Below are positions 1-64,000 of a stretch of DNA of 64,000 nucleotides, one piece after another. A program made the position numbers and the translations under genes. Origin of the DNA: Candidatus Terrybacteria bacterium RIFCSPHIGHO2_01_FULL_48_17 (GTDB lineage: Bacteria > Patescibacteriota > Minisyncoccia > Terrybacterales > 2-01-FULL-58-14); the NCBI GenBank assembly GCA_001822835.1, contig MHSS01000002.1, positions 65,060 through 129,059 of the forward strand, given 5' to 3'. Under the pieces are notes generated by a model, which was not told where the DNA came from, made no database searches, and was given only the letters and a program-made list of their open reading frames with translations. Numbering within the stretch: the stretch's first letter is position 1; each line of letters opens with the position of its first letter.

Positions 1-1
1 T

Positions 2-874
2 TTCGACACACCCGCAAGATTCATCCATGATTTGTGGGAAAAACTTTTGTGGGGAGATCAGCCGGCCGGATGGCACGTGGGGGGTACTCCGCAAAGCGTT
101 GGGCAGATTACATATAAGGATCTTTCGGCCTTTTTCAAAACACACTATGTGGGGCATGCCACAGTGGTATGCCTTGCGGGCGCTGCACAACAAGCCGATC
201 TTAATCCTATGCGTAAACTTTTTTCTAAGATCGGCGCGGGAGAACAACACCAGCACTCAAAAATTCAGGAGGAACAAACCCATCCGCAGGTTCTTGTATA
301 TTATAAAAAGACCGATCAGACGCATATTGACCTTGGATTTCGCGCGGTTTCCTTAACCCATCCCATGCGATATGCTCTTGCGGTACTTGCAACGGTATTG
401 GGAGGAACCATGTCCTCGCGCCTTTTCTTGGAGCTTCGAGATAAACTCGGGCTGGCATATAGTGTAAAAACCGAGACATTTTTTGATACGGAATCTGGAT
501 ACTTGGTAACTTCTGCAGGAGTTAAGCATGAGTATTTAGAAAAGGCGATACGGGCAGTGCTTGCTGCGTACCACCATGCAAAAAAGTACCCGCCGGCACG
601 AGAGGAGCTTATGAAGGCAAAAGAGGCGATGCTTGGCCGTTTTGTGCTCGATTTGGAGCAGACGGATGAGGTTGCTTCGTATGTGGCAACGAATGCGTTA
701 TTACTCAACAAGTATGAGTCGGCGGAGGAGGAAATGCGGCGGCTCAAGCAGGTAACCGCCAGACAGATTCAGGAAGCGGCGAGATTGTTTTTTACTCCCG
801 AACGTCTTAATTTTGCGCTTATCGGACCTTATCGTGATAAAAAACCTTTCTATAAACTTTTAAATAATTTTTGA
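2..874 (+). CDS. M16 (insulinase/pitrilysin-like) peptidase family protein, C-terminal part; 5' end lies outside window (frame open to position 2)
   Basis: Open frame continues upstream of the TTG at 32 with no stop; sequence resembles M16 C-terminal/inactive domain; a second M16 with the HxxEH motif is at 21606. Confidence 0.6.
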   Translation, partial: FDTPARFIHDLWEKLLWGDQPAGWHVGGTPQSVGQITYKDLSAFFKTHYVGHATVVCLAGAAQQADLNPMRKLFSKIGAGEQHQHSKIQEEQTHPQVLVYYKKTDQTHIDLGFRAVSLTHPMRYALAVLATVLGGTMSSRLFLELRDKLGLAYSVKTETFFDTESGYLVTSAGVKHEYLEKAIRAVLAAYHHAKKYPPAREELMKAKEAMLGRFVLDLEQTDEVASYVATNALLLNKYESAEEEMRRLKQVTARQIQEAARLFFTPERLNFALIGPYRDKKPFYKLLNNF

Positions 875-932
875 GTTTCTTATACCGTTCCGTTATACTA
901 CTCACTACTTCCTGCTTTCTATTTTCTAAATT

Positions 933-1943
933 ATGTCTCTCGATATTCCCACAAAAACGATTGTTCGAGTGTTTGCAGCGCTTTTTATTGTTGCGCTGGT
1001 TTTGGTCTTGAAAGATATATTGGCGCTGTTTTTTTTGGCGCTCGTGGTTGCCTCTGGCCTTTCTCCTGTTATTGGATGGATGGAACGGAGGGGGTTTCCG
1101 CGCATTTTGGCTGTCACCATGCTTTTTGTTGGCGCGGCATTATTTATTGCGGGGCTGTTTTGGTTACTGATCCCCCCAATTTTGGAAGACATTAGCGAAC
1201 TCTCCAAAAATTTCCCCTTGTATGCCGAGCTTTTACGCGATAGTATTTCCCGTTTTGGTATTGCGCCGGAGGGTGCGGTTGGGGTTGGGGTTTCAGAAGT
1301 ATTTCGGGAGTTCGCCAATTATTTTGGCAAGGGAGTAACGGCGATTCCCGCAATTGTCTTTCAGTTTTTTGGCGGCATCATTGCGCTGCTTTCGTTTGTG
1401 TTGGTAACGTTTTATCTTGCGCTTGAACGGGATGGCGTTGAGCGATTTTTGAAAGCAATAGCGCCGGGGGAGGAGCCGTACGTTGTGGATCTGTGGCGCC
1501 GCGCGCAGCGGAAAATCGGATACTGGGCGCGCGGGCAGGCAGTACTTATGATCGTGATTGGCCTGGTAACGTATGCGGGGCTTTCGGTTTTGGGCGTGCG
1601 GTATGCCTTATTGCTTGCGGTATTGGCCGGACTTTTAGAGGTGGTGCAGCTCGTGGGGCCCATCGTGGCGGGTACCGTTGCGACCATTGTCGCGTTTTCT
1701 TCTTCTCCTTTGCTTGCCGTGGGGGTAGTACTTTTGTATGTTGCGATTCAGCAAATTGAGTCCAATATATTGGTTCCGGTCGTTTTCAAAAAAGCACTTG
1801 GCCTTTCTCCGGTTGTGGTGATATTTGCCTTGCTTGCCGGCGCAAAACTAGGAGGGGTGGTGGGCATGATTATTGCCGTGCCTTTGGTTGCTATTTTGTC
1901 GGAGCTTTTGTCAGATTTTTCTAAGGGGAAAATAAAATTGTAG
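933..1943 (+). CDS. AI-2E family transporter (PerM/UPF0118-like permease)
   Basis: 336-aa polytopic membrane protein with the characteristic AI-2E layout and G-rich C-terminal helices. Confidence 0.75.
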   Translation: MSLDIPTKTIVRVFAALFIVALVLVLKDILALFFLALVVASGLSPVIGWMERRGFPRILAVTMLFVGAALFIAGLFWLLIPPILEDISELSKNFPLYAELLRDSISRFGIAPEGAVGVGVSEVFREFANYFGKGVTAIPAIVFQFFGGIIALLSFVLVTFYLALERDGVERFLKAIAPGEEPYVVDLWRRAQRKIGYWARGQAVLMIVIGLVTYAGLSVLGVRYALLLAVLAGLLEVVQLVGPIVAGTVATIVAFSSSPLLAVGVVLLYVAIQQIESNILVPVVFKKALGLSPVVVIFALLAGAKLGGVVGMIIAVPLVAILSELLSDFSKGKIKL

Positions 1944-2002
1944 AAGCGGCTCAAAGCGCGGACTTGCGCGGATTTACCCGCCAGAGGCGGGCAAGCGCCG
2001 AC

Positions 2003-2452
2003 CTACGCGGACAATACGACTAATAGTAAAATCGTTGCCATTGCAACGTCAAATGGGAGGGTTTTGATAATCTTTCGCTCGCCCCGATAATGAAGCTTGC
2101 GATGAAATGCCCGAAATTGTTTCAAAAAGGGGATTTTGGGAAATAGAGATTGCATAACCCATAGCCCGTCGGGAAGCATGGCAAGAAACGCTGCCAAAAA
2201 TAAAAGCGGTTGCCAGCCCAACAAAAGCAAAATAATGGCAAACCCGGCGGATCCTTCAAGAACAGCACCCCCGATATTGAAGAACAGCCATGCCCCGCGC
2301 CTCTTTTCTTTGATCGCCTGTACCGAATAGTCGGTATGCGGCAGCCAATCAAACGCGAAGTGGCTTACAAAAGCCAACGGCAGCGCAATGAGCGGTTGCG
2401 GCATTATAGAAGCAATGGCTGCACCGGAAAGGGCGTGTAAGGCGAGTACCAT
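2003..2452 (-). CDS. hypothetical integral membrane protein
   Basis: 149 aa, about 4 hydrophobic helices, conserved-looking His/Asp residues; no family recognised. Confidence 0.45.
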   Translation of the reverse strand: MVLALHALSGAAIASIMPQPLIALPLAFVSHFAFDWLPHTDYSVQAIKEKRRGAWLFFNIGGAVLEGSAGFAIILLLLGWQPLLFLAAFLAMLPDGLWVMQSLFPKIPFLKQFRAFHRKLHYRGERKIIKTLPFDVAMATILLLVVLSA

Positions 2453-2590
2453 ATTGTAATAAGCTCAAATGTCCAAGCCCAAATGTCAAATAAATGTCCA
2501 ATGACTTAATGTCAAAGACCCGCGCATTCGGTTTTTGACATTGCTGCTTGGGATTTTGTTTGGCATTTGGATTTTGATATTGGGATTTGT

Positions 2591-3298
2591 ATGAGCGGTA
2601 TATTATACATCGTCGCCACCCCCATCGGAAATCTTGAAGATATCACCTTGCGGGCGTTGCGCGTGTTAAAAGAGGCGGATATGGTATTGGCGGAGGATAC
2701 GCGAGTCACAAAAAAATTGCTTTTTCATTATCACATTGAAAAGCCCCTTTTGTCATATCGGCAGCACTCGGGCGAGGGAGTGGTTGAAAAGATATTAAAA
2801 CTGCTTAGGGAGGGGAGGCGCCTTGCGTTGGTAACTGATGCAGGAACGCCAGGCATTGAAGATCCTGGAAACAAGCTCGTTGAAGAGGTGATTAAGCGAT
2901 TGGGTGATGGGGTGAACGTTGTTGTAACTCCCGGCGCATCTGCGCTGACAGCCCTTGCGTCGGTTGCGGGTATTTCCATGGACCGTTTTTGTTTTTTAGG
3001 GTATCCTCCGGCAAAAAAGGGGCGCAAGAGATTTTTTGAAGAAATGGCGCACGGCAGTCACGCCACGATACTTTATGAGTCACCTCACCGCATTCTTCGT
3101 ACGCTCGAAGATATAAGAGCCATCGTCGAAAACGAACGCTATATTGTCATTGGCCGCGAACTTACCAAAAAGTTTGAAACGATTTATCGCGGCAGTGTTG
3201 AGAAAATACTCGCGCAATTAGTGAGTCAAAAACCACAAGGCGAATATACGATTATTGTTGGGGCGGAAAAAGGAAAAGGCCGCAGAGCGGCCAATTAG
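2591..3298 (+). CDS. rsmI: 16S rRNA (cytidine1402-2'-O)-methyltransferase RsmI
   Basis: N-terminal ILYIVATPIGNLEDIT(L)RA motif and tetrapyrrole-methylase fold; start taken at the Met preceding GILYIV (the ORF-track start at 2567 is also possible). Confidence 0.85.
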   Translation: MSGILYIVATPIGNLEDITLRALRVLKEADMVLAEDTRVTKKLLFHYHIEKPLLSYRQHSGEGVVEKILKLLREGRRLALVTDAGTPGIEDPGNKLVEEVIKRLGDGVNVVVTPGASALTALASVAGISMDRFCFLGYPPAKKGRKRFFEEMAHGSHATILYESPHRILRTLEDIRAIVENERYIVIGRELTKKFETIYRGSVEKILAQLVSQKPQGEYTIIVGAEKGKGRRAAN

Positions 3299-3504
3299 AT
3301 AAGGTGCAATACCGCCAACCAAGAAAGAACGGTCGGTACTAAAAGCATGATAGTGATGAGCAGCGCGTATACGGAAAGCGCGACCTTAACAGCAGCCATT
3401 GTTGCAAAATCTGGTCCTTCTTTGGTTTCGCTTCGAGCGTAATAGATTGCAGCAACAAGGCCCATGATACACATTATGGTTAAGCTTATAGCAACTACCA
3501 ACAC
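3295..3504 (-). CDS. small two-helix membrane protein (hypothetical)
   Basis: 69-aa strongly hydrophobic ORF in the rsmI-metG gap; no homology recognised. Confidence 0.3.
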   Translation of the reverse strand: MLVVAISLTIMCIMGLVAAIYYARSETKEGPDFATMAAVKVALSVYALLITIMLLVPTVLSWLAVLHLI

Positions 3505-3568
3505 GAGCTTCTCCTTTGCCTGTTTTTATTAAAGATCCACCCCGTGATCTTAGTACCGTTTCATTTCT

Positions 3569-5056
3569 ATGTCAAATAAATTCTACATCACCACGGCAAT
3601 CGCATATACGAATGCGCCGCCTCATATCGGGTTTGCCCTGGAATTGGTGCAGGCGGATGTGTTGGCGCGGCTTCACGGTCTGCGCGGCGAAAAACGTTTT
3701 TTCCTTACTGGTACAGATGAGCACGGCCGAAAAAATATGCAGGCGGCACAGGGTGCCGGCAAAAAACCTGAAGAATTTGTTGATGAAATGGCGGGGCGTT
3801 TTGAAAAGCTCGCTCGCGCATTAAACGTTTCCAACGATGATTTTATAAGAACATCCGATCAAGACCGCCATTGGCCGGGCGTTGTCCAATTTTGGAAACA
3901 ACTTCAAGAATCCGGAGATCTATACAAAGCTCAATACGAAGGGCTTTATTGTTCGGGTTGCGAGGCATTCAAAAAACAAAGCGATCTTGAAGATGGCATG
4001 TGTCCTGACCACGGCAAAGTTCCCGACAGGGTGAAGGAAGAAAACTGGTTTTTCCGTCTTTCAAAATACCAAAAAGAGCTTACGCGCATTATTGGAGCGG
4101 ACGAACTTCGTATAGTGCCGGACACCCGTAAAAACGAAGTACTGTCATTTATTGCGCAAGGGCTGGAAGACGTTTCCTTTTCGCGTCCCCGAAGGGATTT
4201 GCCTTGGGGCGTTCCGGTTCCGGGCGACGACGCCCAAACTATATACGTTTGGGCCGATGCTTTAGTGAATTATCTTACCGGAATAGGGTACGGACACGGA
4301 CCTGGGGACAGGGTTCAGGGGACAGAAAGATTTGAAACATTCTGGCCGGCGGATATTCATGTTATCGGCAAAGACATCTTGCGATTCCATGCGGTAATCT
4401 GGCCGGCAATGCTGTTGTCGGCAAGATTGACGTTGCCCAAAATCCTTTTAGTGCATGGGCACATTCTTTCCGCTGGTAAAAAGATGTCAAAAACAATCGG
4501 AAACGTCGTTGACCCTTTTGCTATTGTTGAAAAATACGGGGTAGACGCAGTACGTTATTTTTTGCTAAAAGAAATTCCGACAACCGCAGACGGTGATTTT
4601 ACTGAAGACCGATTCCTTGAGGTTTATACTTCATCGCTTGCCAATAATCTTGGGAATCTGGTAGGGAGGATTGCCGCGTTGGGTAAAGATCAGGAGATAA
4701 CAGTACAGGCAGGACAGGATATTCAGGAAGTTGCAAAACGCGCGTGGGCAGAATACGAAGCGGCGTTTGCCGCCTTGCGGCTTGATGAGGCGTTGGGTGC
4801 TGTAGATAAGTTTGTCGGTTTCGGGAACGAATTCGTTGAGCGTACAAAGCCATGGGAAGGTGAGCATAATTTGCACGGTGCCTTGCCGCAGCTTGCGTGG
4901 ATGCTTGGCAATATTGCGTGGATGTTAGCACCACTTTTGCCCGAGACCGCGCGCAAAATTTTTGACCAATTAGGAATTGATCCGGGAGATACTGCGTTGT
5001 GGGAAGGAGAGAGTATTAAAATGAAAAAGGGCGCTTCGTTGTTTCCGAGGTTTTAA
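3569..5056 (+). CDS. metG: methionyl-tRNA synthetase (short form)
   Basis: Class I HIGH-like motif (PPHIGFA), KMSKT motif, and CSGC...CPDHG zinc knuckle. Confidence 0.9.
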   Translation: MSNKFYITTAIAYTNAPPHIGFALELVQADVLARLHGLRGEKRFFLTGTDEHGRKNMQAAQGAGKKPEEFVDEMAGRFEKLARALNVSNDDFIRTSDQDRHWPGVVQFWKQLQESGDLYKAQYEGLYCSGCEAFKKQSDLEDGMCPDHGKVPDRVKEENWFFRLSKYQKELTRIIGADELRIVPDTRKNEVLSFIAQGLEDVSFSRPRRDLPWGVPVPGDDAQTIYVWADALVNYLTGIGYGHGPGDRVQGTERFETFWPADIHVIGKDILRFHAVIWPAMLLSARLTLPKILLVHGHILSAGKKMSKTIGNVVDPFAIVEKYGVDAVRYFLLKEIPTTADGDFTEDRFLEVYTSSLANNLGNLVGRIAALGKDQEITVQAGQDIQEVAKRAWAEYEAAFAALRLDEALGAVDKFVGFGNEFVERTKPWEGEHNLHGALPQLAWMLGNIAWMLAPLLPETARKIFDQLGIDPGDTALWEGESIKMKKGASLFPRF

Positions 5057-5057
5057 T

Positions 5058-5203
5058 ACTCGCGATGAGCTTTTTCGCTTTCTGCGTTCCGCCCACCGAG
5101 CGGAACGCAGGGACTCGGCCTGCGCTCCCGAGCACTCAACGCGTTGAGTGCTCGGACCATGGCCGCTCCGGCCTCGTAACCCGCTCAAAAGCTCATCGTT
5201 CGC
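5058..5203. repeat. hairpin-rich intergenic repeat, copy A (terminal inverted repeats ctcgcgatgagctttt / aaaagctcatcgttcgc; internal perfect hairpins)
   Basis: Starts 2 nt after the metG stop; arms are near-identical to the arms of copy C (42421/42573); internal 24-nt perfect palindrome gagcactcaacgcgttgagtgctc. Confidence 0.7.
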
Positions 5204-5234
5204 ATATTAAAGAAGTCATCAGTCCTCATCAAAT

Positions 5235-5831
5235 ATGTTTAGGGAAAGAGAAACAAAGGAAGATTGGCGGGAGGATTTTGAGCGTGAGGTGATTCGGCGT
5301 TCGGCAGTTTCCGATGAGGAGCTGGTACGCAAGCGCGCAGCACCCTATGAGCCGCCGGCATTTGAAATTCGGGAAGCCCGTGAACGCGATGAATATATGG
5401 TGACATCACGAGAGATTTTGGATTTGTATCGTCTTCATTCGCAGATGACGGGTGATTTGTGGCCTAAAGCGGCGCCGTCGCTCCGTCCTTATTATGAAAA
5501 GCAGCTCGAACGTGTTTGGAATAAATTGCGGTGGACAATTCGACAAGAAACGCAAGAGGCAGAACAATCAGAACCCTTTTTTGATCAAGGACAACAGGAT
5601 TTCGCAAGAAAGCTCGAGGCGCTTTGGAATTCCATGGAAGAGCTCGGAGATAATGAAGACGATCAAGAGCATCGTTTCCATCAGATTGAAATTATTGGGC
5701 GAATTATTCACAGCCTGCATATTAACGGTCCACTCGCCCGATATTTGGTACGTGATATGCGCAATTTATCTGACGAACAGATTAAAGATTTTTTTGATAA
5801 ATTAGGCAACTACTACTACGCAGTTGCGTAA
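5235..5831 (+). CDS. hypothetical acidic protein
   Basis: 198-aa ORF, charged/helical composition; no recognisable domain. Confidence 0.5.
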   Translation: MFRERETKEDWREDFEREVIRRSAVSDEELVRKRAAPYEPPAFEIREARERDEYMVTSREILDLYRLHSQMTGDLWPKAAPSLRPYYEKQLERVWNKLRWTIRQETQEAEQSEPFFDQGQQDFARKLEALWNSMEELGDNEDDQEHRFHQIEIIGRIIHSLHINGPLARYLVRDMRNLSDEQIKDFFDKLGNYYYAVA

Positions 5832-5864
5832 CTGTGCCACCAAGCACCGTGTAACTATATCTCT

Positions 5865-6734
5865 ATGCCACAATTGGTAGATATCCATGGTCACATACAA
5901 TTTTCGGCATTCAAAGACGACGCCGACGAAGTGATAAAACGCGCCATAGATTCTGGCGTTTATATTATTGCGCCTTCGTCCCAGCTTTCCACTTCTAAGC
6001 GGGCGATTCTGTACGCGGAAAAATATCCGGGAAAGGTATTTGCAGCCGTAGGATTGCATCCAATTCACTTAAAACCCGCAAAGTTCGATCCGTCTGAGGG
6101 AGAAGCGCCTTCTTTTCAAACGCACGGAGATCAATTTGATGAGAAAACATGGCGGCCGTTGGCGGAGAATAAAAACGTGATTGCGTTGGGTGAGGTGGGT
6201 TTGGACTATATTGATCGGCTTGAGCTTTCAGAAAAAGACCGCGACGTGCAGGAAGAAACATTCCGCAAAGAAATTGAGTTGGCGCTTTCGGTCAATAAGC
6301 CCATTATCCAGCATTGCCGTTCAGGCATTGTCGAAGGCAAGGAACGTGATGCCCACGACGACGCGCTCCGCATCATCCGCGACTATATCCTGAACTCTGA
6401 ACCCTCTACCCTGCGTGGCGTTGCCCATTGCTACTCCGGCAATATCGGGCAAGCCAAGAAATATCTTGATTTGGGATTTCATCTTTCGTTTACCGGCCTT
6501 ATTACTTTTAACAACTTATGGGACGAGGTAATAAAAATGGCGCCTTTGGAGCGCCTGATGGTCGAAACCGATTGCCCGTATATGACACCGATACCGCATC
6601 GCGGCAAGCGCAATGAACCGATGTACGTGCGTTATATGGCAGATAAAATCGCGGAACTGAAAGGATTTTCTTTTGAAAGGGTAGCGGAGCGAACCACAAA
6701 GAATGCACAAGAGCTTTTTGGATTGCCATTGTAA
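5865..6734 (+). CDS. TatD family metal-dependent hydrolase/DNase
   Basis: N-terminal DIHGH/HxH motif and TIM-barrel TatD layout with a conserved C-terminal PYMxP-like segment. Confidence 0.85.
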   Translation: MPQLVDIHGHIQFSAFKDDADEVIKRAIDSGVYIIAPSSQLSTSKRAILYAEKYPGKVFAAVGLHPIHLKPAKFDPSEGEAPSFQTHGDQFDEKTWRPLAENKNVIALGEVGLDYIDRLELSEKDRDVQEETFRKEIELALSVNKPIIQHCRSGIVEGKERDAHDDALRIIRDYILNSEPSTLRGVAHCYSGNIGQAKKYLDLGFHLSFTGLITFNNLWDEVIKMAPLERLMVETDCPYMTPIPHRGKRNEPMYVRYMADKIAELKGFSFERVAERTTKNAQELFGLPL

Positions 6735-6769
6735 CCCTACAGAATATGTTTTAGTATAAAAAGGTAATT

Positions 6770-7231
6770 ATGATGGCCATCATAAAATTCTTTCGTTCTC
6801 TTCCAAAATCTCTGCTCGGGGGAATTCTTTTATTGTTTCTTGCGGGCGTTTTCGCAAATGCGGTTCCAACGCTTCACGCAGAACTGTTATTCCTTGATGG
6901 AGTCGTCCCCACGTTTTTATTGTGGGACCTCGTTTCTGATGGAGAGATCAACGCATGGTATCTGGATATTCCTGAAAATCCTTATTTGAAAATTATAAGT
7001 CCGGTGTATTTAGATCTTATTCTTCCAGCTATTGCTCTGCTTCTTTTTTGGGCGATAAGACCTCCTCGTACCACAAAACGTTTACTGGCCCGTCTTTTTT
7101 TAGTTTTCCTAATTCCTTTAATTTTAATACTCCTTCCAATACTGATCGGGATATTCTTATCCACCACGTTGTTTGCTCCCCCTCCTTTTTCTGATGTACC
7201 GGGCATTGACCCGACGTATTTCCAACAATGA
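6770..7231 (+). CDS. hypothetical Pro/Leu-rich membrane protein encoded inside the tatD 3'-end duplication
   Basis: 153 aa with 3-4 hydrophobic helices; AAAGG SD-like then ATG ATG; no homology recognised. Confidence 0.45.
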   Translation: MMAIIKFFRSLPKSLLGGILLLFLAGVFANAVPTLHAELLFLDGVVPTFLLWDLVSDGEINAWYLDIPENPYLKIISPVYLDLILPAIALLLFWAIRPPRTTKRLLARLFLVFLIPLILILLPILIGIFLSTTLFAPPPFSDVPGIDPTYFQQ

Positions 7232-7352
7232 ACCGATGTACGTGCGTTATATGGCAGATAAAATCGCGGAACTGAAAGGACTTTCGTTTGAAAAAGTGGC
7301 CGAGCAGACAACAGAAAATGCTATAACTCTTTTTGGGTTAAACATCGCTTGA
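7227..7352 (+). pseudogene. displaced duplicate of the tatD 3' end (encodes NEPMYVRYMADKIAELKG... about 41 aa)
   Basis: First 54 nt are identical to 6611-6664 of tatD, the rest diverged; no upstream gene body. Confidence 0.7.
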
Positions 7353-7415
7353 CGCTTATCGTGTAAGATGTAATAACGAAATCGCGCTCTTTGAAATACA
7401 AGGAAAGGAAAGTAG

Positions 7416-7748
7416 ATGACGCTTGAAGAAGCGAAGCAAATCATGACGGATTTTGTGGAAGTCCACGTGAAAACCCCGCCATTTAACGAATACATCAACG
7501 TGGTGGCACTTACCGATCGTATTACGGCGGAATTGATGTTAGCCGGAAGGGATCTTTCAACAGCTTCGGCAGAAGAAATGAAAGCGCAGCTTGAGGGCAA
7601 TGGCGAAAATCCCGATATGTGGGTGATTGCGCTTAGTGTCAAAACAGATTTGCCTCCGGAACTTTCATTGCCGAAAGAATATAAGGGTTTGCGCGTGTAT
7701 GTGTGCTGGAAGGGCGAATTTGTCTCTCATGGGAGGAGCAGAAAATGA
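7416..7748 (+). CDS. small protein, paralog 1 of a tandem triplicated family (C-terminal LP-x-EYKGLRVYVCW-GE motif)
   Basis: Strong SD (AAGGAAAGGA) upstream; alignable to the next two ORFs; stop overlaps the next start (ATGA). Confidence 0.6.
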   Translation: MTLEEAKQIMTDFVEVHVKTPPFNEYINVVALTDRITAELMLAGRDLSTASAEEMKAQLEGNGENPDMWVIALSVKTDLPPELSLPKEYKGLRVYVCWKGEFVSHGRSRK

Positions 7749-8068
7749 CCGAAGAAGAAGCGGTTGCGATCAAAACGGAATTTTCACGGAAATATATGCG
7801 AAAGGACCCGTGGAGTGATTACGTAAATACGTGTGCCCTTTCTGATTTAGCTACTGCAGAATGGATGACGGCAGATACACAAACCCAATTATCCCCCGGC
7901 GCACTGGAAGCCATACGAGTGCGTCTTGAGAAGAAGGGTTATAAGGCAGACGATTGGTGCATTACCGTCGGTCTCCGTAAACTTTTACCCAATAATTTGC
8001 GGTTGCCGAGCGCCTATAAAGGTTTGCGCGTTTATATCTGCTGGCTTGGCGAAGTTGTCGTCCACTAG
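7745..8068 (+). CDS. small protein, paralog 2 (MTEEEA..., LPSAYKGLRVYICWLGE)
   Basis: GGAGG 10 nt upstream of the ATG at 7745; clear similarity to paralog 1 along its full length. Confidence 0.6.
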   Translation: MTEEEAVAIKTEFSRKYMRKDPWSDYVNTCALSDLATAEWMTADTQTQLSPGALEAIRVRLEKKGYKADDWCITVGLRKLLPNNLRLPSAYKGLRVYICWLGEVVVH

Positions 8069-8077
8069 GAGGTCTTG

Positions 8078-8299
8078 ATGAATTATCAGCAGGCACGGCA
8101 GGCGAGGAAAGATTTTATGCGAGAGCACTTGCAGCAATTTAGCGACACGGTACACTCATGTAATCTTCTTGTGAAATGGAGCAATCCTCCGCAATGGACG
8201 ATTTACCTACGGCTCAAAAAGGAATTGCCGCAAGGCATGTACCTGCCGGAAACTTACCGAGGATTGAATGTCCGCACAGAGGTGGGAGGAAAAAAGTAA
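8078..8299 (+). CDS. small protein, paralog 3 (shorter, diverged; LPETYRGLNV)
   Basis: GGAGG 8 nt upstream; shares the C-terminal W-I...LP..Y(K/R)GL-V motif with paralogs 1 and 2. Confidence 0.5.
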   Translation: MNYQQARQARKDFMREHLQQFSDTVHSCNLLVKWSNPPQWTIYLRLKKELPQGMYLPETYRGLNVRTEVGGKK

Positions 8300-8646
8300 T
8301 GAAAAATCATGTAACTTGGAATGTGATCGAGCTTACTATTTTTGAGGCGATTAGGAGTGATCTTTCGGCAGCGCGCTCTGGGATTATGCGAGGCAATAAT
8401 TTACCCTCGCAACACCGAATTTTTACCGCATTGCTGAAAGCAGGTTATCTCACCAAAACCTTTGATCCCGCACGCTGTTGGAGGCCGATGGAAAGGCATT
8501 GCGACAACGAGATCGAGGCGTCAATTAGTAATACTTTTGAAGAATATCTTGCACAACACAAGAAGGGTGTTTTAAAGATCGGGCCAGATATCGTGCGTCG
8601 TATCTACCAAGCGCTTGCCCAAAAAGGATACGTAAGAAAAAAATAA
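8299..8646 (+). CDS. hypothetical protein (fourth gene of the coupled operon)
   Basis: TAATG stop/start overlap with paralog 3, GGAGG upstream; 115 aa, basic C-terminus; followed directly by a terminator. Confidence 0.5.
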   Translation: MKNHVTWNVIELTIFEAIRSDLSAARSGIMRGNNLPSQHRIFTALLKAGYLTKTFDPARCWRPMERHCDNEIEASISNTFEEYLAQHKKGVLKIGPDIVRRIYQALAQKGYVRKK

Positions 8647-8647
8647 T

Positions 8648-8673
8648 CCCCGCAATTAAGCGGGGTTTGTTCT
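8648..8673. terminator. bidirectional rho-independent terminator (CCCCGC-AATTAA-GCGGGG + TTTGTTCTT)
   Basis: Perfect 6-bp GC stem 2 nt after the stop at 8646, T-run following; also sits at the 3' end of the convergent gene 8673-9371. Confidence 0.6.
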
Positions 8674-9371
8674 TATCCGTCAATGCCGACATATTTTGTG
8701 TCGCGGAACAAGGATTTTTCCAAATCCCAATAACGGTTTTTTGCATCCGCTGGCTTTTGTTCAATCACCGAAACGTCGTACCAGGGATGAGGCGTGCAAG
8801 GGAATGGTACTTCTACATTTTCCACTACGAGGCATTCAATCGATATCCCCGCTTGTCGCGCAAGATAGTTTCGGTGCACGCCGTCCATCAGGATCAGACG
8901 ATCTCCGTGTTTTTCAACGATAGGGGGTAAGTAATGGCCAAGTACGCTTTCCCCGCTCTGTGTCGTTCCTATGATGAGGCAAGCAAGGAAACGGGTAAAG
9001 CCACGCATCATGCCAAAGCCCTTAAAGGTATCTCGGAAGCCCTCGACAATTGAAATATAGTTCGGCCGATACACGAATTTTTGGCCAAGCACCAGAGAGC
9101 TTGGATCGGTCATTCGCAAGTGTACTTCATGCTCGCAATAGGGCTTTTGCGCTCGATTGAAAGACAAGCTTATGCTTGAAAGCAATTTGTCGCGATAATG
9201 ATCTGGCATGACAACTACGCTTTCTACACGTGCGATATCTTTAGGGGAAACAATCCAGCCGATTTGTTCGCAACCCGGAATTTTTGAAAGGTCGATAGTG
9301 GTGCGGAAACGAAACTCATCAACGCTAATTGGGACAAAATCGGTTTGTGTAGAGGGTGTCCTTAAAGCCAT
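8673..9371 (-). CDS. ParB/Srx-like nuclease-domain protein (DGxHR motif LILMDGVHRNYLAR) with an uncharacterised N-terminal domain
   Basis: C-terminal half carries a ParB N-terminal-domain/sulfiredoxin-type DGHR motif; convergent on the small-protein operon. Confidence 0.5.
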   Translation of the reverse strand: MALRTPSTQTDFVPISVDEFRFRTTIDLSKIPGCEQIGWIVSPKDIARVESVVVMPDHYRDKLLSSISLSFNRAQKPYCEHEVHLRMTDPSSLVLGQKFVYRPNYISIVEGFRDTFKGFGMMRGFTRFLACLIIGTTQSGESVLGHYLPPIVEKHGDRLILMDGVHRNYLARQAGISIECLVVENVEVPFPCTPHPWYDVSVIEQKPADAKNRYWDLEKSLFRDTKYVGIDG

Positions 9372-9478
9372 TCCCGTCCTTTTTCTATTGTAAAATGTCT
9401 TTCTTTTTGTATCAGAGATATGCTAAAAAGGTCAACCTGTCTTTTCTTTTGCGCATGTGTTATTGTAAAATATTGTTT

Positions 9479-10054
9479 ATGCAAAACTCGCGTATTTTGG
9501 GACTTGATCTTGATGGGACGTTGGCAGATCATACGTTCGCCAAAATTGCTATTGCCCGCGAACTCGGCTACACCCTTTCCCCTCCGCAAACGGCATCGGC
9601 GATTTTAAGACACATCATGCAGCCGGAGCATTACCGGACGTTGCAAAAGCGACTCTATCACGATTTTGCCCCACATTCCCCAAAGACCGTGGGGGCCGAA
9701 GAAGCGCTTGATGAACTTCGAGTGCGTGGGTGGGATTTCCTAGTTATTTCCCGTCGAGGGGGAGAGGACTCGCAGGACTTGGCTCGGCAATGGGTTGTGC
9801 AGGAATACGCTGGCATGATTCCTTCCGAACAGGTTTTTTTCGTTGAGGAAGACGCCGCAAAAAACACCGTCGCGAAAGAACATGGCGTGTTGGGATATGT
9901 TGATGACCAACAGGAGGTTTTAAATTATCTTGCGTCCGTAAAATACCGTTTGTTGTTTGATCCCTTTGAGAATTTTCTTACTAAAACGCCGCCGCATATT
10001 TTTCTGATGCATGCATGGCGCGAATTACCCCAGCTTTTAGCCCCGTTTGAATAA
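9479..10054 (+). CDS. HAD-superfamily hydrolase
   Basis: DxDGT motif (LGLDLDGTLAD) 8 residues after the Met at 9479; the ORF-track start at 9356 overlaps the divergent gene and is unlikely. Confidence 0.7.
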   Translation: MQNSRILGLDLDGTLADHTFAKIAIARELGYTLSPPQTASAILRHIMQPEHYRTLQKRLYHDFAPHSPKTVGAEEALDELRVRGWDFLVISRRGGEDSQDLARQWVVQEYAGMIPSEQVFFVEEDAAKNTVAKEHGVLGYVDDQQEVLNYLASVKYRLLFDPFENFLTKTPPHIFLMHAWRELPQLLAPFE

Positions 10055-10059
10055 AAGAA

Positions 10060-10086
10060 GGCCCCGCACAGCGGGGCGTTTTTATT
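10060..10086. terminator. bidirectional rho-independent terminator (GGCCCCGC-ACA-GCGGGGC + GTTTTTATT)
   Basis: Stem-loop 6 nt after the HAD stop; serves both convergent genes. Confidence 0.6.
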
Positions 10087-10999
10087 ACAGATCAAAATCG
10101 CGGATTATTGCAGAATGGTCTTCGTCGGCATAGCCCATTGCGATAAGCAATTCGTATAGGCGTTTTAGCATTAACACAAACTCAAGTTCGGGGTGCGGCA
10201 TCTTAAGGGGACTCGAAGGTTCTTTGACCATGCGCGGGAAAAGCGCGCGCACCGCCCCTTCAATATTTTTAAGATCTTTAAGATGCAACGATGCGCGAAA
10301 TGCCGGGGGGAAGGTTCGGGTACACATCGGTTCTGCTTTGCGTTCCAGCACCCGGTTGTGCGCAAGGCCTCCCTGCCACGACGTAATAGCGCTTTGCGAA
10401 TTACCTCCTCCTCGTTCTACGAGCGCGATGGCGGCGGCATCGGCAGCCATGAGTGCTGCAACAATAATTTGGTTGCCGAGTTTCGCAAGCTGTCCTGTGC
10501 CGACAGGGCCCTGATGGTATATGGTATTGCCCAGTACCCCGAGAATCGGGTGTGCGCGCGCAAGTGTTTTCGCCTCACCCCCAACCATAATGGAAAGCGT
10601 ACCTCGCTCCGCTCCTTGCGTGGAACCCGACACCGGCGCATCAAGAAATTCCGCTCCTTTTTCTGAAAGCGCTTGGGCAATATGTACCGCAACCGAAGGC
10701 AAAATCGAGCTCATATCTATTACAATCTTTCCTTGGCTGATGCCTTCGATAATCCCATGTTTTCCCAATATTATTTCTTTAACATCTGGAGAGTCGGGAA
10801 GCATGGTGATGATCACTTGCGATAGGACGGCCACGCTTTTGGGAGAATCCGCTCCTGTTGCGCCTTTGGCTACCAACGGTAGCATTTTCTTTTGGGTTCG
10901 GTTAAATACCGTTAACGGATACCCTGCTTCAAGCAATCGTGCAGCCATAGGCATGCCCATGGTGCCAAGACCAATGAATCCAATACGGGGTTTTCGCAT
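10085..10999 (-). CDS. NAD(P)-dependent oxidoreductase, 3-hydroxyisobutyrate dehydrogenase / tartronate-semialdehyde reductase family
   Basis: N-terminal RIGFIGLGTMG Rossmann motif and 6PGDH-type NAD-binding and C-terminal helical domains; start set at the Met preceding RKPRIGF (the ORF track extends to 11071). Confidence 0.8.
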   Translation of the reverse strand: MRKPRIGFIGLGTMGMPMAARLLEAGYPLTVFNRTQKKMLPLVAKGATGADSPKSVAVLSQVIITMLPDSPDVKEIILGKHGIIEGISQGKIVIDMSSILPSVAVHIAQALSEKGAEFLDAPVSGSTQGAERGTLSIMVGGEAKTLARAHPILGVLGNTIYHQGPVGTGQLAKLGNQIIVAALMAADAAAIALVERGGGNSQSAITSWQGGLAHNRVLERKAEPMCTRTFPPAFRASLHLKDLKNIEGAVRALFPRMVKEPSSPLKMPHPELEFVLMLKRLYELLIAMGYADEDHSAIIRDFDL

Positions 11000-11123
11000 T
11001 TCGCTTCCCCTTTTTATTGTCAAGTTGCGTAGTGTCTTGGTAACATATGGATTTTTTGTTGACAAGGGCACGGGGCGGCGCTAGTTTGTGGATACAACCT
11101 TGACAATGAAAAACGAGGAAAAA

Positions 11124-12293
11124 ATGCAAGCAGTAGAAATCCGTTCGGTATGGTATCCGCGAGCCGGGAGTGAAGTGCATCCGCGTGATGTTGAGAAAAT
11201 TCGCGCCCAGCAAGGGTCGCGCGTATGGATGCAGCCAACAGCTGCGTTGATTCGCACAAAACGTCCGGAACTTCGCGATACCGAGGTTCTTATTCGCGTG
11301 CGCGCCTGTGGGCTTTGCGGCTCGGACGTTTCTATGGCCGCCCAAGACCATGATGGTTACGCCCGATATCCTTTCATGATGCGTTCCCCGATAATCCCGG
11401 GACACGAGTTTGCCGGTGAAGTGGTGGATATGGGTTCGCGCGCCGCAGAAAAAAGAAGTTGGTTAAAACGCGGCGTACCCGTCACTGCCCAATGTGTTTT
11501 AAACTGCGGCGCGTGCGATAACTGCCTTAATGGGGAATTTGACAGCTGTATTGCCGGAGAGGAGCTTGGGTTTACCCGTAATGGCGGTATGGCCGAATAT
11601 TGCGCGGTAGATGCCAGGCACGTATGGTCGTTGCTTCCGCTGTCGGATCACTACCGTACCGAAGATCAACTGTATCTTGCGGGTTCCCTTATTGAGCCGA
11701 TGGCCGGAGTTTTCAAGGGCTTGAACATGGTTGAGTGGGGGCATGGCGATACGCTTCTTATCATCGGAGCGGGCCCTATCGGGCTTTCTGCCCTGCTCGT
11801 AGCGCAAGCATTGGGTTTTGGAAACATTCTTGTAGCAGAAGTTTGGCGGGAACGGCGCGTGAAAGCAAATCGTCTAGGTGCTTCACATTCATTTTGTCCG
11901 CTTGCTCACAAGCTTTCCGATGTCGTGTTGGAACTTACCGGAGGAAGAGGGGCCGATGTCGTGTTTGAGGCATCAGGATATGCAGAGAAAAATTGGGATG
12001 AACTGAATGTTCTTTGGCGGCGCCAAAAAGCAGATCCCCGAATGGTTTTTTTCGGACAATCCAAAAAAGAACTGCCGTTCAACCCACAGCTTCCTATACA
12101 GCGGTATGCGAAATTCGTTGGTTCGCATGGCCATACAAAAGTGTGGGATTCGGTGATTCGTATGGTTGGCGCAGGACGGATCAACCCACTTCCCATGATT
12201 ACGCGCACCATCTCTTTACAAGAGGCGCCCGAATGGCTCAAGCGCCTGCAAACCGATAAGTCCGAATGTAAAGTAACAATTACTGAATTTTAA
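11124..12293 (+). CDS. zinc-dependent alcohol/polyol dehydrogenase (MDR family)
   Basis: GHEFAGEV catalytic-zinc motif, CGLCGSD and CGACDNC structural-zinc motifs, GAGPIGL Rossmann; start ambiguous between 11088, 11106 and 11124. Confidence 0.8.
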   Translation: MQAVEIRSVWYPRAGSEVHPRDVEKIRAQQGSRVWMQPTAALIRTKRPELRDTEVLIRVRACGLCGSDVSMAAQDHDGYARYPFMMRSPIIPGHEFAGEVVDMGSRAAEKRSWLKRGVPVTAQCVLNCGACDNCLNGEFDSCIAGEELGFTRNGGMAEYCAVDARHVWSLLPLSDHYRTEDQLYLAGSLIEPMAGVFKGLNMVEWGHGDTLLIIGAGPIGLSALLVAQALGFGNILVAEVWRERRVKANRLGASHSFCPLAHKLSDVVLELTGGRGADVVFEASGYAEKNWDELNVLWRRQKADPRMVFFGQSKKELPFNPQLPIQRYAKFVGSHGHTKVWDSVIRMVGAGRINPLPMITRTISLQEAPEWLKRLQTDKSECKVTITEF

Positions 12294-12303
12294 AAACACA
12301 AAA

Positions 12304-12330
12304 GGCCCGGATATCGGGCCTTGCTGTTTA
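12304..12330. terminator. bidirectional terminator (GGCCCG-GATAT-CGGGCC + TTGCTGTTT)
   Basis: Hairpin about 10 nt after the ADH stop, between convergent genes. Confidence 0.5.
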
Positions 12331-12774
12331 TATGCGATCAACAACTTTTCTGAAACCGGAGATGACGACGTCTCGGGCGCGTGATTGTCGTTTCGCAACC
12401 CTTACGGCTTCTTGTTCTCGTTGTTTTCGTATTCGTCCAAAATATCGCTGGATGGCCTTTGCAAGCGGAGATATGTTGTGTTCATACGAAATTCGATCAC
12501 CGTGCGGCCATTGGTTTACCGAGAGATCTTCATAAAAAAGTCGTGTTTTCCGTTCCAGGATTTCGATAATGCAAATCCGTGGTGAGTTGGGATAATGAAG
12601 GTCTATTTCAATGCCTTGGTACGTGCCGACGAGCACGTCGTGGTATCCTTCAAAGGGATCGCCGTCGCGCTTCGTTTTCCATTCGATTTTATTTTGCTGT
12701 GTGAGGCGCGCATATCGGCGAAGAAGCCGCTTTGCTAAAGCAACCTTTTCATTCAGAAATTCCTCTTCAGTCAT
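12328..12774 (-). CDS. hypothetical protein
   Basis: 148-aa ORF with reasonable composition; no homology recognised. Confidence 0.45.
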   Translation of the reverse strand: MTEEEFLNEKVALAKRLLRRYARLTQQNKIEWKTKRDGDPFEGYHDVLVGTYQGIEIDLHYPNSPRICIIEILERKTRLFYEDLSVNQWPHGDRISYEHNISPLAKAIQRYFGRIRKQREQEAVRVAKRQSRARDVVISGFRKVVDRI

Positions 12775-12892
12775 TTCTTTCCTTTCTCGCTTTCAAGAAT
12801 GCTATACATTATATATCACATAATATAGAGCGTTGCAAGCCAACCCGTCGGAAGATAAAAGGTTGCGACCCATGTGTGTGGGTCGCTTGTAT

Positions 12893-13153
12893 TTATTCTT
12901 TGATTGCTGAATCAGCAGCATGTTGCAACGCGGCACGGATGGCGCTACAAGGTGCTTCCCGGCATTTTCCGATGTGCTCAAACGTTCCCCGGTCGCGAAA
13001 CCCAAAATGCTTTTGGCCGGTTCTAATTTCCCCGCTTAACAAGGCAGATATCGAACGAGGCAATCTATCTCTTGCTTCTTTACAGGTATCAATCATGGTG
13101 CGCTGCTCCTTTCTTTTTTGTTTCGTGCAAACGGGCAAGTTGATCACGAACAA
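12893..13153 (-). CDS. hypothetical small Cys-containing protein (possibly the C-terminal part of a frameshifted gene with 13089-13346)
   Basis: 86-aa ORF; hairpin+T-run terminator immediately downstream (12850-12890); overlaps the upstream ORF by 64 nt in another frame. Confidence 0.35.
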   Translation of the reverse strand: MFVINLPVCTKQKRKEQRTMIDTCKEARDRLPRSISALLSGEIRTGQKHFGFRDRGTFEHIGKCREAPCSAIRAALQHAADSAIKE

Positions 13154-13346
13154 CTTGGCATGACCGTTTTTCGCATAAGCCGAAATGACGGAAGGCGATC
13201 CGATCGCCCATGTCCAGATAGTTCCATTCCGTTAAGGGAATAAGCGTATTTCTATATATCAGTCCATGTAAGCTGTCGTGAATCCGCTGCCATGCTTCTT
13301 GGCATGGCATTATCTTTGCTTGCGCTTCGATATCGGCGGAAGCCAT
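13089..13346 (-). CDS. hypothetical small protein
   Basis: 85-aa ORF; both it and 12893-13153 contain HFG(L/F) segments, suggesting one interrupted gene. Confidence 0.35.
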   Translation of the reverse strand: MASADIEAQAKIMPCQEAWQRIHDSLHGLIYRNTLIPLTEWNYLDMGDRIAFRHFGLCEKRSCQVVRDQLARLHETKKKGAAHHD

Positions 13347-13479
13347 AATGCTCCTAGTTTTGAAAGTACCCTACAACGTATATAGCATACCTAGTTTGAT
13401 TTTGCAAGAGGTGCATTGACTTTTGGATGCCGCGGGCGTAAAACAAAAGCAAGTTCGTTAAAAATTGAGGAGGATTATT

Positions 13480-14397
13480 ATGCGCCTTGCGTTCAAGGTC
13501 AATGCATTCGCCAACCGTCCTGATGTGCTTGTGCACGCTGCACACACGATTAAGGATGCGGGTTTTTCCGGAATCGGGTTGGTATTTGATAAGCCGTTTT
13601 TATGGCTTCCGAACCTTAAGGCAGATCGAATCAGGCAGCTGCGTAAGCTTTTGCAAGAAACTGGTTTGTCTGTTGAGAGCGTTTCAACGTGCACCGCTTC
13701 CGGGTATTGGCGGCCTGATGACGATTTTACCCCTGCGGGTCAGCGTTTCGGCCCTTCTTTTACTTCGCGCAATTCCAAAGAGCGGGAGCTGCGGGTGCGC
13801 CATACAATCAAGGTTATTGATTTTGCCCAAGCTGTGGGATGCCGTTATGTTGATACCTCAACCGGGTATCAGCCACAGGATATGGATGTTGCGACCACAT
13901 GGAAATACACGCGCGATTGCTTGCGCCAAATTTGCGACTATGCAGAGAAACGGTGCGTGTCCGTCAATATAGAATACGAACCGGGCGAGTTCGGTCCAGG
14001 CGGACTTTTTGTGGGCGATGCATCGACGGCAATGTTGATGATAGCCGATGTTGGCTCGCCTGCGTTGGGTGTCAACTTGGATGTCGGGCACTCGTATGTA
14101 TGCGGTGAAGATGTTCCTGCCACAATACGTATGTTGGGAGAGCGCGTACGCGTGGTTGAGCTTGACGATATCGCAAGCCGGCGCGACGAAAAAGGAGTTA
14201 TGCGCCGCAGGCATTATCATCTGGTCCCCGGAGAAGGGGAGATAGAGTACCGGCCTATTTTTGAGGCGTTGCGTGAAATCAATTTTCAAGGTCCCGTAAT
14301 TGTTGAGCTTTACAGTTTATTCGATAAAAATCCCGAAGATGCTTGCAAAAAGACCTTTGGTTATTTAGCAGCAAACTACGGATCCTTTTTCAAATAA
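13480..14397 (+). CDS. sugar phosphate isomerase/epimerase (xylose-isomerase-like TIM barrel)
   Basis: GGAGG 8 nt upstream of the ATG at 13480; AP-endonuclease-2/xylose-isomerase-like TIM-barrel signature with metal-ligand E/D/H pattern. Confidence 0.75.
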   Translation: MRLAFKVNAFANRPDVLVHAAHTIKDAGFSGIGLVFDKPFLWLPNLKADRIRQLRKLLQETGLSVESVSTCTASGYWRPDDDFTPAGQRFGPSFTSRNSKERELRVRHTIKVIDFAQAVGCRYVDTSTGYQPQDMDVATTWKYTRDCLRQICDYAEKRCVSVNIEYEPGEFGPGGLFVGDASTAMLMIADVGSPALGVNLDVGHSYVCGEDVPATIRMLGERVRVVELDDIASRRDEKGVMRRRHYHLVPGEGEIEYRPIFEALREINFQGPVIVELYSLFDKNPEDACKKTFGYLAANYGSFFK

Positions 14398-14403
14398 GGA
14401 GAT

Positions 14404-14847
14404 ATGGAAAGGAAGAAGATGCCAAACTATAAAATTCTTCGGCTTGATCATTACGGCGTCGGCCTTCCTAACGAGGAAGAGCTTGAGGCCTGCCGCGAGT
14501 TTTACCGACAACTTGGATTTGAGGTTTTTGCCAAGGATCTTGATGACGGGAACCGTAAAGTTATTTGGTTTGCAGCACCAGACGGCAGAGAGTTTCATAT
14601 TTTTGTGGATCTTCGCGCCGCCCTTCCAAAAGAACCGGGCATTGTTCACGGCTGCTGGGAAGTTAATGATATTGGTGCTGCCTGGGAGACGTGGCAGGAC
14701 CTTTGGCGTAATGGGTGGTCATACAATGGCAAAACCTATCGCATGACCAAACAGCCATATAAGGACTCTAAGCTTCCAGGACGAAAAGATCGTTTTCATG
14801 CCTGGGATCCATGGTTCATTCATACCGAATGGTATGAGAACGAGTGA
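14404..14847 (+). CDS. VOC (glyoxalase/bleomycin-resistance/dioxygenase) superfamily protein
   Basis: 147 aa, beta-alpha-beta-beta-beta module with HYGVG start, GGAG SD; immediately downstream of the isomerase. Confidence 0.6.
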   Translation: MERKKMPNYKILRLDHYGVGLPNEEELEACREFYRQLGFEVFAKDLDDGNRKVIWFAAPDGREFHIFVDLRAALPKEPGIVHGCWEVNDIGAAWETWQDLWRNGWSYNGKTYRMTKQPYKDSKLPGRKDRFHAWDPWFIHTEWYENE

Positions 14848-14967
14848 TAAGCGCTAAGTGCAACGTGTTGAGCATAACGTGGCTCGCCGGAAACGGCGGG
14901 CTTGTCTCTTTCTCGGGCCTATGCTAAAGCGAAAGTACAAGTTCTTCGACAAGGAAAAAGGGAAGCG

Positions 14968-15831
14968 ATGAAGAAAAACGTAGGAATCATTGCGCCCCTA
15001 CCATACTCAACCGATATCGGCCCCGCAATTTCCCAAATGAAAGAGCACATCAAATGGCTTTCGCATACGCACGTTTCTGGGCTTTGGTTTTTGGGAACTA
15101 CTGCCGAATTTCCCTATATTGATCTTTGGTGGAAGTTTAAGGCCATTCGTGAACTTGTGCCCTATGCCAAAAAACTCGGTTTTACGACGTATTGTGGCGT
15201 ATGGGATGCAGAGCCGCATCGCATGAATATGATTGCGCGTACGGCATGGGAAGCAGGAGCCGATGCGCTTTTTGCGATGACCCCGATTTTCACAAAAGTT
15301 TCTGACGCCGAAATGCTTGTATATTATGAACGGGTTTTGGGCGAAATTGCAGAAACTCATCTGCCTTTATATTTATACGACTTCCCGCAAAAAAGCGGAA
15401 ACCAAATTTCCCTTGATGTCATTGCCGCGCTGCTTGGAAAGTATCCTGGCCGCGTTGTTGGCATAAAAGATAGCTCCGGCGACATGGTTCGGCTTGGAGA
15501 GCTTGCGCGTCGATTTGAGCCGTTCGGCTTCACCGTATTTGCGGGTACGAACGCTAAAGTAGTTGAGGCGCGAAAGGCGGGAGCTCACGGAGTCGTGGGA
15601 AGTTTAGCGAATATCTCCCCGGAACTTATGTATCAGGCATGGGAGTTTGGTGAAAAACGTGCGCAAAAAATTTTGGAGAAAGAGGCGGAGCTTATTTTGC
15701 AATACGACGGCCCGCGCGCCATCAACGCATGGCTTGGGCAATGGCGTATGGCAGGAAAACCGAATTATCCGCATACCGAGCTTTCGGCACGCGAGAGGCG
15801 TTATCTTTTTGCCCGTCTACGGAATCCGTAG
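14968..15831 (+). CDS. DapA/NAL family class I aldolase (dihydrodipicolinate synthase-like)
   Basis: GTTAEFP(Y) motif, Schiff-base lysine region (GIKDSSG), TIM barrel length. Confidence 0.75.
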   Translation: MKKNVGIIAPLPYSTDIGPAISQMKEHIKWLSHTHVSGLWFLGTTAEFPYIDLWWKFKAIRELVPYAKKLGFTTYCGVWDAEPHRMNMIARTAWEAGADALFAMTPIFTKVSDAEMLVYYERVLGEIAETHLPLYLYDFPQKSGNQISLDVIAALLGKYPGRVVGIKDSSGDMVRLGELARRFEPFGFTVFAGTNAKVVEARKAGAHGVVGSLANISPELMYQAWEFGEKRAQKILEKEAELILQYDGPRAINAWLGQWRMAGKPNYPHTELSARERRYLFARLRNP

Positions 15832-15882
15832 ACGGTTTTTGTTTGCGGGACAATATTTTATGACGTACAATGTGTTCGTGGT

Positions 15883-18495
15883 ATGGCATATAACCCGAAA
15901 GAAATAGAACCAAAATGGCAGAAGTATTGGGGAGAAAAGGGAATGTATTGCGCCGAGGATTTTTCAAAAAAGCCAAAGCACTACGTGTTGGACATGTTTC
16001 CGTACCCTTCGGGCGAGGGTTTGCATGTAGGGCATGTTGAGGGCTATACCGCAACGGACGTGGTGTCGCGGTATTTACGCATGCGCGGGAAGAACGTATT
16101 ACACCCCATGGGCTGGGATGCGTTTGGTCTTCCTGCGGAAAACTTTGCAATTTCAAATAAAATGCATCCAAGCGTTGCCGTTGCACGCAACATTGGTCGG
16201 TTCAAACAACAACTTAAGCAACTTGGATTTTCGTATGATTGGACGCGGGAAATAAATACCACCGACCCCGAATATTATCGTTGGACGCAATGGATTTTTT
16301 TGCAGCTTTTTAAAAAAGGCCTTGCCTACCAGAAAGAAGCGCCCATTAATTTTTGCCCACAAGACGGCACCGGCCTTTCGGATGAGGAAGTAGAGGATGG
16401 ATGCTGTGTGCGTTGTGGTACGCAGGTTGAGCGAAAACACATGCGCCAATGGATGTTAAAAATCACGGACTATGCTGACCGCTTGCTCGAAGACCTTGAT
16501 TTGGTCGAATGGCCGGAAAATATCAAGGAAATGCAGAGAAATTGGATTGGAAAATCGCAGGGAACCGAAGCGATTTTCAGGGTTCGGGGTTTGGGGGACA
16601 GGGGACAGGCGTTTGATCTGCCGGTGTTTACGACGCGGGCGGATACGCTTTTTGGGGCAACGTACGTGGTATTAGCGCCCGAACATCCATTACTCACAGA
16701 TCCCAGATTAGTGATTAGTAATCAGGCGGAGGTTGGGCTTTATATTGAGCAGGCACAGCAAAAAACTGATCTTGAGCGGCAGGAGCATCAGAAGTCAGGG
16801 ATTAGGGTAGAGGGTATAACGGCGATAAATCCAGTGAATGATGAAGAAATCCCCGTATTGGTTGCCGATTATGTGCTGGGATACTACGGCACCGGTGCTA
16901 TTATGGCAGTTCCCGCACACGACGCGCGCGACTTTGCGTTTGCGCAGGAACACGATTTACCAATACGAGAAGTAGTGACGCCCGACGGCAAGGCGCGCAA
17001 GAATTTGGATGAGGCCTTTATTGAAGATGGTATTTTGGTAAATTCCGGAGAGTTTTCGAATCTTTCTTCCCAAGATGCGCGCAAGAAAATTATTACGCAT
17101 CTTGCGCAAAAGGGCTTGGCAAAAAAGATCGTGCATTATAAATTGCGCGACTGGATTTTTTCACGGCAACGGTATTGGGGAGAACCCATTCCGCTCGTGT
17201 TTTGTGAGCAATGCAAAACACGAGCGGAAATCCAAAGTTCAAAATCCAAAGTTCAAAATAACGGATTCTCGGACGGAATTCCAAATTCTAAATTCCAAAT
17301 TCCAAATTCTGAGTTCACGAAGGGCGAACTCATAAATCCCGGATGGGTGGCAGTGCCAGAAGAGCAGTTGCCGGTGAAATTGCCTGACGTTGAAAGCTAT
17401 GCGCCGCCGGGAACCGGAGAGTCGCCGTTGGCTCTTATTGCGGTTTGGGTGGAAACAACGTGTCCAAAGTGTGGGGGCGTAGCGCGGCGCGAGACGCACA
17501 CCATGCCGCAATGGGCAGGGTCGTGTTGGTATTACCTCGCATACCTTATCGGGGGTCAGGGGTCGGGGTACAGGGGACAGAAATACGAATGGGATGAGAA
17601 GAAAATAAAATATTGGATGGAGCCGGAGGGGGTGGATATGTATGTTGGGGGAGCGGAGCATGCGGTGCTCCATTTGCTCTATGCCCGTTTTTGGCACAAA
17701 TTTTTGTATGATATCGGGGCTGTTTCAACCAAGGAGCCATTTTATAAATTGAAAAACCAAGGACTTATTTTGGGGCCGGATGGCCAGAAAATGTCAAAGT
17801 CGCGCGGGAATGTTATAAACCCCGATGATGTCATTGAGCAATATGGCGCAGATACTTTACGCATATACGAGCTTTTTATGGGGCCGCTTGAGGACGCAAA
17901 ACCGTGGGATACAAAGGGCATAATTGGGGTATGGAGGTTTTTGAATAAAGTTTGGTCATTAGTAAATAAAGAAGATGCTGGTCACCAAGAAACTAAAAAT
18001 CCCAATGCCCAAGTCCCAATGACCAATAAGCCCTTAAATACGTTAACGCATAAAACCATCAAGAAAGTTACGGGTGACATCGAGCGTTTTCGTTTCAATA
18101 CTGCAATTTCTGCCCTAATGGAATACGTTAATTTCCTAGGCAACCAGTCATTAGTAACCAGTCATCAGTTACGGGTCTTGGTGTTGCTGTTGGCGCCGTT
18201 TGCGCCACATTTGGCAGAAGAATTATGGCAGGAAGCATTGAAGAGAGAGGGTAGCGCGCACGAACAAGCATGGCCGAAATATGACGAGTCGGCTCTTGAG
18301 GGGGGAGAAGTAACGATAGCGGTTCAGGTTAACGGCAAAACGAGGGGACAGGTAAGGGTGCGTAAAGGCGCCACAGAACAAGAGGCAAAAAACGCTGCCG
18401 AAATAAATCCTGCTGTTGCGCGCCATCTTCAGGGGAGAACAATCAAGCGCATATTTTTTGTGCCAGATCGGCTTATGAACATTGTGGTGAGCTAG
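15883..18495 (+). CDS. leuS: leucyl-tRNA synthetase
   Basis: PYPSGEGLHVGH HIGH motif, KMSKS (QKMSKSRGN), CP1 editing domain and the typical VQVNGK C-terminus; contains unusual low-complexity insertions. Confidence 0.92.
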   Translation: MAYNPKEIEPKWQKYWGEKGMYCAEDFSKKPKHYVLDMFPYPSGEGLHVGHVEGYTATDVVSRYLRMRGKNVLHPMGWDAFGLPAENFAISNKMHPSVAVARNIGRFKQQLKQLGFSYDWTREINTTDPEYYRWTQWIFLQLFKKGLAYQKEAPINFCPQDGTGLSDEEVEDGCCVRCGTQVERKHMRQWMLKITDYADRLLEDLDLVEWPENIKEMQRNWIGKSQGTEAIFRVRGLGDRGQAFDLPVFTTRADTLFGATYVVLAPEHPLLTDPRLVISNQAEVGLYIEQAQQKTDLERQEHQKSGIRVEGITAINPVNDEEIPVLVADYVLGYYGTGAIMAVPAHDARDFAFAQEHDLPIREVVTPDGKARKNLDEAFIEDGILVNSGEFSNLSSQDARKKIITHLAQKGLAKKIVHYKLRDWIFSRQRYWGEPIPLVFCEQCKTRAEIQSSKSKVQNNGFSDGIPNSKFQIPNSEFTKGELINPGWVAVPEEQLPVKLPDVESYAPPGTGESPLALIAVWVETTCPKCGGVARRETHTMPQWAGSCWYYLAYLIGGQGSGYRGQKYEWDEKKIKYWMEPEGVDMYVGGAEHAVLHLLYARFWHKFLYDIGAVSTKEPFYKLKNQGLILGPDGQKMSKSRGNVINPDDVIEQYGADTLRIYELFMGPLEDAKPWDTKGIIGVWRFLNKVWSLVNKEDAGHQETKNPNAQVPMTNKPLNTLTHKTIKKVTGDIERFRFNTAISALMEYVNFLGNQSLVTSHQLRVLVLLLAPFAPHLAEELWQEALKREGSAHEQAWPKYDESALEGGEVTIAVQVNGKTRGQVRVRKGATEQEAKNAAEINPAVARHLQGRTIKRIFFVPDRLMNIVVS

Positions 18496-18522
18496 TTTAC
18501 TGTTGACAGAAGTCAAAAAATA

Positions 18523-18550
18523 CGCTAGACAAGAGCTAGCGTTTTTTATT
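18523..18550 (+). terminator. rho-independent terminator after leuS (CGCTAG-ACAAGAG-CTAGCG + TTTTTTATTT)
   Basis: Stem-loop 28 nt after the leuS stop with a 6-T run. Confidence 0.6.
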
Positions 18551-18574
18551 TGAAAACAGAAAAAGGAGAAATAA

Positions 18575-20113
18575 GTGGACAACAATATTGCTCGAAGAAT
18601 TATTGATGATGTGCTCGATTTTGTAGAAAAACATGGCGCATCTTATGCCGACGTGCGTTTGTATCTTGATGATCAGGGCGAATCTCTTTCCGTAAAAAAT
18701 GAGGTCGTGGAGTCCGCCTCTATTGGATCGGAATCGGGGGCGGGAGTGCGCGTACTCAAAAACGGTTCATGGGGTTTCGCAAGCTTTTCTGATTTATCTC
18801 GCCCAGAATCCATTTGTCGTCACGAACTCTTTGCGGCCGCACGCGAGGCATTGGCTTTGGCGGAAACCAGTTCACGCCTTCGTTCTTTTCCTTTAGAACT
18901 TGCTCCGTTGGGAAATGTGCCCTTGGTTGCAAACTACGAAACGTCGTATAGTGTCGATCCGTTTTCCGTCCCAATTTCAGAGAAGATCGCGCTTTTGAAG
19001 GATGCATGTGCGGCGTTGAATGATGCGAGCGGGAAAATCGCGGTACGAACCTCGGAACTAACTTCCGGCCGTTTCACTAAAATGTGGGCCGCATTTGAGC
19101 GAGGTCTCCCGCAGCGCCGATATATTACCCAGACGTTTCGTTCGTGCGCGTTTGAATTGTTTGTCCTCGCGATTGACGGCGACGAGGTACAAGAACGCTC
19201 CTTTGGACATGGCGGAATTGCGCACGCCGGGGGCCTGGAGTTCATTCACACGCTTAATGTACAGGATCTCGCAACACAGTTGCGTTCCGAGGCGCACGAA
19301 CTCCTTACTGCTCCCGAATGCGAGCCGGGCATGGCCGATATCATCATTCTTCCGCACCATCTTGGGTTGCATGTGCACGAAACCGGACATGCGTTTGAAG
19401 GAGACCGACTTCTTGGGTATGAGCAAACATACGTGGGCGGTACATTCATTAATGAAATTATTGCCGATATCGGTTCTTATCCCTTTGGTTCAGAAGCAGT
19501 TAATATTGTTGCTGAGGCCACGTTTCCTGGCGGATACGGTACGTTCGCGTTTGACGACGAGGGCGTACCCGCACAATCATTCCATCTGGTGGAGCAAGGC
19601 ATAATCAAAAACGTTTTGACTTCTCGGGAAACCGTGCAGCAAATCAATCGCCGTATTGGCCGTAACTATTTTACGCAAAGCAATGGAACTATGCGCGCTG
19701 CCTCTTATACCCGTATGCCCTTGATCCGCATGACTAATATTTCGCTTCTTCCGGGAAATGTTACGCTTTCTGATCTTATTGGGCGACTAGACCGCGGCCT
19801 TCTGCTTGAAGGAACGCAGTCATGGTCCATGAGTGAGGATCGCAAAAACTTCGATTTTGGCGTGCAATACGCGCGCGAAATTCGAAACGGCAAGATTGGA
19901 AGAGTGGTACGCAATGCCGGCTATACGGGCAATAACCTTGCATTTTGGCGTTCGTGCGAAGCCATTGCCGGAGAAAATGAGGCGTATATGCTGAACGTTC
20001 CAAACTGCGGGAAAGGCATGCCAGGGCAAAGCATGAGTACTGGGCATCGAACAAGCCCGGCGCTTTTCCGAAACGTCGAGGTGTTTAACCGGAAACAACG
20101 AGGAGGTTCATAA
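18575..20113 (+). CDS. tldD: TldD family metallopeptidase
   Basis: HETGHAFEGD HExxxH zinc motif, GTG start with AAGGAG SD; 512 aa. Confidence 0.85.
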   Translation: MDNNIARRIIDDVLDFVEKHGASYADVRLYLDDQGESLSVKNEVVESASIGSESGAGVRVLKNGSWGFASFSDLSRPESICRHELFAAAREALALAETSSRLRSFPLELAPLGNVPLVANYETSYSVDPFSVPISEKIALLKDACAALNDASGKIAVRTSELTSGRFTKMWAAFERGLPQRRYITQTFRSCAFELFVLAIDGDEVQERSFGHGGIAHAGGLEFIHTLNVQDLATQLRSEAHELLTAPECEPGMADIIILPHHLGLHVHETGHAFEGDRLLGYEQTYVGGTFINEIIADIGSYPFGSEAVNIVAEATFPGGYGTFAFDDEGVPAQSFHLVEQGIIKNVLTSRETVQQINRRIGRNYFTQSNGTMRAASYTRMPLIRMTNISLLPGNVTLSDLIGRLDRGLLLEGTQSWSMSEDRKNFDFGVQYAREIRNGKIGRVVRNAGYTGNNLAFWRSCEAIAGENEAYMLNVPNCGKGMPGQSMSTGHRTSPALFRNVEVFNRKQRGGS

Positions 20114-21510
20114 TGCGCGGAAAGACCGAAACGCTGGATATTCTTTCGTGTGTCGTCAAAGAAGCGCGGCGACTGGGACTTGATGCAGAGGCGATCTGGT
20201 CGTCATACCGCGAAGCAACCATGCGGTCTGCGTGGGGTGAAGTCCATCAGACCCCTACGGCTGATGCAGGAATATTGGAGTTTCGTCTTCGGCGAGGGTT
20301 CCGAGCCGCACGTATTTCGGTTGCCGAGTCAAATCAGAAAGCAATCAGTGCTGCGGTGAAACGATGCAGCGAAATGCTTTCCGAAGTTCCAGAAAATCCT
20401 TATCTTCCCGATCTTCTCCATCCGCCGACCGATTTCCCAGAAGAAATAGGAAATCTTCAGGGCGTTCCTGAATTCCCTGATGATCTTACTGTTAAGGAAC
20501 GTGCCTTCGCACACGTTAAACGTTCCGCACGAGGGACTCAACTTGTGGGTTCTGGGCGTTTTTTCACCGCAGGGTGTGAAATGGGCGTTGCAAATACTGC
20601 TGGCCTCGCCCGTTATCATACAGCATCCTATTCATTCCTCTCGTTGGTGGTAACCGGCGCACATGGCCTTTCTTCGTATGCGGATCGAGCATCTACTTCC
20701 CCAGAAGGAGTCGATGTAGATGCGGTAATTGATGAGGCCTTTGCGCGCGCAGCGCGTGCGCAGCAATTGCCATTTTTTGATCCGTTTAGCGACGGAAAAG
20801 GAGCGCGGCGTTATGATTCCGTGTTTACCCATTACGCGGTGGGTGAGTGGCTATATTGGTTAAGCATGTTTATTTTTAACGGACTTTCCGTTTTTGAGGG
20901 AGAATCGTTTTTAAGCGGATATCGTATCGGCGATCGTATCACCGGTGATCGTTTCAGCATGAGAGATGACTGGACGCACCCGGGTGTAATCCCCCTGCCG
21001 TTTGATCTTGAGGGCGCGACGCGAAGCGTTCTTCCGCTTGTTGAGAGAGGAATTTTCAGAGGCATTCCTTGCGATGGCATGACCGCGAAGAAAAGTGGGA
21101 TGAAATCAACCGGCCATTCGCTTTTTGGTTCATGGGGCGCAGTACCATTTTGTGTTGTGGTAGACGGCGGAAATGATACGTTTGAGACGCTCGTTGCGCA
21201 AAGCGTTACGCCAACCATTGTGGGGACATATTTCAACTATCCCAGCTTGCCGGATTTGCGCGAGGCGGTATTCACCGCAACGACCAGACACGGCACGTTT
21301 TTGGTAGAGGATGGAAAATATAAAGCGGTATGTCCTCCGTTGCGTCTTCGCATGCGATCGTTCGAAGCGCTTGAGCGCATTGATGGCATGACGCCCCCGC
21401 GATTGATTCGAGGACAGGAAAATTACGGCATGTTTTATCCGATATCATTGGTGGTTCCCGCGATGCGCCTGAGCGATGTCAATTTTGTGGGAAGCAATCC
21501 GACTATTTAA
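20113..21510 (+). CDS. pmbA: TldE/PmbA family peptidase partner
   Basis: ATGA overlap with tldD, GGAGG SD; PmbA/TldE-like length and composition without the HExxxH motif. Confidence 0.8.
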   Translation: MRGKTETLDILSCVVKEARRLGLDAEAIWSSYREATMRSAWGEVHQTPTADAGILEFRLRRGFRAARISVAESNQKAISAAVKRCSEMLSEVPENPYLPDLLHPPTDFPEEIGNLQGVPEFPDDLTVKERAFAHVKRSARGTQLVGSGRFFTAGCEMGVANTAGLARYHTASYSFLSLVVTGAHGLSSYADRASTSPEGVDVDAVIDEAFARAARAQQLPFFDPFSDGKGARRYDSVFTHYAVGEWLYWLSMFIFNGLSVFEGESFLSGYRIGDRITGDRFSMRDDWTHPGVIPLPFDLEGATRSVLPLVERGIFRGIPCDGMTAKKSGMKSTGHSLFGSWGAVPFCVVVDGGNDTFETLVAQSVTPTIVGTYFNYPSLPDLREAVFTATTRHGTFLVEDGKYKAVCPPLRLRMRSFEALERIDGMTPPRLIRGQENYGMFYPISLVVPAMRLSDVNFVGSNPTI

Positions 21511-21525
21511 TAAATAATTCAAAGA

Positions 21526-21556
21526 CCCTCTGCGCTGCAGGGGGTTTGTTGCTTTT
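21526..21556 (+). terminator. rho-independent terminator after pmbA (CCCTCTGC...GCAGGGGG + TTTGTTGCTTTT)
   Basis: GC-rich inverted repeat 16 nt after the stop, followed by a T-run. Confidence 0.55.
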
Positions 21557-21605
21557 CAAGAGGTGGTATTTTATAATGCATACACCTTAAAAATCGCAAA
21601 AGGCG

Positions 21606-22883
21606 GTGGTTGTAGTGAAGCTTCATCAGTTTCGTCTCCCCAACGACATCCCTGCAGTCGCGTATCCCATGCCAAGTACCATGAGTGTATGTCTTGCCGT
21701 TTCTTTTAGTTGCGGATCACGCTATGAATCTAAAGAACAGAACGGTATGGCGCATTTTCTTGAGCACCTGCTTTTTCGGGGAAGTAAACGTTATCCTGAT
21801 ATCGCGCGCGTGGTTGAGGGCGCAGGCGGAAGGAAGAACGGTTTTACCGCACAGGAAACCATACTTTATTTCACTCACGTTCCTGATGGAAAGAGTAAGC
21901 TTGCAGCGCAAGTGTTGTCAGACATGTTGATAAGGCCATTGTTTCGCCCTTCCGATATCGAAACCGAGCGCGGGGTTGTAGAACAAGAGCTTCGCGGATA
22001 TCTTCAAGATTCTGCCGATCGCGCCGAGGAAACCGCGATGGCGCTTTACTTTCAAGATCATCCAATGGGCCAGTCGATTGGTGGACCTATTGAGAATCTT
22101 GCAAAATGGGGGCGAGAGGATATTAGGGCTTTCTTTCAGACGTTTTATTGCGCAGAACGTGCCAATATTGCACTTGCCGGGAATGTAGATGTTACAGCAA
22201 TATCAGCTTTGCTCTCGCCCTTTGAAATAATTCCGCAGCACGTCGATTGCCAAAGGGTGATCAACATACCTTCTCTTCCCGTTATTTCCCGCGTTGCCGT
22301 GCGGCGTCTAAAGCAGCGCGAGCAGGCGTATTTTTTCCTTATTCTTCCGGGTCCCGTTTACGCACATTCTCTCAGGCGCGCAAGCAGTTTTGCTACAGAT
22401 ATTCTAGGACAGGGAATGAGCTCTCGTTTAGAAAGGGTTTTGCGAGATGAGCTTGGTTTCGTCTACCATGTGGGAGCATCCCTCAATGCTTCTCAAGATT
22501 ACGGTATCGTGGCAATTGTGGGAGCTACTTCTCCAGGACAGCTTATGCAATGTATGCGTCGTATCATTGAGGAGTTGCGTCTGCTATCGAGAGCGGGGGT
22601 GACACGCGCCGAATATTTACGCGCAAAATCAATGCGGACCGCAAGAATAATGATAGCTTCATATTCTCCAGAAAACATAGCGCGAAGGAATGCGGCTGTG
22701 ATGGCGCTTGGGATGCCGGTCTATACACCCCATGAGCGCATCGAACATGAACGCGCAGTGCGTCACGAGGAAGTTAACGAGGCGGCGCGATTATTTCTAA
22801 ACCCCTCTGTGGTTACCTTAGCAGTAGCCGGTAACGTTAAAGAGTCCGAACAAGAGCTTTTGGATATCATCCAAAACGCATAG
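21606..22883 (+). CDS. M16 family zinc peptidase (insulinase-like)
   Basis: Inverted zinc-binding HxxEH motif (HFLEHLLFRGS) plus downstream ligand E; start may be an internal Met. Confidence 0.85.
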   Translation: MVVVKLHQFRLPNDIPAVAYPMPSTMSVCLAVSFSCGSRYESKEQNGMAHFLEHLLFRGSKRYPDIARVVEGAGGRKNGFTAQETILYFTHVPDGKSKLAAQVLSDMLIRPLFRPSDIETERGVVEQELRGYLQDSADRAEETAMALYFQDHPMGQSIGGPIENLAKWGREDIRAFFQTFYCAERANIALAGNVDVTAISALLSPFEIIPQHVDCQRVINIPSLPVISRVAVRRLKQREQAYFFLILPGPVYAHSLRRASSFATDILGQGMSSRLERVLRDELGFVYHVGASLNASQDYGIVAIVGATSPGQLMQCMRRIIEELRLLSRAGVTRAEYLRAKSMRTARIMIASYSPENIARRNAAVMALGMPVYTPHERIEHERAVRHEEVNEAARLFLNPSVVTLAVAGNVKESEQELLDIIQNA

Positions 22884-22887
22884 CAGT

Positions 22888-22918
22888 CCCTTGGCTAAAG
22901 CCAGGGGGCTTTTCTTTT
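22888..22918 (+). terminator. rho-independent terminator after the M16 peptidase (CCCTTGGC-TAAA-GCCAGGGGG + CTTTTCTTTT)
   Basis: Stem-loop 5 nt after the stop, followed by a T-run. Confidence 0.55.
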
Positions 22919-23026
22919 GGGTAAAAAAGCCATACGATGGATTTATAAGGTAATCCGCCTTCGCTAAAGCTTCGGCGAGATGCTCATAGTGGCATCTGCT
23001 CGAAGTTTCTCGCAGGCCACTATGGC

Positions 23027-24859
23027 ATGTGCGGAATAGTTGGTTATGCAGGGAAAAGGGAAGCAGCACCCATCTTACTTGATGGGTTAAAGCGTTTGGA
23101 ATATCGCGGATACGACTCCGCGGGTATCGCGGTTCAAGATGGCTCTACCCATGATGCAAAGGTGCTGCGAAAAGTTGGGCGCGTGGCGCAACTCGAGGAC
23201 GCCCTGCAAAGATCTATGCCCCAAGGCATCACCGGCATTTCCCACACGAGATGGGCAACCCATGGGGTGCCGTCGGTAGGAAATGCCCATCCGCATGCCG
23301 ACTGCACAGCCGCTTTCCATGTGGTGCATAATGGCATTATTGAAAATTATGCAACGTTGCGCGAGGAATTGAAAGGAAGAGGGCATCGCTTCTCATCGGA
23401 AACCGATACCGAGGTTATGGCGCATCTTGTGGAAGAGTGTTTTCGCGGAACCCTGGAAGATGCGGTAGCTGAGGCATTAAGACGCCTACGAGGTACATGG
23501 GCATTTGCTGTGATTTCTTCCCGCGACCCGGGGAAAGTAGTGGCTGCTCGCAATTCTTCGCCGTTACTTTTGGCGATAGGCGACAATGAACACTTTGTCG
23601 CATCAGATGCGTCGGCGGTATTGTCCGCCACAAAAAAAGTGGTGTATCTGGAAGATGGCGAAATGGCAGTGCTTACGTATGACGGATTCCGGATTTCGGA
23701 TGTTGATGATATAGAATTGCGCAAGCGTCTTGTGGAGATTCCCTGGACGCTTGAGGAAGCCGAGAAGGGAGGACACTCGCATTTCATGCATAAAGAAATT
23801 TGGGAGGGGCCCGAAGTTGTACATAACGCTTTGCGCGGCCGCATTCGTACAAAAGAGGGGATGGTCAAGTTAGGGGGACTTGAAGAAGTGCAGGAACGAC
23901 TTTACAGGGCAGAGCGGCTTGTGCTTACGGGAATGGGAACGGCCTTTCACGCAGCGCTTTTGGGCGAATATTTTTTAGAAGAGCTTGCTGGGATTCCTGC
24001 GGAAACCGAATATGCTGCGGAATTTCGCTATAAAAAAACGCCCGTAGCCAGAAATTCTGTTTTGCTTGCAGTATCACAGTCGGGAGAGACGGCAGATACG
24101 TTGGCGGCGTTGCGCAAAGCGCGGGAGCAGGGAATGCTTGCGTTGGGAATCGTGAATGTGGTTGGCTCGACCATCGCGCGGGAAACCGATGCGGGCATTT
24201 ATAACCATGCTGGTCCAGAAATTGGCGTTGCCTCAACAAAAGCGTTTCTTTCCCAGGTAGTGGTGTTGTTGCTTACCTCATTATTTTTGGGCAAACAGCG
24301 AGGTATGGATATGGGGTTGGCGAAAGAAATTTTAGAAGAGCTGGAGAAAATCCCTGAAAAAATGAGAAAGATCCTACGACAGGAAGACCAGATAAAAGAA
24401 CTAGCAAATCATTACGCGGCCTTTCACGACTTCCTTTTTATCGGCAGGAAGTTTTCCGCGCCAGTTGCGCTTGAAGGGGCGCTCAAGCTGAAAGAAATCA
24501 GTTATTTGCATGCCGAAGGGTACAATGCCGCCGAGATGAAACACGGGCCCATTGCAATGATTGACGAAAACTTTCCGACCGTTGCCGTGGTGCCGGACGA
24601 CATGATACGAGATAAAACGCTTTCTAATATGGAAGAAATTCGCGCCCGCCAGGGGCCGATTTTGGCAATTGCAACAGAAGGGGATAGGAAAGTTGCGGAA
24701 GTTGCCACCGATACGTTCTTTGTTCCCAAAACCCATGAGATGTTAACGCCGCTTCTCACCACCGTGCCGTTACAGTTGTTGTCCTATCACCTCGGTGTTT
24801 CCAAGGGGTATGATGTGGACAAGCCGAGAAATCTTGCCAAAAGCGTTACCGTTGAATAG
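23027..24859 (+). CDS. glmS: glutamine--fructose-6-phosphate aminotransferase (isomerizing)
   Basis: MCGIVGY N-terminal nucleophile start, two SIS domains, C-terminal KSVTVE. Confidence 0.93.
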   Translation: MCGIVGYAGKREAAPILLDGLKRLEYRGYDSAGIAVQDGSTHDAKVLRKVGRVAQLEDALQRSMPQGITGISHTRWATHGVPSVGNAHPHADCTAAFHVVHNGIIENYATLREELKGRGHRFSSETDTEVMAHLVEECFRGTLEDAVAEALRRLRGTWAFAVISSRDPGKVVAARNSSPLLLAIGDNEHFVASDASAVLSATKKVVYLEDGEMAVLTYDGFRISDVDDIELRKRLVEIPWTLEEAEKGGHSHFMHKEIWEGPEVVHNALRGRIRTKEGMVKLGGLEEVQERLYRAERLVLTGMGTAFHAALLGEYFLEELAGIPAETEYAAEFRYKKTPVARNSVLLAVSQSGETADTLAALRKAREQGMLALGIVNVVGSTIARETDAGIYNHAGPEIGVASTKAFLSQVVVLLLTSLFLGKQRGMDMGLAKEILEELEKIPEKMRKILRQEDQIKELANHYAAFHDFLFIGRKFSAPVALEGALKLKEISYLHAEGYNAAEMKHGPIAMIDENFPTVAVVPDDMIRDKTLSNMEEIRARQGPILAIATEGDRKVAEVATDTFFVPKTHEMLTPLLTTVPLQLLSYHLGVSKGYDVDKPRNLAKSVTVE

Positions 24860-24863
24860 CTCT

Positions 24864-25472
24864 ATGTCCAAGGAAGAATACCGGGCAGCATTTAAAGAAA
24901 TTTTTGCGGCATCAAGCGAAGATGCGGAACGTACTCGTGCAAAAACTTCCCGGGAAGTTTTTCCTCAATATGCCAATCTTGATATCAACGATGATGCGGT
25001 AATCCAAAAAGCCGTTGATGAGTTGAGAGAACGCGTGGGTTTGTTCACGACCTCTGACGAGCTTGCCGAAACTGTTGCCGGGGGAGGCGTCATTCCCGTG
25101 AAGGACGATGTCAAGGAAGTGGCGGATAGATATGAAGGGGGGCCATTGCGAGATCCGCTTGTGGAGTTAGATATAGAGCGCGTGCCAGCGGAGTTCCGAG
25201 ACATGCTTATCGAACACGAACTCGCGGAGATGCTTTTTGAGATGAACGGGCTTAATCGTGACGATGCGCATAGCCGGGCGTTGATATTTGAATATCGCAA
25301 GGCGTTCGAGCTTCCCGACCCGTATGCTTTTCAGGAATATGTACGGTCAACTTACCATGAACAGTTAGAAAGGACACCCGAATGGACTGATATTATTACG
25401 CATCGTTTGAGAGAACGCGAGAAGGTATTCAAGCGGTTTAAACAGGAACACAAAGATCGCTCTAATCGCTAA
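24864..25472 (+). CDS. hypothetical acidic protein
   Basis: ORF starting at the Met 5 nt after the glmS stop (MSKEEYRAAF...); no family recognised. Confidence 0.45.
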   Translation: MSKEEYRAAFKEIFAASSEDAERTRAKTSREVFPQYANLDINDDAVIQKAVDELRERVGLFTTSDELAETVAGGGVIPVKDDVKEVADRYEGGPLRDPLVELDIERVPAEFRDMLIEHELAEMLFEMNGLNRDDAHSRALIFEYRKAFELPDPYAFQEYVRSTYHEQLERTPEWTDIITHRLREREKVFKRFKQEHKDRSNR

Positions 25473-25518
25473 CCGCTATTCGCTATCGACCGTTCACTAC
25501 TCGTCACTCTCTGATTTC

Positions 25519-25677
25519 ATGGTTCAACACATCGAAAAGGACGGCGGGGATATGTATATCTGCGATGAATGCCGTTTTCGCTACAAAGAAAAGGAATATG
25601 CACAAATGTGCGAAGCGTGGTGCAGGGAACATCAAAGCTGTAATCTTAAGATCATAAAGCATGCAATAAAGCAATAG
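25519..25677 (+). CDS. small zinc-ribbon-like protein (CDEC...CEAWC...C), below the ORF-track size cutoff
   Basis: 52-codon ORF not in the supplied track, in the gap upstream of pgk; possible alternative start at 25552 with AAGGA upstream. Confidence 0.3.
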   Translation: MVQHIEKDGGDMYICDECRFRYKEKEYAQMCEAWCREHQSCNLKIIKHAIKQ

Positions 25678-25699
25678 TGTTGCTAAGATAAAGATAAGC

Positions 25700-26863
25700 A
25701 TGAAAACACTCCAAAGTATGGATGTTGGCGGCAAGCGCGTGATTGTGCGTGCCGATCTTAACGTTTCGTTCCGGGAAGATGGCGCGATCAGCGACGATTT
25801 TCGCCTTAAGGCCTTTTTGCCAACTCTTCGAACACTACAAAGCCGGGATGCGATTACTCTTGTGTTTTCGCATTTGGGGAGACCCGACGGGAAACGAGTC
25901 GAGCGTTTTGCCCTCAAGCCAGTTGCAGAAAAACTTTCCGAATTATTAGGAAAAGATATTTTGTTTATTGATGAAACGGTCGGTAAAAAAGCGAGTGCTG
26001 CAGCGCAAAACGCAAAGCCAGGTGATATTATTGTTTTTGAAAATCTTCGATTTAACCCCGGCGAAGAATCAAACGATTCCTCTTTTGCCAGGGAGCTTTC
26101 GGAACTTGGGGAGCTTTATGTAGATGACGCATTCGGGGTATGCCATCGTGCTCATGCATCGGTCGTGGGTTTGCCAAAACTTTTACCTTCCGCCGCAGGA
26201 ATGCTTTTGGTCCGGGAAATCGCCACATTAACTGCTCTTCGGGACAATCCAGAGCGGCCGCTTACGGTTATTTTAGGAGGTGCTAAAATTTCAACCAAAT
26301 TACCTATTGTCAAGCATATGTTGCCGCGTACTGATGCGCTTTGTTTGGGGGGTGCCCTTGCCAATACGGTGCTTAAAGCAAAAGGGTTTCATGTGGGAAG
26401 ATCCATGATCGAGGAAAGCATGGTTGAACAAATGAAGGAGTTGGTTCAGGACGGAAAAAAATTGCATTTGCCCAAAGACGTAGTAGTTGCCCAAGAGGCG
26501 CTTGCGAATGCTGTTGTGCGTACATGTCTGACAGGTGAGGTGCATGAACAGGAGATGATGCTTGATATTGGGCCAAAAACAGCCGAAGAGTTTATGGAAA
26601 TCGCACAGAAATCGCGAACCGTATTTTGGAATGGGCCGCTTGGCTGGACAGAAATCCCTGCTTTTGCCAAAGGTACGGAATATGTCGCAAGACGGCTTGG
26701 AGATATTGAGGGGTTTACGGTAGTTGGGGGAGGGGATATTGTCGCAGCTCTTGCCAATATGCGGTTACTCGATAAATTTAAGTTTATCTCAACGGGCGGG
26801 GGCGCCATGCTTGAATTTTTGGCAGGCAAGGAACTTCCCGGCGTTGCGGCACTTACACAGTAA
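25700..26863 (+). CDS. pgk: phosphoglycerate kinase
   Basis: N-terminal RADLNV substrate motif and the C-terminal nucleotide-binding domain; full-length 387 aa. Confidence 0.92.
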   Translation: MKTLQSMDVGGKRVIVRADLNVSFREDGAISDDFRLKAFLPTLRTLQSRDAITLVFSHLGRPDGKRVERFALKPVAEKLSELLGKDILFIDETVGKKASAAAQNAKPGDIIVFENLRFNPGEESNDSSFARELSELGELYVDDAFGVCHRAHASVVGLPKLLPSAAGMLLVREIATLTALRDNPERPLTVILGGAKISTKLPIVKHMLPRTDALCLGGALANTVLKAKGFHVGRSMIEESMVEQMKELVQDGKKLHLPKDVVVAQEALANAVVRTCLTGEVHEQEMMLDIGPKTAEEFMEIAQKSRTVFWNGPLGWTEIPAFAKGTEYVARRLGDIEGFTVVGGGDIVAALANMRLLDKFKFISTGGGAMLEFLAGKELPGVAALTQ

Positions 26864-26881
26864 ACTCTAAAGATTTTTGAT

Positions 26882-28618
26882 ATGAGACGGTTGCATCCCC
26901 AAGCACCAAAACCACGCTGGATTCTTAAACCGCAGCCGAGTGCTGCGGCTCTTCGTGTGCTTGGCAATTATCCGCCACAGTTGGCAACTCTTTTGTGGCA
27001 ACGGGGTCTTAAAACCCAAAAAACAGCTTCGGTTTTCCTAAATCCCGATTTTACGCAGCGAGCCGATCCGCGGGTTTTAAAGGATATGGAGAAGGCAGTT
27101 GAGCGTCTCGCGCGGGCGCAGAAACACCATGAGCGCGTTTTTGTCGCGGGAGATTTAGATCACGACGGCATTTGTGGCGCCGTTTTACTCTCAGGGTTTT
27201 TTAAAGACATGGGATTGGCCCACGAGGCCTATATGCCTTCGGAGGAGGAGGGACACGAGTTAAGCTATGTTGCAGTAGAGCGTGCAGAAAAATTTGGCGC
27301 AACACTTCTGATAACAGTCGATTTTGGCGTTTCCAGTAAATCGGCAATCGCATGGGCGCGACGCAAAGGTATGGATGTTATAATTTTGGATCATCATATG
27401 CTACCTCAAGACCTCCCAGAGGCGTATGCAATAATTGATCCTCGGTATCTTGGTACGCCAACCCCGTTGAGTTATCTGTGCGGAGCAGGCGTTGCGTTTG
27501 CCTTTGTCGATGCTTGTGCGCGTGGGGGAATACTGCCCCAAAAAATTCGCGACCAAAACTCCTATTTACGCAGTTTTCTTGATCTTGTTGCTATGGCCAC
27601 GATTGGAGATTTGGTACCGCTTCAGGGCGACAACAGGAGTTTCGTGCGCGAGGGTCTTACGGTATTGGGGGAGCGGAAACGCATTGGTGTTGCAGCGTTA
27701 TGCGGGATCGCACGTTTAAAAGAGGTTGTGGGGGAGGACGATGTGGCATTTTTGCTTGTGCCGCCTCTCAACGCTGCGCGACGTTTGGGAAATGCATCTT
27801 TGGCGTATGATCTTTTGCGTGTTCGTACTGTAAAGTCCGCAGAGAAACTTGCGCGCAGCATCGGTCGTGCAAATGCCGCAAGACAAACCGCTGCAAAACG
27901 TTTCATTAAAGAGGCCATGGAAAAAATCGAGCGTGAAAACGAAATCCCTTGGGTAATTATTATCGGTGATGCATCGTGGCCAATGTCGTATTTGTCCATC
28001 CTTGCTTCGCGCATTAAAGATCGCTATCACCGGCCGGTGTTTGTATGGTCGCGGCACCCCGAAGGTTTTTTGCGGATGTCCTCACGTTCGATTCCCGCGT
28101 TTGATCTTGTAGATGCTATGCAAAAATGTGGCGGTGGAGATTTTTTCAAAAAATACGGCGGACATCCGCAAGCAGCCGGTGGAGATTTTGAGGCAAACAA
28201 ATTTGTGGAATTTGAACGGCGTATGATTGCGCACGCAAAAACCTTGCTTTCGCCTGAGAATTTAATGCCCACTATCGAGATTGACCTTGAACTTAAAGGA
28301 CATGAGCTTGGGCCCGAACTTTCCAAAAGTTTTGAACCGCTGGCTCCCTTTGGCAAGGAGAACCCTCGTCCGCGCGTAGCGGTGCGTCAGCTCCGGGTTA
28401 TTTCTGTAGGAAAGCCGACGAAAGGATGGTTTGGAAAAATTTCTGTTGTCCCCGAAAACGGCGGACGGCTAATAACAGTATTTGCCGAACAAGATCACCC
28501 CGCATTTAATTTTCGACAGGGAGATATAATCGATATGGTGATTGAATATTCGCGCCTCTTTGGCATGTCGGCCGATAAAACCGCGCTTGCGATTCTTGTC
28601 GATGCCCACCTTCACTGA
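26882..28618 (+). CDS. recJ: single-stranded-DNA-specific exonuclease RecJ
   Basis: DHH motif (DLDHDGICGA), DHHA1-like region (GGHPQAAG), C-terminal OB-like domain. Confidence 0.85.
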   Translation: MRRLHPQAPKPRWILKPQPSAAALRVLGNYPPQLATLLWQRGLKTQKTASVFLNPDFTQRADPRVLKDMEKAVERLARAQKHHERVFVAGDLDHDGICGAVLLSGFFKDMGLAHEAYMPSEEEGHELSYVAVERAEKFGATLLITVDFGVSSKSAIAWARRKGMDVIILDHHMLPQDLPEAYAIIDPRYLGTPTPLSYLCGAGVAFAFVDACARGGILPQKIRDQNSYLRSFLDLVAMATIGDLVPLQGDNRSFVREGLTVLGERKRIGVAALCGIARLKEVVGEDDVAFLLVPPLNAARRLGNASLAYDLLRVRTVKSAEKLARSIGRANAARQTAAKRFIKEAMEKIERENEIPWVIIIGDASWPMSYLSILASRIKDRYHRPVFVWSRHPEGFLRMSSRSIPAFDLVDAMQKCGGGDFFKKYGGHPQAAGGDFEANKFVEFERRMIAHAKTLLSPENLMPTIEIDLELKGHELGPELSKSFEPLAPFGKENPRPRVAVRQLRVISVGKPTKGWFGKISVVPENGGRLITVFAEQDHPAFNFRQGDIIDMVIEYSRLFGMSADKTALAILVDAHLH

Positions 28619-28700
28619 AGTTTCGGCGAGCAAGCCGGATGGCATATAATGTTTCACCAAACGGGCGAATCTGTATTATATTCGTGTTATAATAATTATA

Positions 28701-29294
28701 ATGACCACTCATCCTAAAGAAGAAAAAACACTGCTTATTATAAAGCCCGATGCGGTAAGGCGTGGCTTGATTGGGGAAATAATAAAACGCGTTGAGGTGC
28801 GAGGACTTAAAATTGTTGCCCTACGCATGTTTTGGGCAAAACCCGAGGATATGGACCGACATTATCCTAAGGATCAAACATGGATTAGGCGCTTGGGCGA
28901 AAAAACGCTTACTACCTACGAAAAATATGGATATGACGCCAAAAAAGAACTGGGAACTACTGATGTTTTAGAAATTGGTACACAGGTGCGAGGATGGCTG
29001 ATTTCGTTTATGACAGCCGGTCCCTTGGTGAAAATGATTGTTCAAGGAGTACACGCGGTTGATATGGTGCGAAAACTTGTCGGTCAAACCATGCCCGCGA
29101 TGGCGGAAATGGGAACTATCCGCGGAGATTATTCGGTTGATTCTGCTGCTGCGGCAAATCAAGACAAAAGAGCGGTTCGTAATTTAGTTCACGCATCCGA
29201 AACGCCCGATGAGGCGGCAAATGAGATTGGGCTTTGGTTTTCCAAAAACGAAATATTCGAGTATCCGCGGTCCGACGAAGATGCCATTTGGTAA
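28701..29294 (+). CDS. ndk: nucleoside diphosphate kinase (with internal insertion)
   Basis: LLIIKPDAVRRGLIGEII N-terminus, active-site His region (NLVHASE); about 50-aa insertion relative to canonical NDK. Confidence 0.8.
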   Translation: MTTHPKEEKTLLIIKPDAVRRGLIGEIIKRVEVRGLKIVALRMFWAKPEDMDRHYPKDQTWIRRLGEKTLTTYEKYGYDAKKELGTTDVLEIGTQVRGWLISFMTAGPLVKMIVQGVHAVDMVRKLVGQTMPAMAEMGTIRGDYSVDSAAAANQDKRAVRNLVHASETPDEAANEIGLWFSKNEIFEYPRSDEDAIW

Positions 29295-29305
29295 TCTTGT
29301 GGTCC

Positions 29306-30514
29306 ATGGAACTTTCTTCTGTCTTTAATTTCACATGGAATTGGTATGCGGTACCTTCTTTTATCGGTGCCCTAGTTAATATTGTCCTTGGAATATACAT
29401 ATATCTAAAACCTCGCCAGCGGGATATGGCGAGTGTTTTGTTTATGTTTTTTGTGGCGTGTCTTGCGTTGTGGGCATTTGACGAAGGATTAACCCGGCTT
29501 GCCGCGACCGAAGATGCCACGCGATTCTGGGCGAATCGCGCCTCGACCGGCTGGATTTTTATGGCACCAATCTTTTTCCATTTCGCTTTGGCGCTCACAC
29601 GGCGCGAGAAAATAGCACAAAATCCAGCGGTCATTGCTGCCCTTTATTTTCCTGCCGCAATTTTTTATTTTATAAATCTCTCAACAACTCTTTTGTTGAA
29701 TGAACATTACAAACAGGTCCCCTGGGGATGGGATAATAGTCCTCCTACGCCATTATTTAATTTAGTTTTTTCGCCGTGGCTTGAGTTTTTCTTTATCGCG
29801 TCCATCATACTTTTTCTTCGGGAAAGGGCTCGAAAAACTGCGACCTACGACGAGAAACGCCGCGCATCGCTTATCGCAGCCGGCCTTTTCGTCCCCCTGT
29901 TTACGGGAACGATTTCACAGATTATTCTCCCAGCACTGGGTATTGAAATTGTGGGCCTTACCACGACCTTTATGCCGGTGTTGGCTCTTTCGGTTTTTAT
30001 TGCCATTGTGCGCCATCGTCTTTTCATCGTGACGCCCTCATTGGCCCTGGATACGGTTTTGGAAACCATGAATGATGCTATTGTAGTTACCGATACGATC
30101 GGAAGGATCCAATTTATCAATAAAACCGCAGAGACCCTTTTCTTCTGGAAGAACGACGATATTGCAGGATACGATCTTTCGATTTTGTTTCCTTCCAATA
30201 CCAATCATCATAGTCGATTTGTGACCGATTCGGTTTCGCGTCTCATGCAGGGCGAGTTTGTGGACGATTTTGAAACAATATTTGTGGATAGCCAGAACCG
30301 TCAAATTCCCGTAACCATTTCTGCAGCCCCTGTTCAGTTTTCTGAGGAGGGATTTGAGCCCGCAGGTTTTGTGCTTGTTGCGCACGATACAAGAGAACTG
30401 CAGCTTCTTACGGGAAAACTTAAGCGCATTAACGATGCTTTGCGTGCCGCCAAGGGGGGCCTTGAATCGGAACTCGGTGTACTCATGCGGGGAAAACTCA
30501 AAGGCACACCATAA
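29306..30514 (+). CDS. membrane sensor-like protein: N-terminal about 7TM domain + cytoplasmic PAS domain, no output domain
   Basis: Hydrophobic N-terminal about 260 aa with W/F-rich helices; PAS fold (LETMNDAIVVTD...GRIQFINKTAE); ends in a short coiled coil. Confidence 0.65.
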   Translation: MELSSVFNFTWNWYAVPSFIGALVNIVLGIYIYLKPRQRDMASVLFMFFVACLALWAFDEGLTRLAATEDATRFWANRASTGWIFMAPIFFHFALALTRREKIAQNPAVIAALYFPAAIFYFINLSTTLLLNEHYKQVPWGWDNSPPTPLFNLVFSPWLEFFFIASIILFLRERARKTATYDEKRRASLIAAGLFVPLFTGTISQIILPALGIEIVGLTTTFMPVLALSVFIAIVRHRLFIVTPSLALDTVLETMNDAIVVTDTIGRIQFINKTAETLFFWKNDDIAGYDLSILFPSNTNHHSRFVTDSVSRLMQGEFVDDFETIFVDSQNRQIPVTISAAPVQFSEEGFEPAGFVLVAHDTRELQLLTGKLKRINDALRAAKGGLESELGVLMRGKLKGTP

Positions 30515-30526
30515 TCTCTGCTTTTT

Positions 30527-31729
30527 ATGTTTTATACCGACCTTTCGTCTTTAACAGATCTTGCATGGAATCCGTATGCGTTGATGTCGTTTATTCCGGC
30601 GCTTTTAATGTTTGGCCTGGCATGGTATTTGCTACTATGGTTTCGGCAGCGGCCAGGCAACATTTTCTATATCCTTTTGCTTGCGTTTTTGGGAATTTGG
30701 TCATTTACCGAAGGGATGTCCCGCTTAAGCGGAAATGCGGAGGCCGCTTCATTTTGGATTAAAGCATCAGCAATCGGATTTTGTTTTGCCATTCCGTTTT
30801 ATGCGCATTTTGCATTGTTTTATACAAGACGCGAAAAAACCGCAAGCCATCCTTTAACATATCTTTCGTTTTATTTCCCCGCACTCCTTTTTTATTTTAT
30901 AGCTATGCAAACTACGTTAATCGTTGATCCGGCAACATATGAATTGACCCCTTGGGGATGGGCTGGCATGCCTCCGCCATTTGTTCTTTTTGTTTTTACT
31001 CCCTGGTTATGGGTGCTTGGCACTCTTGTCTTCTTTCTGTTTTTGTGGGAATTTCGAAGACATGGCTTAAGCTCGAATGAGAAAAAAGTGTTGGGAGCCG
31101 CATTACTTGCAACCGCATTTCCGTTTATCGCTGGAACCATCACGCAAATCGTGCTGCCAGCTTTTGAAATCAAAATCCTTCCTCCTATGGTTACCGCTTC
31201 GTTGGTGGTGCTTGCCGCGATTCTCTTTCTGCAGGTGATGCGCTGGAAGATGTTTGGGATTACGCCTTCTCTGGCGCGACAATCGATTCTCTCTGCTATG
31301 GCAGATGGGGTTATTATTACGGATAATAGCGGGAGAATTCAGTATGTAAACCGCGCAGCCGAAAAACTCTCGGATATTCCCGAAGAAGGTTTGAAAGGAA
31401 ACGATCTTTCGGTTTTGTTTCCACGGGAAGGCATTTCCTACGAGCGTTTTGTAAGTGCCCTCCTTGCTCAAGTAAAGGCGGGCAAACGCATGAATAGTTT
31501 CGAAGGAGAATTTTTGGGAAAAGAGGGGACGCACATTCCCGTGCTCATTTCGGGTGCCGGGGTTGTCTTGGAAGAGAGCGGGGGGCGCGAAACAGTTGGT
31601 ATGGTGTTTGTGGTACACGATAATCGCAAGGCCACATCCGTTTTGCAGGAACTTGAGGCAAAAAGCCATGAGTTAGCAACCGTCGAGAAGCGGCTTCGGG
31701 AACAACTGAAGGGAGCCGCGCAAGCATAG
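30527..31729 (+). CDS. paralogous 7TM + PAS membrane sensor-like protein
   Basis: Same architecture and alignable to 29306-30514 (ILSAMADGVIITDNSGRIQYVNRAAE); tandem duplicate. Confidence 0.65.
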   Translation: MFYTDLSSLTDLAWNPYALMSFIPALLMFGLAWYLLLWFRQRPGNIFYILLLAFLGIWSFTEGMSRLSGNAEAASFWIKASAIGFCFAIPFYAHFALFYTRREKTASHPLTYLSFYFPALLFYFIAMQTTLIVDPATYELTPWGWAGMPPPFVLFVFTPWLWVLGTLVFFLFLWEFRRHGLSSNEKKVLGAALLATAFPFIAGTITQIVLPAFEIKILPPMVTASLVVLAAILFLQVMRWKMFGITPSLARQSILSAMADGVIITDNSGRIQYVNRAAEKLSDIPEEGLKGNDLSVLFPREGISYERFVSALLAQVKAGKRMNSFEGEFLGKEGTHIPVLISGAGVVLEESGGRETVGMVFVVHDNRKATSVLQELEAKSHELATVEKRLREQLKGAAQA

Positions 31730-31784
31730 CCGTCGCGCACAAGGCCGGCGGTTTGTCATATATATTGAATTGCCTGGCGTGTTT

Positions 31785-32984
31785 TTAGACCCCAAATCCA
31801 GGTTTTGCGATTGGCAAAAGAACCGTAAACGTAGAACCCTTCCCTTCTTCTGAAATAACATTGACGTCGCCTCCATGCATGCGGGCGATATTTTTTGAAA
31901 TAAATAATCCCATTCCCGTTCCCTCGGTTTGCATGCGAATAACGTTTTCTGCCCGGAAGAACTTTGTAAAAAGCCGCGGAAGATCCTCTTTAGGGATACC
32001 AACGCCCGTATCCATAACTTCCACTTTTACGCTCCCTTCCTCTTTGAAGGCACGTATCGTAATAGTCCCTCCTGGTGGCGTATAGTTTACCGCATTGGCC
32101 AAAAGATTCGAAAAAATCATAGATATGCGTTGGGCATCAAGGTATAGTTTTGGAAGTGGCTCTTCCGGTTTTTCATAGCGAACCGTAATGCGTTTTTGTA
32201 ATGCAGTTTGTTCTGTCTGTTTCACCTCTGCTTCAAGAATTGGTTCAAGTTGCGTAGGTTGCAGAGAATACCCGAACCTTCCCTCTTCGATGCGCGATGC
32301 GTCCAGCAAATCCGAAACGAGTTTAATCATTCGTTCATTCGATTCGTAGCCGCGTCCAAGAAATTCCTGCTGTTCGGAACTAAGTTGTCCCAAGTCGCCG
32401 TCAAGCGCCATGCGAAACGTCCATTTAATAGTTGAAAGGGGGGTGCGTAGCTGATGAGCCGCAATGGAGATAAATTCTGATTTAAGTTTCGCAAGTTCGT
32501 GTTCACGTTCTTGTGTTTCCATAAAGTTTTGCACAAGCTGATTGAACGAACGCCCCAGCTGCGCAAGCTCATCCTGGCCTGGGATGACAAGTTGTATCGG
32601 CTTTCCGCCATGGCTCATCCATTGGATTGCAGCAAGCATCCTGCGAACAGGACTCACCACGATTCTCGCGATAAGAAGCGCGGTAAGAATTGCGGAAAGC
32701 GACGCAATAAAGGCAATTATGGTAAATTCTGCTGTCTGTCTGCTTGTGGTTTCTGCCAAAAATATGGCCGCATCGTTTGATGAAGAAGTTCCGATGTTTG
32801 TAGTAAGGCGCTCTAATTGTATGCGTTCAAGGATAATCATTCCCACAAGTCCTATGGTAATAGGAAAGATGAGTACAACGAAAAAGAGCGATAGGATTTT
32901 TGCGCCAAGATTTATGCGCACCCGAGATACTCCAAGTTTCGTTTCTGGGGATTGTTCAACGGTTTTATAGGATGATTGGGCCAT
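31785..32984 (-). CDS. sensor histidine kinase (TM-HAMP-HisKA-HATPase_c)
   Basis: H-box (AAHQLRTPL), N/G1/G2 boxes (NLLANAVNYT, DTGVGI, GTGMGL); two N-terminal TM helices. Confidence 0.85.
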   Translation of the reverse strand: MAQSSYKTVEQSPETKLGVSRVRINLGAKILSLFFVVLIFPITIGLVGMIILERIQLERLTTNIGTSSSNDAAIFLAETTSRQTAEFTIIAFIASLSAILTALLIARIVVSPVRRMLAAIQWMSHGGKPIQLVIPGQDELAQLGRSFNQLVQNFMETQEREHELAKLKSEFISIAAHQLRTPLSTIKWTFRMALDGDLGQLSSEQQEFLGRGYESNERMIKLVSDLLDASRIEEGRFGYSLQPTQLEPILEAEVKQTEQTALQKRITVRYEKPEEPLPKLYLDAQRISMIFSNLLANAVNYTPPGGTITIRAFKEEGSVKVEVMDTGVGIPKEDLPRLFTKFFRAENVIRMQTEGTGMGLFISKNIARMHGGDVNVISEEGKGSTFTVLLPIAKPGFGV

Positions 32985-33003
32985 ACGTTTAGTGTAGCGC
33001 GGG

Positions 33004-33050
33004 AATTTGCGAAAGCAAAGAAAGTTCCCGCAGATCTTTATCTGCGGGAA
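33004..33050 (-). terminator. rho-independent terminator downstream of the minus-strand NUDIX/GT operon (TTCCCGCAGAT-loop-ATCTGCGGGAA)
   Basis: Perfect 11-bp stem just 3' of the NUDIX stop (minus strand), followed by a T-rich tract on the minus strand. Confidence 0.5.
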
Positions 33051-33057
33051 TAGTTAT

Positions 33058-33483
33058 TTATAGACGATCTTCAAATAGTGCAAAGCGTTTAAAATGACTT
33101 TGGTACATATTGGGCGGGAGCTCTTCGATGGGAAACCATTGTGCATCTAGGATATCGTCGCCGGCCCTAAGTTTCAGTCGCTCATAGACAATTGCCAAAA
33201 AAATAATGACTTCGTGGTCGTTGGTCCCGGCCTCCCTATGTGCGGCCTGAAAAACTGATGGGTCAAGCTCCACGGTTGCTTCTTCGCGCCCTTCTCGTTG
33301 CGCGGTCTCCAAGGGTTTTTCACCTTTTCGCGCGCGACCTCCAATCATTCCCCATTTGCTTGGTTTTTGGATACCCGGCGCCGGCATGCTTTCAGGATTA
33401 AGCACGAGCGCTGTTTCGTATTTGCCCTTTGGGCTTTGGTAGAGGAGCGCGATAAAAACCGATCGCGATAGCGGTTTTGTCAC
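33058..33483 (-). CDS. NUDIX hydrolase
   Basis: Nudix box GGRARKGEKPLETAQREGREEATV (Gx5Ex7REUxEExGU). Confidence 0.8.
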   Translation of the reverse strand: MTKPLSRSVFIALLYQSPKGKYETALVLNPESMPAPGIQKPSKWGMIGGRARKGEKPLETAQREGREEATVELDPSVFQAAHREAGTNDHEVIIFLAIVYERLKLRAGDDILDAQWFPIEELPPNMYQSHFKRFALFEDRL

Positions 33484-33518
33484 TTCTGCTGTGCCTCCGT
33501 TTTTGATTTTGTAGTATT

Positions 33519-34610
33519 CTACGCCTTTTTGTTTATAATGTCAAGAAACAGTTGTTCGTAGCCGTCCACCATCTTTTCTACCGTAAAATATTCCTCTACG
33601 TGTTTTCGGCACGCCCTACGATCAATTTGGTCAATTTTTTTCATAGCGTCGGCCATTTCCTCAACCGTATCTACAATAAATCCAGTCACTCCGTCTTTCA
33701 CCACTTCAGGTACCGATCCACGACGGAATGCGATTACTGGGGTTCCGCAGGCCATCGCCTCAATCATGGTAAGCCCAAATGGTTCTTCCCATCGAATAGG
33801 GATCAGTACGGCCCGGGCTTTTTGGTAGAAGCGAACAGTTTCCGAATAGGGGACAAGACCTTCGCTGCGAATCTGATTGCCATCAAGGAAGGGTTCGATG
33901 CGGGTATTCCAATAGTCATCTTTTCCCTGTCCCCCCACAATGCGAAGAGATTGTTTGCAAAGTCGTGCCGCCTCTATAGCTTCTGCCGTTCCCTTGTCTT
34001 TATTTATGCGACCGATGAAGAGGAAAAAATCTTCTGGGGTTTGGGAAAAAGGAAATTTTTCTATATCAATGCCGTTATATACTGTTTCTATCCAATGAAG
34101 ATTTTGCGCAGGTTTTCGTTGCGCATCGCTGATGGAAACAAGGTATTGGGGGGAATCTTTGAAGAGTCCAAAAGCTTTTTCATGCCAACTATATACCGGA
34201 GTATGAAGAGTATATATAGTTGGCGTCTTAGCAACAAAACCTAACGGAAGACCTCGATCAAGGGCATGGGCGTGAATTACATCAAATGGCTTGTCACGAT
34301 CCATTTTGTAGAGTTCCGCGAAAAGGCGTTGATCCCATAGATTAATGATTTTTTCCCGTTCGGTATGCCGAATATCCTCTGCCTGATAAATTTCCGGTTC
34401 TTGCGGGTAATTTTTATGAAACGGCTCAAGCTCTGCAGTAACAATAGTAGTTCCCTCAAGTCGCGAGCCATTGGGAGTAAAGAACGTAACTTCATGGCCG
34501 CGTTGCGCAAGTCCTTTATTGATCATCATGGCCATCCATATGGGGGCATACACGACCGAAGGTGGGGGCGGGGCGGGAAAGGCGGCAGTAACAATTGAAG
34601 CAATGCGCAT
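33519..34610 (-). CDS. glycosyltransferase family 4 (GT-B)
   Basis: EPFGLTMIEAMACGTPVIA...GSVPEVV...GFIV C-terminal GT4 signature. Confidence 0.85.
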   Translation of the reverse strand: MRIASIVTAAFPAPPPPSVVYAPIWMAMMINKGLAQRGHEVTFFTPNGSRLEGTTIVTAELEPFHKNYPQEPEIYQAEDIRHTEREKIINLWDQRLFAELYKMDRDKPFDVIHAHALDRGLPLGFVAKTPTIYTLHTPVYSWHEKAFGLFKDSPQYLVSISDAQRKPAQNLHWIETVYNGIDIEKFPFSQTPEDFFLFIGRINKDKGTAEAIEAARLCKQSLRIVGGQGKDDYWNTRIEPFLDGNQIRSEGLVPYSETVRFYQKARAVLIPIRWEEPFGLTMIEAMACGTPVIAFRRGSVPEVVKDGVTGFIVDTVEEMADAMKKIDQIDRRACRKHVEEYFTVEKMVDGYEQLFLDIINKKA

Positions 34611-34615
34611 ATCCT

Positions 34616-35671
34616 TTATTTTCTTCTTAAAATTTTGTAGTAGAGACGTTCATATGCCTCCACCATTCGTTCTTTTGAAAACATTCGTTCTACCCATCGA
34701 CGGCACATGTTTCTGTCAATCTCGTTGATGCGCGTCATCGCCGCCACTATTCCTGGAATGTTTTTGACAAGAAAACCGGTTTTCCCCTGAAGGACAAGTT
34801 CTGGCACTGATCCTCGAGGATATCCGATTATCGGCGTTCCGCACGCCATGGCTTCGGTCATGACAAGCCCAAATGGCTCATTCCATTCGATTGGGTAAAG
34901 AAGCGCGCGCGCACCGCCATAGAAAGCAGAGAGTTCGTGCTCGGGAATTTCTCCGATGTATTGTATTTTTCTTGATAGATGGGGCTTGATCGCTTTCCGA
35001 AAATAGTCGCGTTGCGTTGGGTCAAGTCGCCCCGCCAACAGTAATTTTTCGCCTGCACGTTCGCATGCAGCGATCGCGTTTTCGATCCCTTTGTGTTTAT
35101 TGATGCGCGCAATCCATGCAAAATAATCTTTCGGCCTTGAAGAAAAATAAAGATGTGCAAGATCGTTTCCGTTATAAATTACCCAGCTTTTGGGAAAGTG
35201 GACTTTTGCAATAGCGCGCTCGGATTTGCTGATAAATACCGCGTTGGTGCTGTGGCGATAGACACGGAAAAGCGAAAGCCGATCATCTAATCCGCGGGCT
35301 TCTCGGTAGAGTTGATTATGAAACGTGTGAACAGTTGGCGTTGCCGTAAGCTCTTGAAAAAAAAGTGTCCACAAATCAAGATGCGAGTGGATAATATCAA
35401 ATTGATGAGATTTCCCATAAACCGCGCTGAGATTCCGTAGATTCCACAGTGGATTTTGCCACTGAATACCTTCGGCAATGAGAGGTTTTGGGTATACGCT
35501 TACCAACTTCGCGCGCGTTTTTGAACCTGGCGCTGCAAAAAGCGTCACCTCATGACCATGTTCTATAAGTCCATCGCAGAGCCACGCAATAATGCGTTCA
35601 ATCCCGCCATATTTTTTTGGGGGGATGGTAAACCATAGGGGCGCAATTTGTGCGATGCGTAATTTTTTCAT
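34616..35671 (-). CDS. glycosyltransferase family 4 (paralog)
   Basis: EPFGLVMTEAMACGTPIIG signature; tandem with its neighbours. Confidence 0.85.
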   Translation of the reverse strand: MKKLRIAQIAPLWFTIPPKKYGGIERIIAWLCDGLIEHGHEVTLFAAPGSKTRAKLVSVYPKPLIAEGIQWQNPLWNLRNLSAVYGKSHQFDIIHSHLDLWTLFFQELTATPTVHTFHNQLYREARGLDDRLSLFRVYRHSTNAVFISKSERAIAKVHFPKSWVIYNGNDLAHLYFSSRPKDYFAWIARINKHKGIENAIAACERAGEKLLLAGRLDPTQRDYFRKAIKPHLSRKIQYIGEIPEHELSAFYGGARALLYPIEWNEPFGLVMTEAMACGTPIIGYPRGSVPELVLQGKTGFLVKNIPGIVAAMTRINEIDRNMCRRWVERMFSKERMVEAYERLYYKILRRK

Positions 35672-36702
35672 GCTTGTTTGGAAAGAATTTTTCTATAGAG
35701 CTTTTCGTATTCGTTTGTCATGCGCTCAAGCGAAAAGTGGCGCTCCGCAACCGCACGACACATGTGTCGCGATATCTCCGGGATTTTTGAAACGAGGCGC
35801 GCCATATGAAGCGTTGAGCGGGCAAAAAAACCGGTTTTGCCGTTTTCAATGATTTCAGGAACCGATCCTTCAGGAAATGCGAGTACGGGCGTGCCACAGG
35901 CGAGTGCCTCTATCATAACAAGCCCGAATGGTTCTCGGCGTAAGATCGGAAACAAAAGGGCGTCTGCTCCCTGCATGAGTTTTACCTTTTTGTCAAAATC
36001 TGCCTGTCCGATATAGATGATTTTTTCATTGAGACGCGGTTTAATTCTTCGCACAAAAAACTCCCAGCCGTCTTTTCCTACGATGTTTCCCGCAATAATT
36101 AATCTGCGTTTCGCAATGCGGGCGACCTCAATTGCTTCGATAACTCCTTTCTCTTCATCAATTTTTGAAAGGAACAGCAGATATCCCTCCGAGTGTTTGG
36201 AGAAAGGATAGCGCTCAAGCGGAAGGCCGTGGTAAATAACTTGTTCGATGGAAAGGGGAGATGCGCTTTGCGCTTGGTCTTTTGAAATGGCGACGAACTT
36301 GATGTTTTTTGCTTCTTGATAGAGGTGGTGGGTTTCGGGGTAAAGCGGACGATGCAGGGTTTGCACAATCGGGATGGTGAGTTGTCGTGCAAAGGGTGCA
36401 AAATAAAATCCAATGTGGCTATGGATGATGTCAAATTGATTGGCGTTTTCTGTAACTTTTTGAATTAAGTGAAGAATACATGCGTGGGGATCGCGCAGGG
36501 TTCGGTCGCGCCAAATCGCTTTGGGACACGAAGACACGAGGGTACCCGCTGTCTTGGAATCCCCTGATGCGAAAAGCGTAACGTGATGGCCGCGCGCAAT
36601 CAGCTCTTCGGTAAGAAGCGAGACGACATATTCTGTGCCGCCATGGGTAATTGGCGGCACGGGAACCCACACGGGCGCTATTTGTGCAATACGCAATGGC
36701 AC
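35668..36702 (-). CDS. glycosyltransferase family 4 (paralog)
   Basis: EPFGLVMIEALACGTPVLA signature; 4-nt overlap with the upstream gene. Confidence 0.85.
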   Translation of the reverse strand: MPLRIAQIAPVWVPVPPITHGGTEYVVSLLTEELIARGHHVTLFASGDSKTAGTLVSSCPKAIWRDRTLRDPHACILHLIQKVTENANQFDIIHSHIGFYFAPFARQLTIPIVQTLHRPLYPETHHLYQEAKNIKFVAISKDQAQSASPLSIEQVIYHGLPLERYPFSKHSEGYLLFLSKIDEEKGVIEAIEVARIAKRRLIIAGNIVGKDGWEFFVRRIKPRLNEKIIYIGQADFDKKVKLMQGADALLFPILRREPFGLVMIEALACGTPVLAFPEGSVPEIIENGKTGFFARSTLHMARLVSKIPEISRHMCRAVAERHFSLERMTNEYEKLYRKILSKQA

Positions 36703-36731
36703 AATAATAGTATAGCATAGCGTACAAGAAA

Positions 36732-36752
36732 TATCCCCGCGTGGGCGGGGAT
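36732..36752 (-). terminator. terminator hairpin abutting the stop of 36752-37153 (TCCCCGC-GTGG-GCGGGGA)
   Basis: 7-bp GC stem; T-rich on the minus strand downstream. Confidence 0.45.
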
Positions 36753-37153
36753 TATTTACCGTTTAAACATTTTCGGAGGCGGCGTTTCAAAAGCATATAC
36801 CGTTTTCGCGTTGTGAACTTGGGATCAAGCACGTATTGGCGCGTGCGTTCTTGCGGAGGGCTGAATAGAGCCCCATCGGGAAATTGCTTGCGCGTAAGAT
36901 CAATAACGCTGCCATCCGGAAGTTGATTAAAATAGTGGCTTATTGGTTCACTTACCTCCGGCACAAATACGTTGACGCGTAGCAGCGTTCCCCCAAATTG
37001 GTCTTGTACGATACATGCGGTAACGGCGCACTGTCCCCATGCCGGATTTTTTCTTGACCAATTATGAGGATCAGCGCTTGTAGCACGCGACCACGCTCTC
37101 TCCAAGAGTATCCCCAGTTCTTTAAACTCTCGTTCCTGTTTGTCTTGAGACAC
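36752..37153 (-). CDS. hypothetical protein
   Basis: 133-aa ORF, basic C-terminus; no confident family assignment. Confidence 0.45.
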   Translation of the reverse strand: MSQDKQEREFKELGILLERAWSRATSADPHNWSRKNPAWGQCAVTACIVQDQFGGTLLRVNVFVPEVSEPISHYFNQLPDGSVIDLTRKQFPDGALFSPPQERTRQYVLDPKFTTRKRYMLLKRRLRKCLNGK

Positions 37154-37168
37154 TGCGATCCTCCTTTT

Positions 37169-37678
37169 CTACCGTGCTCGTTTTATTTCTCGTTCCCCAA
37201 AAGCGACTTCAAACGAAGTAATAAGCGCCTGCTCTATTGAGAGTGAGGCGAAATCCCATCCCGCTTTATTGCGCGCCTTTACTTGCACAATAAGCTCTTT
37301 AATTTCAAAGAGCGCGCACAATCGTGCGCAAAGCGTACAGGATGCGTATGGTTCTTCGCGAATCCATGCTTCATCAGAAGGTCCCATGCCGCAAATCACA
37401 AGTGACGCACCAGAAGGATCGTGACCATTTCGTACCGTATCTCTAAGTGCAGCCCATTCGGCATGTATTGCTTCGCAACGTTCCGCTTTCCCGCGCGGCC
37501 TGATGTTTTTTCGGTATTCGCAACACTGGAAACGCGCAACGCAGGGATGGACTTTTTTGGTATATCCGCGGCCGATGACTTCGCCGTCTTTTATGAGCAA
37601 TGCACCAAATTTCATGAGTGTGCAATCAGATTGCGCGGCGAGCGCAAGACATTCTTCCGCAAGCGATCGTTTGAACAT
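37169..37678 (-). CDS. cytidine/deoxycytidylate deaminase family protein (dCMP deaminase-like)
   Basis: Zinc-binding H(A)E (CEAIHAEWAAL) and PC..C-like (SCTLCAR) motifs. Confidence 0.7.
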   Translation of the reverse strand: MFKRSLAEECLALAAQSDCTLMKFGALLIKDGEVIGRGYTKKVHPCVARFQCCEYRKNIRPRGKAERCEAIHAEWAALRDTVRNGHDPSGASLVICGMGPSDEAWIREEPYASCTLCARLCALFEIKELIVQVKARNKAGWDFASLSIEQALITSFEVAFGEREIKRAR

Positions 37679-37744
37679 CGGACAGCATCCGTTCTTTATT
37701 TTTCAAGGTTAGTTTTTGTGTAACACGGTCTTTTAAAAAAGAAA

Positions 37745-37789
37745 AGGCCGACCGAAAAGGAGTCGCCGCGATCAGCGGCGACTCCTTTT
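37745..37789 (-). terminator. rho-independent terminator 3' of tRNA-Pro (GGAGTCGCCGC-GATC-GCGGCGACTCC flanked by A/T runs)
   Basis: Perfect 11-bp stem with TTTTT (plus strand) and TTTTCGG (minus strand) on either side. Confidence 0.7.
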
Positions 37790-37863
37790 TGGTCGGGGTG
37801 GGGAGAATCGAACTCCCGCTACAAGACCCCCAGCCTTGCGTACTACCATTATACGACACCCCG
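37790..37863 (-). tRNA. tRNA-Pro (anticodon GGG), CCA encoded
   Basis: Hand-folded cloverleaf: acceptor CGGGGUG/CACCCCG, D arm GUAU/GUAC, anticodon loop CUGGGGG, T arm GGGAG-UUCGAUU-CUCCC, 3' ACCA. Confidence 0.8.
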
Positions 37864-37930
37864 AAGCCCGCCTCTGGCGGGAAACTCGAAATCCTAAATC
37901 CGAAATCCAAAATAAATCCAAAACAAAAAA

Positions 37931-37966
37931 TTCGTATATTCGTATCTATTCGTATTTCGTAGTATG
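37931..37966 (+). repeat. 36-nt TTCGTA-hexamer motif, copy 1 (ttcgtatattcgtatctattcgtatttcgtagtatg)
   Basis: Near-identical to the motifs at 40255-40290 and 45986-46020; here it lies between rpmB (minus strand) and tRNA-Pro. Confidence 0.7.
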
Positions 37967-37967
37967 G

Positions 37968-38180
37968 TCATCTTCCCTTTTTTGCTACTGTTCTCATGCA
38001 CTGGGTGCATGTCAAAAGACGAGTGCCTATGGCAAAACCCTTATATGTATACGGCAGCCGTAACCATTGGAGGTTTGGTTTTCTGTGAACAATTTTAGTG
38101 GGGTTATAGTGACCTCGGAGAAGTTTTCGTTTTCCACCCTTTAACCTCCCTTTGCCACATAATGCGCATTTTTTTTCCAT
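37968..38180 (-). CDS. rpmB: 50S ribosomal protein L28 (bL28)
   Basis: 70 aa, CxxC...CxxC zinc-ribbon L28 pattern with NP...NLQ core. Confidence 0.75.
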   Translation of the reverse strand: MEKKCALCGKGRLKGGKRKLLRGHYNPTKIVHRKPNLQWLRLPYTYKGFAIGTRLLTCTQCMRTVAKKGR

Positions 38181-38292
38181 AAAGTTTTGGTTATTGGGAT
38201 TTGGACATTTGGATTTTATCTGTTACCCTGTGTAAGGTAAACCCTATGCCTTATCCCTTATACCCTATACCCTATACTCTCATTTTTGCAAC

Positions 38293-38958
38293 ATGGATCC
38301 TATACTAGGCGGCCTTTTCACTAATGGGTTTAGTTTGGTGGTGATTCTTTTTTCTGCCATTTTGCATGAAGTCGCGCATGGCGCGATGGCATTGCGTTTG
38401 GGCGACCCTACGGCAAAATATGCAGGCCGTTTAACATTAAACCCTCTTAAACATTTAGACCCGTTCGGTTCGGTGCTTTTGCCGTTGCTGCTTATTCTTG
38501 CCCGTTCGCCCATTCTTTTTGGCTATGCGTTGCCCGTGCCGTACAACCCCTATTATTTCAAAAATCCAAAATGGGGAAGCGTATGGGTAGGGCTTGCCGG
38601 ACCCCTCACGAATATCCTTATTGCCGTTGTCTGTGCCGTGGGGTTGCGAATTCTCTTGGGCCTTGGCCTTACATTGCCGCCGCTTTTCCCGCTGCTGATA
38701 TTTTATGCGGTATTGTTAAATCTTTTTTTGGCATTGTTTAACTTAATCCCCATTCCTCCGCTTGACGGCTCAAAGTTACTCTTGGCAATATTTCCTGAAC
38801 CCCTTCGTGCATTGCAGGATTTTTTAAACCGGCTTGGAGTATTTGCCTTAGCGCTTTTGTTCCCCATACTTATTTTGGTGTTCGCCCCCATTCTTTCCCG
38901 TATTGCGATTACGGTAGCCGTATGGCTTATTGGAGGCCCGCTTCCAACCCCTCTCTAA
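38293..38958 (+). CDS. site-2 protease (peptidase M50) family membrane metalloprotease
   Basis: HEVAHG HExxH motif in the first TM helix, second motif LNL(F/I)P..PLDGS, polytopic. Confidence 0.8.
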   Translation: MDPILGGLFTNGFSLVVILFSAILHEVAHGAMALRLGDPTAKYAGRLTLNPLKHLDPFGSVLLPLLLILARSPILFGYALPVPYNPYYFKNPKWGSVWVGLAGPLTNILIAVVCAVGLRILLGLGLTLPPLFPLLIFYAVLLNLFLALFNLIPIPPLDGSKLLLAIFPEPLRALQDFLNRLGVFALALLFPILILVFAPILSRIAITVAVWLIGGPLPTPL

Positions 38959-39017
38959 TCCTTGCGTTTATATTTGGGATACTGTACCCTGTTTCCTGAA
39001 CCCTAAATCCTATTATC

Positions 39018-39428
39018 ATGCCTACTATCCACCAGCTTGTGAAAAGGCCGCGTAAAAGGGCGATCCGAAAATCGACTTCGCCCGCATTGGAATATTCGTT
39101 TAATGCCATTAAAAACCGACCCACGTTTCATGCCTCTCCTTTCAAACGCGGCGTGTGTATCAAGGTAACGACTGTTACGCCCAAAAAACCAAATTCTGCG
39201 TTGCGCAAAGTTGCGCGCGTACGTTTGTCAAACGGCATGGAAGTGACGGCATATATTCCGGGTGAAGGGCATACGCTGCAAGAGCACTCGATGGTGGTAA
39301 TTCGCGGCGGGCGCGTGAAAGATTTGCCCGGCGTGCGGTATCACGTGGTGAGGGGCGTTTTGGACGCTTCTGGGGTTGAGGGAAGAAAGCGGCGAAGAAG
39401 CAAGTATGGTACAAAGCAGCCGAAATAA
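39018..39428 (+). CDS. rpsL: 30S ribosomal protein S12 (with about 13-aa insertion near the N-terminus)
   Basis: [11 protein letters not shown]...[13 protein letters not shown] core; extra segment [13 protein letters not shown] between PAL and KRGVC. Confidence 0.92.
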
Positions 39429-39447
39429 TTAAGAAACAACTTTCATT

Positions 39448-39933
39448 TTGTGGTTTTTAAGTATGCGCAGGAACCGTAAACTTCATAAAAGAGAACAACT
39501 TGATCGTTTGTATAACTCGCCGCTGGTGGGCAAGCTTATCAATTATGTAATGTACGACGGAAGGCGGCTTACCGCCGAGAGAGTTGTGTATGCGGCGCTT
39601 AAAGAGGCGGCAAAGCGCACGGAGAAAGAGCCGCTTGCGGTATTTGAGGAAGCGCTTAAAAATACGTCCCCCGTGCTTGAGGTGCGCTCACGGCGCGTAG
39701 GGGGCGCAACGTATCAGGTGCCGCGCGAGGTTCGAGGAGAGCGCAGAGTACAATTGTCGCTTCGGTGGATTGTGGCTGCATCCCGCGGACATAAAAAACG
39801 AAAGAATATGGCAGAGGCGTTAGCCGAAGAGTTGGCACTGGCAGCGCAAGGACAGGGAAGTGCGGTGAAAAAGCGGGAGGATATGCATAAAATGGCAGAG
39901 GCGAACAGGGCGTTTGCGCATTTTGCATGGTAG
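39448..39933 (+). CDS. rpsG: 30S ribosomal protein S7
   Basis: S7 signature (DGRRLTAE...ALKE; SRRVGGATYQVP). Confidence 0.92.
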   Translation: MWFLSMRRNRKLHKREQLDRLYNSPLVGKLINYVMYDGRRLTAERVVYAALKEAAKRTEKEPLAVFEEALKNTSPVLEVRSRRVGGATYQVPREVRGERRVQLSLRWIVAASRGHKKRKNMAEALAEELALAAQGQGSAVKKREDMHKMAEANRAFAHFAW

Positions 39934-40024
39934 CTTTGGCGCTCGGGTAGCCCGCCTCGCGTCTGCAGGGGACCCTTGCGTTCCCTAAGGCCGCTTCGGC
40001 GTGCCACCGCTCGCGCCAAAGCTC
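39934..40024. repeat. hairpin-rich intergenic repeat, copy B (arms gctttggcgctcggg / ccgctcgcgccaaagc; its core is shared with copy C)
   Basis: Begins at the nucleotide after the rpsG stop; about 75-nt core about 90% identical to 42463-42546. Confidence 0.7.
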
Positions 40025-40188
40025 TCTTTATCCGCATGCGCAAGGAGGAGGGGGAGAGAAAAAACTAACTCCACAGCTTCGCTCACGCTCAGCAAGATTT
40101 TCGGGACTTTTCAAAACGCACCCTTCGCGCCTTCTTAATTGGAGGGGTGCGCGGAAGCCGGAAAAGAAAGGGTAAGAAAAACGAAAGT

Positions 40189-40212
40189 AATCCGCGGTGC
40201 GGATTTTTATTT
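40189..40212 (+). terminator. terminator-like hairpin (AATCCGC-GGT-GCGGATT + TTTATTTGGG) between rpsG and fusA
   Basis: Stem with T-run; implies fusA is transcribed from its own promoter. Confidence 0.45.
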
Positions 40213-40220
40213 GGGAAAAT

Positions 40221-40255
40221 TTGACGTATACTGCTTGAAGCGTTATTGTTATAAT
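40221..40255 (+). promoter_or_regulatory. candidate sigma-70-type promoter for fusA (TTGACG-N17-TATTGT, then TATAAT)
   Basis: Same TTGACG-N17-TATT.T architecture as the candidate tuf promoter at 43274. Confidence 0.35.
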
Positions 40256-40290
40256 TCGTATATTCGTATTCATTCGTACTTCGTAGTATT
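40255..40290 (+). repeat. 36-nt TTCGTA-hexamer motif, copy 2, ending 5 nt before the fusA ATG
   Basis: ttcgtatattcgtattcattcgtacttcgtagtatt; no SD between the motif and the start codon. Confidence 0.7.
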
Positions 40291-40295
40291 TATTT

Positions 40296-42419
40296 ATGCC
40301 TCGACAATATCCAATAGAACGTCTTCGCGACATTGGCATCATTGCCCACATTGACGCGGGCAAGACAACCGTAACCGAACGGGTGCTTTTCTATACCGGG
40401 ATTTCTCACAAAATCGGGGAGGTGCATGAAGGGCAGGCCGTTATGGATTGGATGGAACAGGAGCGCGAACGTGGTATTACCATAACATCCGCCGCCACCA
40501 CTTGTTTTTGGATACCGCTTGAGTTTACCGGTCTTGTAGACCAAGCAGCGCGAAAAGCAAAAGAATTTCGGTTCAATATCATCGATACCCCGGGCCACGT
40601 TGACTTTACTATTGAAGTTGAGCGGTCATTGCGCGTGCTTGACGGGGGCGTGGTTGTATTTGATGGAGTTGCGGGGGTGGAGCCGCAGTCGGAAACCGTA
40701 TGGCATCAGGCAGACCGGTATCACGTTCCTCGTATTTGTTTCATTAACAAACTTGATCGCCTCGGGGCTTCATTTGAAAAATCGCTTGCATCAATTCACG
40801 AACGCTTAACCCCCCATGCCGTAGCGTTGCAGCTCCCTATTGGTATTGAGGATTCGTTTTCCGGCGTTGTTGATCTTTTGCTTGAAAAAGCAATTCGTTT
40901 TGAAGGGGAACACGGGGAGAAAGTAGTATATGGGGATATCCCTGAAAACATGAAAGCGGAGGTGCGAAAAGCGCGTGAAGCGCTTATTGAAAAAATTGTT
41001 GAGCATGACGATACGCTCATGGAAAAATATCTAGCAGGAGAGATGCCCTCGGTTGATGAGTTGCGCGCGGTTTTGCGAAAAGCAACCATTACAGGAAAGG
41101 TGATCCCGGTACTATGTGGCTCGGCCTTAAAAAACAAGGGTGTGCAGCCCTTGCTTGATGCGGTGGTTTATTATCTTCCGTCTCCACCCGAGCTTCCACC
41201 GGTTGAGGGTACGCACCCCAAAACCGAAGCGCAGGAAACCCGTGAGCCCGATGACAATATGCCCTTTGCCGCTTTGGCTTTTAAAGTTGCAACGGATCCT
41301 TATGTTGGGCAATTAACTTTCTTCCGTGTATATTCGGGAACCTTAGGTCGAGGATCTTACGTGTTAAATACTACTTCCGGCGAGAAAGAGCGGATTGGTC
41401 GCATTGTGCGCATGCATGCAAATACCCGAGAAGAGGTTGAGGAAATGTTTGCGGGAGATATCGGCGCAATCGTGGGACTCAAAAATACTTCTACCGGAGA
41501 TACGTTGTGTGCGCCAGAAAAACCAATTGTGCTTGAGCGTATTACCATTCCAGAACCCGTAATCTCCGTACGGATTGAACCAAAATCGAAAGCGGATGAA
41601 GAAAAACTTGGGATGGCGCTTCGCCGGCTTGCAGAAGAAGATCCCACGTTTCGTGTTTCCGGTGATCAAGAAACGGGTGATACGATTATTTCTGGAATGG
41701 GGGAGCTTCATCTTGAAATTATTGTCGACAGAATGAAACGCGAATTTTCCGTTGATGCAAATGTCGGCGCGCCACAAGTTGCATACAAAGAAACCGTTTT
41801 AACAACGGCGGAAGCGGAAGGAAAATATATTCGCCAGACGGGCGGGCGCGGGCAATACGGCCATGTATGGCTTCGGGTGGAGCCGACGGAGCGAGGATCG
41901 GGTTTTGAATTTGTTGATGCAATTAGGGGAGGAGTAATTCCTAACGAATTTATCCCTGCAGTTGGCAAGGGCGTGAAGGAGGCAATGGATAAAGGAATTG
42001 TGGCCGGTTACCCGATGGTGGATGCGAAAGTAACGCTTTATGACGGCTCGTACCATGACGTTGATTCTTCAGAGGCCGCGTTTAAAATCGCCGGCTCCAT
42101 GGCATTTCAGGAAGCAGCAAAACGGGCAAAGCCGGTTATGTTGGAACCGGTAATGAGCTTATCGGTGGTGGTACCAGAACAATTTTTGGGCGATATTACG
42201 GGGGATATTTCGTCCAGACGCGGCCGCATTGAGGAGCTTGGCGAGCGCGGACAAATGAAGGAGGTAGATTCAAAAGTGCCCTTGTCTGAAATGTTTGGCT
42301 ATGCCACGCAACTTCGCTCTATGACACAGGGAAGGGGAGCGTTTACCATGGAATTTTCACATTACGAGGAGGTGCCCGGGAATATTGCGCAGGAGATTGC
42401 GGCAGGGAAGCGGAGATAA
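40296..42419 (+). CDS. fusA: elongation factor G
   Basis: [10 protein letters not shown]1 motif, DTPGHVDF, full five-domain length (707 aa). Confidence 0.95.
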
Positions 42420-42420
42420 T

Positions 42421-42590
42421 GCTCGCGATAGCGCTTTTCGCTTTCTTCGGCTTGTCGATTTCTTGGGCGCTCGGGTAACCCGCCTCACGTCTGCAGGGTA
42501 CCCTTCCGTTCCCTAAGGCCGCTTGGCGGGCCACCGCTCGCGCCCAACAATTTTTGACCTCGTAACCCGCTCAAATCACTATCGCTCGCT
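42421..42590. repeat. hairpin-rich intergenic repeat, copy C (composite: arms like copy A, core like copy B)
   Basis: Starts 1 nt after the fusA stop; left arm gctcgcgatagcgcttttcgctttc matches copy A; right arm ctcgtaacccgctcaaa...atcgctcgc matches copy A 5170-5203. Confidence 0.7.
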
Positions 42591-42763
42591 AGAGAAATCG
42601 AGACGCTTTTCAAAACGCATCTTCTCGCGCCTAAGAATGAGGGAGGAAAAAAGAAGCCGCCGGTGGGCGGCTGTTGTTATCCCGAGCCGGGTCGAAGGAT
42701 TGATTTTTTTGATAGAAATGGTATATGATTTTTGCACGTTTAGAATTCGAAAAGGAGGATGTT

Positions 42764-43480
42764 ATGACTGCCCCGAATATCTATCTTCGCGCATGGTATG
42801 CGCGATACGGTTTCTCCGATGCCGAATCGTTTCGAGATGCTCTTCTTTCTTCTTTCTCGGGCGCGCCTCTTTTGTCACAGTTTCAGGAAAGGAAAATCGT
42901 GTTATTCCGCAGAACCCGAATATCGCATTTCGCCTTACTTGATGTCTATGACGATGGGTTTCATATTTTATTGAATCGAGAAAGAAGCGTACGCCAGTGG
43001 CTTGTTGACATCGGACACGAGCTTATTCATACGTTTCATTATGATCTTTCGACTCTTCCGCCAGTAAATCTGTTTCGAAAGATGTTCGGGGATCCCGATC
43101 CCGCGCTTGAATATTTTTGTGATTCTGTGGCACGCCGGTGGTTGTTGCAAGATCGGAACGCACGGGCATTGGTTGCACTCTTACGGTCGCAAAGATGGCA
43201 GGGCGAGGTGTTGTGGATTCCAAAACCGCTCCATATGGGCGGTTTCCCCTTTTTATGTATATATTGTAAGGGCTTGACGGATTGTTTTGCCTTGACTATT
43301 ATAATGGTTGCGCTGTATAACAGTGAAGTTAGCTTTATTAATGAAATCCCTCGATTGCGCAGTGATTGCAAAAGGAAGTCCCTCGTTTTGCTTGGGGATC
43401 TACTTTCGCAGCCACTCGCGAAGCTCGCGGGCGAAAGTAACATATGGCAGGAAAATTTGAACGCACCAAACCTCACGTAA
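42764..43480 (+). CDS. hypothetical HExxH protein (ImmA/IrrE- or SprT-like putative zinc metallopeptidase) inserted between fusA and tuf
   Basis: AAAAGGAGG SD 8 nt before the ATG at 42764; motif [13 protein letters not shown]; the 3' end overlaps the tuf start by 37 nt and contains the candidate tuf promoter, so the true stop may be earlier (possibly decayed). Confidence 0.45.
43274..43305 (+). promoter_or_regulatory. candidate sigma-70-type promoter for tuf (TTGACG-N17-TATTATAAT)
   Basis: Good -35/-10 with 17-nt spacer about 140 nt upstream of the tuf ATG. Confidence 0.4.
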
Positions 43481-44637
43481 ACGTAGGAACTGTTGGTCAC
43501 GTTGACCACGGCAAGACCACCCTGACTGCGGCAATCATGCACGGCCTGAAACTTAAAGGTCTTATTGACACCGCAGAATCGGTCGACCAGATCGATAATG
43601 CTCCCGAAGAGAAGGCGCGTGGTATTACCATAGCCCTTCACCACTCCGAATACGAAACAGAAAAGCGTCACTATGCACACATCGATGCTCCCGGACACGC
43701 CGACTATATTAAAAACATGATTACGGGGGCAGCCCAAATGGACGGTGCGGTTTTGGTGGTTTCTGCAGCCGACGGCCCGATGCCCCAGACGCGCGAACAT
43801 ATTCTTTTGGCGCGGCAGGTGGGAGTTCCTAAAATTATCGTCTTTTTGAATAAAGTTGACGCGGTTGACGATCCTGAATTTATTGATATTGCAGAATCGG
43901 AAGTGCGGGACCTTTTGAAAAAATATGAGTATCCTGGCGATGAAATTCCTGTGGTTAGGGGATCGGCGCTCAAAGCCCTTGAGGCAAAATCCGCGGATGA
44001 CGAGGCGGTAAAACCCATTTTTGAGCTTTTGGCAAAATTGGATGAGTATATTCCGGAACCGCAAAGAGATATCGACAAACCTTTCTTGATGCCCGTTGAG
44101 GATATTTTTTCCATTGAGGGTCGCGGAACAGTGGTTACCGGAAGGATCGAACGCGGGCTTATTAAGCTTAATGATGAGATAGAAGTCATTGGATTGCGGC
44201 CAACGCAAAAGACCGTGATTACGGGTATTGAGATGTTCCGCAAGAGCTTGGACGAAGGCCGGGCAGGGGATAATGCCGGACTCCTTTTACGAGGCCTTAA
44301 GAAGGAGGATGTCGAGCGCGGGCAGGTCCTTGCAAAGCCAGGAAGCGTTACCCCGCATACTGAATTTGAGTGCGAACTTTATGTGTTAACAAAAGATGAA
44401 GGCGGCCGCCATACGCCCTTCTTTACCGGTTACAAACCCCAGTTTTATATCCGAACGTGTGACGTGACTGGAGAGGTTACGCTTCCGGAGGGCACAGAAA
44501 TGGTGATGCCAGGAGATACGGTGTCGGTGAAATCGAAATTAATGGCTCCGGTTGCGCTGGAGGAGAAACAGCGGTTTGCGGTGCGCGAAGGCGGACGAAC
44601 TGTTGGTGCAGGAGTGGTTACAAAAATTATTCAATAA
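43444..44637 (+). CDS. tuf: elongation factor Tu
   Basis: [26 protein letters not shown] motifs; 397 aa. Confidence 0.97.
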
Positions 44638-44711
44638 TACACACCATTGATTTGCGCTAGGGTGATAACGGGGCGCGCTGTTCTTTGAGGTGATATTTTA
44701 TCCGTTTTTAC

Positions 44712-45074
44712 ATGGCCGATGCTCCCTTAAAGGAAAAGAAAACAAAAGCGGTGCCGGAGATCGAAACGACACCAAAGCTACGTATTAAAGTTCGGGCATA
44801 CGACCATAAGGTTTTGGACAATTCGTGCCGACAAATTGTGGAAACGGCGTTGCGCGCAAATGCGGAAGTATATGGTCCGGTACCTTTACCCACGGAGTTT
44901 CATCGTTACACCGTAAACCGTTCCACGTTTGTGCACAAAGATGCACAGGAGCAATTCGAAATTCGTGTTCATCGTCGCCTCATTGATATCGTAAACCCTT
45001 CCCAGAAACTTATCGATGCGCTCACCAATTTGACCTTGCCAACCGGTGTTGATGTTGAGATAAAGGCCGTTTAA
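44712..45074 (+). CDS. rpsJ: 30S ribosomal protein S10
   Basis: S10 core ([14 protein letters not shown]...GPVPLPT...[10 protein letters not shown]). Confidence 0.92.
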
Positions 45075-45178
45075 GTATTTCTTTTAGAAACATGCGAATG
45101 AACTAGTATGCACTGTTGAGTCGCGAGAGCCAGGCCCGCTCCGGCGGGCTTTCTTTATGCCCGCGGCATTTAAACATT

Positions 45179-45781
45179 ATGAAATTTCTTTTAGGAACGA
45201 AAATAGGAATGAGCCAAACATGGAAAACGGATGGGGGCGTAGTTCCGCTTACCGTTATTCAGGCGGGGCCCATGGTGGTTACTCAAAAAAAGACATCAGA
45301 AAGGGATGGTTATGAAGCCATACAAGTATCCCTTGGCAAAAGAAAACGGCTTAAGAAGCCGCAACAAGGACATCTGAAGAAGGGCAAAACTGATACCGCA
45401 CGCTGGTTGCGCGAAGCTCGCGGGGCATGGAACGTAGAGTCAGGGGCCGTTATTGATGTATCCGTATTTGTTCCAGGTGATATTGTTAAGGTTTCCGGCA
45501 TTTCCAAAGGGAAGGGTTTTCAGGGAGGTGTAAAGCGACATGGTTTTCATGGGGCTTCGGCAACGCATGGTACCAAACATGCGCATAGACAGCCCGGATC
45601 TATTGGATCTTCTTGGCCCGAGCGAGTGCGAAAGGGAAAGAGAATGGCAGGAAGGATGGGGCATGAGCGGGTTACGGTGAAAAACCTAGAAGTGGTGAGT
45701 GTGGACAAAGAGAAAAATTTGTTGGCGGTGAAAGGAGCGGTGCCTGGTGCACGGGGAACGTTGCTTGAGATACGGGGCTAG
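45179..45781 (+). CDS. rplC: 50S ribosomal protein L3
   Basis: MKFLLGTKIGMSQ... L3 N-terminus; the ORF track's upstream extension from 45116 spans a GC hairpin and is unlikely to be coding. Confidence 0.9.
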   Translation: MKFLLGTKIGMSQTWKTDGGVVPLTVIQAGPMVVTQKKTSERDGYEAIQVSLGKRKRLKKPQQGHLKKGKTDTARWLREARGAWNVESGAVIDVSVFVPGDIVKVSGISKGKGFQGGVKRHGFHGASATHGTKHAHRQPGSIGSSWPERVRKGKRMAGRMGHERVTVKNLEVVSVDKEKNLLAVKGAVPGARGTLLEIRG

Positions 45782-45784
45782 ATC

Positions 45785-45945
45785 GGATGCTTGGGATGCG
45801 TCTCGAAAAGACGTGTCGCGCGCCCAGCGAGGCGCGCGCACTCTCGCTCGGCGTTGTTCTCCCGCCAACGATTAAACTTTTAGGGAAGGCGGGAACCATG
45901 CCCGCAACGCCTCCGCGAAGCTTTTCTCAACACATCCCAAGCATC
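45785..45945. repeat. hairpin-rich intergenic repeat, copy D (arms ggatgcttgggatg / catcccaagcatc)
   Basis: Starts 4 nt after the rplC stop; shares the ggaaccatgcccgc segment with copies E and F. Confidence 0.65.
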
Positions 45946-45985
45946 TGACGAGATTTTCATTTTGTCAAAGTGGCGTGAAAAAAGA

Positions 45986-46020
45986 TTCGTATATTCTTAT
46001 CGATTCGTACTTCGTAGTAT
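45986..46020 (+). repeat. 36-nt TTCGTA-hexamer motif, copy 3, ending 3 nt before the rplD ATG
   Basis: ttcgtatattcttatcgattcgtacttcgtagtat. Confidence 0.7.
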
Positions 46021-46023
46021 TTT

Positions 46024-46677
46024 ATGAAGGTTAAGGTTTATACCAAAGAAGGAAAACAGAACGGCACCGTTGAGCTGCCGGATTCTGTGTTTGGCGTTCC
46101 CATGAACAATGATTTGTTACATCAGGCAATGAGCGTTATGCTTTCGCGAAGGCGTCAGCCGCGTGCGCATACCAAAACCAGAGAAGAGGTGCGGGGCGGT
46201 GGGCGTAAGCCCTGGCGTCAAAAAGGAACTGGGTTTGCGCGGCATGGTTCGCGCCGCTCGCCCATTTGGAAGGGCGGTGGTGTAACGTTTGGCCCACGCA
46301 AAGATAAAAGATTTGCAAAACGAATTCCCGATGCCATGAAGAAAAAAGCATTGGCCGTTGCATTGTCTCAAAAAGCACGAGACGAGGAGCTTGCCGTTAT
46401 TGAAAAGATTTCCGTATCGCAGCCAAAAACAAAAGAAGCGGCATTGCTTCTTACCACGCTTCTCGCGTCAATTTTTAAAGTAGAAAAGAAAGCAAAAAAA
46501 CCATCGGTGCTTATTGCTTTTGCGAAAGAAAATCAGGGGCAGGCATTCCGTGCAGTGCGTAATATACCCTATGCCCAAGCATTCCGTCCGGAAAATCTCA
46601 ATCTTCTTGAGGTGCTGGAATATCGCTATATTTTAATCCCAAAAGAAACAGTGGATGATTTGGTGAAACGTTTTTAA
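46024..46677 (+). CDS. rplD: 50S ribosomal protein L4
   Basis: L4 family pattern (RRQPRAHTKTR...GGGRKPWRQKGTG(F)ARHGS). Confidence 0.92.
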   Translation: MKVKVYTKEGKQNGTVELPDSVFGVPMNNDLLHQAMSVMLSRRRQPRAHTKTREEVRGGGRKPWRQKGTGFARHGSRRSPIWKGGGVTFGPRKDKRFAKRIPDAMKKKALAVALSQKARDEELAVIEKISVSQPKTKEAALLLTTLLASIFKVEKKAKKPSVLIAFAKENQGQAFRAVRNIPYAQAFRPENLNLLEVLEYRYILIPKETVDDLVKRF

Positions 46678-46709
46678 GCTTTTGCCATTTATCATTTATC
46701 TTCCTTGTT

Positions 46710-47099
46710 ATGAGTCCTTTACTGCCTTTTCGTAAGGCAAAAGAGAAAAAGAGGAAACCAAGACAGGTGGAGCAGAGCAAAGAAAAGCAAGAGCCATCAG
46801 AGACAAAGATGGGCGGCACGACAGCCCATGGGATTTTATTGTCTCCGCATGTTACGGAAAAGGCGGGAAGGATAGAAGGGTTGAATCAATATATGTTTCG
46901 CATTGCGCGTGGGGCAAAAAAATCAGAGGTTCTTCAGGCAGTTTCGCAAATATACGGTGTGCGGCCCACCCGGATAAATATTATCAATCTTCCTGGAAAG
47001 TCCCGCAGGCGCGGCTCGTTTATTGGCAAAAAAAGTGGAAAGCGAAAAGCGATTGTTACTTTACCCGAGGGGAAAACCATTGAAGTATTACCGAAATAA
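46710..47099 (+). CDS. rplW: 50S ribosomal protein L23 (with a Lys-rich N-terminal extension; start may be internal)
   Basis: L23 core (ILLSPHVTEKA...YMFRIARGAKKSEV); 129 aa versus about 95 typical. Confidence 0.8.
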   Translation: MSPLLPFRKAKEKKRKPRQVEQSKEKQEPSETKMGGTTAHGILLSPHVTEKAGRIEGLNQYMFRIARGAKKSEVLQAVSQIYGVRPTRINIINLPGKSRRRGSFIGKKSGKRKAIVTLPEGKTIEVLPK

Positions 47100-47121
47100 A
47101 CGACATACATAAGGTAAAGAT

Positions 47122-47952
47122 ATGAAAATCTATAAACCTACCTCACCGGGCCGCAGAGGAATGTCTATAGTTGATTTTTCTCACATTGCCAAAAAAGACC
47201 CAGAAAAACGTTTGTCCTCTGGGAAAAAACGTTCGGGCGGTCGTAATTTTCAAGGGCGTATCACTTCCCGTTTCCGCGGTGGCGGTGCCAGGCGCATTTT
47301 TCGAAAAATCGATTTTGGGCAATCCAAACGCGACGTTCCCGGAACCGTACGTTCGATCGAATACGATCCGAATCGCTCGGCCTTTGTGGCTCTGGTTTCA
47401 TTTCGCGATGGCGATTGGCGTTATATTCTTGCACCACATGGTCTGCGTTCCGGTGACGAAGTATATATTGGGGAGCGCGCGCCCATTCGTGTGGGATCTA
47501 GGATGTTGCTCAAAAACATTCCGCCCGGAACCCAAGTGCATAATATTGCTTTGGTTGTCCAAGGTCCCGGGAAACTTGTTCGTTCAGCGGGTGCCGCCGC
47601 CATTGTGCTATCGCATGAAGGCCGTTATACTCAATGCACGATGCCTTCGCGGGAGATCCGATTGTTTCCGACAGAAGCATTTGCTTCCGTCGGTTCTGTT
47701 TCAAACGCCGAATGGAGTTCGACGACGATCGGAAAAGCAGGACGTTCGCGACTTCGGGGAAGAAGGCCACACGTACGCGGATCTGCTATGAATCCGGTTG
47801 ATCATCCGCATGGAGGTGGCGAGGGACGAGCGCCCATAGGACTCAAGCACCCGAAAACTCCTTGGGGCAAACCGGCATTGGGTGTGAAAACAAGAAAAAG
47901 ATATAAACCCTCCAACGCTTTCATTGTACAGAGGAGAACTAAGAAGAAGTAA
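47122..47952 (+). CDS. rplB: 50S ribosomal protein L2
   Basis: [13 protein letters not shown] start, GGGEGRAP and other L2 motifs. Confidence 0.95.
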
Positions 47953-47963
47953 AACATCATAGT

Positions 47964-48266
47964 ATGTCCAGATCACTCAAGAAGGGTCCATACACAGACC
48001 AAAAACTTCTCAAGAAGCTTCAGGCCTTAAAGCCGGGTGCTAAGGCGGTGGTAAAAACATGGTCGCGTGCTTCGGTGATTACGCCAGACATGGTAGGTTT
48101 TACGATAGCGGTTCACAATGGAAAACAACACATTCCCGTTCAAATAGCAGAAGATATGGTGGGTTTTCGATTAGGAGAATTTGCGCCGACCAGAAAATTT
48201 GTAAGGCACGGTGGGAAGCTTCAGCGCGAGGTTGAATCCAAAGGGCAACAACCAGCCCAAAGCTAA
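47964..48266 (+). CDS. rpsS: 30S ribosomal protein S19
   Basis: [12 protein letters not shown]...(A)[10 protein letters not shown]. Confidence 0.93.
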
Positions 48267-48285
48267 CCGATTTTTTTAAGAACCT

Positions 48286-48777
48286 ATGCAAGCATCAGCC
48301 ACGCTTCGCCATCTGCGCATAAGTCCACGCAAGGTCCGTTTGATCGCGCGGGAGCTTGGGGGAAAGCAGTTTTTCCATGCGGAAGCACTGCTTGAGCTTT
48401 TGCCACACCGGGCAACAAAACCATTGGTAAAGTTACTTCGTTCTGCCGCGGCAAATGCTGAAGCGCAGGGTGTTGGCGAAAAACAAGTATTGCGCGTGAA
48501 GGGCGTTATGGTAAACCAAGGAAGAACGATTCAACGTTTTCGTCCCCGCTCACGCGGCATGGCGCACCCTATCGCCCGTAGGTCCTCTCATATAACCATT
48601 GTGCTTGAAGGCCCGGGTGGCGTTCCCAAACGCAAACGCGCAAAACAAGAAACAACGACGGAAAGCTCCGACACGCGCGATAGGCCACACCCAACGGCGC
48701 GGACGAAACAGGATCTTCCTACACCACGCAAATTAGTTGATGTAGGAAAACGCGTTTTCCGCAGGAAATCCATCTAA
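48286..48777 (+). CDS. rplV: 50S ribosomal protein L22 (with a basic C-terminal extension)
   Basis: L22 core (LRISPRKVRLIAR...); about 50 extra C-terminal residues. Confidence 0.85.
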   Translation: MQASATLRHLRISPRKVRLIARELGGKQFFHAEALLELLPHRATKPLVKLLRSAAANAEAQGVGEKQVLRVKGVMVNQGRTIQRFRPRSRGMAHPIARRSSHITIVLEGPGGVPKRKRAKQETTTESSDTRDRPHPTARTKQDLPTPRKLVDVGKRVFRRKSI

Positions 48778-48887
48778 GGAACGAAATTCGAAATTTGAGA
48801 TATTGAAACACAAAACAATAGCTAATGGTTGCAGTTTAAAATTTTTGAATGTTTAGGATTTAGAGTTTCTTTCGCTAAGTTAAAGGT

Positions 48888-49562
48888 ATGGGACAAAAAA
48901 CACATCCAATGGCGTTGCGCATCGGTATCTTTAGGGGATGGGCCTCAAAGTGGTTCGCTCTTGATTACAAAGAACGGTTACGTGAAGATATTTTACTTCG
49001 CGAGTGGCTTCGTAAGCGACTTCGCCGTTCCTTTGTAAATGAAATCCTCATTGATCGTTCCGGCGCAACCATAAAGGTTCATATTTCCACTTCTCGACCG
49101 GGAATGCTTATTGGGCGCGGGGGAGCTGGAATTGAAGAACTAAAACGAACAGTATTAAAAAAGCTCGAGGAGTTGCGAAAACAAAAAGTAAATCCGGTGG
49201 ATATCCGTATTGAGGTACAAGAAGCTCGAAACGCCGACAGCCAAGCAGCGTTGGTCGCGCAAAGCGTTGCAGAACAGCTTGAGCGACGTTTGCCATTTCG
49301 CCGTGTGTTAAAACGCACTCTTGAACGTACCATGGCTTCTCCTGGAGTCGGTGGTGCACGAATTGCTATTGCGGGGCGTTTAGGAGGATCTGAAATGTCG
49401 CGGCGTGAGTGGATTGCCGATGGTAAAGTTCCACTTCATACTTTTCGGGCAGATGTTGATTTTGCTCAAGAGACGGCGTATACCACGTGGGGAACTATCG
49501 GTGTGAAAGTATGGCTCTATAAAGGAGAAGTGTTTAAAGAGAAAGAAGAAACTACCGATTGA
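48888..49562 (+). CDS. rpsC: 30S ribosomal protein S3
   Basis: MGQKTHPMALRIG, KH domain, GRLGG S3 motifs. Confidence 0.95.
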   Translation: MGQKTHPMALRIGIFRGWASKWFALDYKERLREDILLREWLRKRLRRSFVNEILIDRSGATIKVHISTSRPGMLIGRGGAGIEELKRTVLKKLEELRKQKVNPVDIRIEVQEARNADSQAALVAQSVAEQLERRLPFRRVLKRTLERTMASPGVGGARIAIAGRLGGSEMSRREWIADGKVPLHTFRADVDFAQETAYTTWGTIGVKVWLYKGEVFKEKEETTD

Positions 49563-49665
49563 TTTAATTTCTAATTAACCTAATTGACCTAAGTGTTTAT
49601 GTGGTTTTGAATTAGTCATTCATTAGATCAATTAGAGATTAGAGCAATTAGACATTTTTACGGTT

Positions 49666-49698
49666 ATGCTAATTCCCAAGAAAGTAAAACATCTCAAG
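49666..49698 (+). pseudogene. displaced duplicate of the rplP 5' end (encodes MLIPKKVKHLK, compare real [11 protein letters not shown]), followed by unrelated sequence
   Basis: 33-nt segment 27/33 identical to the real rplP start at 49875; continues into a GC hairpin (gcccgcctcgggcgggc), not into an L16 body. Confidence 0.6.
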
Positions 49699-49874
49699 TC
49701 GCCCGCCTCGGGCGGGCTCTCAAGAAACCCTCGGTTTCTTGCGCTCGCCTTCGGCTCGCTGGTTTCCGATACGGGAAACTTCCGTTTTCCGACCCTTTCC
49801 CGATTTTCAATGTTTTACTTTTTGCCCGGACAACATGTTTGCATGAAAAAATATAAGGTTATGGTTTTTGCGCT

Positions 49875-50285
49875 ATGCTGATGCCTAAAAAGGTAAAACA
49901 TCGAAAGTGGCAGAAGGGTAGATCTCGCGGAATGGCGTCGCGGGGAACCACCCTTGCGTTCGGCGCCTACGGTCTTAAAGCCGAAGGCACGTCTTGGATC
50001 TCATCTCGTCAGATTGAGGCGGCGCGTCGTGCTATTATCAGAACTGCTCGCAAAGGCGGAAAAGTTTGGGTTCGCATTTTTCCGGATAAGCCAGTTACGC
50101 AAAAAGGAACCGAAGTACCCATGGGTGGGGGAAAGGGCGCGCTGGATCACTATGTGTTTCCGGTAACCCCCGGGCGAATTCTCTTTGAGCTTGATGGTGT
50201 TGAGGAGGATATTGCACGCCATGCGCTTCGCCTTGGTGCCCATAAGCTTCCAATAGCGGCGCGCTTTGTACGGCGTGAACACTAA
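49875..50285 (+). CDS. rplP: 50S ribosomal protein L16
   Basis: [15 protein letters not shown]...RIFPDKPVT...GKG L16 motifs. Confidence 0.93.
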
Positions 50286-50289
50286 TGTC

Positions 50290-50481
50290 ATGGCTAAGGA
50301 ATTGTCACAACTGAAAAATATGAACGCGACTGATTTAAATCATACGCTGCAAGAAACACGAGATAAATTGCGCCAGCTTCGATTTAATCTTGCAGGGGGG
50401 AGAATTCGCAACATCAGAGAAATTCGTGCCATGCGCCGTCGGATAGCGCGCATTTTAACCCTTTTACACTTACATGAATAA
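50290..50481 (+). CDS. rpmC: 50S ribosomal protein L29
   Basis: Short helical protein (LRQLRFNLA...IREIRAMRRRIARI) at the canonical position; start set at MAKEL. Confidence 0.8.
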   Translation: MAKELSQLKNMNATDLNHTLQETRDKLRQLRFNLAGGRIRNIREIRAMRRRIARILTLLHLHE

Positions 50482-50755
50482 CACCACCTTACGCACCAGA
50501 AAACTTACCGGAATAGTAGCGAGTACTAAAATGTCAAAGACCGTTTCTGTGCGCGTTGAGCATATTAAAAAACTTGTAAAGCTCCAGCGTTTTGTGAAAC
50601 GGCATCGAAAATTCTTAGCCCATGATGAGCTTGGCGTACACGAAGGAGATCTGGTGCAGATTCAAGAGACCCGTCCCGTCTCACGGCACAAACGATGGAA
50701 GGTGGTAAAAATTATTTCTTCTATCCACAAAAGCGGAGAAAGCGAGAATGCCTAA
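50474..50755 (+). CDS. rpsQ: 30S ribosomal protein S17
   Basis: G.V.S.KM.KT..V.V OB-fold pattern; 8-nt overlap with rpmC. Confidence 0.88.
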   Translation: MNNTTLRTRKLTGIVASTKMSKTVSVRVEHIKKLVKLQRFVKRHRKFLAHDELGVHEGDLVQIQETRPVSRHKRWKVVKIISSIHKSGESENA

Positions 50756-50784
50756 CTTTTTCATGACGCGATTTAACTAAATAC

Positions 50785-51150
50785 ATGGTTCAACCTCGTT
50801 CAATGCTTCAAGTTGCAGATAACACCGGAGCGAAATTGCTGCAGGTGATTACGGTATTGGGCAGCACACGACGCAGATACGCGCAATTAGGGGATCTTGT
50901 GGTTGCGTCTGTAAAGGTGGCAGAACCTCGTAGGGCGGTAAAGAAAAGCGACGTGGTACGGGCGGTCGTGGTCCGACAAAAAAATGCATTTCGCCGTGCC
51001 GACGGGTCTTTTGTGCGGTTTGATGAGAATGCCGCAGTTCTTGTTGATGGTCTTAATCCGCGGGGCGGAAGAATTTTCGGCCCGATTGCCCGGGAAGTGC
51101 GGGATCGTGGTTTTACTAAAATTGCCTCATTGGCGGCTGAAGTTGTATGA
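50785..51150 (+). CDS. rplN: 50S ribosomal protein L14
   Basis: [11 protein letters not shown]...RRYA.LGD L14 motifs. Confidence 0.93.
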
Positions 51151-51452
51151 AAATCAAAACCGGTGACACCGTTACTGTACGCGTGGGGAAAGATCGCGGA
51201 AAATCTGGAAAGATCGTGCGCGCAATACCTTCCTTGGGCAAGGTGCTTGTGGAGAATATTAATCTGGTAAACCGTCATAAAAAACCGCGCAAACAAGGAG
51301 AGAAAGGACAGCGCGTATCGATCCCCGCTTTTATCAATGTTTCGAATGTAAAACTCGTATGCCCTTCATGCAAACAAGCAGTTCGTGTACGGTCTCGACG
51401 GCATGATGGGGGGCGCGAGCGTCAATGCCATAAATGTGGTGCATCGTTATAA
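51147..51452 (+). CDS. rplX: 50S ribosomal protein L24 (with C-terminal CxxC...CxxC zinc-ribbon extension)
   Basis: [11 protein letters not shown]...GKSGK KOW motif; extra C-terminus CPSCKQ...CHKCG. Confidence 0.88.
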
Positions 51453-51455
51453 TCT

Positions 51456-52013
51456 ATGACATCCTCTTTTGCAAAAATCCATAAGGAAATTTTGCCGGAG
51501 CTTTTAAAACATGTCGGCTCACAGAATATCCTCGCGGCACCCAAAATCGACAAGGTAATTGTACATGTGTCGGTGGGACGTCTTGTAGTTGGTCAAGGAG
51601 AAAAAACGTTGGAACCATATGAAAAGGATCTTTTACGAATTTGCGGCCAAAAGCCAGCAAGACGTCCTGCTAAAAAATCAATTTCAGCTTTTAAGGTCCG
51701 TCAAGGGATGCCCGTTGGGCTTATGGTAACGCTTCGCGGGAAACGCGCACAAGATTTTTTCTCACGCTTGATTTTAGTCGCGCTTCCTCGTTTACGAGAT
51801 TTCCGTGGAATCGATCAAAAAGCCGTTGATCAAAACGGCAATTTGACCATAGGTATTCGTGAGCAAACTGCATTTCCGGAAGCCGCGAACGAACCAACAG
51901 GAACCGTTTTTGGTTTAGAGGTAACCGTAGTTACAAAAGCAAAAAATCGAGAACATGCGCTTGGATTATTCAAATTGTTGAGAGTTCCCTTTAAAGCCCA
52001 GGACCAGGTATAA
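51456..52013 (+). CDS. rplE: 50S ribosomal protein L5
   Basis: L5 family pattern, position between L24 and S14. Confidence 0.9.
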
Positions 52014-52018
52014 TCGTT

Positions 52019-52204
52019 ATGGCAAAAAAATCGCAAGTGATACGCGCACAACGCAAGCCAAAATTTTCTACGCGCACAGTACGCCGATGTTTTCGTTGTG
52101 GAAGGCGCCGGGGCTTTATGCGCATGTTTGGAATTTGCCGTATTTGTTTCCGCGAACTTGCAAGAAAAGGCGAAATTCCTGGGGTAAGAAAAGCCTCATG
52201 GTAG
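52019..52204 (+). CDS. rpsZ: 30S ribosomal protein S14 type Z (zinc-binding)
   Basis: 61 aa, CFRCGR...CRICFRE zinc motif. Confidence 0.9.
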
Positions 52205-52232
52205 GTGCCCGTTACCCCATATTCTATCTTCT

Positions 52233-52622
52233 ATGACCGATCCCATTGCCGACATGTTAACCAGAATTCGCAATGCCTATGCCCAGGGTGCGGCAGAAGC
52301 GCGTATTCCTTTTTCTCGTCTCAAGGCACAAATTGCCGATATTCTTTCACAAGAGGGATATCTTAGCGGCGTGGAAATAAAGGGACGACTTCCGCGGCGT
52401 ACGCTCGTAGTTGCGCTTCGGTATATTAATCAACGGCCGACCATTGAGGGCATAAAACGAATTTCAAGGCCCGGCCAGAGAATTTATAGAAATGCGCGTC
52501 AATTGCGGCCAACACGATATGGCTTTGGAATAACTATTCTTTCAACCGCAAAGGGTCTTATGACGGAAAGAGCGGCAAGGGACGCACGGCTTGGTGGAGA
52601 GGTTTTGTGCGAAGTGTGGTAA
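52233..52622 (+). CDS. rpsH: 30S ribosomal protein S8
   Basis: MTDPIADMLTRIRNA S8 N-terminus. Confidence 0.93.
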   Translation: MTDPIADMLTRIRNAYAQGAAEARIPFSRLKAQIADILSQEGYLSGVEIKGRLPRRTLVVALRYINQRPTIEGIKRISRPGQRIYRNARQLRPTRYGFGITILSTAKGLMTERAARDARLGGEVLCEVW

Positions 52623-52627
52623 TTAGT

Positions 52628-53173
52628 ATGAGCAGAATCGGCAAACAACCAATTTCGGTTCCCTCCGATGTTTCGATTACCATCGAGGGATCTTTGATTC
52701 AGGCGAATGGACCGAAGGGGAAATTGTTCACCCAGCTCCCCCCCGAAATAAAAGCAGACCACAAAGACGGCATGGTGCTTGTTTCCCCTGTCGGGAACGC
52801 AACAAAACGCGTAAAATCTGTATGGGGATTAACCCGCATGCGGATTGCAAATGCGGTGCAAGGCGCGCACCAGGGTTTTTCAAAGAAACTTATACTTGAG
52901 GGAATTGGGATTCGCGCCCAGTTGGAGGGCAAAGCGCTTGTGTTATCATTAGGGTTTTCACATCCTGTACGGGTTGAGCCGCCAGAAGGCATTACATTTC
53001 TTGTTGAGAAAAATGCGGTTACTATTTTAGGGCCGGATAAACACATGGTGGGTCAAGTGGCGGCTTCCATCAGGGGAATGAAAAAACCGGAACCATATAA
53101 GGGAGCGGGAATTCGTTATGAAAATGAGCAGGTTCGCCGGAAGGCCGGGAAGAAAGCCGCTGCCATAAAATAA
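52628..53173 (+). CDS. rplF: 50S ribosomal protein L6
   Basis: MSRIGKQPI(S)VP L6 N-terminus; start set at this Met rather than the track's 52607. Confidence 0.92.
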   Translation: MSRIGKQPISVPSDVSITIEGSLIQANGPKGKLFTQLPPEIKADHKDGMVLVSPVGNATKRVKSVWGLTRMRIANAVQGAHQGFSKKLILEGIGIRAQLEGKALVLSLGFSHPVRVEPPEGITFLVEKNAVTILGPDKHMVGQVAASIRGMKKPEPYKGAGIRYENEQVRRKAGKKAAAIK

Positions 53174-53188
53174 TCTTTATAGCTTTTT

Positions 53189-53566
53189 ATGCCCCGCAAT
53201 GTTTCCAGAACCATCAAACGAATATCACGTCACCGGCGTATACGCGCACGTATTTTGGGTACAAGCGCTGTGCCGCGCCTTGCGGTGTTTCGTTCGAACA
53301 AAACTATTGTTGCGCAGCTTATTGATGATACCAGGGGATTTACATTAGCCGCGGCATCAAGTAAGCAGATAAAGAAAACAAAAGAGATTCCCAAAATAGA
53401 TTTTTCTCCGGGCCTGCTTCGGGCGTATCTGGTTGGTAGGGCAGTTGGGGATACCGCCAAGAAAGCGGGATTTTTGAGAGTTAAATTTGATCGTGGGGGC
53501 TTCGCTTATCATGGGAAGATCAGGGCATTGGCTCAAGGTGCCCGCGATGCAGGCCTTTCGTTTTAA
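53189..53566 (+). CDS. rplR: 50S ribosomal protein L18
   Basis: RLAVFRSNK(T)IVAQLIDD L18 pattern. Confidence 0.9.
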   Translation: MPRNVSRTIKRISRHRRIRARILGTSAVPRLAVFRSNKTIVAQLIDDTRGFTLAAASSKQIKKTKEIPKIDFSPGLLRAYLVGRAVGDTAKKAGFLRVKFDRGGFAYHGKIRALAQGARDAGLSF

Positions 53567-53580
53567 AGAAAGATTTTTAT

Positions 53581-54108
53581 ATGCTTCGACAAAAGCGAGA
53601 TTTCACAAGAGGCGCAAAGAAAGGAAGCGGGAGAGAGCAAGAGCAAGAATTTGAAAGCCGGACACTGGACTTAAGCCGTACTGCGCGCATGGTTGCTGGC
53701 GGGCGCCGCTTTCGTTTTCGTGCCCTGGTTGTGGTGGGTGATAGAGCAGGTAGAGTTGGGTTGGGGATGGCAAAAGCAAAAGATGCCACGCAGGCAGTAG
53801 AAAAAGCCGTAACGCGTGCAAAAAATTCACTGGTACGTGTGCCGAGACGCGGCTCTACCGTGCCAAGCGACGCAATTGCAAAGGTGGGCCCTGCAAGGGT
53901 ACTTTTGCGACCTTCACGTCCGGGACGGGGTATTCGTGCAGGAGGTACGGTACGGCATGTGCTTGAATTGGCAGGCATTGCGGACGTTACTGCAAAAATT
54001 CTTTCTCGTTCAACAAATAGTTTAAATAATGCGCGCGCCACCCTTGCTGCGCTTGAAAAACTTTCTAGGCGCCTTGAGGTTGCAAAGGTGCGAAAACAGA
54101 AATCTTAA
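53581..54108 (+). CDS. rpsE: 30S ribosomal protein S5
   Basis: RV.KGGRRFRF.ALVVVGD..G.VG.G S5 dsRBD motif. Confidence 0.93.
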   Translation: MLRQKRDFTRGAKKGSGREQEQEFESRTLDLSRTARMVAGGRRFRFRALVVVGDRAGRVGLGMAKAKDATQAVEKAVTRAKNSLVRVPRRGSTVPSDAIAKVGPARVLLRPSRPGRGIRAGGTVRHVLELAGIADVTAKILSRSTNSLNNARATLAALEKLSRRLEVAKVRKQKS

Positions 54109-54112
54109 CAGT

Positions 54113-54562
54113 ATGCAACTACATCACATCAAAAAACCAAGGAATCAAAAACTAAGCCGTCGCGTGGGAAGGGGGGGGAAGCGTGGTACGTATTCCGGCA
54201 GAGGCATGAAAGGACAACGATCAAGAGCCGGAGCCAAAATACGTCCAGCAGTTCGAGATCTTATTAAGAAGATTCCAAAATTGCGAGGGGCCGAAGGGAG
54301 AGGCACAAGCCCCAAAAAACCTCTTGCCCCAACGATAGTTTTGGTGGAACGAATCCAGCAACACTTTCGGGCAGGAGAAAAAGTAACCCCACGAACACTT
54401 TTCGCAAAAGGTATCGTTGAAAAACGGCTTGGAAAAATTCCTGAAGTAAAACTTTTGGGATCAGGAAAAATCTCCAAGAAATTATTGGTGTCTGAATGTC
54501 AAATATCCTCCGGAGCTCGCAAGGCGATTGAAAAAGCAGGCGGGAGCATAGAGAAACCCTAA
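54113..54562 (+). CDS. rplO: 50S ribosomal protein L15 (directly after S5; no L30 gene present)
   Basis: L15 G/R-rich N-terminus (RRVGRGGKRGTYSGRGMKGQRSR); start set at MQLHHIKKP. Confidence 0.9.
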   Translation: MQLHHIKKPRNQKLSRRVGRGGKRGTYSGRGMKGQRSRAGAKIRPAVRDLIKKIPKLRGAEGRGTSPKKPLAPTIVLVERIQQHFRAGEKVTPRTLFAKGIVEKRLGKIPEVKLLGSGKISKKLLVSECQISSGARKAIEKAGGSIEKP

Positions 54563-54576
54563 ACTTTATTGTATAT

Positions 54577-55848
54577 ATGTTTGAGAAACTTTTACTTTTG
54601 TGGAAAATTTCGGAATTGCGCGCAAAGATTCTTTTTGTGCTTGGCATGCTTGCGGTGTTCCGGCTCGCCGCATCGATCCCCGTGGCCGGTGTCGACACAG
54701 AACGGCTTGCTGCATTTTTCCAGTCGAATCAGCTTTTTGGCCTCATCAATATTTTTACGGGGGGAACGCTTGAAAATTTATCAATCGCCATGCTTGGTGT
54801 GGGGCCTTATATTACCGCAACCATTATTCTGCAGTTGCTGACCATGATCTTCCCGCGTTTAAAGGAAATGTATTACGAAGAGGGCGAACAGGGGCGGCAG
54901 AAATTTAACCAAATCGGGCGTCTTTTGACCGTCCCCTTGGCGATTCTGCAAGGTTTTGGTTTTTTGCGACTTTTAGCTTCACAGGGCGTTGTAGAGTTAA
55001 CACCTATCACCACCGCAGTTAACATTGCGGTCGTAGTTGCAGGAACCATTCTTTTAATGTGGCTTGGGGAACTGATTACGGAAAAAGGTATTGGCAACGG
55101 TGTTTCGCTTATCATCTTTGCCGGTATTGTGGCATCTATCCCGCAATCACTCTTTCAGTTTTTCTCAACGTGGGATCAGACAAAACTTTTTCAAACCGTA
55201 GCATTTGCGGCAATTGCAATTATTGTTGTGGCGGGTGTGGTTTTAATTAACGAGGCACAGCGGCGCGTTCCTATTGCGTATGCCAAGCGTATCCGCGGAT
55301 TTCGTATGTACGGTGGTGTTTCAACGCACCTTCCTATACGCGTAAATTCCGCTGGCGTTATTCCCATTATTTTTGCCTTGTCCATCGTGCTTTTTCCGGG
55401 AATGATAGCCCAATTTTTCACTACGGTGGATGTTCCTCAAATTGCAAGTATCGCTAATACAATTCAAAATATTTTTTCCGTAAATAACTGGACGAGCATA
55501 TTTATCTATTTTGGTTTAGTGTTTATATTCACTTATTTTTATACCGCTGTCATTTTTGATCCCAAGGAAATTTCACAAAACATCCAGCGCTCAGGCGGAT
55601 TTATCCCAGGAATTCGGCCGGGCTCGCCCATGGTAAGCCATCTCTCGCGTATTATTAACCGAACTACTCTTGTCGGAGCTTCGTTTTTGGGAATCATTGC
55701 GGTGTTGCCACAAGTGATGCAGCAGGGCTTGAATCTGCCCGCCCTCACCATCGGGGGAACGGCGGTATTGATTGTCGTGTCGGTGGTGATTGAGACGATG
55801 AAACAAATAGAAGCGCAGCTGACAATGCGGGAATACGAAGGGTTTTAG
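54577..55848 (+). CDS. secY: preprotein translocase subunit SecY
   Basis: 10-TM SecY pattern, 423 aa, canonical position after L15. Confidence 0.93.
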   Translation: MFEKLLLLWKISELRAKILFVLGMLAVFRLAASIPVAGVDTERLAAFFQSNQLFGLINIFTGGTLENLSIAMLGVGPYITATIILQLLTMIFPRLKEMYYEEGEQGRQKFNQIGRLLTVPLAILQGFGFLRLLASQGVVELTPITTAVNIAVVVAGTILLMWLGELITEKGIGNGVSLIIFAGIVASIPQSLFQFFSTWDQTKLFQTVAFAAIAIIVVAGVVLINEAQRRVPIAYAKRIRGFRMYGGVSTHLPIRVNSAGVIPIIFALSIVLFPGMIAQFFTTVDVPQIASIANTIQNIFSVNNWTSIFIYFGLVFIFTYFYTAVIFDPKEISQNIQRSGGFIPGIRPGSPMVSHLSRIINRTTLVGASFLGIIAVLPQVMQQGLNLPALTIGGTAVLIVVSVVIETMKQIEAQLTMREYEGF

Positions 55849-55850
55849 AG

Positions 55851-56000
55851 CTCGCGCAGGGCCATTTGCGAAACGCGACAATCCCCAGCGAGGATTGTCG
55901 CTCTGTCCTCGCCGCGCTCCCCCGCATACGGTTTATATTTTATAAGGAAGCGGGGACCATGCCCGCGCGGCTGCGAAGGTTCGCAAATGTCCCTTCGCTC
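55851..56000. repeat. hairpin-rich intergenic repeat, copy E (arms cgcagggccatttgcgaa / ttcgcaaatgtccct); same subfamily as copy F
   Basis: Starts 3 nt after the secY stop; about 25-nt terminal segments identical to 59705/59814; internal perfect hairpin gcgacaatcc/ggattgtcgc. Confidence 0.7.
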
Positions 56001-56099
56001 ACCCCAAAAAAGTTGCTTGGCTGCTTCATTCATTGTTTCGTAAAGAGAAGGGTAGGATAAAAGGAGACCGGCCGTGCATTGCACGGCCGGTTTTTGTTT

Positions 56100-56777
56100 T
56101 TATCCTGCTTCGTCTGATCCATCTTCATGATTTTCACCCATGATCGCTTTGAGCAGCTTTTCGGTGGGAAAGATGACGAGCGTGCCCTTTACCCATTTTT
56201 CGCGGAAATAACCCCATTGAATTAAACCATCAACGGTCCATGGGCCGTCTGACAATCGTATGAGGTCTTCCTTGGGGAATCCCGCAAGGCGGTTCCATAT
56301 ACGGCAGAGAATCATAAAGGTTTCAACAAAAGATTCATCCTCTGCTTTTCCAAGACGCAGCCCTCTTTCAAAATAGACGCTGGTTGGAGAATACCGATCC
56401 GTCCGAGAGTTTAGAGTATTTTCCAATTCTAGATCCCAAAAAGCGGCCCTACAGAAAGATTGGATGAGAACTCTTTTGCCGTGTTCGTCAATCCAGACCT
56501 CTTCCGCGTCTGTTTTTTCTGGTGCGGTTTTCCGTTTCATTTGCCTTTCTTCTTTTGTTGCGCTTTCAAGGATTTTCTGGAAGGCATCCGGGTTGCGTTC
56601 CTTCAGACGTATGACATCTGCGACGATTTTCACTTCCTCGTCTGTAAGCCCCAGCATTTGGGCTGCTCTCCCGGCTTTATTTTGGGAGCAGTGGGCGCGT
56701 TGCCCAAGCTCAACGAGAAAAGGGTTTTGCCGTAGTGCTTCCCGAATTCTTTCCGCAAGCTCTTTTTGTGAGCGCAT
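56100..56777 (-). CDS. hypothetical protein (opposite strand, between secY and adk)
   Basis: 225-aa ORF with plausible composition; no family recognised. Confidence 0.5.
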   Translation of the reverse strand: MRSQKELAERIREALRQNPFLVELGQRAHCSQNKAGRAAQMLGLTDEEVKIVADVIRLKERNPDAFQKILESATKEERQMKRKTAPEKTDAEEVWIDEHGKRVLIQSFCRAAFWDLELENTLNSRTDRYSPTSVYFERGLRLGKAEDESFVETFMILCRIWNRLAGFPKEDLIRLSDGPWTVDGLIQWGYFREKWVKGTLVIFPTEKLLKAIMGENHEDGSDEAG

Positions 56778-56997
56778 TGCTCAACCTCCGGAGGCGGGCG
56801 CGTTGCCGCTTTCAAAGAGCATAGAGAAAGCGTAGTAAATAATAGTTGGCTTGTCAATGCTTCATGGGGACACGCCGAAAGTTTTTATTATTTTTGGTTC
56901 GGACCTCTTGAGATCCTACTATCGAGGTCGGACCTCGATAGCGATAGTTTGTTGTTGCAGGAGCCCATTTTTCTTGTTACTGTATGGTTGAACTTTC

Positions 56998-57567
56998 ATG
57001 CAGAGGCGCTACGATGCGGTATTTTTAATTGGGAGACCTGGCTGCGGCAAGGGGACGCAGTCGCGGCTATTGCAAAGACGTGCTGGTTTTGCCTTGGTGA
57101 AAACCGGTACTCTTTTTCGGGCATTGGCAAAAAAACAAACAACACTTGGCCGTAACGTCAAAAAAACGCTCAATCGAGGAAAACTCATGCCGCCATGGCT
57201 TGCGTTTTCCGTAGTGCTGGATGCATCGGGACGTGTCGATGCAAAGAAGCCGGTGTTGTTTGATGGCAGCCCCCGTACTAAAAGAGAGGCCGAATGGCTC
57301 ACTGCTGCTTTACCATGGTTTGGCAGAAATCATATTGCCGCCGTGCATCTTTTCATACGTCCGCAAGAATCATACCGCCGGCTCATCTTACGCAAAAGAC
57401 ACGACGATACTCCCGTCGTGATTCGTGCACGTCTACAAGAGTTTGACCGTAATGTAATGGCTGCCCTTCGTGTGCTTCGTGAAAAGCGGCTGCTTAAAAC
57501 GGTCAAGGGAGAACGACCCATCCAGGAAGTAGCACGCGATATTCGCAGGGTATTGCATTTGACATAA
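56998..57567 (+). CDS. adenylate kinase-like P-loop NMP kinase (paralog 1, no zinc lid)
   Basis: P-loop GRPGCGKGTQ; short LID region; tandem with the canonical adk. Confidence 0.7.
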   Translation: MQRRYDAVFLIGRPGCGKGTQSRLLQRRAGFALVKTGTLFRALAKKQTTLGRNVKKTLNRGKLMPPWLAFSVVLDASGRVDAKKPVLFDGSPRTKREAEWLTAALPWFGRNHIAAVHLFIRPQESYRRLILRKRHDDTPVVIRARLQEFDRNVMAALRVLREKRLLKTVKGERPIQEVARDIRRVLHLT

Positions 57568-57576
57568 CGTGGATTT

Positions 57577-58260
57577 ATGCAAAAAGCTGTTATCATTTTT
57601 GGTCCGCCAGGTGCGGGTAAGGGGACACAAGCAGAGATGTTTGCGGACGCGTTTGGTTTTTTGCATCTTGAAACAAGCCGCATTATTGAGGAGGCGTTGG
57701 CGACGCACGATTCAACGGAATATATTATTGCCGGAAAATCATACACCTACGGGCAGGAGAAAGAAAATTTCGACAAAGGAATTTTGGTGGAGCCGGAGGT
57801 AGTTGTACATTGGATGGTTGAGGCGATACGAAGCCATGCCCGTGCGGGAAAATCGATTGTTTTTTCTGGATCTCCCCGTACCCTCTTCGAGGCAGAGCAC
57901 CTATATCCGGTATTGCATGAATGTTTTGGCGGCAATGGCTTTTTTTGTTTTCATCTAACTGTTCCGCCAGATCTTTCAGTAAGCCGTAACATGCGGCGGC
58001 GTATTTGTGTCGCATGCCGTCTACCGCATGAGCCCAATAAAACGGTGTTGGAGTGTACGCGTTGCCGGGGAAGTTTAGTGACGCGCGGTGAACTTGATTC
58101 GCATACCTCGCTTCGCAAGCGGCTCGAAGAGTTTGAAAAACGCACCCTGCCTGGAATTTATCACTTTGAAGATCAAGGTCGTGCGGTATCGCGGCTGGAC
58201 GGTTCGCGCCCACCCGATGATGTTTTTAGGCATTTGTGTGCATTGCTTGGTTTAGTATGA
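57577..58260 (+). CDS. adk: adenylate kinase (zinc-lid type)
   Basis: GPPGAGKGTQA P-loop; LID with CVACR...CTRCRG zinc knuckle. Confidence 0.88.
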   Translation: MQKAVIIFGPPGAGKGTQAEMFADAFGFLHLETSRIIEEALATHDSTEYIIAGKSYTYGQEKENFDKGILVEPEVVVHWMVEAIRSHARAGKSIVFSGSPRTLFEAEHLYPVLHECFGGNGFFCFHLTVPPDLSVSRNMRRRICVACRLPHEPNKTVLECTRCRGSLVTRGELDSHTSLRKRLEEFEKRTLPGIYHFEDQGRAVSRLDGSRPPDDVFRHLCALLGLV

Positions 58261-58997
58261 AACACTCTCCACAAGATATTGTCGCAATGCGCGCGTCGGG
58301 GCAAACCGCCGCGCGTATCCTTAAAGAAGTGGCCTTGCGCGTTCAAGCGGGTATAACGCCAAAAGAACTTGATCGTATTGCGCGCAAGGAAATTGAATCG
58401 GCAAAAGTTAAGCCCGCTTTTTTGGGCTATGATAAATTTCCCGCGGTGTTGTGCGTTTCGGTAAACAGCGTTGCGGTGCACGGCGCGCCAAGCGATATTG
58501 AATTTTGTGAGGGGGACGTCGTGGGGCTTGACTTTGGCGTTATCAAAAACGGCTGGTATTCCGATTTGGCTATAACAGTAGGGGTTGGCCAAATTTCCTC
58601 TGAAGCACAAAAACTTATTACGGTATGCAAAACAGCGCTTGAACGAGCAATTTCAGTATTAAAAGAAGGGGTGAGTGTAGGTGATATTTCCTCCACAATT
58701 CAAACATACGTTGAGGGGAATGGCTTTTTGGTTATTCGTGAACTTGTGGGACACGGCATTGGGAAAAACCTTCACGAGTTGCCTCATGTGCCCAATTTTG
58801 GGAAACCCGGCATTGGGGAAGTGCTGGAAGAAGGGGCAACGATTGCCATTGAGCCGATTATTTCGGTTTCCGACGAGCACGTGGAGCTTGATTCGGACCA
58901 GTTTAGCTGGCGTACAAAAAAAGGGTCGCTTGCCGCGCATTTTGAACATACCGTTGTAGTTACCAAAGAGGGCGCGGATATTTTGACATTGCCGTAA
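58257..58997 (+). CDS. map: methionine aminopeptidase type I
   Basis: MetAP pita-bread fold motifs (AVHG, DVVGLDFG, H..GHGIG, E..FAIEP); ATGA overlap with adk. Confidence 0.9.
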   Translation: MKHSPQDIVAMRASGQTAARILKEVALRVQAGITPKELDRIARKEIESAKVKPAFLGYDKFPAVLCVSVNSVAVHGAPSDIEFCEGDVVGLDFGVIKNGWYSDLAITVGVGQISSEAQKLITVCKTALERAISVLKEGVSVGDISSTIQTYVEGNGFLVIRELVGHGIGKNLHELPHVPNFGKPGIGEVLEEGATIAIEPIISVSDEHVELDSDQFSWRTKKGSLAAHFEHTVVVTKEGADILTLP

Positions 58998-59006
58998 GAA
59001 AAAGAT

Positions 59007-59327
59007 ATGCTGCACATAGCATCTTTGAAAAGAAGAGGAATCCCCATGGACTTTCCCCATAACTTTTCCTACGATCTACTTAAGTGTCTTGGAGTTTTGC
59101 GGATCAACGATGACGGAACAGCGACATTACAATTTTTTCAAGGCGCATCTTCTGTTAACGCACCGCTAGGATTTGTTGCGGTAGATCATATGGGTATTGC
59201 AATTGCCCATATTGTAGATAAGGATGTCGCCGGTGAATTTATAAAAATGATCCCTGGAGCCGTCTTCCGCGTTTTCAAGATAGTTCGGCTTCCGAACTCG
59301 ATCTTTCTTTTTGGCGAGCCCAGTTAG
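59007..59327 (+). CDS. hypothetical protein (occupies the position where infA is usually found, but is not IF-1)
   Basis: 106-aa ORF; no S1/OB IF-1 signature. Confidence 0.4.
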   Translation: MLHIASLKRRGIPMDFPHNFSYDLLKCLGVLRINDDGTATLQFFQGASSVNAPLGFVAVDHMGIAIAHIVDKDVAGEFIKMIPGAVFRVFKIVRLPNSIFLFGEPS

Positions 59328-59345
59328 GGTTCGCTTTTTGCCATT

Positions 59346-59630
59346 ATGCGTTTTTCAATACCCAAACAGCGCTATATTTTGACCACTGCGTTGCGGCGCA
59401 TCGGATATGCGCCGAGTCGCCGCGGGCAGAGTTTTGTGCGCAAACTTTCTTCAACGCCCTATCCCCAATTTCATTTATATGTGGAAGAAACCGAACGCGG
59501 ATGGGGGTTTAACCTTCATTTGGATCAGAAGCAGCCAACGTATGAGCCGGGGCGGGCGCACGCAGGGGAGTATGAGGGTGAAGTAGTGGAGCGCGAGGCC
59601 GCGCGAATACGCGCGTTTATCGATACATAA
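59346..59630 (+). CDS. hypothetical protein
   Basis: 94-aa ORF, charged; no family recognised. Confidence 0.4.
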   Translation: MRFSIPKQRYILTTALRRIGYAPSRRGQSFVRKLSSTPYPQFHLYVEETERGWGFNLHLDQKQPTYEPGRAHAGEYEGEVVEREAARIRAFIDT

Positions 59631-59694
59631 AGCTGGTCGGGCACATTTCGAAAAGGAGAGTGCTCGCGCAAGCCCCTTTTACTTTCCCGGTTTC

Positions 59695-59838
59695 CACGAG
59701 TTCACGCAGGGCCATTTGCGAAACGCGCGCAGCCCCAGCGTGTCTGCGCGCTCTGTCCTCGCCGCGCTCGCCCCGATGGCCATCGGGGCACCATGCCCGC
59801 GCGGCTGCGGAGGTTCGCAAATGTCCCTCCGCTCACTC
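59695..59838. repeat. hairpin-rich intergenic repeat, copy F (same subfamily as copy E)
   Basis: Arms cacgcagggccatttgcgaaacgcg / aggttcgcaaatgtccctccgctcac; internal hairpins gcgcag...ctgcgc and ccccgatgg/ccatcgggg. Confidence 0.7.
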
Positions 59839-59976
59839 GCGGGAGGATCATAACGCGCTCAAAGTGCTACGCGCCCGCAAGAATAATCTGTTTTTCTCAA
59901 TCTTAATGCACTAGTCGCGTTTTTTCTGGAAGACGCACGTTCCTCCCTTTGTTTTTAGAGAGGAAAAGAGAAAAGG

Positions 59977-60003
59977 AAGCCGCTGGTGGCGGCTTTTATG
60001 TTT
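59977..60003 (+). terminator. rho-independent terminator (AAGCCGC-TGGTG-GCGGCTT + TTATGTTTG); same hairpin type as 42655-42675
   Basis: 7-bp stem + T-run; a homologous gaggaaaa...aagccgcNggtggNcggct module follows copy C. Confidence 0.5.
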
Positions 60004-60092
60004 GTATCAGCAACATTACTATGGGGATCGGATCCCCATAGTTTGGTTAGCGCAAATTTGTGGCGTTCGTTTTCTTGCGCCTTTCCGTTTGC

Positions 60093-60121
60093 TTGACAGG
60101 TCGCTTCTCCTTTGCTATCAA
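60093..60121 (+). promoter_or_regulatory. candidate sigma-70-type promoter (TTGACA-N17-TATCAA)
   Basis: Consensus -35 with 17-nt spacer, about 120 nt upstream of the Cys-rich small ORF / ruvX. Confidence 0.4.
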
Positions 60122-60239
60122 AAGAGAGGATAAAAAAGAAAAAGCGAGGAGTATATTGACAAGAAAAAAGCCGTCCGCCGTTAAGTTCTTACGGTTTATT
60201 CATGAGGCATATTGTTTTCGTTGCCGCAGGAAACAGCCG

Positions 60240-60485
60240 ATGAAAAACCCCAAGGAAACTATTCTTTCAAATAGTTCCTCGGTCATTAGGGGACGATGCG
60301 TGCATTGTGGTACTAAGGTGAGTGTTTTGCAGAAAAAGATTTCCCTTCGCAATGCTTTGCGATCGGTCGAATGTCCTACCGATGGGGTGCACATATGTTG
60401 TATCCCGACCGGAGGTGGCGTTGATTTGTCTGAGTTTGGCTGTGGCTGTTGGTGTCATAAACCGATCGGTAGTGCGCTGCAATAA
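60240..60485 (+). CDS. small Cys-rich protein (RCVHCGTKV zinc-ribbon-like N-terminus; C-terminal CC...GCGCWCH cluster)
   Basis: 81-aa ORF starting at an internal Met of the 60060-60485 frame; 11 Cys. Confidence 0.4.
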   Translation: MKNPKETILSNSSSVIRGRCVHCGTKVSVLQKKISLRNALRSVECPTDGVHICCIPTGGGVDLSEFGCGCWCHKPIGSALQ

Positions 60486-60539
60486 GCAGCGCATTTTTAT
60501 TGAGCGATTTATGTTACGATAAAATAGTATTCGTGTCTT

Positions 60540-60920
60540 ATGCGCATACTCGCCATTGACCACGGCTCCAAACGAATAGGTCTTGCGGTAGGGGACACCG
60601 GGCATGGGGTTGCCACACCCCTAAAAAGCATTGGGGCACACGATGTCTTTGGCGAGCTTCGTGCGTTTGTAGCAAAGGAAAATATAGAACGTATTGTAAT
60701 TGGAATGCCGTTGACATTGCGGGGAGAAAAAGGAGCGCAGGCGCAAAAGGTAGAGGCATTTGGTAAAAAACTTGGATCGTTGCTTAACCTCCCAGTTGAA
60801 TTTTTTGATGAGCGCCTTACCTCAAAAATGGTGTTAAAAGACACGCAAGATAAAGACGCAGCAGCCGCTGCTATTTTGCTTTCCGATTGGCTCCAGGCGT
60901 ACCAGAATAAGAAAACATAG
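60540..60920 (+). CDS. ruvX: Holliday junction resolvase-like protein RuvX/YqgF
   Basis: MRILAIDHGSKRIGLAV(G)D RNase H-like N-terminus, 126 aa. Confidence 0.85.
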   Translation: MRILAIDHGSKRIGLAVGDTGHGVATPLKSIGAHDVFGELRAFVAKENIERIVIGMPLTLRGEKGAQAQKVEAFGKKLGSLLNLPVEFFDERLTSKMVLKDTQDKDAAAAAILLSDWLQAYQNKKT

Positions 60921-60937
60921 TGTGGTATAATAAAAAA

Positions 60938-61687
60938 ATGAACATAGGAAAACCATATCTTTCCATCATTATCCCTGCCTATAACGAAGGGGAGCGTATC
61001 GGATCAACGCTAAAGGCGGTTGCGGGCTTTATAGAGAAGCAGTCGTATTCGGCTGAAATTTTGGTGGTGAGCGACGGCTCAACAGATAAGACCGTCGAAA
61101 TTGCAGAGAGCGCCAGGGATCATATATCTTCGCTTCGTGTGATAGAAAACAAGGAGAATCACGGGAAGGGATGGGTAGTGAGACAAGGCATGCTTGAGGC
61201 GCAGGGTGGCTTCCGTTTATTCACCGACGCCGATAACGCAACTCCTATTGAGGAATTTGAGAAGCTTCTTGGTTGGGTTAAACCACAAGGCATTTATGAT
61301 ATTGCGATTGGCTCTATTGGTTTAAAAGAAAGCAAAGTAGACCGGCCTGAACCTTTGCCGCGCGTGATTGCAGGCCGCATGGCGAATTTTTTGATCCAGA
61401 CAGTGGCTGTTCCGGGAATTCAGGATACGCAGCGAGGGTTTAAGTTGTTTACCGCAGAAAGCGCTGAAGCTATTTTTTCAAAAACCAAAATAGACCGCTG
61501 GGGTTTTGATATCGAAGTACTTGCTTTGGCGCGAAAGCTTGGCTTCACCGTTAAGGAAGTGCCCATCCGTTGGATTCATATGGCCGGCTCCAAAGTGAAG
61601 GCGGATATTTATTACAAGACCTTGGCGGAACTCGCAAAAATACGATGGTGGCTATGGACGAATTCTTATGGAATTCGTCGAAATTGA
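60938..61687 (+). CDS. glycosyltransferase family 2 (dolichyl-phosphate mannose/glucose synthase-like)
   Basis: LSIIIPAYNE ... VVSDGSTD ... DAD GT-A motifs. Confidence 0.85.
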   Translation: MNIGKPYLSIIIPAYNEGERIGSTLKAVAGFIEKQSYSAEILVVSDGSTDKTVEIAESARDHISSLRVIENKENHGKGWVVRQGMLEAQGGFRLFTDADNATPIEEFEKLLGWVKPQGIYDIAIGSIGLKESKVDRPEPLPRVIAGRMANFLIQTVAVPGIQDTQRGFKLFTAESAEAIFSKTKIDRWGFDIEVLALARKLGFTVKEVPIRWIHMAGSKVKADIYYKTLAELAKIRWWLWTNSYGIRRN

Positions 61688-61748
61688 CCTAATTTCTAAT
61701 TTTTATAAAATTCCCAAAAGACCGTCTTTAGGTCAATTAGAAATTTTT

Positions 61749-62756
61749 ATGGATTCTTCTTCCGAACTTCGGAGAGATCTCATCTCTGGCGATTGGGTTG
61801 TTATTGCAACAGGTCGCGGCAAGCGTCCCCAACGGGCAGTGAAAAAACGGGCGCGCGATCTTGAGTACGAGAAAACCGAAGGATGTCCGTTCGATAATCC
61901 TCAAAGTGGGAGTAATGCGCCCCCGCTTTTTGTTGTGCAAAAACCCGGTGCACAAATGAGTGAAGATTGGTTTATTCAGGTGATCCCCAATAAATACCCA
62001 GCGCTTGCGCCCGGCGAAGAATACGATCGTACTGTTGGACCCTTTGATGTAAAAAGCGGCGTGGGATTTCATGAACTTGTTATTACTCAACCACATGATC
62101 GGGGATTGCCTCAATTTTCAATCGAGGAGGCAAGTTTGGTGTTGCATACCTATCGTTCCCGATACCATGCGCTTGCGCACGAACATTCGGTGCGTTATAT
62201 TTCGATCTTCCATAATTTCGGTAAAGAAGCGGGTGCTTCTATCTTCCATCCGCATTCGCAAATTCTTGCAATTCCCGTTATCCCTCCTGATGTAAATAGA
62301 TCCTTTCAGGGTTCGTTGAAATATTTTGAGGAGAAAGGGCATTGTGTGCATTGCGATCTTATCGGGTGGGAACGCCAACAGCGGCTGCGTGTTATTTTTG
62401 AAAATAATTCTTTCATCGCACTATGCCCTTTTGTTTCCCGTTCGGCCTTTGAAGTCCGCATATTCCCTAAAGCTCATGAGCCGTGTTTTCAGGAACTCGG
62501 AGATCGCGAACTTTCAGATGCTGCAGAAGCGTTGAAAGAAACGCTTCGAAAAATCTGGGCAGTACTCGAGGAGCCCTCCTATAATTTTTTTATTCACAGT
62601 TCGCCCTGTGGGAAATCCTTATATTTCCCGCATTACCATTGGCATCTTGAAGTATTGCCGAAAGTTTCGATTTGGGCTGGGTTTGAGATCGCAACGGGAA
62701 TCGAAATTTCGACTGTCGCGCCGGAAGAAGCAGCAGCTATGCTGCGCAAGGCCTAG
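61749..62756 (+). CDS. galT: galactose-1-phosphate uridylyltransferase (HIT superfamily)
   Basis: CPFD..., HCVHCD zinc site, FHPHSQILA HxHxQ active-site motif; start set at MDSSSELRR (the track's 61668 overlaps the GT2 gene). Confidence 0.8.
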   Translation: MDSSSELRRDLISGDWVVIATGRGKRPQRAVKKRARDLEYEKTEGCPFDNPQSGSNAPPLFVVQKPGAQMSEDWFIQVIPNKYPALAPGEEYDRTVGPFDVKSGVGFHELVITQPHDRGLPQFSIEEASLVLHTYRSRYHALAHEHSVRYISIFHNFGKEAGASIFHPHSQILAIPVIPPDVNRSFQGSLKYFEEKGHCVHCDLIGWERQQRLRVIFENNSFIALCPFVSRSAFEVRIFPKAHEPCFQELGDRELSDAAEALKETLRKIWAVLEEPSYNFFIHSSPCGKSLYFPHYHWHLEVLPKVSIWAGFEIATGIEISTVAPEEAAAMLRKA

Positions 62757-62767
62757 GTTCTTCGGAT

Positions 62768-63529
62768 TTGCTTATGAGGTACGTTATTGCAAATTGGAAA
62801 ATGTATCCCCAACGCCGGGAGGATGCGCTGCGTATTTTTGGCGATACGGTAGCCATGATGGGGGCTATGCGGGGAATTCGAGTTGCTATTTGTCCGCCAT
62901 TTGTATGGCTTCCGGTCGTTTCATCTTTGGCAAAATCAACGGTATGGCTCGGTGCGCAGGACAGCGGCTGGGCAGATGAGGGCGCGTTTACTGGGGAAAT
63001 TTCACCCACCATGTTGAAGAATATTGGCTGCCGTTTAGTCATTGTCGGTCATTCCGAGCGAAGAACTCATGTTGCAGAATCGCAAGAAATCATCAGAAAA
63101 AAGACCGTTGCAACATTACGTGCAGGTCTTTTTGCTGTTTTATGTGTAGGCGAGCAACAACGGGAAGGAGAATGGGAAAAGGAGATACTTGAGCAGACAA
63201 GAAGCGCTATCGCAGATATTGCGCAGGATAATATCCAGCGCCTCCTCATTGCCTACGAGCCGGTTTGGGCTGTTGGCACTGGCAAGGCAGATAGTCCCAA
63301 GGATACGGTAACCTCTATTTTGCTCGTTCGAAGGGTGTTAAAAGATAAATTTGGCGCAGCTGCGGCCGAACAGATGCCGGTACTTTATGGCGGATCAATA
63401 AATGCGCAAAATATTCATGGATTTGCTGTTGAACCCGAAATTGGGGGATTTCTGGTGGGGCACGGTTCGCTTGATGCAGGCGAATTTTCAAAGATCGTAA
63501 TGGCTGCCCGACTGAAAGAAGAAACATAG
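62768..63529 (+). CDS. tpiA: triosephosphate isomerase
   Basis: ANWKM start, catalytic VGHSERR and AYEPVWAVGTG motifs. Confidence 0.92.
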   Translation: MLMRYVIANWKMYPQRREDALRIFGDTVAMMGAMRGIRVAICPPFVWLPVVSSLAKSTVWLGAQDSGWADEGAFTGEISPTMLKNIGCRLVIVGHSERRTHVAESQEIIRKKTVATLRAGLFAVLCVGEQQREGEWEKEILEQTRSAIADIAQDNIQRLLIAYEPVWAVGTGKADSPKDTVTSILLVRRVLKDKFGAAAAEQMPVLYGGSINAQNIHGFAVEPEIGGFLVGHGSLDAGEFSKIVMAARLKEET

Positions 63530-63769
63530 TGCCTGTTTGTGTATATATACAAAGGGGTTTGCTCGAGGGTGCCTATATCTACCATCGGGCTTGCCGTGGC
63601 CGCTTATTCTTGTTATGCTTTTGGGAGATTTCGGTTTTGTATTTTTATCGTTCACTCGCATAAGCACGTTGGTGTTTTTGCGCAATATGCAAGTTTCCCT
63701 TACGCAATTTCCATAGCATGAAATATTTGCTGACAACACCTCGAATGCAAAGCGGGTGCGCTCACCCAT

Positions 63770-64000
63770 ATGACTTTTGGTATTGTGATCGCGGCGGCCC
63801 TGGCGCTTGCTGCCGGTCTTGGTATTGGTTGGTACCTTTGGTCTTCTCTTCCAGCCAAACAAAAAGAGAAAGCTGAGGCCTCTGCAAAATCCATCCGTGA
63901 AAGGGCAGAGGCGGATGCCAAATCATTCATCCTTTCTGCAAAGGATGAGGCGCACAAACTTCTTGAAGAAGCAAAACAAGAAGAACGTGAACGGCTCCGC
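63770..64000 (+). CDS. rny: ribonuclease Y, N-terminal part (3' end outside window)
   Basis: N-terminal TM helix followed by EAK/KEE-rich coiled coil typical of RNase Y; frame still open at window end. Confidence 0.6.
   Translation, partial: MTFGIVIAAALALAAGLGIGWYLWSSLPAKQKEKAEASAKSIRERAEADAKSFILSAKDEAHKLLEEAKQEERERLR

Follow-up and report, generated by a model that had tools for sequence, protein, structure and literature searches.

A structured element lies directly behind the metG stop codon, and further structured elements lie behind five other genes of the same stretch of DNA, raising the question of whether such an element is a transcription signal, an RNA that serves its host or a repeat that moves. 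The window, by which we mean the whole 64-kb stretch that was analysed, has as its closest named relative by ribosomal protein S7 Candidatus Terrybacteria (70% identity), while a search of the genome collection with ribosomal protein S3 returned only distant genomes. The exact MetRS sequence of the window is found on 19 contigs, including NCBI GCA_001822935.1.

The metG copy and the other elements of the window

Reading of the sequence places TA after the TAA stop codon of metG and then a 145-nt element, a gap of 2 nt, and the structured element that the earlier note had described just after metG is present at 5059-5203. Its parts are given below, R1 being a covariance model made from an alignment of 60 copies.

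3569-5056: metG ORF, with a Pfam tRNA-synt_1g match; stop codon TAA at 5054-5056
5059-5203, + strand: metG copy, a complete member of the R1 family (R1 match 5062-5199; fold z = -7.0; empty sites in relatives)
5063-5074, + strand: outer stem P1, 5' strand, pairing with 5187-5198 as a 12-nt perfect inverted repeat
5187-5198, + strand: outer stem P1, 3' strand, a perfect inverted repeat with 5063-5074
5082-5110, + strand: P2 hairpin, with 11-nt arms (5082-5092/5100-5110) and a 7-nt loop, from the R1 alignment
5128-5155, + strand: P4, the variable apical hairpin, a 28-nt perfect palindrome
5156-5168, + strand: 3' strand of the internal loop, ACCAUGGCCGCUC, located by motif search

The complementary ends noticed earlier are perfect over 12 nt and reach about 5059-5203 when mismatches are allowed, the internal hairpin is found with its 11-nt arms, and the 24-nt palindrome first reported is contained within the longer palindrome of P4. 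The copy is closed by its 12-bp outer stem, with inner P1 and P5 weak, and the subfamily motif UCGUAACCCGCUCAAA lies at 5174-5189, just upstream of the 3' strand of P1. As RNA, the metG copy folds with -75.6 kcal/mol versus -48.9 +/- 3.8 kcal/mol for dinucleotide shuffles, a value reached by 0 of 200 of them, and the opposite strand folds equally well (z = -6.7). The match to R1 is full-length (1-131 of the model; 50.8 bits, E 3e-13), a score that arises partly by construction, since the metG copy is among the 60 seed sequences.

No promoter-like or terminator-like site was found between the metG stop and the start of orf198, from which we infer that the metG copy is transcribed within the metG operon; a 3'-UTR stability role through this co-transcription is possible. 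The earlier note had also suggested that the elements may act as terminators, and a G+C-rich hairpin directly after genes does recall an unusual factor-independent terminator. However, no U-tract follows the element, no terminator-like site overlaps the elements, and canonical T-run hairpins are found separately, downstream of the copies, at 40189-40205 (rpsG) and 42655-42672 (fusA). Furthermore, the metG and rplC copies lie inside operons, the next genes of which lack a strong promoter-like match, there being none at metG, and we regard termination as a barely credible function for these elements. Before rplD, only the repeated leader region gives a promoter-like match.

The remaining elements of the window are as follows.

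39934-40022, + strand: module-B copy after rpsG, a rod-like, structured module distinct from the R1 family
42421-42590, + strand: composite element after fusA, a metG-type outer shell round a module-B core (42462-42548)
45782-45948, + strand: rplC copy, R1 family, beginning at the rplC stop codon (R1 match 45793-45938, 78 bits, E 2e-21)
55849-56002, + strand: secY copy, R1 family (R1 match 55855-55997, 72 bits; sequence read)
59661-59880, + strand: composite element after orf59346, a metG-type shell (59661-59697 and 59837-59880) round the inner copy
59698-59836, + strand: orf59346 inner copy, R1 family (R1 match 59705-59831)

All five further copies that had been listed alongside the metG copy exist, and Pfam confirmed the identities of the genes concerned. 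The earlier claim that they lie directly 3' of stop codons holds for rpsG (0 nt, after TAG), fusA (1-2 nt), rplC (0 nt) and secY (about 2 nt), but the distance at orf59346 is 30 nt. They are also not one homogeneous family. R1 groups the metG, rplC, secY and inner orf59346 copies (51-78 bits, E 3e-13 to 2e-21), and a scan of the 64 kb with filters off gave nothing else convincing. The inner orf59346 copy is absent from the seed alignment of R1, yet it scores 64.8 bits, and it aligns with the secY copy in two segments that are 83% and 94% identical. Common to these four copies is the motif ACCATGSCCGC. A fifth match to this motif, at 29088, lies inside a coding region, read as ndk from the sequence, and was taken as chance.

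The fusA core and the rpsG element, which are 91-92% identical, give no match to R1, nor does the rpsG spacer match Rfam. We treat them as a second, unrelated module, module B, which outside the window was not found among all fetched loci. As first described, the arms of the metG copy recur at 42421-42590 round a different core. These arms, CTCGCGAT..CTTTTTCGCTTTC ... TCGTAACCCGCTCAAA.., constitute the outer region of the metG element, and arms of this type form a shell both round module B (fusA) and round a secY-type copy (orf59346), the latter shell bearing the motif TCATAACGCGCTCAAA. Given these shells, and since the 3' motif YCRUAACCCGCU of the arms is also present in the metagenomic family members L171, L197 and L229, the arms are best read as a subfamily-specific P1/P5 region and not as a separate family. 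The same motif occurs once in locus L163, where it is not at any R1 match of that contig. The mix-and-match of arms and cores is real and reflects nesting or core replacement, and the family is, as first described, a genuine one of structured intergenic repeats, its copies modular or nested. GC skew is positive over the whole window, so that replication and gene orientation are inseparable here.

A conserved fold with a pseudoknot in two phyla

A first, loose search pattern (CCAGCG..ACCATGCCCGC) gave only chance matches, in viral contigs. The refined pattern, CCCASCGWG N36-66 ACCRTGSYYGC N2-4 GSCT, was drawn from five copies and returned 3 chance matches among the 2.9 million contigs of the viral collection and at least 120 loci in the metagenome collection, so that the family is probably much larger than the sample studied here. 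The window and 98 fetched loci together hold 112 R1 copies at E < 1e-6, bearing out the expectation of the earlier note that copies exist elsewhere, and many single contigs hold two or three of them. The retrieval pattern is matched by 106 of the 112 aligned copies and not by the other 6; because the pattern itself retrieved the metagenome loci, the invariance of its motifs is partly by construction. Exact-sequence look-up assigned locus L217 to Ca. Omnitrophota and locus L266 to Ca. Uhrbacteria, and the G+C content of carrier contigs ranges from 33% to 69%. The family is thus present in at least the Patescibacteria (CPR) and the Omnitrophota.

The family also appears to be uncatalogued, in line with the earlier note, which could assign it to no known family. 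Rfam 15 at gathering threshold recognised only tRNA and rRNA in the window and 12 loci, and when the metG copy, the canonical copy L165 and the rpsG spacer were scanned by E-value, only noise or nothing emerged; the unmatched classes include hammerhead, twister, twister-sister, pistol, hatchet, HDV-like, HEARO and riboswitches. The plasmid and phage collections gave no match to the family, and no description of it was found in the literature on RNA motifs and repeats of CPR and Omnitrophota.

All copies keep one fold, composed of P1, P2, P5-P3, a conserved internal loop, P4 and a pseudoknot. From 5' to 3', the consensus reads P1, ACGC, P2, GCUCG, P5, P3 and the 5' strand of the internal loop (UCGCUC), and continues with P4, the 3' strand of the internal loop, (A)ACCRUGCCCGCUC, and the 3' strands of P3, P5 and P1. 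P1 is often extended to 20-35 bp. In P2, a G-C/C-G clamp closes the loop CCCAGCGAG, the family consensus of which is CCCASCGWG; in the metG copy this loop is CCCACCGAG, at 5092-5100. P5 (CG.UUU with AAACG) and P3 (AGGC/GCCU) are coaxial stems leading to an asymmetric internal loop, UCGCUC / ACCRUGSCCGCUC, beyond which lies the variable hairpin P4. Around 35 conserved bases of the fold are unpaired. The metG copy carries both the internal-loop strand ACCRUGSYYGC and the P2 loop CCCASCGWG with a complementary S.

Covariation supports every helix, as the earlier note had proposed should be checked. In the 112-copy alignment, 81.3% of paired cells are complementary versus 60.5% in shuffles, the covariation score is 0.48 versus 0.165 (reached by 0 of 500 shuffles), controls with slid partners give 36-56% pairing, and 36 of the 38 pairs change on both sides. 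The pairs of P4 covary family-wide as well. This alignment was fitted to R1, which favours R1, and a MAFFT alignment gave the same picture. An independent scan of mutual information recovered the helices together with P5 and the pseudoknot pair, the latter two not being in the model.

In the pseudoknot, S-C-G of the P2 loop joins U-G-S' of ACCRUGS'. For S/S', 102 copies have G-C and 8 have C-G, with no other combination, and the pair switches between two copies on a single contig (L184). As the search pattern allowed G or C at either position, this covariation is not by construction. The metG copy carries ACCATGGCCGC at 5156-5166, the C...G variant of the S positions, and its U5160, G5161 and G5162 face G5098, C5097 and C5096 of the P2 loop, the S/S' pair being C5096-G5162, that is, the C-G variant. 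An alternative pseudoknot, in which GCGAG of the P2 loop would pair with YUCGC of the 5' internal-loop strand, was judged by eye; it covaries in one of seven C-variant copies and was rejected.

The fold is far more elaborate than those of ordinary bacterial repeats, and its core, conserved over two phyla, looks like a functional RNA. In architecture alone it is akin to riboswitch aptamers and small ribozymes, which share a three-way junction, a hairpin loop docked in an internal loop through Watson-Crick pairs and invariant unpaired bases. In contrast to these, R1 copies lack 5'-UTR placement and gene association, are multi-copy, lie in both orientations and match nothing in Rfam. One reading of such a structure is a new catalytic or ligand/protein-binding RNA carried on the repeat, for example a self-cleaving ribozyme, in which the internal loop docked to the P2 loop would form the active site. 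The junction, the perfectly covarying long-range pseudoknot and the concentration of conserved unpaired bases in one internal and one hairpin loop all speak for it, known small ribozymes are likewise multi-copy, in any orientation and devoid of constant gene context, and no known class matches. However, there is no recognisable cleavage-site signature, the closing stems, very long and perfect, and the nested layers of inverted repeats are more reminiscent of DNA palindromes, and the invariance of the motifs comes in part from the method of retrieval. We consider this reading improbable.

Insertion, dispersal and orientation

Evidence on the origin of the metG copy comes from two relatives, L278 and L279, with MetRS sequences 68% and 65% identical to that of the window. 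Both keep the gene order AI-2E transporter, an ORF on the minus strand, TP_methylase, metG, next ORF and TatD, and in L278 the ORF after metG is a clear orthologue of orf198. The metG spacer is 24 nt in L278 and 9 nt in L279, neither giving an R1 match; in the window it measures 178 nt, the element accounting for 145 of them. The comparison of orthologous loci, suggested in the earlier note, therefore identifies the metG element as inserted with respect to these two relatives of conserved gene order. Similarly, the relative L140 (Terrybacteria 58_14) has overlapping rplC and rplD genes and no element separating them, and downstream of rpsG and fusA relatives carry other sequences, free of elements. 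The empty sites at metG, rplC/rplD, rpsG and fusA mark the copies there as lineage-specific gains. This insertion evidence, like the architecture of three-way junction and pseudoknot and the spread across phyla, goes beyond the earlier note.

At the level of strains, no presence/absence difference was seen at metG, where the element is 100% identical in the 8 near-identical contigs fetched (of the 19), or among 10 contigs at orf59346, of which the 7 that span the element are identical or differ by 3 bases. The boundaries of copies with unrelated flanks show no consistent direct repeat, the empty sites being too diverged for exact junctions. Long inverted outer strands exist but differ between subfamilies, and in these copies neither a target-site duplication nor terminal inverted repeats other than the stem were found, nor was any candidate for a mobilising enzyme.

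R1 is a multi-copy family, with near-identical copies found in both orientations and amid unrelated flanking sequence. Pairs of copies from unrelated loci are 87-95% identical, with flanks at about 45%, the random level, and between copies on one contig the identity reaches through the extended stem and ends near its foot. Several contigs break inside the repeat. Copies or inverted-repeat layers are nested within one another in the window, in L143, where P2 of one element is interrupted by another, in L200 and in a metagenomic subfamily named after CGTCAG, which has an extra outer inverted-repeat layer.

Housekeeping genes of many kinds (AlaRS, RF-1/2, S4, S9, RpoD and others) flank the copies. 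Neither a transposase nor an integrase or reverse transcriptase was found among them, including several ORFs near the window copies, and the search for a constant partner gene among them yielded no candidate. The strand ACC-RUG, following a purine-rich strand of P4, resembles a ribosome-binding site with a start codon. Frames from the conserved RUG run for 6-112 codons, apart from one of 263 codons on a 60% G+C contig that was judged spurious, and because these frames have no conserved end, a small ORF or toxin mRNA was rejected. The element is non-coding and has no constant neighbouring gene.

The earlier note had the copies always downstream of stop codons and in the orientation of the gene. 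They are indeed sense throughout the window, but beyond it the contexts are mixed: among 98 copies on contigs below 58% G+C, the flanking genes are arranged (+,+) in 26 cases, (-,-) in 14, (-,+) in 15 and (+,-) in 7, as judged from crude gene calls in which the longest ORFs on the metagenome contigs were picked greedily. Gene 3' ends tend to touch the foot of the hairpin or to run into it, and do so from either side, while gene starts lie farther off. In L223, as in some other copies, the 5' strand of the extended stem contains the stop codon and last codons of the gene. In the CGTCAG subfamily all copies are sense and just after ORFs, as in the window.

These data bear on two further explanations. 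In the first, the element would be a host-serving, cis-acting RNA that stabilises the upstream mRNA or directs RNase III or RNase P-like processing, thereby punctuating operons, its dispersal being secondary. This would fit the six window copies, all sense and after stop codons (five at 0-2 nt, orf59346 at 30 nt), as well as the 17 of 42 same-strand 5' neighbours across the family whose stop codon lies within 17 nt of the start of the match. Long closing stems are also found in RNase III substrates. In two pairs of orthologous loci, conservation of the element equals or exceeds that of its flanks, which are mostly coding (97% versus 95-96%, and 96% versus 89-93%), which hints at purifying selection on resident copies. 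G-U wobbles concentrate at two positions, with 20 in P3 and 14 in P5, where A-C mismatches number at most 3. However, over all well-paired columns G-U (50) shows no clear excess over A-C (39), a comparison that favours neither strand, roughly one third of copies, if not more, run antisense to their neighbours or diverge from them, and antisense copies too are adjoined by gene 3' ends. Relatives, moreover, express the same operons with no element at the orthologous sites, and a simple hairpin would suffice for stabilisation, so that the conserved core would go unexplained. We think a primary host-serving role unlikely.

In the second, the copies would be independent multi-copy genes for trans-acting sRNAs, each with its own promoter and terminator. 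Their conserved structure and an orientation that in many contexts bears no relation to the neighbours, 15 copies lying between divergent genes, are what such genes might show. Yet window copies that start 0-2 nt after stop codons leave no space for a promoter, no promoter-like site precedes the metG copy, and the element does not end in a U-tract terminator. In addition, the extended stems vary by subfamily, whereas a trans-acting seed would be conserved. The sRNA explanation is accordingly very unlikely.

Known mobile repeats and the proposed mechanism

Although R1 is distinct from each of the repeat systems considered here, it shares individual features with several of them. The earlier note had called the elements REP/BIME/MITE-like, and the resemblance holds in their being dispersed and non-coding. 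Like the REP/BIME and REPIN repeats of enterobacteria and Pseudomonas, R1 copies are palindromic, lie at gene 3' ends in both orientations and form mosaic or nested arrangements; REPs are co-transcribed, as the metG copy probably is, and are able to stabilise the upstream mRNA. A REP is an imperfect hairpin of about 35 nt that carries a conserved tetranucleotide of the GTAG type, and REP/REPIN elements are mobilised in trans by a single-copy RAYT enzyme encoded elsewhere in the genome. By contrast, R1 copies have no such 35-nt unit with a 5' tetranucleotide but measure 125-145 nt, or up to about 250 nt with outer layers, and their three-way junction, internal-loop core and pseudoknot are conserved over phyla. 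No RAYT (Y1 transposase) gene was found among the neighbouring genes in the 64-kb window and the short contigs.

Correia/NEMIS elements of Neisseria, ERIC/IRU, RU-1 and the MIRU of mycobacteria are non-autonomous intergenic repeats of 100-170 nt that form long mRNA hairpins, and such co-transcribed MITEs at times overlap the start or stop codon of a gene or provide its last codons. R1 resembles them as a non-autonomous repeat of intergenic or intercistronic spacers that folds in the mRNA. MITEs are, however, defined by terminal inverted repeats and target-site duplications, with interiors devoid of conserved tertiary structure, whereas R1 is conserved in its interior and not at its ends, and its copies revealed no target-site duplication. 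In the fetched loci there was likewise no sign of an autonomous insertion sequence with the same ends, either as a long ORF from the RUG or as an interrupting element.

Integron attC sites, such as the Vibrio cholerae repeats, are structured imperfect palindromes of about 60-140 nt that lie directly 3' of ORFs and are similar within a genome, as R1 copies do and are; they are recognised as a folded single strand. R1 copies nevertheless have no R''/R' cores (RYYYAAC / GTTRRRY), no cassette array and no integrase, and they are flanked by core housekeeping genes of conserved operons (metG, ribosomal-protein genes, secY). The ends of IS200/IS605-type elements and of their miniature derivatives, the PATEs, are also recognised as folded single-stranded DNA, with a guide that pairs non-contiguously with a distant site, and their insertion is biased in orientation relative to replication. 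They lack terminal inverted repeats and target-site duplication, neither of which was found for R1 apart from the strands of its stem. Their ends are simple subterminal hairpins, unlike the R1 fold; no TnpA or TnpB gene was seen near R1 copies, and their boundaries yielded no conserved target tetranucleotide.

Because the family is dispersed and nested, lies in both orientations, is gained and lost between relatives and is tied to no gene, we favour, at somewhat better than even chances, a non-autonomous mobile element, the folded single strand of which is the substrate of an enzyme encoded elsewhere. We tentatively propose the following sequence of events. In a Terrybacteria-like lineage, a copy would have entered the short metG-orf198 spacer of a conserved operon. 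A single-stranded form of the element, either RNA or one DNA strand, would take up the fold, and the enzyme would recognise this fold in order to copy or move the element. Copies may survive mainly in the few dispensable bases beside the stop codons of compact genomes and may nest in older copies. Within the metG operon, the element would act as a co-transcribed intercistronic structure, whose closing stem of 12-26 bp and compact core could provide a processing site or a barrier to 3' exonucleases. Any such role would be a side-effect and not the reason for which the element exists.

Several observations sit uneasily with a mobile element. No filled-versus-empty polymorphism was seen within a species population, the sense-only copies of the window and of the CGTCAG subfamily go against it, and the junction, the pseudoknot and some 35 conserved unpaired bases, maintained over two phyla, exceed the needs of known transposase-recognised hairpins. 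The richness of the core, its conservation across phyla and the conserved orthologous copies keep both the host-serving and the catalytic or binding readings alive. It is also conceivable, although we would put the chance low, that R1 represents a new functional RNA class of ultra-small, probably episymbiotic bacteria (CPR/Patescibacteria and Omnitrophota), either as a catalytic RNA or as the RNA or folded single-strand scaffold of an undescribed structure-guided or structure-templated mobility system. In that case, the active or recognition centre would be formed by the internal loop in its contact with the P2 loop.

In its population behaviour R1 resembles a selfish repeat, its structure is of the grade seen in riboswitches or ribozymes, and its copies sit in otherwise extremely compact genomes, inside core operons (metG, S10/spc, secY). 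On a practical level, these repeats break metagenome assemblies, and a covariance model of the R1 type would improve annotation. If the element is mobile, the fold should lead to the mobilising enzyme and would help to explain the break-up and re-promotion of operons in these lineages; if it is a functional RNA, it would constitute a new class specific to a poorly understood group of ultra-small bacteria.

Individual copies of R1

Two of the fetched loci carry further copies of R1, the family of structured, pseudoknotted dispersed repeats, the first of them (L173) within a ribosomal RNA gene:

L173, 271-3265, minus strand: 16S rRNA gene, 2995 nt
L173, 1171-1320, plus strand: R1 copy within the 16S rRNA gene, opposite in orientation to the rRNA

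Insertions account for approximately 1.46 kb of the 2995 nt of this gene, the first three being 144, 109 and 62 nt long. At the second locus, L200, a truncated third copy that retains only the 5′ part lies inverted at ~9570-9610, downstream of the 9394-9527 copy by some 60 nt. The composite element that follows orf59346, in which a metG-type outer shell surrounds an inner R1 copy, coincides with the ends of contigs: four contigs of the window species from independent assemblies (L273, L274, L276 and L277) break in or just after it, as would be expected if the repeat confounds assembly.

Short repeats and the interrupted str operon

Two kinds of shorter repeated sequence lie near the genes and elements of the window, the first of which is a 41-nt repeat whose copies are 85-90% identical:

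37925-37965: 41-nt repeat
40249-40289: 41-nt repeat, abutting the fusA start codon
45980-46020: 41-nt repeat, abutting the rplD start codon
40099-40121, 42610-42640, 59915-59935 and 123-145: short motif TTTTCAAAACGCAC or similar

The 41-nt repeat reads ATTCGTATATTCGTAT..ATTCGTA.TTCGTAGTAT and comprises four or five UUCGUA units. Its fusA and rplD copies both lie upstream of the gene, at the place of the Shine-Dalgarno sequence, and the fusA copy is preceded by a promoter-like site; the repeat may represent a common leader or a binding site for a protein. The short motif is succeeded by a purine-rich run and then by a canonical terminator hairpin, a layout that is found 3′ of the rpsG, fusA and orf59346 elements.

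The str operon of the window is itself interrupted, with terminator-like and promoter-like sites between rpsG and fusA (40189-40249) and again 3′ of fusA (42655-42729). An additional 251-aa ORF (42725-43480), for which a Pfam search returned no match, lies between fusA and tuf. In relatives, the rpsG-fusA spacer holds variable ORFs, a HicA toxin among them.

Duplicated gene ends

Downstream of the metG element, the window contains the following ORF, which is conserved in L278, a relative that is syntenic at metG:

5235-5831: orf198, directly 3′ of the metG element

Its sole Pfam match is a weak, sub-threshold one to phage Mu GemA (E = 2e-4). The terminal ~114 nt of the neighbouring TatD gene are present twice (6611-6724 and 7226-7339, 84% identity), and between the two copies is a 153-aa ORF (6770-7231) that has no match in a Pfam search and no annotated counterpart in the relatives L278 and L279. 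This ORF looks like a cargo gene, inserted with its own substitute copy of the 3′ end of its host gene.

A 5′ end is duplicated at rplP, where the start codon and first ~12 codons occur at 49656-49702 and 49865-49911 (74% identity), separated by G+C-rich hairpins (49703-49790) and promoter-like sequence. The S10 operon is normally tight across rpsC-rplP; here this duplication and the intervening sequence produce a gap of 310 nt.

Two relatives of the window organism, L141 (9920-10130) and L143 (4345-4430), carry a second, displaced 3′ end of rpsG downstream of the stop codon of the live gene (33 nt in L141, 16 nt in L143), in each case followed directly by a structured element. That of L141 is an R1 family member, and that of L143 begins like the rpsG module of the window. 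This arrangement suggests that the end of rpsG in these relatives has received serial insertions, each carrying its own gene terminus.

Follow-up and report, generated by a model that had tools for sequence, protein, structure and literature searches.

When the end of a conserved gene is found twice in the same orientation, with another gene between the two copies, it has to be decided which end is the original one, where the other end came from and how the intervening DNA was acquired. We have addressed these questions for tatD in a 64-kb stretch of DNA (hereafter, the window) from the uncultured groundwater bacterium Candidatus Terrybacteria RIFCSPHIGHO2_01_FULL_48_17. A first-pass annotation of the window had reported a direct duplication of the tatD 3′-end and had offered site-specific integration, or else recombination between gene copies, as its cause. 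The duplication proved to be real, and the comparison of related lineages described below indicates which of its two ends was there first.

The two tatD 3′-ends and the gene between them

The tatD gene (5865-6734, on the plus strand as are all the genes, repeats and spacers placed below) encodes a TatD-family hydrolase of 289 aa and lies in an rsmI-metG-ORF198-tatD synteny common to its relatives. Its product matches the Pfam family TatD_DNase (PF01026, E=1.4e-70) from residue 5 to residue 286, covering profile positions 1-253 of 253, the C-terminal helix included. A perfect direct repeat of 55 nt occupies the 3′ region of the gene (copy 1, 6611-6665) and recurs downstream (copy 2, 7226-7280); the first-pass annotation had counted 54 identical nt and had placed the start of the second copy at 7227, both off by one, and had rightly described the remainder as diverged but in frame. 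The block has two matches within the window and is an exact repeat with zero expected by chance, since none of 100 shuffles gave any. Past the block, homology continues without gaps up to both stop codons, TAA at 6732-6734 and TGA at 7350-7352. In the repeat finding the two copies showed 84% identity across 114 nt, and their distal part alone is 69% identical (37/54). Read in frame, copy 1 and the sequence attached to it (6666-6734) encode the TatD C-terminus, NEPMYVRYMADKIAELKG from the 55-nt block followed by FSFERVAERTTKNAQELFGLPL and the stop codon, while copy 2 leads into an alternative TatD C-terminus whose distal part (7281-7352) reads LSFEKVAEQTTENAITLFGLNIA up to the stop codon. Across the 20 distal codons, 7 synonymous and 6 non-synonymous differences separate the two ends. 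The left edge of the repeat is sharp, similarity being absent upstream of either 6611 or 7226. Taken by itself, the downstream fragment gives a weak TatD match in JGI gene calls.

Between the two tatD ends, ORF153 (6770-7231) is the only plausible gene, as the first-pass annotation had stated. It would encode an orphan membrane protein of 153 aa, rich in Leu (22%), Ile (11%) and Pro (10.5%) and with ∼3 hydrophobic segments that are putatively transmembrane; its TGA stop codon falls within repeat copy 2. This is the best coding frame of the six, with a per-codon LLR of 0.092 (0.169±0.042 in confident genes, -0.08 or lower in off-frames) and a GC3 of 0.36. A search over 5.8 billion proteins yielded no homologue of ORF153, and HMMER against 1.84 billion representatives matched only ORF153 itself and P0126 (E=1e-7, aa 40-83), a 1521-aa protein in which one unit of the C-terminal repeats resembles the central 44 residues of ORF153. 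No match to ORF153 was found in Pfam, PADLOC or PHROG. The gene is preceded by a 35-nt spacer (6735-6769) in which an AAGG motif resembling a Shine-Dalgarno sequence can be read, and which has no terminator; indeed, the terminator scan detected none from tatD to 8648. Since ORF153 is promoterless and has the same orientation as tatD, it is probably transcribed by read-through from tatD.

Occupied and empty alleles in related lineages

The window arrangement was recovered in 15 fetched contigs (ENA, JGI and NCBI assemblies from different samples), all at least 99.96% identical to the window and with zero differences among them in 6611-7352. An assembly artefact was discarded, given that this allele in 15 contigs and a second occupied allele (L154-type, see below) in 7 came from independent assemblers and samples. 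Comparison with related genomes, which the first-pass annotation had proposed as a check, uncovered both empty-site and occupied alleles. Empty sites are present in two lineages, L074/L156/L157 and L155/L159. In all of these, tatD has an end of the copy-2 type and leads directly into the intergenic sequence and small-gene operon known from the window, and a segment of 615 bp is missing that comprises the attached (A-type) tatD end, the spacer, ORF153 and one 55-nt block (6666-7280, equivalently 6611-7225). Thus, tatD originally ended in the second copy, and the DNA that separates the repeats was inserted, as had been suspected. A compositional shift is also there, with a GC content of 0.41-0.42 in the insert, against 0.47-0.50 in the flanks, and the low GC3 given above.

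The displaced native (N-type) end (7281-7352) matches the functional tatD end of L074 at 85% identity (46/54), and has the length and the TTGAC stop context of all native ends. What follows it is also native. The region 7353-7415 is the original tatD-downstream intergenic region, which aligns with the sequence after tatD in L074 and L155 and with that after the displaced copy in L154. Then comes the resident operon (7416-8646), consisting of genes for three paralogous small proteins (7416-7748, 7745-8068 and 8078-8299) and a 115-aa ORF (8299-8646); its homologues lie directly after tatD in the empty-site relatives, in variable copy number. The terminator scan placed a bidirectional terminator at 8648-8665. 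The idea that the genes past copy 2 (7416-9371) belong to the insert has to be abandoned, as they are syntenic in the empty-site relatives. A larger prophage or island reaching the ParB-like gene was discarded as well: the genes from 7416 to 10054 are syntenic in those relatives, there is no third copy of the tatD end within the 64-kb window, and searches for phage and defence genes gave no PHROG or PADLOC matches.

The second occupied lineage, L154, is not a sister of the first and carries a different orphan membrane-protein gene (ORF255) followed by its own displaced tatD end. Homology between ORF153 and ORF255 was rejected (BLASTP E=0.28, blastn likewise unsupportive), and the two cassettes have no common sequence outside the tatD-like end. 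That end is what relates them: the A-type end of the window and the attached end of L154 show 85% identity (46/54), as against only 65-72% between the former and native-type ends, and A-type ends occur in both occupied lineages and in neither empty-site lineage. At 6605, 6608 and 6617, window copy 1 agrees with L154 against both empty-site relatives. Within the 55-nt block, the informative-site comparison of donor and native sequence meets many private changes in L074, and a GAT (Asp) codon common to both window copies is found in no relative. The right junctions of the two occupied alleles are ∼55 nt apart. The displaced copy of the window starts at the equivalent of 6611; that of L154 starts ∼55 nt later, at AAGGGT, with undetectable homology upstream, a start that coincides, in this comparison of two alleles only, with the end of the window perfect block (...CTGAAAGG). 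L154 has no identical core repeat, and a degenerate core copy was dismissed after local alignments scored below the shuffle means.

A neighbour-joining analysis of the tatD ends grouped copy 1 of the window with copy 1 of L154 (95% bootstrap), within-genome pairs receiving 0-3%, and the displaced ends clustered with the empty-site ends. Because displaced ends group with empty-site ends and attached ends with each other, the 615 bp are an insert that brought a replacement end. The body of tatD is native and its last 23 codons come from incoming DNA. In the N-terminal part of TatD, by contrast, the window pairs with L074 (87%) and L154 with L155 (87%), each with an empty-site lineage, and thus the occupied lineages are not sisters. 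The first-pass annotation had named a relative with the same arrangement and both copies coding-like as a sign of ancient internal duplication. L154 formally comes close to that description, but it does not refute the insertion because the occupied lineages are non-sisters and empty sites exist. These comparisons therefore establish an insert, its polarity and an occupied allele in a second lineage.

Two further observations bear on the age and the traffic of these alleles. Codon differences between the displaced fragments of the window and L154 number 9 synonymous and 3 non-synonymous, and those between the L154 fragment and the functional end of L074 number 8 and 2, respectively; a rough binomial estimate, which assumes that ∼28% of random changes are synonymous, gives P ∼0.001 for this excess. 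Most of the divergence between the displaced fragments thus accrued while they were evolving as coding sequence, which argues for a recent displacement. Between lineages, moreover, tatD is a mosaic in which some tracts are 100% identical and others 60-70%. Contig L166 follows the L155 backbone with 100% identity until ∼160 nt into tatD; from that point it matches L154 at 100%, across the A-type end and on into the cargo gene. It is a clean recombinant, showing that homologous recombination moved the cassette to another backbone with tatD as an arm. Homologous exchange is frequent in this population. Occupied, empty and recombinant alleles come from the same sample set, and several co-occur within single samples.

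Origin of the insert

The reading that we prefer, with a probability of about one half, is that the locus bears the scar of a gene-end (C-terminal) displacement, a process defined in PMC3240628, produced by homology-anchored recombination between co-occurring Terrybacteria lineages with no dedicated integrase. A segment from a related lineage, made up of an A-type tatD 3′-end, the short spacer and the lineage-specific ORF153, would have entered the chromosome. On its left side, homologous exchange would have taken place within the conserved 3′ region of tatD, marked by the 55-nt perfect block, whose copy 1 is the site of exchange; on its right side, an illegitimate junction with tatD would have formed at position 6611. 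TatD, for which the last helix is required, would now be completed by the incoming end, and the resident end, with its own downstream spacer and operon, would have been shifted 615 bp downstream to persist as an untranslated relic. The locus displays the marks of such a displacement: an incoming 3′-end with a gene behind it, a resident 3′-end orphaned just downstream, a mosaic left junction without a scar, and a non-homologous right junction whose position varies between events. The route may have been a Campbell-type insertion-duplication of a circularised fragment, a homology-facilitated illegitimate recombination or template switching, and either one event or two could lie behind the two occupied alleles. 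RecA might delete the insert again through the two 55-nt repeats, restoring an N-type tatD. A donor arrangement, that is, A-type tatD followed by intact ORF153 and no relic, was searched for and not found. This speaks against the displacement reading, as do further observations. Two insertions in the same 60 nt of one gene among the four lineages sampled, with none at ∼140 other Patescibacteria (non-Terrybacteria) tatD loci fetched, would be a coincidence for a random illegitimate process, which suggests a hotspot or a site-directed mechanism. Also, a linear-fragment event alone cannot give two identical 55-nt blocks, so that a circular intermediate, a template switch or a later gene conversion is needed.

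In a rival reading, the insert is a mini-element flanked by att sites and devoid of an integrase, resembling a CIME or a trans-mobilised cassette: a small circle would have been integrated into the tatD 3′-end by a recombinase encoded elsewhere or since lost, with the 55-nt block as the att core and an attP that carried the tatD-like replacement end. The locus does have identical-core direct repeats around the insert and a replacement gene end supplied by it. As far as PMC13626634 describes the case, this attL/attR anatomy, with a perfect direct repeat and a replacement end bearing many synonymous differences, is like that of e14 in icd with its icdC relic; CIMEs, moreover, by definition retain attL and attR and have lost the integrase (PMC5704250). 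Insertion hit the same target in both occupied lineages, which are not sisters and whose A-type ends are related, and the displaced copy of L154 begins exactly where the window block ends. In addition, contig L014 terminates exactly at 6611, a break possibly caused by a circular or tandem junction in the sample concerned, which also counts against the displacement reading. The search for machinery pointed the other way. None of the 50 ORFs scanned across the 64 kb is a recombinase (integrase or transposase), in line with what the first-pass annotation had seen, and the insert itself holds ORF153 only. Neither the core, ORF153, the attP form nor an autonomous relative was matched in IMG/VR viral contigs, INPHARED phages or PLSDB plasmids, and gene calls and Pfam marks at 166 fetched loci revealed no related integrase-bearing autonomous element. 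The cassettes are alike only in their tatD-like end, leaving no conserved arm sites; L154 lacks the identical core and has a different left repeat boundary; and the spread seen in L166 is ordinary homologous recombination. Overall, we consider the mini-element unlikely, and the attL/attR integration put forward in the first-pass annotation was not supported in the form given, in view of the absence of a recombinase among those ORFs, the offset right junction of L154 and the abundance of homologous recombination. Its other proposal, recombination between gene copies, comes nearer to the evidence. A transposon or MITE was discarded because the insert ends have no terminal inverted repeats and the duplication consists of 124 nt of gene end, and a diversity-generating retroelement because the two ends differ by substitutions of every type (T>C, G>A, C>A, etc.), with no restriction to adenines, and no reverse transcriptase is present among the scanned ORFs.

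It is improbable, in our judgement, that the arrangement is an old in situ duplication of the tatD end, in which an ancestor already had tatD, a gene and a fragment, the empty sites are later deletions and the 55-nt identity results from recent gene conversion. The copies do cluster by position and not by genome, as if they were older than the lineage splits, the layout is the same in a related lineage, and deletion between direct repeats would regenerate an intact N-type tatD. However, the displaced fragments are coding-like in their divergence, which a long-dead relic would not be, the cargo genes are unrelated, the duplicated lengths are unequal (124 nt in the window, ∼75 nt in L154), and the GC and GC3 of the insert are below those of the flanks. 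Furthermore, there was no second tatD fragment at any of ∼140 other Patescibacteria (non-Terrybacteria) tatD loci fetched, nor in the distant Terrybacteria lineage L070/L076.

A speculative extension, to which we give little credence at present, is that the last ∼25 codons of tatD are the specific target of a family of cassettes in Terrybacteria (CPR). Each cassette would consist of one promoterless gene, encoding a fast-turnover membrane or surface protein, together with its own replacement gene end, and its mobility would depend on a trans-acting recombinase or on a dedicated RecA-dependent pathway. For recognition or recombination, the cassettes would rely on the conserved A-type end. The perfect association of A-type end and cargo is compatible with such a family, as are the ...AAAGG boundary that the alleles share and the contig break at 6611. 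Finally, a maintained switch that toggles two TatD C-termini and the cargo through the 55-nt repeats, with both ends under selection and each periodically functional, is very improbable: both ends appear constrained as coding sequence, perfect repeats would permit reversible deletion and one sample has a possible assembly-graph branch at 6611, but all 15 contigs of the population are in the occupied form, the 90% cluster holds no excised (hybrid) TatD, deletion is not readily reversible without a circle, and the C-termini differ only conservatively over 23 residues, with no apparent reason to switch.

The scar is real and its general kind is already known. The locus provides a well-resolved small example of how a gene enters the tiny, mobile-element-poor genomes of CPR/Patescibacteria, in which the essential-looking tatD stays intact because the incoming DNA supplies a spare gene end. 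It also illustrates that co-occurring Terrybacteria lineages swap DNA by homologous recombination at a sub-gene scale, and that the tatD-to-NT5C interval is a hotspot where genes for orphan membrane proteins collect, whose products plausibly determine cell-surface interactions. For annotation, the lesson is that some pipelines call a 38-aa ‘TatD-like’ gene which is in fact a relic, and that tatD itself is here a chimera. If the cassette family were real, it would represent a new gene-delivery device in CPR bacteria, distinct from integrons and integrase-bearing islands.

Comparison with known systems

Like an integron cassette, the insert is a promoterless single-ORF unit, co-directional behind an expressed gene, whose cargo varies between strains. 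Unlike one, it has no attC-like hairpin (ssDNA folds at both cassette ends and on both strands gave z values around 0, from -0.04 to +1.2), and neither IntI, attI nor an array was found; an integron cassette was accordingly rejected. Campbell-type insertion-duplication, in which a circular molecule carries an internal gene fragment, is a mutagenesis tool in naturally transformable bacteria, and its topology is exactly the one seen here, with a homologous fragment duplicated as direct repeats around heterologous DNA. Laboratory constructs of this sort, however, usually leave two truncated copies; at tatD, the incoming fragment extends as far as the stop codon and preserves an intact gene. We know of no natural source of a 615-bp circle for such an event in this case.

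With the CIMEs of decayed ICEs and IMEs (PMC5704250), the locus shares an att-like direct repeat around a short integrase-free insert at a conserved gene end. In contrast to them, no related autonomous ICE, IME or prophage was found at this site, there is no known helper, and the second allele does not have an identical core. The single published IME that targets tatD does so at the 5′-end of the gene, in Streptococcus, unlike the 3′-end insert described here. A closer parallel is offered by prophage e14 (and phage 21), which integrates into the 3′-end of icd in E. coli leaving the icdC relic (PMC13626634, citing Hill et al. 1989). As far as that source describes it, the target is likewise a housekeeping gene, the replacement 3′-end differs mostly at synonymous sites, the original end is kept as a C-terminal pseudogene at the far side, and a deletion that joins the repeats yields a functional chimeric gene again. 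By the same description, however, e14 is an element of ∼15 kb with its own integrase and excisionase and site-specific excision, whereas the tatD insert has 615 bp, one gene and no recombinase.

[quoted passage not shown] The tatD gene encodes a housekeeping hydrolase and not a polymorphic toxin, and a polymorphic toxin locus was indeed rejected: the swap affects no more than the 23 C-terminal residues of the TatD fold and alters them conservatively, and ORF153, without a PADLOC or Pfam match, is an orphan membrane-protein gene and not a demonstrable immunity gene. There is a single displaced end and no array. On the other hand, and again as these loci are presented there, the tatD locus shares with them an incoming 3′-end, accompanied by a downstream gene, that takes the place of the resident one with no integrase, an orphan resident end that lies immediately downstream and retains a stretch homologous to the main gene, and a conserved upstream sequence acting as an anchor, the resulting arrays being spread among strains by ordinary homologous recombination.

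The two tatD ends and the segment between them

The tatD gene (5865-6734) encodes a full-length TatD-family hydrolase whose Pfam match (E=1.4e-70) spans the profile from end to end; the last helix is therefore part of the TatD fold. The TatD and ORF153 (see below) sequences match the proteins of Candidatus Terrybacteria bacterium RIFCSPHIGHO2_01_FULL_48_17, a groundwater CPR/Patescibacteria MAG. The gene lies in a housekeeping context, with the gene order rsmI-like, metG, a clade-specific 198-aa gene (5235-5831) and tatD. The 198-aa gene, which gave only a sub-threshold GemA-like match, is kept in all four sister lineages (191-208 aa); in a more distant relative, L070, an unrelated 216-aa membrane protein stands in its place before tatD.

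Direct reading of the region located an exact 55-nt direct repeat at 6611-6665 (copy 1) and 7226-7280 (copy 2), a block that matched twice in the window and in none of 100 shuffles. The first-pass annotation had described it correctly except for being one base off in its length (54 nt) and in the start of copy 2 (7227). Beyond the block, ungapped homology extends up to both tatD stops (TAA at 6732-6734 and TGA at 7350-7352), the two ends being 84% identical over 114 nt by repeat finding. On the left the homology stops abruptly, the sequences upstream of 6611 and 7226 being dissimilar, and no third copy of the tatD end was found in the 64 kb. As the same annotation had proposed, both copies are alternative C-terminal ends, open in the tatD frame to their own stops; 20 distal codons showed 7 synonymous and 6 non-synonymous differences.

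The sole ORF between the copies is indeed the one at 6770-7231 (ORF153, 153 aa), whose stop codon falls within copy 2. It scores as coding in its own frame, where the per-codon LLR of 0.092 is near the bottom of the range for confident genes; all other frames scored negative. The product contains about three hydrophobic segments. No terminator was found between tatD and ORF153, the next one lying at 8648-8665, so that expression by read-through from tatD is plausible. A HMMER search of 1.84 billion representatives returned, apart from ORF153, a single match. It spans 44 residues (E=1e-7) and falls in a repeat that occurs seven times in the C-terminal part of P0126, a protein of 1521 aa. We judged this repeat to be FG-GAP/VCBS-like and P0126 to be a probable surface protein; our best guess is that ORF153 is a small surface-exposed membrane protein. 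Base composition, which had been suggested as a check, also sets the insert apart (GC 0.41-0.42 and GC3 0.36, versus ~0.47-0.50 in neighbouring genes).

Other repeated elements occur elsewhere in the window. Two copies of a GC-rich intergenic element of ~150 nt, 83-94% identical, lie after a secY-like gene (55845-56002) and ~3.8 kb further downstream (59695-59840); both are predicted to adopt the same multi-stem fold (z -2.4 and -3.9), with inner hairpins maintained by differing sequences, and the element has no Rfam entry. Two adenylate-kinase-like genes (56998-57567 and 57577-58260) adjoin in the secY-map cluster. A 38-nt element of ATTCGTA heptads, a candidate shared promoter or operator, is present three times: two copies are just upstream of plus-strand operon starts (40254-40291 for EF-G at 40296, and 45985-46022 for a ribosomal-protein cluster at 46024) and the third (37930-37967) is ~325 nt upstream of a gene at 38293. 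Finally, a 63-nt GC-rich repeat, 92% identical and with no significant fold (z ~+0.6 to +1.0), follows the S7 gene (39934-39996) and the EF-G gene (42462-42524).

Empty and occupied alleles of the tatD locus

Comparison with related tatD loci, as recommended in the first-pass annotation, yielded both empty-site and occupied-site alleles. By searching metagenome contigs and a large protein collection we recovered four sister lineages whose TatD proteins are 83-87% mutually identical. Two of them are empty-site lineages (L074/L156/L157 and L155/L159): they lack ORF153, and ~60 nt after tatD come one or two genes for small proteins of the family found 3′ of copy 2 in the window. In the distal segment, copy 2 is identical to the L074 tatD end at 46/54 positions and copy 1 at 35/54. 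Copy 2 and the native tatD ends have equal length and a common TTGAC stop context, and the sequence 3′ of copy 2 aligns with that 3′ of tatD in the empty-site relatives. Since ends and flanks of the empty sites match the copy 2 side, copy 2 and everything downstream is the original locus, in agreement with the earlier suggestion that the second copy marks the original gene end, and the 615-bp stretch 6666-7280, which can equally be placed at 6611-7225, is an insert that carried in a replacement tatD end.

A second occupied allele, L154, was found in 7 contigs from ENA, JGI and Logan assemblies. Its TatD is 83% identical to that of the window, and is followed by 21 nt, a 255-aa ORF, 19 nt and a displaced tatD end (KGLPFEKVAEQTTENARTLFNLAFS*), with a small-protein gene, a ParB-CE-like gene and an NT5C-like gene further 3′. 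The L154 cargo shows no relationship to ORF153 (BLASTP E=0.28, blastn negative); it is an orphan membrane protein too, with a weak CarboxypepD_reg-like C-terminal part, and the tatD-like end is the sole sequence common to both cassettes. The displaced copy in L154 begins at AAGGGT, precisely at the end of the window's perfect block, with no tatD homology detectable upstream. In neighbour-joining trees of the distal 66 nt, the attached ends of the window and L154 grouped together (95% bootstrap), the displaced ends fell with the empty-site ends, and pairs of ends from one genome received 0-3% bootstrap. The TatD N-terminal parts paired the window with L074 and L154 with L155, so each pair comprises one occupied and one empty lineage. 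Among the first 158 tatD loci fetched, ~140 of them from other Patescibacteria, a second TatD C-terminal fragment was present only in the window population and L154.

The small paralogous proteins encoded directly 3′ of tatD (64-110 aa) bear an N-terminal M.YEQARQ and a C-terminal LP..YKGLRV motif and had no Pfam, PADLOC or PHROG match. There are three in the window (7416-7748, 7745-8068 and 8078-8299), one in L074 (3029-3223), one in L154 (2555-2800) and one or two in L155 (3795-4280). The tatD-to-NT5C interval is hypervariable, L074 for example being devoid of the ParB-CE-like gene. The window gene at 8673-9371 (minus strand), previously called ParB-like, has no Pfam match of its own at E<=0.01; its homologues in L154 and L070 gave sub-threshold ParB-CE domain matches (E=1.7e-4 and E=1.1e-3, respectively).

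Homologous exchange and the origin of the insert

Across the four lineages tatD is a patchwork, made up of tracts with 100% identity and others with 60-70%. One contig, L166 (ENA ERZ4903072 k141_3786037, 2830-4871), is a clean recombinant that matches the backbone of the empty lineage L155 at 100% identity until ~160 nt into tatD; from there on it follows L154, again at 100%, through the attached (A-type) end and into the cargo gene. Towards its 3′ end this gene switches to a third, diverged allele ending at 134 aa. The parents of L166 have no common 141-nt identical stretch at the switch, which makes a k=141 assembly chimera unlikely. Occupied, empty and recombinant alleles all come from one set of samples, and several co-occur in individual samples. 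The copy 1 sites separating both occupied from both empty lineages begin at 6605, 6608 and 6617, at the repeat start. Also, a GAT codon is common to both 55-nt blocks and present in no relative, so the blocks are recent copies of each other and not independent donor and recipient versions.

We give a probability of about one half to a gene-end displacement in which co-occurring relatives exchanged DNA by homology-anchored recombination. Under this reading, a homologous exchange within the conserved tatD 3′ region would have formed the left junction, and the right junction would be an illegitimate one, at different positions in the window and L154 alleles, while the incoming 3′ end would keep tatD intact. 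A circular fragment, a template switch or a linear fragment followed by gene conversion are candidate sub-routes, and the two occupied alleles may go back to a single event, the cargo having since been replaced, or to two events.

The main rival, an integrase-less mini-element flanked by att sites, seems to us unlikely; CIMEs (PMC5704250) or the e14 insertion in icd, which left the icdC relic (PMC13626634), offer a comparison. Such an element would fit the recurrence of insertion at one tatD site, the ...AAAGG boundary common to both occupied alleles and a contig (L014, ENA ERZ4903137 k141_2439812) whose base 1 corresponds to window 6611, the first base of the repeat. We put the chance of any contig end falling on a boundary base at ~1%. 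A break here would be expected in a k=141 de Bruijn assembly if the block were also joined on its left to another sequence, such as the junction of a circular or tandem cassette or a variant strain. On the side of mobile-element machinery, a scan of 50 ORFs throughout the 64 kb showed housekeeping genes, RecJ among them, and no recombinase or transposase, so that the lack of a visible integrase or transposase noticed at first pass holds in this wider search. The local genes had no PHROG or PADLOC matches, neither the 55-nt core nor ORF153 is present in IMG/VR, and the insert region had no match in INPHARED phages or PLSDB plasmids. The insert has neither terminal inverted repeats nor an attC-like fold (z -0.04 to +1.2).

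The displaced fragments of the window and L154 differ by 9 synonymous and 3 non-synonymous codons, the corresponding counts for the L154 fragment against the functional L074 end being 8 and 2 (p ~0.001 by a rough binomial estimate assuming that ~28% of random changes are synonymous). A relic drifting neutrally since before the lineage split would not be expected to diverge in this way; the mostly synonymous changes point either to a displacement that is recent relative to lineage divergence or to relics refreshed by recombination. They also weaken an ancient internal duplication, the case that the first-pass annotation had named against an insertion scar, though a relative with the same layout does exist. 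An assembly artefact is ruled out by 15 fetched contigs with the window arrangement (ENA, JGI and NCBI assemblies of different samples), each matching the window at 99.96% identity or more and base for base within 6611-7352, and the window population is essentially clonal.

The instance is new, in that it concerns a housekeeping gene in a CPR bacterium and a one-gene insert with no recombinase found; the kind, gene-end displacement or 3′-end replacement upon insertion, is already known. [quoted passage not shown] The product topology of Campbell-type insertion-duplication equals that of the window insert.

Follow-up and report, generated by a model that had tools for sequence, protein, structure and literature searches.

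Putative solo arms of a small GxxExxY gene cassette upstream of fusA and rplD in a Candidatus Terrybacteria genome

A stretch of 64,000 nucleotides from Candidatus Terrybacteria bacterium RIFCSPHIGHO2_01_FULL_48_17 (contig MHSS01000002.1, positions 65,060 to 129,059), referred to here as the window, contains three copies of a repeat built on the hexamer TTCGTA, two of which are located directly upstream of the start codons of fusA and rplD. These copies are best interpreted, with a probability of roughly 0.7 and on the grounds of sequence comparison, as solo terminal-repeat arms of small selfish cassettes and of ORF-less, MITE-like derivatives. The arms are probably tolerated, with a mild constraint on the ATG-proximal part, rather than regulatory. 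The cassette itself is apparently an undescribed small selfish element of CPR bacteria and Bacteroidota; no description of TTCGTA-type arms was found in the literature that was searched, the coverage of which was incomplete.

With this interpretation, an attractive but misleading idea can be set aside, that of a new ribosomal-protein operator or a special start signal for mRNAs without a Shine-Dalgarno (SD) sequence. The very widespread GxxExxY proteins, whose function is unknown, are also given a genomic context, being the cargo of a cassette whose ends can be recognised.

Three arm copies in the window

Each of the three copies is about 35 nt long, consists of four TTCGTA words and reads on the plus strand, in agreement with the preliminary description. 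Copy 1 (37931-37965), in which the four words are followed by GTAT, is located between tRNA-Pro(GGG) (37790-37863), identified by an Rfam match, and the rpmB gene for L28 on the minus strand (37968-38180). Copy 2 (40255-40289) ends 6 nt upstream of the ATG of fusA, which codes for EF-G (40296-42419, plus strand), and copy 3 (45986-46020) ends 3 nt upstream of the ATG of rplD, which codes for L4 (46024-46677, plus strand). The start positions and the 3-nt spacing given earlier for rplD were reproduced, while the ends of copies 1 and 2 had been placed one base too far and the fusA spacing had been given as 5 nt. Four intact TTCGTA hexamers, as first reported for all copies, are present in copies 1 and 2; in copy 3, the second word has degenerated to TTCTTA.

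In a repeat search of the window, the three copies formed a single 41-nt repeat family with 85-90% identity. The 3' 17-mer TTCGTAYTTCGTAGTAT has three exact matches in the window, compared to 0.15 expected when up to three mismatches are allowed, and none of 100 shuffles reached at least three matches. Successive words start about 8, 10 and 7 nt from one another, a G follows the last of them, and all three copies align gap-free, column for column, with arms which flank GxxExxY genes elsewhere. The outer ends lie a few nucleotides from a CDS boundary, in the same ranges as at the cassette loci. In copy 1, a gap of 2 nt separates the outer end from the stop codon of rpmB (37968-37970). Counted from the last word, the distance is 6 nt to this stop codon, compared to 10 nt to the ATG for copy 2 and 7 nt for copy 3. 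The 68 nt between copy 1 and tRNA-Pro are filled with other word-repeats of the GGATTT type.

Relative to the minus-strand genes, copy 1 corresponds to a left arm, whereas copies 2 and 3 correspond to right arms. Across the window and a further 10 kb outside it, no TACGAA clusters that could represent an inverted partner arm were detected, and these 74 kb contain no GxxExxY gene or remnant. A profile search of the fusA and rplD spacers in all six frames yielded no degraded GxxExxY. Since neither a partner arm nor a GxxExxY gene is found locally, the window copies were classed as solo arms, and in the absence of a local cargo gene their link to the cassette is based on sequence and architecture. 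In Rfam, both at the gathering threshold and at E<=1, only tRNA-Pro was matched in the window region, and the arms gave no match.

A dispersed repeat that travels with the GC-rich structured elements just upstream had been among the initial suggestions. Its classification as a dispersed repeat is retained here, but the GC-rich elements are not its companions. They also occur without an arm after fusA (42462-42547); a further GC-rich stretch lies upstream of rplP. The travelling partner of the repeat is the GxxExxY nuclease gene together with an inverted second arm.

The cassette and its protein in other genomes

The arm TTCGTA-n2-TTCGTA-n4-TTCGTA-n-TTCGTAG is present in many genomes of Patescibacteria and Bacteroidota, and in a motif scan the full four-word architecture was identified at about 30 loci from these groups. 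At seven of the loci found by the scan, a GxxExxY gene adjoins the arms. The complete cassette has a size of about 470 nt, with the arms as terminal inverted repeat. Its order is upstream stop codon, 1-8 nt, three to four TACGAA words, the GxxExxY gene (about 130 amino acids), four TTCGTA words, 4-10 nt and ATG, with the right arm ending in TTCGTAG(TAT). The spacing from arm to arm is about 390-420 nt in most complete cassettes, with a few up to about 530 nt, and 3-19 nt in ORF-less pairs. For L152, a complete cassette was identified between rpsG (S7) and fusA, the same junction at which copy 2 is located in the window; the EF-G proteins of both are 68% identical.

For a reverse test, 80 GxxExxY loci were gathered by protein similarity alone, and their flanks were then checked for the words. 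An upstream arm (at least two TACGAA) was present at 37 of the 80 loci, a downstream arm (at least two TTCGTA) at 36 and both arms at 30, and words in the wrong orientation were almost absent. The remaining loci carry the variant words TTTGTA, TTAGTA and TTAGAGA. Flank-to-flank inverted repeats were significant for 50 of 78 GxxExxY genes. The neighbouring genes are mostly co-oriented (upstream 64/67, downstream 63/67), and the gaps to them have medians of about 52 nt.

The cargo protein was assigned to PF13366 (PDDEXK_3) and TIGR04256. A confident structure model of GxxExxY has the PD-(D/E)XK fold, and the catalytic residues D/E-x-K are invariant across GxxExxY proteins. Neither a sequence search of the PDB nor PADLOC pointed to a function for this protein.

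In other phyla, copies of this arm are located upstream of metK, hrcA, dnaJ, a Mur ligase gene, gap, rpsS and rpmB, and the arm is also found inverted after stop codons. This distribution bears on the suggestion that the motif is an operator, either for autogenous control by L4 or S7 or for another host factor acting on four direct repeats, with a regulon that includes fusA and rplD. The four phased direct repeats resemble the site of a multimeric protein, and two of the copies precede translation genes. However, besides its occurrence before unrelated genes and after stop codons, the arm is found in 23S rRNA and in mnmA and flanks GxxExxY genes; it has no rRNA-mimic structure and no Rfam match, and copy 1 faces the 3' end of rpmB. 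For a ribosomal-protein operator, orthologous leaders would be conserved and the site restricted to the cognate operon; here the orthologous rplD leaders differ, and the conservation anticipated for them failed in a relative with an 89%-identical L4, in which a different palindrome is located upstream of rplD. The L4 leader of the E. coli S10 operon and the S7 site of the str operon share with the arm only the location in these clusters; the arm has no structure, is not conserved in orthologous leaders and occurs at many unrelated loci. The operator reading is already largely refuted and is considered extremely improbable.

In genome searches, the 17-mer gave 88 matches, compared to about 140 expected by chance in 596 Gb by our own estimate. 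Many of the 88 are chance matches; the Sediminibacterium group represents one orthologous locus with two words only, and the three matches in viral contigs, with two words each, are also attributed to chance.

Mobility, ORF-less copies and a proposed mechanism

The cassettes of L109 and L110 are 93% identical over 460 nt, while their flanks are unrelated, which points to mobility; the identity begins directly after the upstream TAA. ORF-less arm pairs were identified in L079, L012, L086, L074, L113 and L147. In L079, an ORF-less back-to-back palindrome fills the gap from the dnaK stop codon to the dnaJ ATG exactly, and in L074 a full cassette is located upstream of dnaJ. In L012, two ORF-less copies are present within one 23S rRNA gene. 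One of them adds 71 nt to a hairpin loop at model position ~688; in the other, the element hairpin replaces the helix at model positions 1210-1227, which we take to be the helix-45 IVS site; the folding energy of the element hairpin is -24.8 kcal/mol (z = -4.9). In L086, one 84-nt copy is inserted in frame inside mnmA. The hallmarks of MITEs, that is, terminal inverted repeats, small size and dispersed copies, are therefore found at the level of the family, the window copies being single arms only. Likewise, the hallmark of 23S rRNA IVSs, a helix-tip insert forming an extended stem-loop, is found for the L012 family member and not for the window copies.

At 23 element junctions, no consistent direct repeat was detected as a target-site duplication, and the inverted similarity often extends to the stop and start codons. 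The outer arm ends hug the CDS ends despite free intergenic DNA on the other side, as for copy 1, L048, L066 and L110.

The same loci have a bearing on the reverse relation, in which the word-repeat palindromes, as elements or as host structures, would be primary and GxxExxY would be a homing-endonuclease-type gene inserting at the palindrome centre, the window arms being halves which never held the cargo. The GxxExxY gene is always located exactly between both arms, the dnaK/dnaJ junction holds an ORF-less palindrome in L079 whereas a full cassette precedes dnaJ in L074, and the word type follows the protein clade. In addition, the copies in rRNA and mnmA are ORF-less and must have arrived without the ORF. 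However, in L109 and L110 it is the whole unit of arms and gene which is common to unrelated flanks, and the window arms are single and not halves of an obvious palindrome. This relation is regarded as unlikely.

For the selfish cassette, the following mechanism is proposed. The repeated words are putative binding sites for the element's own nuclease, by which the arms would be mobilised at the DNA level, and ORF-less arm pairs would move in trans. In compact genomes, insertions would survive only at harmless sites, such as the gaps between stop and start codons, the tips of rRNA helices and protein loops, although selection for such sites does not fully account for the arm ends hugging the CDS ends. 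In the window, copy 1 would be a left arm left behind after the rpmB stop codon and copies 2 and 3 would be right arms, the partner arms and cargo having been lost; the solo right arms would today simply serve as the 5' flank of fusA and rplD, which is AU-rich, unstructured and without an SD. More tentatively, GxxExxY proteins may act as nucleases for tiny mobile cassettes of a class not described before. The inverted word-repeat arms of such a cassette would allow it to settle exactly between a stop codon and the following start codon, at rRNA helix tips or in protein loops. Pairing of the arms in the transcript would loop the insert out, as in an IVS, and join stop and start codon, which would preserve translation of the operon and folding of the rRNA; the solo arms before fusA and rplD would then be domesticated remnants. 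In the few mixed-word cassettes inspected by eye, no wobble bias was seen as a signature of RNA pairing, the arm mismatches being G-A or A-C and not G-U.

As RNA, solo arms are unstructured and AU-rich, while the paired arms of the palindromic forms yield stable duplexes of -25 to -28 kcal/mol. Such duplexes could also be formed in trans, since copy 1 is transcribed antisense to copies 2 and 3, with which it shares a complementarity of about 85-90% along 35 nt. A transcript of the rpmB 3' UTR or of the tRNA-Pro leader would then pair with the initiation regions of fusA and rplD and couple their translation to rpmB expression. However, the complementarity follows purely from the inverted-repeat nature of the family, and the arrangement was not seen conserved in relatives, as L095 carries a solo left arm after rpsS instead. 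An antisense function of this kind is very hard to credit.

Among known systems, MITEs with an autonomous relative, like the Correia elements of Neisseria, are similar in being short and dispersed with terminal inverted repeats, in sharing the arms of ORF-less copies with a longer gene-carrying form, and in being inserted beside genes, where they are cotranscribed and form long hairpins from the paired arms. In contrast to these, the arms of the cassette consist of a 6-nt word repeated four times in direct orientation, its junctions yielded no target-site duplication, its cargo is a 130-aa PD-(D/E)XK protein and not a known transposase, its ends are a few nucleotides from stop and start codons, and the family occurs in two phyla. 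Rickettsia palindromic elements are likewise palindromic and selfish and occur in frame in protein genes and in structural RNA genes, as do the mnmA and 23S rRNA copies described here; they differ in sequence and hosts and have no associated gene, and the usual site of the cassette is the gap between stop and start codon in an operon. With 23S rRNA IVSs, some of which contain an ORF for an S23p/four-helix-bundle protein, the family shares the extended AU-rich hairpin replacing a helix tip and the small ORF between inverted repeats. However, most cassette copies are located between protein genes, and the cargo is GxxExxY and not a four-helix-bundle protein. REP/BIME sequences with their RAYT (Y1) gene resemble the cassette in that they are extragenic repeats located at the ends of genes and frequently paired in inverted orientation around a small nuclease-type gene (the REPtron layout), with a GTAG/GTGG motif at the arm end. 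Here, however, single arms are not palindromes and do not fold, the GTAG is located at the outer 3' end and not in a 5' head, and the protein has the PD-(D/E)XK and not the HUH/Y1 fold, which separates the family from REP/RAYT systems.

On this interpretation, a selfish element has spread into the most conserved operons (str, S10, dnaK) as well as into rRNA and coding sequence, both in the streamlined genomes of CPR bacteria and in Bacteroidota. It accounts for assembly breaks that recur in the ribosomal-protein clusters of CPR bacteria and for the unusually long spacers there, and offers a testable system for how insertions become harmless to operon expression.

Start codons and expression of the downstream genes

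The absence of an SD sequence from fusA and rplD, pointed out earlier, was confirmed. An SD core (4 nt, at -4 to -20) was found for 14 of 67 window genes, compared to a background rate of 18.6%. Since SD sequences in this genome are about as frequent as the background, their absence at these two genes is not special. The additional proposal that the motif is a translation-initiation element for SD-less mRNAs is compatible with a secondary role, as right arms always lie 4-10 nt before the ATG; such an element is not needed, because most genes without SD are also without the motif and copy 1 faces no gene.

In a broader form of this proposal, the arm would be a working expression element of the host, either an RNA for SD-independent initiation or an outward promoter in the DNA giving short-leader or leaderless mRNAs, and the cassette would merely carry it along to keep up expression of the host gene downstream. 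The distance of 4-10 nt from the last right-arm word to the next ATG is kept in every family, many variant cassettes have SD-like arm tails (TTCGTAGGAGG, GTGGGAG), and solo arms are unstructured and AU-rich. For fusA, the arrangement TAGTAT-N6-ATG would be suitable for a leaderless mRNA. In addition, a terminator-like hairpin and its T-run (40189-40212, plus strand) are located 50 nt upstream, so that a promoter is needed nearby. Two sigma-70-like pairs, TTGACG-17-TATTGT (40221-40249) and TTGAAG-18-TATATT (40235-40264), both on the plus strand, are matches to the consensus only; were either of them used, the copy 2 arm would be the 5' UTR of fusA. Furthermore, a different word-palindrome at 2453-2590 comprises the whole intergenic region between two divergent genes and must therefore contain the promoters of both.

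However, in a test for a leaderless -10 box (TAnnnT ending 6-8 nt before the start), the spacing was N6 for fusA, N3 for rplD and N0-3 for most family members. In most copies (rplD, metK, hrcA, rpmB, rpsS), TAGTAT is thus 0-3 nt from the ATG, which is too close for the -10 box of a leaderless mRNA, and the variant words TTTGTA and TTAGAGA keep no -10/-35 consensus. A -10/-35 leaderless promoter in the arm was rejected as a general explanation on these grounds. In addition, inverted copies of the arm follow stop codons, others are located in rRNA and within an ORF, and most SD-less window genes manage without it. The L079 locus was also considered as promoter evidence and was discarded, since the operon is on the other strand and the palindrome lies within the hrcA leader, downstream of CIRCE, so that the promoter is elsewhere. 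An expression element of the host is considered distinctly improbable.

The persistence of half arms in relatives is the remaining observation in its favour. In L095 and L100, degenerate ATG-proximal half arms are kept at the same place before rplD, and this part of the arm is retained in relatives with 59-75% L4 identity. Together with the good preservation of the window arms (85-90%), this may point to a function under selection at the start codon.

Solo arms beside rpmB, fusA and rplD

The source organism of the window is Candidatus Terrybacteria RIFCSPHIGHO2_01_FULL_48_17, a CPR bacterium from Rifle groundwater. Three copies of an arm, a run of about 35 nt containing four TTCGTA words, were located on its forward strand at positions 37931-37965 (copy 1), 40255-40289 (copy 2) and 45986-46020 (copy 3). 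A repeat search of the window identified them as a single family of 41-nt repeats with 85-90% identity, in agreement with the preliminary description, which had placed copies near fusA, rplD and rpmB/tRNA-Pro. The 17-mer TTCGTAYTTCGTAGTAT from the 3' part of the arm has three exact matches in the window; by chance 0.15 would be expected, even when three mismatches are tolerated. The ATG of fusA lies 6 nt past the end of copy 2 and that of rplD 3 nt past the end of copy 3. Copy 1 is not directed at a gene. Between its TAGTAT end and the stop codon of rpmB, a minus-strand gene, there are 2 nt, and tRNA-Pro(GGG) is located 68 nt away on the opposite side.

In an alignment, the three copies match column for column the arms of a cassette of about 470 nt, which consists of a left arm, a gene for a GxxExxY protein of about 130 aa (a PD-(D/E)XK nuclease) and a right arm, and they are therefore members of the cassette-arm family. 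Copies 2 and 3 are right arms, placed as is usual for these, with 10 and 7 nt from the last word to the ATG. Copy 1, read in the direction of the minus-strand genes, is a left arm at its usual place directly past the rpmB stop. Since neither a partner arm nor a GxxExxY gene or remnant was identified in the window or 10 kb beyond, the three copies are solo arms. As RNA, solo arms were found by folding to be essentially unstructured (z = -0.9 to -1.8), and paired arms fold with -25 to -28 kcal/mol (z about -5).

The GxxExxY cassette and its distribution

An exact scan with the 17-mer over one genome per species (596 Gb) matched 88 loci, which is roughly the number estimated for chance, and many of the matches are isolated. 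About 30 matches have the full four-word layout TTCGTA-n(1-3)-TTCGTA-n(3-6)-TTCGTA-n-TTCGTA-GTAT, frequently with several copies per genome; their hosts are Patescibacteria (Doudnabacteria, Paceibacterota, Saccharibacteria, Wolfebacteria, Parcubacteria) and Bacteroidota MAGs. The TAGTAT end of these arms either lies 0-6 nt from a same-strand ATG (metK, rpsS, rpmB, gap, hrcA, a Mur ligase gene) or is found at the stop codon (-1 to +2 nt) of a gene on the opposite strand. Directly upstream of many arms, a reverse-complement partner forms a palindrome of about 70 nt.

In one fetched locus (L057), the 130-aa ORF between inverted arms was identified as PDDEXK_3/GxxExxY (PF13366, E = 5e-28; TIGR04256, E = 8e-29), and by tblastn GxxExxY genes were found to adjoin the arms in seven motif-derived loci from both phyla. 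The order of the parts is the same in each of these loci: host stop codon, three to four TACGAA words, 15-30 nt, the GxxExxY ORF, 0-60 nt, four TTCGTA words, a few nt and the host ATG. For an independent test, 80 GxxExxY loci from metagenomes were chosen on protein similarity alone. At least two TACGAA words within 150 nt upstream were present in 37 of the 80, at least two TTCGTA words within 130 nt downstream in 36, and both in 30, with words in the wrong orientation being nearly nil. The remaining cassettes of this set have an identical architecture with the words TTTGTA, TTAGTA, TTAGAGA/TTCGAGA, TTCGTG or TTCGTT. A significant inverted repeat between the flanks (z >= 4) was identified for 50 of 78 genes. 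The neighbouring genes are co-oriented with the GxxExxY gene (upstream 64/67, downstream 63/67), and the median gap to a neighbour, about 52 nt, gives room for one arm. Most complete cassettes have their arms about 390-420 nt apart, and a few up to about 530 nt; in pairs lacking the ORF the distance is 3-19 nt. Some cassettes are flanked by tandem arm arrays of 10-14 words in repeated 35-nt units (locus L113, 1325-1919; locus L175, 1204-1832), which suggests arm amplification.

The GxxExxY proteins share the invariant residues D...E-x-K, and the predicted model (pLDDT 92) has a PD-(D/E)XK core with Cas4 SSO0001 and lambda exonuclease as closest structures. This predicted core would be compatible with a DNA-cutting role and specifies none. 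The word type follows the protein clade, with some switches between TTCGTA and TTTGTA. The repeated words would be recognition sites of the element's own nuclease, because from one lineage to another the four words within an arm, and likewise the words of the two arms, change in concert, which selection for pairing alone would not bring about. In the few mixed-word cassettes inspected, the mismatches are G-A and A-C and not wobble pairs. The gene may move together with its arms, or it may home into pre-existing palindromes.

Insertion sites and probable mobility

The cassettes of loci L109 and L110 are 93% identical over 460 nt, with unrelated flanks on both sides; the identity starts 0-1 nt past the upstream TAA and ends at TTCGTAGG. 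In locus L152, whose EF-G and S7 are 68% and 50% identical to those of the window, a complete TTCGTA cassette lies exactly between the S7 stop (...KAFAHFAW*) and the EF-G ATG. This is the junction of copy 2, so that the rpsG-fusA gap, with only a right arm in the window, is a recurrent site. In Doudnabacteria nzgw378, a palindrome without ORF makes up the entire gap from the dnaK stop to the dnaJ ATG with 0 nt to spare on each side, and a second one separates CIRCE from the ATG in the leader of hrcA; another Doudnabacteria genome has a full cassette ahead of dnaJ. Genes themselves also contain copies. Two palindromes were identified within the 23S rRNA gene of a Paceibacterota contig, one as a 71-nt insert in a hairpin loop and the other in place of the helix at model positions 1210-1227, which we take to be the helix-45 IVS site. 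MnmA of locus L086 has, within a loop, extra residues compared to E. coli MnmA; they are encoded by an 84-nt in-frame palindrome. Shared units in unrelated contexts, together with the rRNA and ORF insertions, are evidence at the sequence level for a family that would be both mobile and selfish. It is attractive to assume that pairing of the arms would make the insert loop out of the transcript, which would explain its tolerance in rRNA and would set the upstream stop codon beside the downstream start codon.

The known elements most similar to the family are MITEs (for example Correia elements), Rickettsia palindromic elements, whose insertions are likewise found in RNA genes and in frame, intervening sequences of 23S rRNA with small ORFs, and REP/RAYT 'REPtrons'. 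The cassette family differs from all of these in its arms of repeated words, its PD-(D/E)XK cargo, its ends lodged at stop and start codons and its range over two phyla. No description of it was found in the literature searched, the coverage of which is incomplete, and it is apparently undescribed so far. PDDEXK_3 itself has been annotated as 'function unknown, multiple transfers' (PMC3424549). The window arms are thus an entry point to the family and provide a context for GxxExxY proteins.

Solo arms at gene starts and other repeats

The preliminary description had considered the motif as a ribosomal protein operator or as a start element for genes lacking a Shine-Dalgarno (SD) sequence. The SD-less starts of fusA and rplD have no special status: of 67 window genes, just 14 have so much as a 4-nt SD core between -4 and -20, a share equal to the background of 18.6%. 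Genes of this organism normally start without an SD, and almost none of these SD-less genes has the motif. The most economical reading is that the solo arms are remnants which have become the sequence directly 5' of fusA and rplD. They may have a role in the expression of these genes, since the fusA arm is preceded at a distance of 50 nt by a terminator-like hairpin, two sigma-70-like hexamer pairs lie in between, TAGTAT-N6-ATG at fusA has leaderless geometry, and the ATG-proximal part of the arm is kept in relatives. However, a general promoter role is opposed by the 0-3 nt spacing in most copies, by variant words which keep no conserved -10/-35, and by inverted copies located after stop codons. 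The regulatory readings are unsupported, and as a signal for fusA or rplD the motif is ordinary.

Upstream of rplD, relatives with 75% and 59% L4 identity contain just degenerate ATG-proximal half arms. In contig L099 (89% L4 identity; 1-95), a different word-palindrome, ATCCTTA/TAAGGAT, was identified (-32 kcal/mol, z = -6.1), and the contig breaks inside it. Contig L095 (75%) has a solo left arm 4 nt past the rpsS stop, a junction which is empty in the window.

A dispersed repeat travelling with nearby structured elements had also been proposed. The kind of element was correctly recognized; its partner is the GxxExxY gene with the inverted arm. The GC-rich, hairpin-forming repeat of about 90 nt (39934-40020, directly past the rpsG stop, and 42462-42547, about 40 nt past the fusA stop; about 92% identical) occurs after fusA without a TTCGTA arm and hence is a separate family. 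Immediately past the rplC stop, a long-range stem with 28-nt arms 110 nt apart (45783-45948) has no Rfam match; GC-rich structured elements of changed sequence occupy the equivalent site in L095 (4112-4330) and in contig L100 (59% L4 identity; 488-640). The enlarged rplC-rplD spacer of L100 also contains a small zinc-ribbon-like ORF (MTRYYWYFYCTNCGKRCENPYEKERCLFCDG...) on the opposite strand (770-930, minus strand).

A 138-nt palindrome of other repeated words (2453-2590; left AAATGTCC/A, right TGGGATTT/TGGCATTT; -51 kcal/mol, z = -5.6) takes up all of the space that separates two divergent genes, CAT to ATG, leaving 0 nt at both ends, so that both promoters must be inside it. The 5' end of rplP is present once more in the region upstream of this gene (49563-49881; ATGCTAATTCCCAAGAAAGTAAAACATCTCAAG versus ATGCTGATGCCTAAAAAGGTAAAACATCGAAAG). 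The additional copy is preceded by ATTAGA/TTAGAGA-type words and followed by about 180 nt of GC-rich structured sequence; this looks like an insertion into the rplP start with target duplication. AAATCC occurs four times beside copy 1 (37880-37925), and CCAAAT and CCTATAC words occur between rpmB and the M50 peptidase gene (38181-38292). Spacers with repeated words of 6-8 nt appear to be a general trait of this genome.

Between fusA and tuf, a 251-aa ORF (42725-43480) extends 37 nt past the start of tuf; this ORF has no Pfam or NCBIfam match and is also called as a gene in near-identical contigs. At this position L095 has two other ORFs without Pfam matches. In several window genes, a TAnnAT-like hexamer lies 0-1 nt from the ATG, as in rpsL (TATTAT-C-ATG at 39018) and the minus-strand gene ending at 2452 (TACAAT-ATG), and in a few a -10 box lies at leaderless distance (ndk at 28701; the gene at 60938).
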